Part shown: positions 1 to 17,631 of the stretch, piece by piece
Numbering within the stretch: position 1 is the first letter of the stretch
Layout: each line of letters opens with the position of its first letter
Source: Zygophlyctis sp. KS116
Taxonomy: Eukaryota; Fungi; Chytridiomycota
Direction: 5' to 3'
Length of the DNA: 17,631 bases
NCBI GenBank assembly: GCA_054661495.1
Contig: BAAFSQ010000204.1
Location: 1-17,631, forward strand
Program-made: the position numbers and the translations under genes
Notes under the pieces: generated by a model
Database searches by the model: none
Told to the model about the DNA's origin: nothing
Seen by the model: the letters and a program-made list of their open reading frames with translations, nothing else

Positions 1-115
1 AGCTATATTTAGATCCCGGACATGCCGTTTTCTTTGAGTCGCGAACGTGGTTTGCCGTACTTTTCTCTGTTTGAAAGAGAAAATGAAATCATTTTATTTG
101 CAAATTTAAGATTCA

Positions 116-715
116 TCAAGAAAATCCTGGGATCTGAGGTTTATAATAAGCCATGCCCCAAAGAATAATCACCAGAACCATTCCCACAAATATGCTACTT
201 AGTTCAATCAATCCTGCAAGTAAAGTCAATGATATCAGTTGAGAAAATGACCAAATCATGAGAATTGCAAAAAGAATCCATGTAAGAGTGAGAGATGGTC
301 CATAAAATCCAAATCCTGACATTCCAACTAGTGCGGTTCCAAGTAAAATAAGATAAGCATCTCGGAATGCACACCCAATACCCAAGATTGAATCATAGGT
401 AGCTGTTGATTGGATTTCTGGCTCCTCTGCATGAGTGATTCCTTCAGTTGAAGTGGTTGGTGTAGTCTCTCCAGAGCTTGAAGGAGGAACTTCTTCCTTT
501 GGTTCAACTTTAGGCTCGTTCATCAGAGATTTTCCCGCCAATTTATAATCAACCAATGGATGCAAAAGAAGAAACAATTGAAATAGAATGAAAAAAACAA
601 ACACAGCTATCCAAACAGACTCTGTAGAAATATTTACGAATCCTTTCTCGTTCAATGTCCGAAATCCAGTGATTGAACCACCAGCTGGAGAAGTGATATA
701 ATCTAATACAGACAT
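116..715 (-). CDS. Uncharacterised multi-pass membrane protein (199 aa), paralogue A of a divergent pair
   Basis: Intronless. Start placed at ATG 715 (MSVLDYITS..., AAAA context) rather than 826, which would overlap the neighbouring + strand gene. About 4 hydrophobic segments and a charged Pro/Thr/Glu loop. Shares ESxWIAxF and RDxxLILLG...SGxG...LxWIxFAxLxIW with 778-1293. Confidence 0.85.
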   Translation of the reverse strand: MSVLDYITSPAGGSITGFRTLNEKGFVNISTESVWIAVFVFFILFQLFLLLHPLVDYKLAGKSLMNEPKVEPKEEVPPSSSGETTPTTSTEGITHAEEPEIQSTATYDSILGIGCAFRDAYLILLGTALVGMSGFGFYGPSLTLTWILFAILMIWSFSQLISLTLLAGLIELSSIFVGMVLVIILWGMAYYKPQIPGFS

Positions 716-777
716 TTTTAGAAGCTTTTGAGGTTTAATATTTAAGAAAGTTTCCAAGAAGCTTTCCGAAAAAGTAA

Positions 778-1293
778 ATGATCTTGAGCAGACAACTTGC
801 AAATGCAACCAATGCCACTGATACAAATATTGGCGCTATTGGCGGAGGTGGTCTATTAGGCCTTGATGCATTCCCTGATGTTATGATTGAATCATTATGG
901 ATTGCCACGTTTACCATGTAATTTAAAAACTATAACACTAGGTTCATCATTTGGCTTCTTTCTCTGGTCCTTGGTCCTCTTGCTGCCATTGTGAATGGAG
1001 ATGATGAAGCCTCTCCAAAGGCTCTTAAAGCATTTGCACGATCTTCCAGAGATGGATTCTTGATCTTATTAGGACTTGTAGCGGTGACTCAGAGTGGATA
1101 TGGAGCAACACAAGGTGTTTTGATACTTGATTGGATCACATTTGCTCTATTGGTTATCTGGATTATAAAGCAAAGTGTGAATCAAGTTTTGCCTTCTGCA
1201 TGGTGGATTGATTCCTTACTCTTTTTACCAATTATGGCGATATCAATCATTGTGTTTGCGCTAGCCTTTAGAGGAGCACCATCTTATAAATAA
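778..1293 (+). CDS. Uncharacterised multi-pass membrane protein (163 aa), paralogue B of a divergent pair
   Basis: Exons 778-917 and 942-1293; 24-nt GT-AG intron 918-941. Spliced protein MILSRQLANATNATDTNIGAIGGGGLLGLDAFPDVMIESLWIATFTMFIIWLLSLVLGPL... joins ORF 991-1293 in frame. Confidence 0.85.
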
Positions 1294-1327
1294 AAAACAT
1301 TTTTGCAAGGAAATATTGTATTTTTTT

Positions 1328-2027
1328 TTATGGAGTAGACTGGTTATTTCCATCTCTTCTCATAAATAGCAGATAACATTTAAATCTTTGTCTGATCATG
1401 CGTAGATTTTGACTCTCTTGAGTAGTCATTTGTTCCTGATATAAAATTACAGCATCTGAATTTAAAATCAAATTATTACCAGATTTGCATAATGGACATA
1501 AAGGCGAAAATCTAGTCAACCATGGATCAATACACTTTTAATAAGTATAAATAGTTACATTCTTGTGATAATAATGCCGACATGGAAGTTCACGAACTGA
1601 TTCGCCAAGACTATACTCTTGCAAACAAATTACACACTTGTCCGAATCTAAACATAATTTTCTAAAAATTACTATTTTGACCCGACTCTTGATTAATTTG
1701 ATCCTCCTCTTTATCTACTGATAATGTTTCATTTGATGCATTTGATCCTAGAGCCGTAACATTTACAGATTGAAATTCATATAATCTGATTGGAAATCTA
1801 TTTAGAACAGACTTTGTAACCATTCCAGTCTCTGAATGCAAATCTAAATTTGTAGGCCTTGATCTCCTATTATGTAACTTTAAAACAGCTCCCCAAATAC
1901 AAAATATTCCTACAAAAACTAGCATCGTAATATAAAATGCAAGAGCAACAACATCTCCTGGATAATATGCATTACTAGGATTTAGATCAGATTCATTGTA
2001 TAAAGCCTTGGAAAATATCAAAATCAT
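1328..2027 (-). CDS. Transmembrane RING-H2 E3 ubiquitin ligase (216 aa)
   Basis: Exons 2027-1673, 1647-1559, 1534-1328; introns 25 and 24 nt. Splicing rebuilds [42 protein letters not shown] (C3H2C3). One N-terminal TM helix. Start ATG overlaps the HAM1 stop. Confidence 0.9.
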
Positions 2028-2604
2028 TTACTAGGAAGCTTTTTTAAAAACTCTTTTAATTGGTCTACAGCTTTAAATCTATGAGAAATTGAATTTTTTA
2101 AAGACTTTTCCATTTCAGCATATGTCTGATCATATCCTAGAGGTTGAAAAATTGGATCCCCTATCTTTAATTTTTTAATAAATTACATCCAAAATTATTA
2201 TCACCTCTTGGTGGCACTATAGTCCCATTAGTAATACCTTTAAACAGTATTGGAGAATTTCCTGGTTCACAGTATGCAAAAGTACACATTGCATACGCAG
2301 AATGATCAGAGAAATTCTGAACCATTTTCCATAATCCTTGCGGCCCAATTTCTTTTAAAAACCATTTAATATATGGACCAGGTAATCCATTGAATGCATT
2401 AAAGCATAAACAAGTATCTTCAATGACAACTGTTCCTTGAATACGATCAGCCGCAGCTTTAGCTTTTGCAATTGTGACTTGTTCTGCTGATCCTTGAATT
2501 TCTACAAGATCTATATCTTGAGACTGTATAGAAATTGGAGAAAGAATGGCTTGAACTTCTTCTAATTTTTTCTTGTTTCCAGTGACAAATATGAGATTGT
2601 CCAT
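2024..2604 (-). CDS. HAM1: Inosine triphosphate pyrophosphatase (HAM1/ITPA, 184 aa)
   Basis: Exons 2604-2187 and 2160-2024; 26-nt intron 2186-2161. Motifs [21 protein letters not shown]; splicing restores FGWDPIF and the C-terminal ISHR. Ends ...LKKLPSK-TGA. Confidence 0.96.
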
Positions 2605-2727
2605 AGCCACTACCAGTAAGTCCAGGGCTAAAGAGTCCAAGGCCTACCAACTACCAAGAGCAAGGCCTACTTAAGCAAGGCAAGTGTCGAGGAATACCAA
2701 CGCCACAACGTAGAAAATTAAAAAAAA
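2605..2727. promoter_or_regulatory. Putative bidirectional promoter HAM1/RPL34 (123 bp)
   Basis: Only space between two divergent ATGs. GC-richer than the introns. CAAGGCCTAC twice (2638-2647, 2661-2670), ACGCCACAACGTA at 2700-2712, and an A-run before the RPL34 ATG. Confidence 0.6.
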
Positions 2728-3112
2728 ATGCAAAGAGTCACTTACCGTAGAAGATTGTCTTACAATACAAAATCAAACAAGACTAGAGTCATCAAAACTC
2801 CAGGTGGAAAACTGGCTCTTTTATACATCCAGAAAAAAGCATCAGCACCTAAATGTGGAGATTGTGGAATCGCTTTGCCTGGAGTATATTTTCTTTTCTA
2901 AATTTTAGATCAAAGCTCTTCGTCCAACTGCTTACATGAGAGTATCGAAAAGACAAAAGACGGTTCAAAGAGCTTATGGTGGTTCCCGTTGTGCAAATTG
3001 TGTAAAGTCTCGAGTCCTTCGAGCCTTTCTAATTGAAGAACAGAAAATTGTTAAAAAAGTCTTGAAAACTCAACAAGAAGCTGCGTCAAAGGCTGCACCT
3101 AAAAAGAAATAA
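2728..3112 (+). CDS. RPL34: 60S ribosomal protein L34 (eL34, 119 aa)
   Basis: Not in the ORF track. Exons 2728-2883 and 2909-3112; 25-nt intron 2884-2908. [29 protein letters not shown]...PKCGDCG...[33 protein letters not shown] is the eL34 signature. Confidence 0.98.
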
Positions 3113-3117
3113 AGGAT

Positions 3118-3528
3118 TTAAACCAATTTAGCTAAATTATCGGTGCATTCAATAAAGGCCTTGTCCAATGCACCCTTTAAAGCAAGTCTGTAGACCCAAG
3201 AGAATAATCCTGTAATCTCTACTCCCATTCTTAGATTTGTAGAGTCTGATCCCTCCAATTTCCAATACCATTGGGCAGATGCTCCAGGGAGTATAGTAAC
3301 ATAAGAAAGATAAGTGTCTTGTTCTACTTTAGAGATGGCAAACTTGAAAGATTGCTTGTTTTTCATGTGTAAAGTGCCACTAGTCTCTGCAAGTTGAGGT
3401 CCTGAATATTCTACACGTTCAATATCAGTGTCCCAAACAGGCCATTTTTCAATATCAACAATGATAGACCAGACTTTAGATTTTGGACTTTTAATCACAA
3501 TATCCCGGTAAATGTCAAACAAAAACAT
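3118..3528 (-). CDS. SRPBCC/START-like (polyketide cyclase/dehydrase family) protein (136 aa)
   Basis: Intronless ORF with the family pattern IKSPKSKVWSIIVDIEKWPVWD and a C-terminal amphipathic helix (...TDNLAKLV). Confidence 0.8.
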   Translation of the reverse strand: MFLFDIYRDIVIKSPKSKVWSIIVDIEKWPVWDTDIERVEYSGPQLAETSGTLHMKNKQSFKFAISKVEQDTYLSYVTILPGASAQWYWKLEGSDSTNLRMGVEITGLFSWVYRLALKGALDKAFIECTDNLAKLV

Positions 3529-3559
3529 TCTTGTAGCAGTAGGGTTATATATTTAACAC

Positions 3560-5323
3560 TTATAAATACTTTAGAGAATTCAAATAGTCATCACGGCTGG
3601 TAAAGTCCAAGGAAGCAGTATTTTGAGTACGATTGCTTTGTAAGTAATCAGGAATAGGCTCAGACTCCAATGGATTTTGTGTATCAATAATTGATTGACC
3701 ATTATCGCTCTCGTAAATATCAGACGCAGAGCTTGACTGTAGATTCATGGTTGTAATTCCTTCAGAGTACTCTGATCCCATTACGCTTTCTTGGAAATCA
3801 AGTCCTAAACTGCCAGAGCCAACATCATTCAAAGAGTAATCTAGAGATGGTTCAATTCCATACACCATAAAGGAATCTGCTAGTCGACCTTGTCCAGATT
3901 GATGATTTGGAAGTTGATACATTGGATTCTTTCCTTTAGTTGGTTCAACTTCTTGTAATTCATCACTGTGAATAGTTTCTTCGTCATCTTCATCCCAATG
4001 AGGTACAAATATTTCAGATATATCATTTTCTCCATTTTTATCATCTGCACCAGAGCGAGTTCCCCAATCTGTCACGTAAAGAGTAAATAAACAGTAAATT
4101 TTCAATAGTACAAAATAAATGTTGAATACAATCCAGACAGGAATATAGATACAATCCATTGGGCGCCGAACAAAATGAGGCATGTATTTGATAAGACGAC
4201 TAAGGAAAAGCCAAACCATATAACAAACAAGAATAGTCCAAGTAGGAAGTCCTCCTCCTTTAATCATAACATAAATAACTGTTGCAGGTCCAGCAAGAAG
4301 AGTGAGGGGATTAAAAAACTTATCAACCATTGTATATGCTACATAAGGATGGCGACTCCAAACATGTCTTTCGAAAAAAACAGAGCGAATATCAGAACGC
4401 CAAGTGTTTCGAGTCCATCTTAGTAATTGTAATAGAAATTTTGAATTGTTTTTAAATGTAGATAACAATTCAGCCTCTGGACAAGCCTGAACAAAAGTCT
4501 TCCAATAATGAGAATGCATCCATCTAGTAAGAAACTTGTCATCTCCTGAATGCTGTAAATATTTGCCCATCCAATATTCGTGAGTGAACTTCCATTGAAA
4601 GTCTGGATCGCGAAGAATGCTAGTTCGATAAGCCGCAGTTCTTCCCGAAAGGCAGCAAATTCCTCCATCAATATAAGTAGAAGCGGTTATTTCCAGATTT
4701 CTCATCTAATCTTTAACATTGAAAACCTACAGATATTCTATAAGCAGCCAAAATTTCCCAAACGGTCATCTTCTTGCCAACCGGAATAACATTTTGTGAA
4801 GTTCCTACTCCTCCCATTTGCGGATCTTCGAAAGGAGCACAAATATATTCCAACATTGTTGGGGGCCATAATGCATCATCATCACAAAATACCAAAATAT
4901 CTGTTTTAGTATGATTAATTCCTGCAACCATTTGATTTCTCTTGTTCGGACGCGAAATAGTAATGACCTTAATTCTCTTTAATGTAGGATCAAATTCTGC
5001 AGCCATTTCCACAATAGCTGGCTTTGCTTTAGGAACTGTAACAAATATAATTTGAAAAGGATTGCATTTCAACCAAGATCTTATTGCCAATTGAATTTCT
5101 TCACCTGCATCGATAGTCGGAACAACAATTGTAACATCACGTCCCGGCAAAAACTTTGGATGCTTTCTAGGCTGCAATGGCTTGTATAAGAGGTATGCGA
5201 TCACCTAAAAGGTTATTGCATTTAATATTTAATTACACGGACAGTAAACCAAAACCAACGGTACACTCCAATGAATCCTAATGGAATAAATACAGGAAGG
5301 TATTCATTAGTCAAGTAAAACAT
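3560..5323 (-). CDS. GT2 processive polysaccharide synthase, Cps1/hyaluronan-synthase-like (568 aa)
   Basis: Exons 5323-5237, 5204-4731, 4705-3560; introns 32 and 25 nt. Motifs VVPTID, NKRNQM, FCDDD, CLSGRTAAYR, SGDDKFLT, QLLRW (QxxRW), C-terminal TM helices, TDWGTR and a long acidic tail. Confidence 0.92.
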
Positions 5324-5578
5324 ATTTTTAGTTTTTTAAAGGTGTTTTTGATTTTGATTCCCTGCTCGTCCGACTTCCGAGAAAGGCATTCCGACGTTCA
5401 GACATGATTTTTAATCTAACAGCTGAACGAATTAAGCATGTCCAGATCTTATCATTGAATTTAATATCTCTGTTAGGTATGATACTACATTTATATGGAT
5501 CCAATGGTAAAATCCTCTGATTTACTTATTGTGTGGCGCTAAACGTAGATCAAATTTGTTTACGTCACTCATCATAAA

Positions 5579-6559
5579 ATGGCAGACTCATCGCAGCTAG
5601 ACTCATCAAAGCCAGTTCTTGAGCCCCCAAAGATGGATCAAGTGAAATCTTTTCTTGCTGGAGGAGCAGCAGGTATTTCTGCCGTTTTAGTTGGAGTAAT
5701 TTGTTCAAGATTTAATGATAGCATCCGTTCGACACACTTAAAGTTAGATTGCAAACTTCAAATGAGTACAAGGGAATTGTTGATTGTGTCAAAAAGACTG
5801 GTGTGCGAGGATTATACAGAGGGATCGTTTCTCCGTTGGTTGGAGTTACGCCAATGTTTGCTTTATCTTTCTGGTCTTATGATGTCGGACAACAGCTAGT
5901 ATTTTCTTTCACGCCAAATAGAGCCTCTAAGGATTTAACTATGACAGAGTTTGCTATTGCGGGTGGTTTCTCGGCAATACCAACTACGATCATAACCACT
6001 CCAATGGAAAGAGTCAAGGTGGTGCTTCAAACTCAAGATCAAATTGTAGGAGGTCAAAAATATAAAGGAATGTTTGATGCAGGTATGGGAATGTATCGAG
6101 AGGGTGGAATTCGATCTTTATACAGAGGCTCAATTGCAAGTAATATTTTGTAAATTTTAAATCTATAGCGCTTGCTAGAGATGTTCCTGGAAGTGCGGCA
6201 TATTTTGTTTCTTATGAATTTTTTTATAGGCTATTGAAACCAGCAAATAATGAAAATATGCCAATCGGCTCAGTTCTTTTTGCAGGGGGAATGGCAGGAG
6301 TGGGAATGTGGAGTATTGCTATTGTAAATATTTAAAATTAATATTTTAGCCTCCAGATGTGATTAAATCAAGGATCCAGGCTGCTCCAGCTGGAACATAT
6401 AAGGGATTTATGGATTGCGCTATGCAAATAATTCGAAAGGAAGGGCCTGGTGCACTATTCAAAGGTCTAGGACCTGCTTTATTGAGAGCTTTCCCTGCTA
6501 ATGCTGCTGGATTTTTAGGAAGAGCTGCTGCTCTTGATGTGATGCACAGACTATGGTAG
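5579..6559 (+). CDS. CRC1: Mitochondrial carnitine/acylcarnitine carrier (SLC25A20/CRC1-like, 299 aa)
   Basis: Exons 5579-5695, 5722-6139, 6169-6323, 6350-6559; introns 26, 29 and 26 nt. Three Px[DE]xx[KR] signatures (PFDTLK, PMERVK, PPDVIK), plus GVTPMFALSF, ARDVPGSAAYF and RAFPANAA typical of carnitine carriers. Confidence 0.93.
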
Positions 6560-6820
6560 AAAATAAAAGATTTCATCATTTATAATTTCCGCGAATCAAA
6601 GAATGTTGAGTTAATTGAAGTTAAGGACTACCAGCACTACCATAATAGCCACCAAAGTTCATAATTCTAATTATAATGCATACTGTCGGCTGATGATCTT
6701 TAACTGCTATTGCTCTCTCTTCAAACTCTCTAAATGCATAGAAGATAAGTCAAGAGAGTTCTCTTGATGTGATGCACAGACTATGGTCGAAAATAAAAAG
6801 ATTTCGTCATATATAATTTC
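6531..6820 (+). repeat. Imperfect ~60-bp direct repeat (6531-6589 and 6761-6820) of the CRC1 3' end, flanking a 171-bp spacer
   Basis: ctcttgatgtgatgcacagactatggt[a/c]gaaaataaaa(a)gatttc[a/g]tcat[t/a]tataatttc: 3 substitutions and 1 indel between the copies. Confidence 0.95.
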
Positions 6821-6827
6821 AGCTTGT

Positions 6828-8656
6828 TTAGATGCTTGCTGCAATAGAAATTGGAGATTCATCAAAAGATATAGATGCATCTGGACCCGTCACAATATTT
6901 TCAGAGTGGAAATGTCGTCTAACTGGCGATCTTTTCCGCTTTCCAGACAGTTTTCCGGTACGCGTATTGTTTGATTTTTGTAATTTGAGATCATCAAAGC
7001 ATTTACAATGGGTTGTATGGAAATGTTTTTCTTTTGAATGATTAGGAATCTTGTGATGATGATGAATGACGACACGGGGGACAGAAAGTACTATGCCTTC
7101 AGCAATGACTTTTGCTACATATTCTTCCTTATCATCAGTTTTAACTGAGAGTAGATCAGATTCTAATAATGGTTGAGCTTCATCTCCTATTATTGATCCT
7201 TGATCAACTTTAACATATACTGACCGAGCCAACATCCCCCCATTAGACCGATCAATCATGAAAAACCAAATCGAAAACAATATTGATGCTAGTGACAAAG
7301 AAAGGAAGAAAAATAAGGCATAATTCCAATCTAAAGGATAGCGTGATCTTAAAGTGGCAATAATTATAGGTACAACTGATAATGTCAAATTCAAAGCTAC
7401 AGACAATAGTCCATAAGCAGTAGCAGTCTGATGTCTTTCAACAAGAAAAGGAACGCATGGCCATAATGATGATGTAAAAACTGAATATGCAACTCCCAAA
7501 AGTGACATACTTGCGACGGGTGATAGTGTGGTAAATGTCATTAAAGAAAGTGATAATAATATACAAAGTCCTGATACAATAATCAAGTGAGTGCGATAGC
7601 CATATCTATCAGTCAAATAGCCCATTATCGGTGTTCCAATTGCTGCAATAATATCTGGAACAGACATGGCAAATCCTAAATTTTAAATCATAATATTTAC
7701 CAGCCCGCCTAGGAGTCATATCAGGCCACCTTCCTGATTGAAAATAAGCTGTACAAATATGAAAAAAGGGCTGAACACTTCCATATAAGAGTATTGTAAT
7801 TAAAAACAAAATCCAAAATTGAAATGTAAAACCTCTTGCTTGAGAAAAATGAATTTTATCATCTTCTTCGTCATACTCTTCTGACTCATAACCAGAAATA
7901 TCTGAAGTAACAACTGCCTCTTCCCCGCCATAATTAGAATCAATATTACAATTAGAATCTTGTGTATCTAAATCATTCACTTCCACACCTGCAGCAATCC
8001 TATATTCTTTTTTATCCACCTGTAAAAGAATTATCCCAATAATCGCACTAAAATAACAAGTCCCTGCTCCGATCCATCCGGCCACTCCAACTGACAAATA
8101 TTCAGCTATCCACGGTGATAAATTATCATTTAATGCAGCGGCTATTCTAGCAAAACCTAAATTTAGATAAAATAAGAAATACTAATGTTACATCCTAAAG
8201 CAAAAGCCAATCCGTGATCATGAAACCAATCTGTAGTAATCGAAGCCTGAGCGACTTCTAATGATTCTCCTCCAAGTCCAAACAATGCTCTACCAATCAG
8301 CATTGTTTTAAAATCTCTTGCATTCATGCCCAATGCGAATACAGTTTGACCAATACAGATCAATGTTGAAAAAACAATCAACATTGCCGAGGATCCTAAT
8401 TTATCAACCAATATCCCTCCAACCAGCGGCAAAAATATATTTGGCAAAGAATAAATAGTATACAAGAGATTTAATTCGTAACTGAATACATCTTCCGGCG
8501 CATCTAGCCATTTATTAAGACTACTAGCAATAGATCCAGGGACGTCATACGCATAGTAATCTGTTACTTTTAAATTTCACAATACTCACTTCCAAACATG
8601 AGCAAACATGCTAGCAATAAAATAAGCCAATGTGACTTATGTGCAGTGGAAATCAT
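6828..8656 (-). CDS. MFS transporter, MFSD1-like (582 aa)
   Basis: Exons 8656-8590, 8560-8183, 8156-7701, 7675-6828; introns 29, 26 and 25 nt. Motifs LMFGNYYAYDVP, LYTIYSLPNIFLPLVGGILVDKLG, GRALFGLGGES, SFARI, GYLTDRYG, WPCVP, TAYG. Confidence 0.92.
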
Positions 8657-8770
8657 AAAGGCAAGGGTAAACGCTACCGGCCGGATGATTTCAATCTAAA
8701 ATCGGGAATATTCCTCTACAAAATTCAATAAATCAATAATTCAATAGTCCATTTACTGCATTATATCATT

Positions 8771-9211
8771 TCAACCCATCTTTTGCTTTAGATTTGGTGT
8801 CGCACTTTTGAGTTTAACAAAAATAGTCAAACCGGTCATCAAAAAACCTGCTTTAGCAAACGCATTAAACTTGACAATCCGACGCATTAAAACGGGACTT
8901 TTCAATTCTTCATTATTCATACCAGAATAATATCGATGAAAAGAAATCATATCTGAATGAATACCTTTTTTTAACATTTCAGCGGCCTTGCTAATGTTCC
9001 AGGATCTCCAAAAACCTTTCGCAATTATTCCCATACTCACCAATGTAATCAAATAAAAATAAAATTGATCCGGGGGATACCTTAAATTCCATGATTTGAG
9101 TGTATGAGAATAGAATGGATATTTCGTCCAATCTGTTTCAGTCTTTCCCGGAATCGACCCAGGAACAGAATCGGGTGTTTGAGTCTCCATTTTAGAGTCG
9201 ATCGATTGCAT
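8771..9211 (-). CDS. Hypothetical protein with 1-2 predicted TM segments (146 aa)
   Basis: Open frame filling the gap between the MFS and hydrolase genes. First ATG is 9211 (the ORF track start 9226 is TTG). No family recognised. Confidence 0.65.
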   Translation of the reverse strand: MQSIDSKMETQTPDSVPGSIPGKTETDWTKYPFYSHTLKSWNLRYPPDQFYFYLITLVSMGIIAKGFWRSWNISKAAEMLKKGIHSDMISFHRYYSGMNNEELKSPVLMRRIVKFNAFAKAGFLMTGLTIFVKLKSATPNLKQKMG

Positions 9212-9306
9212 TTTCTTAAAGGCCAAAATAAAATTGCTTCTTTGGACTAATTTAAGCTAATAGTTTAATTGCATAAGTTAAATTACAGAATTTCTAGAAG
9301 CTTTTA

Positions 9307-10029
9307 ATGACTAGAAACTTTTCTATTCCGATTCGTCCGAGTGGGTTTATCTATGGTGATCTAGAGATTCCTTTGGTAGATAAGCCTTTAGGCTTATGCA
9401 TCTTTGCGCATGGATCAGGATCATCTAGATTTAGCTCTAGAAATCAATACGTTGCTCATATTTTGCAATCGCATGGTATAGCAACGCTATTGATAGATTT
9501 GTTAACGCCGCAAGGTAATATTTTGGATTTAAGTATTAGAAGCACAAGAAGATGAGATTACAGGGAAAATAAGATTTAACATTCCTCTGTTAACTCAAAG
9601 AGTTGTTGATGCGATTGATTTTTCTTTGAGAGTGCCTGAACTAAAGGATCTTTTGGTGGCTACTTTTGGAGCTTCAACCGGAGCAGCTGGTAACCGAATT
9701 TAATATAATGATTAGCTGCATTATGGGCTGCAGAATTTAGACCAAATATAGTTAAATGTGTCGTATCAAGAGGAGGAAGACCAGATTTAGTTCCTGTCAA
9801 TTCACTCTCAAAAATAACTGTTCCCACTTGTTTTATCATTGGTGGAAATGATTTTGAGGTGATAAAAATGAATCAAAGGGCACATGATGATCTTGCTTCT
9901 AAAATCAAGGAATTTAAAACTGTGCCAAATGCAACTCATTTGTTTGAAGAAACTGGGACATTAGGGATCGCGGCTGAGATAGCTTCAGAGTTCCTGGTTA
10001 AACAATTCAAGGCAGCAAAGGAAGAGTAG
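9307..10029 (+). CDS. Dienelactone-hydrolase-like alpha/beta hydrolase, prokaryotic type (223 aa)
   Basis: Exons 9307-9514, 9540-9689, 9716-10029; introns 25 and 26 nt. Motifs FAHGSGSSRFSSRN, FGASTGAAAAL (GxSxG), VSRGGRPDL, IIGGND, ATHLFEE give a Ser-Asp-His triad. Confidence 0.92.
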
Positions 10030-10062
10030 GATGATAAATAAATCTATCTTTTTGCATCGTAT

Positions 10063-12035
<1,973 letters not shown>

Positions 12036-12126
12036 CCTAAGATTTATGGGAATATCTTGTTTATGCAAATCGATGTTTACGTTGTGGCGTGAAGCCACAT
12101 TATCCACAAACTATTAAAAAAATAAT

Positions 12127-12974
12127 CTATCTATTAATCATTTGACTTTGTAATAAGAAATCAATATCTGACAGTTTCCAATTCCATTTCAGATTCCATT
12201 CTCCTTCTTGATCCAATTCCTGTAATTCATCCCAAGGATTGAAATGAGGGGACATAAACTCCAAATCCACAAAATTCCGTTTATCTGAAAAAAGAATTTC
12301 AGAGGATTGAGAATTTACAACTCTGAATTCTACATTATTCATCAATCGAACATTAAGACGCATGAATATCCCATTTTCTTGAGCTTCCTTGAGTACTCTT
12401 TTTTGCTGTAAATGTGAAATAAATTCAGAGTCTTCTTTTGGAACTATTAGTGACATTATAGACCACCAATGTTGTATTACATGATCTGGAGGGGGTGGAT
12501 ATGGTCCAAAGGTTAAATGAACTCCTCGAAGAGACAATCTTGGTTTGCCAGAGACTAACCATTCAGGAAAAAGATCTTGATCAACCAATGACTTGTTTCC
12601 TTTACAAAATGAATCTGCCAATAATCCAGTCATAATTTCAGAGAGTTTATCTATTCTAAAACATTAAAATATCAAAAAACCTTGTTTGTTTGGCAGGATC
12701 TGATAAATCCTTAAATACTTCTCCAGCTGTAATCGCAGCCTCATCTAAAAACTGTCTTGGGAAATCTGGAATTTAATCATGATTAATTACCATATCCTGG
12801 TATTAATTTCTTTGCTTTATCTATTCCTAGTGCTTTAAAGTATCGTTCTTTTAGCATTCCCAAAACTGATGTCGGCGGTCTCCTTGGCGGACAAGTAGAA
12901 GTCAGCCAAGGATGATTAGTCAAACGAAAGCTTTGTTTAACAGATTTACTATTAATTTTTACTATTGAATTCAT
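12127..12974 (-). CDS. Probable mitochondrial protein, Tim44-fold/MAIP1-like (265 aa)
   Basis: Exons 12974-12791, 12765-12681, 12655-12127; two 25-nt introns join ORFs 12783-12974 and 12127-12633. Basic, acid-free N-terminus (presequence-like), YDFPRQFLDEA and terminal WKLSDID. Gene model is solid; family assignment is tentative. Confidence 0.7.
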
Positions 12975-13274
12975 TCAGTATTTTCTATCTGCCCCTAGTC
13001 CATCTAAATCCATCATAGAACCAACATCAAATCCCAAATCAGTCAACTTTCCATCTTTAATATCATAGACCCAGCCATGAATATCCAATCTCTGACTATT
13101 ATTCCAAACTTGTTGTATCAGCGGCATACACGATAAATTACGAACTGATGCCAATACGTTTAATTCAACCGCCATCTTAAACTTTTCATTAAAACTAGAA
13201 TCCGACTTTAAGATTTCCCCTGTATTAATTTTAATATGAGAGATCCATTCATCTAAAAGACCAAAAGCGGACAC
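12975..13274 (-). pseudogene. Beta-carbonic anhydrase, C-terminal half only (5'-truncated)
   Basis: GLLDEWISHIK, VELNVLASVRNL, IQQVW and IHGWVYDIKDGKLTDLG are beta-CA C-terminal motifs. In-frame TAG lies just upstream. I found no C-x-D-S-R or H-x-x-C zinc-ligand exons in 13275-13565. Confidence 0.75.
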
Positions 13275-13565
13275 CCACTACTTCTAGATCCATCTGATTT
13301 TTTCAAAATATGGCTCAAATTGTTTCTGAGCATGTTAAGTAAGGCTATAATAACTATTATTAAAATGTTTCGCCCTGAATCCCTTGAATATATCAATGTC
13401 CGTATTCAATTCTGACCGATCAAGGAACATCTAGGAGTGTTGCGCAATTTCAAGAAAAGATCTATTTTTAGATTAAATCTTCTTCAATAAAAGTAACATC
13501 AACTGATTTATATTCAAGTAAACAGTAAGAAGCAATAAAGACGCCTAGCAATAGCCTCTGTAAAA

Positions 13566-15738
13566 ATGTCAAATTCTAATCTGATTATTTGGTTTCAGCT
13601 CTATGACTCTGAGACTGGTCTTCCATACAAGGGAACTAGAGCTTCCAAGGTGTCAGTTCCCGTTGGTTCTGATATAGTAGACTTTTCTGATGCTGTCAAA
13701 GTCAAGTACTCTGACAGTCATTTGAAAGGTATTGGTCCTTCTGATCTCGAGGTCTTTCAGAACAAGCAATCATTTGATAAGAGAGATGCTGAAGAAGACA
13801 AGGTAAGTCCATTCATATTCTTATAATAGGGATTGCCTCTTGATGAAGATTCTCCAGTTGATGATCTTGGAAAGTCATTAAAAGATGCTCTCATTGTCAG
13901 TCTCAAAGGTAAACGATAGTAAAATCTTAAAAGTAGACAATCGCACAGAAATTGACTCATTAGCTTCTCCCAGAAAGAGAAGTCTGGCTGTTGATCTACC
14001 AAAGCAATTAAAGAAAAGAAAAGGTCTCATTTCTCCAAATTTACTTGGCACATCGGGCAGCGACTTTTTGTTTTCTGAAAGAGATCGGTCATTTAATGTG
14101 CTTCTTGAAAACACAAGAAAGAGATATAAAGCTCGAAAAGGTGGAATTTGGGATAAGTCGGTTCATCCTATTCCTTTTCTTGCTAATGGACCTGGGAGTG
14201 GGAAATCCCGATTCTTGCAAGAATTGTCTGGATCGTTTAAGGACTACGTCCAGAAATCTGATTCAAGTGATGAATTCAAAAAGATTTTCAATGAAGCGCT
14301 ATTTATCAATATAAACTTTGGGAATGGGACTGCGTATTCTATCGCAGATGTTGAATTAGGAATTGAAAAAGCTATATGTGTGCGGATTCTAGATCAGGTC
14401 GACCCTGTCAATGGCCGTGCATTTTTGGCGCAATGTGATAGAAATATGGAGATCGAAAGTCTCTTAGCTTTTACTATTGAAAAAGTATGTGGGGACGAAT
14501 ATAAATGTCTTGTTCTGGCAATCGACGAAATCAACAAGATCCATGCAAGCAACGAAGCTGCATTTAAAGAACTATTCAATGTCGTTGGTAAGCTATCAAG
14601 TTCATGCTCGATATTTGTTGTACCAGTTGTTGCTGGAACCGTGGTTGGTCCGATTAAAGACTTTGTCTCTAAGTCCATGCATCCTCCCTGTCAAATTCCT
14701 CTCCCACTACTATCTTTGGAAGCATGTAAAAAAATACTGAAAAACAAGATGCCCGAATTAGATACTGAAGATAAGCGATTTATACAAGTAGTATCTGATA
14801 TTGGAGGACATTGTCGCTCGCTGGAATATCTTTATGATTTTTTGGATTCCAAAAAATTCAACAAGTCCTTGGATGGCTATTGGATTGATGCCGGAATTAA
14901 TGTTCGACTGCAGATCCGGAAATCTTACCGTATAGATCATCCTGCACTTGGCCATGCCATAGCATATTCATTTTTATCTAAGCTTGTTCGTCCAGTTGCA
15001 AATGTAAAAGAAAATACAACTTTCTTGGATCTAGAAGAAGCAGGGCTCATCCAATTGGAACCAAGGGAAACCAAATTTGTGGTTAAAATTCCTTTTATGT
15101 TTGTGTGGTGTTACATGCAGGAATATGAAGATGAGGATTATTATTGCAAGTTCTGGACTAATATACTTATCGGCAACAAAATTGGTTGGCAGGAATGGGA
15201 AGTATTCAATCGAAACTATATTGCATTTCGGCTGTCTTTGTATGAATTTCTAAGTATTAAACAAGTCTCTGTAAGTGAATTTTTCCAGGGTGCCATTGTC
15301 AATTTCTCTCAAGATATAAATTTCAAGATTCCCCCATTTCAACAGATCAAAATTACAGAGTTTAAACACCAGTATCCTACAACCAAGTCTTTCAAGCCCG
15401 AGATTAGTGCCGGGACGTGTTTCTTGAACGCCTCTGGTGCCAAATTTGATGCTGGCGCTTGGCTTGAAACAGCAAGCTCTCATCGTATTCTTCTAGTGGT
15501 GCTACAAATGAAACTTTCTAGAGGAACGAATTCTTTTGGTGCCAAACTGATCAATTCAGAATACCAAAAAGCCAGACATGTTGTCTCTTCAAGCACAGAT
15601 TTTGTTTTTGTGATGCTTTGCCGCAGAAATGGTAAATTTAAACAGACAGATCTTCCTGAGAATGCTGTTGTAGTCTCAAATGCACAGTTACAAGATTTTT
15701 ATGGATATTCATACTTCCAGCGATTAAGAAAGGTATAA
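13566..15738 (+). CDS. Crinkler (CRN) family effector: ubiquitin-like header + P-loop NTPase + REase-fold nuclease (706 aa)
   Basis: Exons 13566-13802, 13830-13908, 13934-15738; introns 27 and 25 nt. Header IWFQLYDSETGLPYKGT...DFSDAVKVKYSDSHLKGIGPSDL...PLDEDS...DALIV. NLS-like PRKR...KKRK. Walker A GPGSGKS, Walker B LVLAIDE. Nuclease-like NASGAKFD...LQMK. Confidence 0.9.
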
Positions 15739-16202
15739 ATATGAATTTAATCTGCATTTTCATTATAATGAAGAAAATGAAGTCTAAATTTAGTAAGAAT
15801 TAGCGAACTGATTCATTTCCTAGGAAATTTGGGAAAATACCTCGTTTAAGTGGGCAGGTTTTCTGAATAAAACTTTACTCTAATAGTGATGATCTATCAA
15901 CGAAATGCAAATTTAAGACCCGATTTAAGTCTTTGCGCAGTCTCTTCCTGAAATCCTAAATTAGACGAATCAACTTCCAACTTCTCTTTGACCATTCTAT
16001 TCCAACCATGATAGTAGTATAGATAAGGCACCGAATGATACCGTTTTTCTTGGCAGATGCTCTCTGCTAAAATCTGTTCAAAGTGTGGCATGTGACTTAT
16101 AAGGGTGATTAATGCCAAATATGATGGGTTGTGATTTTGTGCTCTATTCATACAAATAGTTTATTCTATACATACAAAATCTGATGAATTCTCAATCATT
16201 AA

Positions 16203-16727
16203 AAGATTCCAATGGCGTACGACGAACCATCCCTCCTGGGTTTGACACAGAAACACTAAGTACAGAACGGCTTCTTGCTCTGCAAAGTGTGCCACGGCGA
16301 ATTCGACCAGCTGAAGCGATATGTGGATGTAGTGGACGACAAGCTGGTAGTCAAGGTGGTCAACTACTCAGTTTTGCGGAACGACGTCAAGCACAGAGAC
16401 TGGATTGACGCAGTTGAAACCCTCAAAGATACCCGTCTTGGAAAACAAAGAAGACTCCCAGAGTTCAGCAGCAGACAAGCAGTCGAACCCAACGGTGAAA
16501 TGGCGTTGTATTTCGTCCTCAACAACCCAACCAAACTACCAAATAGACAGGCCCTGGAATTCCACAAAGCAGCGTGCCTTATTTGGCGCATGGCAGGGGG
16601 TGCTGAATCGGAGGATGAGCATTGCCCTGATGATGATGATGACTACGTTCCTGTTAACTACCGAAGCAAGAGTATTGAGAAATGGATGGACTCGAGTGCT
16701 ACTTTGGTTATCGAAAATACTCAATAA
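16203..16727 (+). pseudogene. Crinkler-type HNH endonuclease C-terminal fragment, pseudogenised
   Basis: Frame reads KIPMAYDEPSLLGLTQKH*VQNGFLLCKVCHGEFD...ALEFHKAACLIWRMAGGAE. NGxLLCxxCHxxFD is the second half of an HNH_2 motif. In-frame TAA at 16257-16259, no N-terminal part, and visibly higher GC than the flanks. Confidence 0.78.
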
Positions 16728-16779
16728 AGCCGTGTTTTTTATAATAGACTGATTTCTGAACCAGAGCAATAGTTTTTAT

Positions 16780-17414
16780 TGTAGTAAATGTCATAGTGTA
16801 ATCGCTTCAAAAAGGGGCCTTTTTTCTCATCTAACCCCACCTCCATCTACGGCTTCTTCAGTCATTTCTCTCAATCAGTGATTTGCAACGATGTTTCAGA
16901 ATAAACGATTTACAGCTCCAGTGATTTATTTTATATTCAAATTCACGATACTATCAGATAGAGATAGAAACATCTCGTCTTGAGTAAATTGATTGCCATC
17001 CCTCTCTCCATCATCTTCAATTTAATGAAAACTGTCTGGTGATGCGATTGAGTTGTCGTCAATGTCAATGGTTTCACGATATGGCGGCAAAGTTCCTTTC
17101 CAGAATGAGCTTGACGAATAATTATCTGTTGACAGTGTTTTTGCGTCGTCACTGTCCAACCAACGACGCCATTTTCCCTTGCCATGTCAACTTTTGGGAC
17201 TGTCGTTGCTGGTGTTGGTACTTTTCATGCACCTTTGACTTCCTTTGGATGCGCTGCTATATTGCAAGCTTCATCAGCAGCTCTTGTATCTGGTGGTGGT
17301 GCAGTCGCCGGAGGGATTGCTGGTGCAACAACCGGTTGTTTATCGCTCAAAAAGTCCCGTTAGCTGAATGAATAGCAATAAAATTCACTTGACAGCAAAG
17401 ATATATTTCTTCAT
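16780..17414 (-). pseudogene. Decayed gene of unknown family (Pro/Ala-rich then acidic)
   Basis: ATG 17414, 25-nt GT-AG intron-like element 17388-17364, then MKKYIFAVN*RDFLSDKQPVVAPAIPPATAPPPDTRAADEACN...GA*KVPTPATTVPK. A shifted frame continues DSDDAKTLSTDNYSSSSFWKGTLPPYRETIDIDD with several stops. 3' boundary approximate. Confidence 0.45.
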
Positions 17415-17487
17415 CAATTACAGTTTGAAAGCATGGTAGGATGTGATTACAATTTGTAATTAAAACTTGTAATTGCCGAAATCTTTC

Positions 17488-17631
17488 TGACGCGTGACGT
17501 CATTCAATTTACTACTATTTTCCGGGCGTACGATTTTGGTGCGTTTTTCACTTAGAGATATCGCCTAAACGCGCACACGCGGCACACACGCGAAACGCCA
17601 TAATTGCTGTGATGAAGCATCCGCCGCCAAA
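17488..17631. promoter_or_regulatory. CpG-rich non-coding segment with MCB/CRE/SCB-E2F-like motifs
   Basis: ACGCGT 17490-17495 overlapping TGACGTCA 17495-17502, CGCGAAA 17589-17595, and many CG dinucleotides in an otherwise CpG-poor window. Confidence 0.45.

Follow-up and report, generated by a model that had tools for sequence, protein, structure and literature searches.

HAM1 and a RING-H2 gene joined by an ATGA overlap: one of many near-zero gene junctions in a compact chytrid genome

On the minus strand of the window (the whole 17,631-nt stretch of Zygophlyctis sp. KS116 DNA analysed here), the stop codon of a HAM1 gene and the start codon of a RING-H2 gene share the four nucleotides ATGA (2024-2027), an arrangement shared by strain L003, which is 97% identical. 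This raises the question of whether the two proteins are made from one bicistronic mRNA or from independent genes whose transcripts overlap. The initial annotation named both options, reinitiation and a promoter hidden within the coding part of HAM1, and likened the overlap to a bacterial coupling signal. Its description of a 4-nt overlap with zero intergenic DNA is accurate: all coordinates hold, and the intron and the start codon involved are backed by orthologues.

HAM1 was identified as a full-length Ham1p_like (ITPase) protein from two exons, each of which was searched separately against Pfam and for homologues. Exon 1 (2187-2604, minus strand, ATG at 2604) matches positions 1-148 of PF01725 (E 9e-37) and exon 2 (2024-2160), with its TGA at 2026-2024, matches positions 150-186; together they span the whole model and score above the curated cut-off (127 + 44 bits). 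Removal of the 26-nt GT-AG intron between them (2161-2186) restores the sequence G-W-D-P, which is uninterrupted at the empty intron site of L005, L006, L007 and L009, and an intron occupies the identical site in L003 and L004. The C-terminal frame reads K-K-L-P-S-K-TGA. In a tree of HAM1 proteins, the window's sequence belongs to a clade of seven environmental sequences that has good support, with L004 as its sister at moderate support. Homologues within the clade are 66-82% identical, and the best matches from named species are 60-62% identical. HAM1 shares a 123-nt divergent region (2605-2727) with RPL34, whose ATG lies at 2728 on the plus strand, and the genes for HAM1, RPL34, a mitochondrial carrier, a PPR protein and PRKCSH are kept together in the window, L003 and Gorgonomyces haynaldii. 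Protein matches, the tree and this synteny suggest an uncultured freshwater chytrid close to Rhizophydiales.

The RING gene continues on the same strand. Exon 1 (1673-2027) encodes a short N-terminal tail, one transmembrane (TM) helix (approximately residues 26-50) and a conserved DLHS-x-x-G-x-V..RFP motif, as judged by alignment and hydropathy. It is followed by a 25-nt intron (1648-1672) that has no counterpart in L005-L007 or L009, by exon 2 (1559-1647) with the first half of the RING-H2 domain (C, C, C, H, H; zf-RING_11, E 1e-9; zf-RING_2, E 2e-8), by a 24-nt intron (1535-1558) whose position is identical in all relatives read, and by exon 3 (1480-1534), where C-I-D-P-W..C-P-L-C completes the C3H2C3 pattern. 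A further 24-nt intron (1479-1456) precedes exon 4 (1328-1455), which ends in a stop codon (1330-1328) 34 nt from the convergent neighbour. Read exon by exon, the protein combines C3H2C3 zinc ligands with a single N-terminal TM helix, and is a predicted type III membrane RING-H2 E3 ligase. It shares the short N-terminal tail, single TM helix and C3H2C3 RING with single-TM RING-H2 ligases lacking a PA domain, which are exemplified by the plant ATL proteins. We know of no functional link between HAM1 and RING proteins.

The RING start codon was placed at ATG 2027-2025. The following in-frame Met is codon 35, which lies within a hydrophobic segment (residues 22-53), and a Met is found shortly before this same segment in all six close RING orthologues, as well as in distant orthologues without linkage to HAM1. 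In addition, the N-terminus resembles that of L004 and the ATG is positioned as in L007. Judged from the location of codon 35 and the placement of Met in the orthologues, ATG 2027 is the likely start, which bears out the earlier choice of this codon on the grounds that the next Met falls in the TM helix; no orthologue begins at a later Met. The length of the N-terminal tail varies approximately three-fold among lineages. The HAM1-RING pair is syntenic only inside this clade, and the distant RING orthologues are head-to-head with other genes. Scans of JGI metagenomes returned no RING relative, and only distant HAM1 loci without an adjoining RING gene.

HAM1 is followed by RING in all seven lineages of the clade, with stop-to-start gaps of -4 nt in the window and L003, +18 in L004, +4 in L005 and L006, 0 in L007, -11 in L009 and +50 or +59 in L030-L035. 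The RING start thus lies between -11 and +18 nt from the HAM1 stop in six of the seven. Gene order at this junction is conserved but the ATGA geometry is not, and a conserved -4/-1 geometry of the bacterial type was not found among these orthologous gaps, which range from -11 to +59. The proposal of a bacterial-style coupling signal is therefore not supported by a lineage-specific ATGA born of a frameshift. In L030-L035, the spacer contains a mini-ORF (L030, 1021-1079; L032, 1019-1068) of 16 or 13 codons, which differs by a 9-nt indel between strains.

The origin of the ATGA can be read from the relatives. HAM1 ends with K-A-S-stop in L004, L006 and L007 and with K-A-stop in L005, and DNA alignment with L004 locates an older stop (K-A-S-TAG) at 2031-2033 on the minus strand of the window. 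This TAG is now out of the HAM1 frame; it is followed by TAA and then by the RING ATG in one frame, which places the relict TAG 3 nt ahead of the ATG. Relative to L004, 4 nt are missing just upstream of the old TAG. A 4-nt deletion put the HAM1 tail in a new frame and added two codons, such that the first stop encountered is the TGA of ATG-A, while the older junction consisted of a stop, 0-4 nt and the ATG. An assembly error in the run of A residues was rejected as the source of the deletion, given that L003, an independent strain, carries the identical deletion. A slippery-looking T-TTA-AAA / A-AAA-AAG run before the stop was also dismissed, as a -1 shift there would reach only the old TAG. 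In the sampled genome ATGA occurs at 56 of 126 starts (44%), and with A so common at position +4 a shifted frame would often end in ATGA by chance; only six of 25 TGA stops have an A in front. From these alignments, the ATGA is a recent, derived frameshift accident and the absence of a spacer as the old trait. L009 also has an ATGA at -4, but out of the RING frame. Given the close spacing, the overlap is no more than chance.

The close spacing itself is a property of the genome. The assembly comprises 12.7 Mb in 1175 contigs, from which a 218-kb sample was taken (the window plus one 20-kb piece of each of the ten largest contigs). Genes were called with a small ab initio gene finder trained on this sample, which may fuse close genes and did so in one known case, a glycosyltransferase and a START gene. 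By these calls the 218 kb are 92% genic. The sample contains 484 called introns, 98% of which are 22-33 nt long (typically 24-31 nt, mode 25-26, approximately 2.2 per kb). AAG acceptors are frequent (104 of 484 introns), and the presence of introns at the same sites varies among relatives. The median tandem gap outside the window is 85 nt, and lengths between -1 and 120 are represented almost uniformly. There is no significant excess of -4/-1/0/+1 gaps (the initial annotation had named the lack of a genome-wide -4/-1/0 excess as refuting its proposal): three of 58 tandem gaps lie between -4 and +1, against 2.0 expected once the readiness with which ATGA and TAATG arise is corrected for (P=0.33), in a small sample that is also compatible with a two-fold excess. 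With the window's own two junctions added, P falls to 0.075. Gaps of up to 16 nt make up 14% of the total compared with 5% under a crude additive model.

Other junction types are similarly compressed. The median convergent gap is 22 nt, with overlaps in five of the 32 convergent pairs, while eight divergent pairs have their ATGs within 62 nt of each other, some only 27-40 nt apart, such as Tom22 and an AAA ATPase (34 nt) or pICln and a PPC-decarboxylase-like flavoprotein (35 nt). These head-to-head pairs are beyond the reach of any coupling, so promoters and UTRs must be tiny or lie within neighbouring coding DNA; at every junction type the intergenic DNA leaves too little space for UTRs, as in other compacted genomes. 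Near-contact also recurs between other tandem genes: COG4 and a histone deacetylase share TAATG (gap -1; L016, 4408-4411, plus strand), malate synthase and an unnamed 885-codon gene share TGATG (gap -1; L018, 6422-6424, minus strand), and NMD3 is separated by +1 from a GT49 enzyme (L016, 7167, minus strand). Pfam matches confirm these junctions and mark the first and last pairs as distinct genes. Tight spacing is present in a cultured species too. In G. haynaldii (GCA_025526955.1, JAHLJY010000011.1; L008, 4953-5547), HAM1 lies 48 nt head-to-head with the PPR gene, an unrelated 641-aa gene begins 10 nt downstream of HAM1, and the PPR-PRKCSH gap is 22 nt. The HAM1-RING junction is one instance of genome-wide near-zero spacing between ordinary genes. 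The initial annotation had also pointed to a missing AATAAA after the HAM1 stop. None is indeed present within 400 nt, nor after the RING stop, but this absence is uninformative, since only 28 of 122 genes (23%) have an AATAAA within 100 nt past their stop.

RNA evidence from this organism comes from metatranscriptome contigs, which cover RPL34 and part of HAM1 exon 1; a search of metatranscriptome runs found no RNA from the organism at 1328-2434. The 25-nt intron of RPL34 is spliced out in four lake metatranscriptomes, which indicates that the tiny introns are real in this organism. RPL34 contigs extend back to 2712, and one reaches 3136, antisense to the convergent gene and past its stop at 3118, although DNA carry-over is possible. 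The only loose 5' end on these contigs is adapter-like rather than leader-like.

We consider it reasonably probable (roughly 60%) that the RING start site lies inside the last codons of HAM1 and that the two transcripts overlap, as in microsporidia. HAM1 and RING would then be independent genes whose intergenic DNA was lost in an ultra-compact genome. The RING mRNA would start approximately 20-40 nt upstream of its ATG, within the end of HAM1 exon 2, and be translated by ordinary cap-dependent scanning, while the 3' UTR of the HAM1 mRNA would necessarily enter RING coding sequence. Some HAM1-RING read-through RNA could be made without serving as the RING template, perhaps in the manner of mushrooms (PMC4503453), and the ATGA is a by-product of the 4-nt deletion. 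Across the sample, the 40 nt ahead of starts are the only stretch in which out-of-frame AUGs are scarce, with 8 and 18 per bin compared with approximately 30 (the last bin is slightly shorter); this suggests leaders of 20-40 nt. Room for such a leader exists inside HAM1, where 82-105 nt separate the RING start from the closest preceding AUG in the six short-gap lineages. According to PMC3629993, itself citing Williams et al. 2005 (PMC1182411), Encephalitozoon transcripts often start inside upstream genes. Of the two options in the initial annotation, the buried promoter is thus the one favoured here, with a start site placed from leader length. The HAM1 tail yielded no promoter motif, which counts against this option; a k-mer search for promoters gave weak CG-containing words, none of which survived multiple testing, and synonymous conservation is not raised in the HAM1 tail (0.52-0.64 in the last 20-45 codons versus 0.65-0.66 in the rest of the gene). 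An A-run followed by a G-C/T-C/T-T word (2034-2048, minus strand, in the window) is retained by most lineages 5-20 nt ahead of the RING ATG and is read in differing frames, or is non-coding, depending on the lineage. It occurs at three of 126 starts genome-wide and is a candidate start-site element.

The main competitor, to which we give distinctly lower credence, is an obligate bicistronic mRNA on which ribosomes that finish HAM1 reinitiate at the RING AUG, tolerating distances of approximately -11 to +18 nt independently of the ATGA. The retention of the start within this range in six of seven lineages, despite the three-fold variation of the N-terminal tail, is what such a mechanism predicts, and the mini-ORF in the L030-L035 spacer continues the HAM1 frame, terminates in a TAATG at the RING start and stays in frame across the 9-nt indel. 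However, this mini-ORF may be a former HAM1 tail left by an insertion, and the AUG that opens it, 9 nt past the HAM1 stop in L030-L035, would meet a reinitiating ribosome before the RING start. The COG4, NMD3 and malate synthase junctions and the surplus of gaps of up to 16 nt fit reinitiation as well, but there is no -4/-1 spike among the sampled tandem gaps, and short gaps persist equally at the convergent and divergent junctions of the same relatives. Similarly, upstream tails at tight junctions are poor in AUGs (p=0.012, n=12, HAM1-RING included), a depletion equally expected of a 5' UTR. Fungal ribosomes reinitiate at the hypovirus UAAUG (PMC2699510), whereas on cellular mRNAs long ORFs are seldom followed by reinitiation, and then at a low level, approximately 82-fold lower for CASQ2 (PMC5972666).

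A viral-type TURBS element was rejected, with neither a nearby UGGGA nor a conserved fold. A UGGGA within conserved structure was not found shortly upstream of the HAM1 stop: the motif occurs solely at -178 and -138, where the latter copy is imposed by the codons for G-W-D, and a UGGGA is present in the last 200 nt of 33 of 117 genes. Fold z-scores of seven sequences (-1.3 to +0.5) gave no conserved structure. The stop-start spacing of TURBS (up to approximately 14 nt) is seen in the window (-4) and exceeded in L004 (+18) and L030-L035 (+50/+59). A broader version, in which a few percent of this clade's nuclear tandem genes are expressed bicistronically by reinitiation after full-length ORFs without TURBS, would make HAM1-RING a conserved example whose start is tied near a stop, including through the bridging mini-ORF of L030-L035; we regard it as slightly less probable still than obligate coupling at this one junction.

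The remaining explanations carry little weight. The gene models could be wrong, either because 2031-2007 is spliced, so that HAM1 ends with L-P-S-F-I-Q-stop and the ATGA is intronic, or because HAM1 and RING are fused, which we think improbable. The 25-nt stretch 2007-2031 (minus strand), which contains both stop and start, does run from GT to AG, has the modal intron size and a common donor, and has a score that ranks in the 11th percentile among called introns, a level matched by 2.8% of exonic decoys. Nevertheless, its splicing would delete the only usable RING start and leave HAM1 out of the RING frame, and the stretch has no counterpart in L005-L007. It is probably unspliced, and its alternative splicing also appears unlikely from these features. 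As for fusion, TAG-TAA stops read-through from HAM1 into RING, and a word-based, length-limited search found no HAM1-RING fusion protein among homologues. Marginally less credible is co-transcription followed by RNA processing, by cleavage or spliced-leader trans-splicing, into monocistronic mRNAs. Trans-spliced operons do have zero spacing between genes, and most lineages have an AG 3-8 nt ahead of the RING ATG. The acceptor would nonetheless fall within HAM1 coding sequence in the window and L009, AG is not enriched before starts in the sampled genome, and the sole loose 5' end on the RPL34 contigs looks like sequencing adapter.

Least credible of all is a bicistronic mRNA translated by leaky scanning of the green-algal type or from an IRES. 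Leaky scanning is established for nuclear genes whose ORFs lie close together (PMC7896298, PMC11892635), yet a ribosome would have to bypass the 15 AUGs in HAM1 of the window (14-18 in HAM1 of five lineages) and up to 56 in the upstream genes of other tight junctions, and algal bicistrons, unlike HAM1, are AUG-depleted before ORF2. Leaky scanning was rejected on this AUG count, and an IRES is disfavoured by the lack of a structured element in the HAM1 tail.

Among known systems, the junction is most likely comparable to overlapping transcription in compacted eukaryotic genomes. As described in PMC3629993, Encephalitozoon cuniculi, Antonospora locustae and nucleomorphs likewise have very short intergenic DNA, short leaders and transcripts that end or start in neighbouring genes. 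The present genome differs from these in being intron-rich and 12.7 Mb in size, and in having stop and start codons in contact at the coding level; transcript overlap is suggested here by one contig, for RPL34 only. Read-through polycistronic RNAs of Agaricomycetes also combine tandem full-size ORFs with conserved order, and their downstream gene is also transcribed by itself, as would hold for RING under the reading favoured here, but their mean inter-ORF distance is 364 nt (PMC4503453) compared with approximately zero here. Viral termination-reinitiation (the TURBS of caliciviruses and influenza B; the UAAUG of hypovirus CHV1) shares the AUGA/UAAUG geometry, a long upstream ORF and a start within approximately 14 nt (PMC5972666), but the HAM1-RING geometry is unconserved, with no TURBS near the junction and no conserved structure. 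Green-algal bicistrons (PMC7896298, PMC11892635) are conserved, close tandem nuclear pairs with introns as well, although their ORF1 is short and AUG-depleted, in contrast to the AUG-rich HAM1. A literature search turned up no publication on polycistronic expression of nuclear genes in chytrids.

The ATGA itself is of little import, and what matters more is the architecture of introns of approximately 25 nt, 92% genic DNA and touching gene ends, which extends microsporidian-style compaction to a lineage that retains many introns. Such a genome offers many natural junctions at which overlapping promoters could be told from true reinitiation; the latter, if true, would add a rare instance in which nuclear mRNAs support efficient reinitiation beyond long ORFs. 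Tight junctions also mislead gene finders into fused or truncated genes. The 31 nt that separate a GT2 glycosyltransferase gene from a START-fold gene (3529-3559, minus strand) are readable as a weak 40-nt in-frame intron, but a fusion is unlikely, as the genes are separate in relatives with gaps of 47 and 15 nt.

Further junctions of the window were recorded. Two membrane-protein genes without a Pfam match are 62 nt head-to-head (716-777), and 57-62 nt apart in relatives. The window's second zero-gap junction involves a carbonic anhydrase remnant (12975-13265, minus strand) that comprises only the C-terminal half (Pfam positions 81-156) and abuts the next gene (from 12974); two complete copies are found on contigs C239 and C21. 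The frame of the remnant is open, and its 5' half has been replaced by approximately 300 nt of non-coding DNA adjoining a Crinkler-like gene. This remnant, abutting the next ATG, provides a natural test of an internal promoter versus reinitiation. The neighbouring 706-codon gene (13566-15738, plus strand) has three exons, a Crinkler-like N-terminus identified by eye without a Pfam match, and a weak ATPase_2 match. A similar N-terminus is encoded on contig C3, and the gene is probably a mobile member of an effector family.
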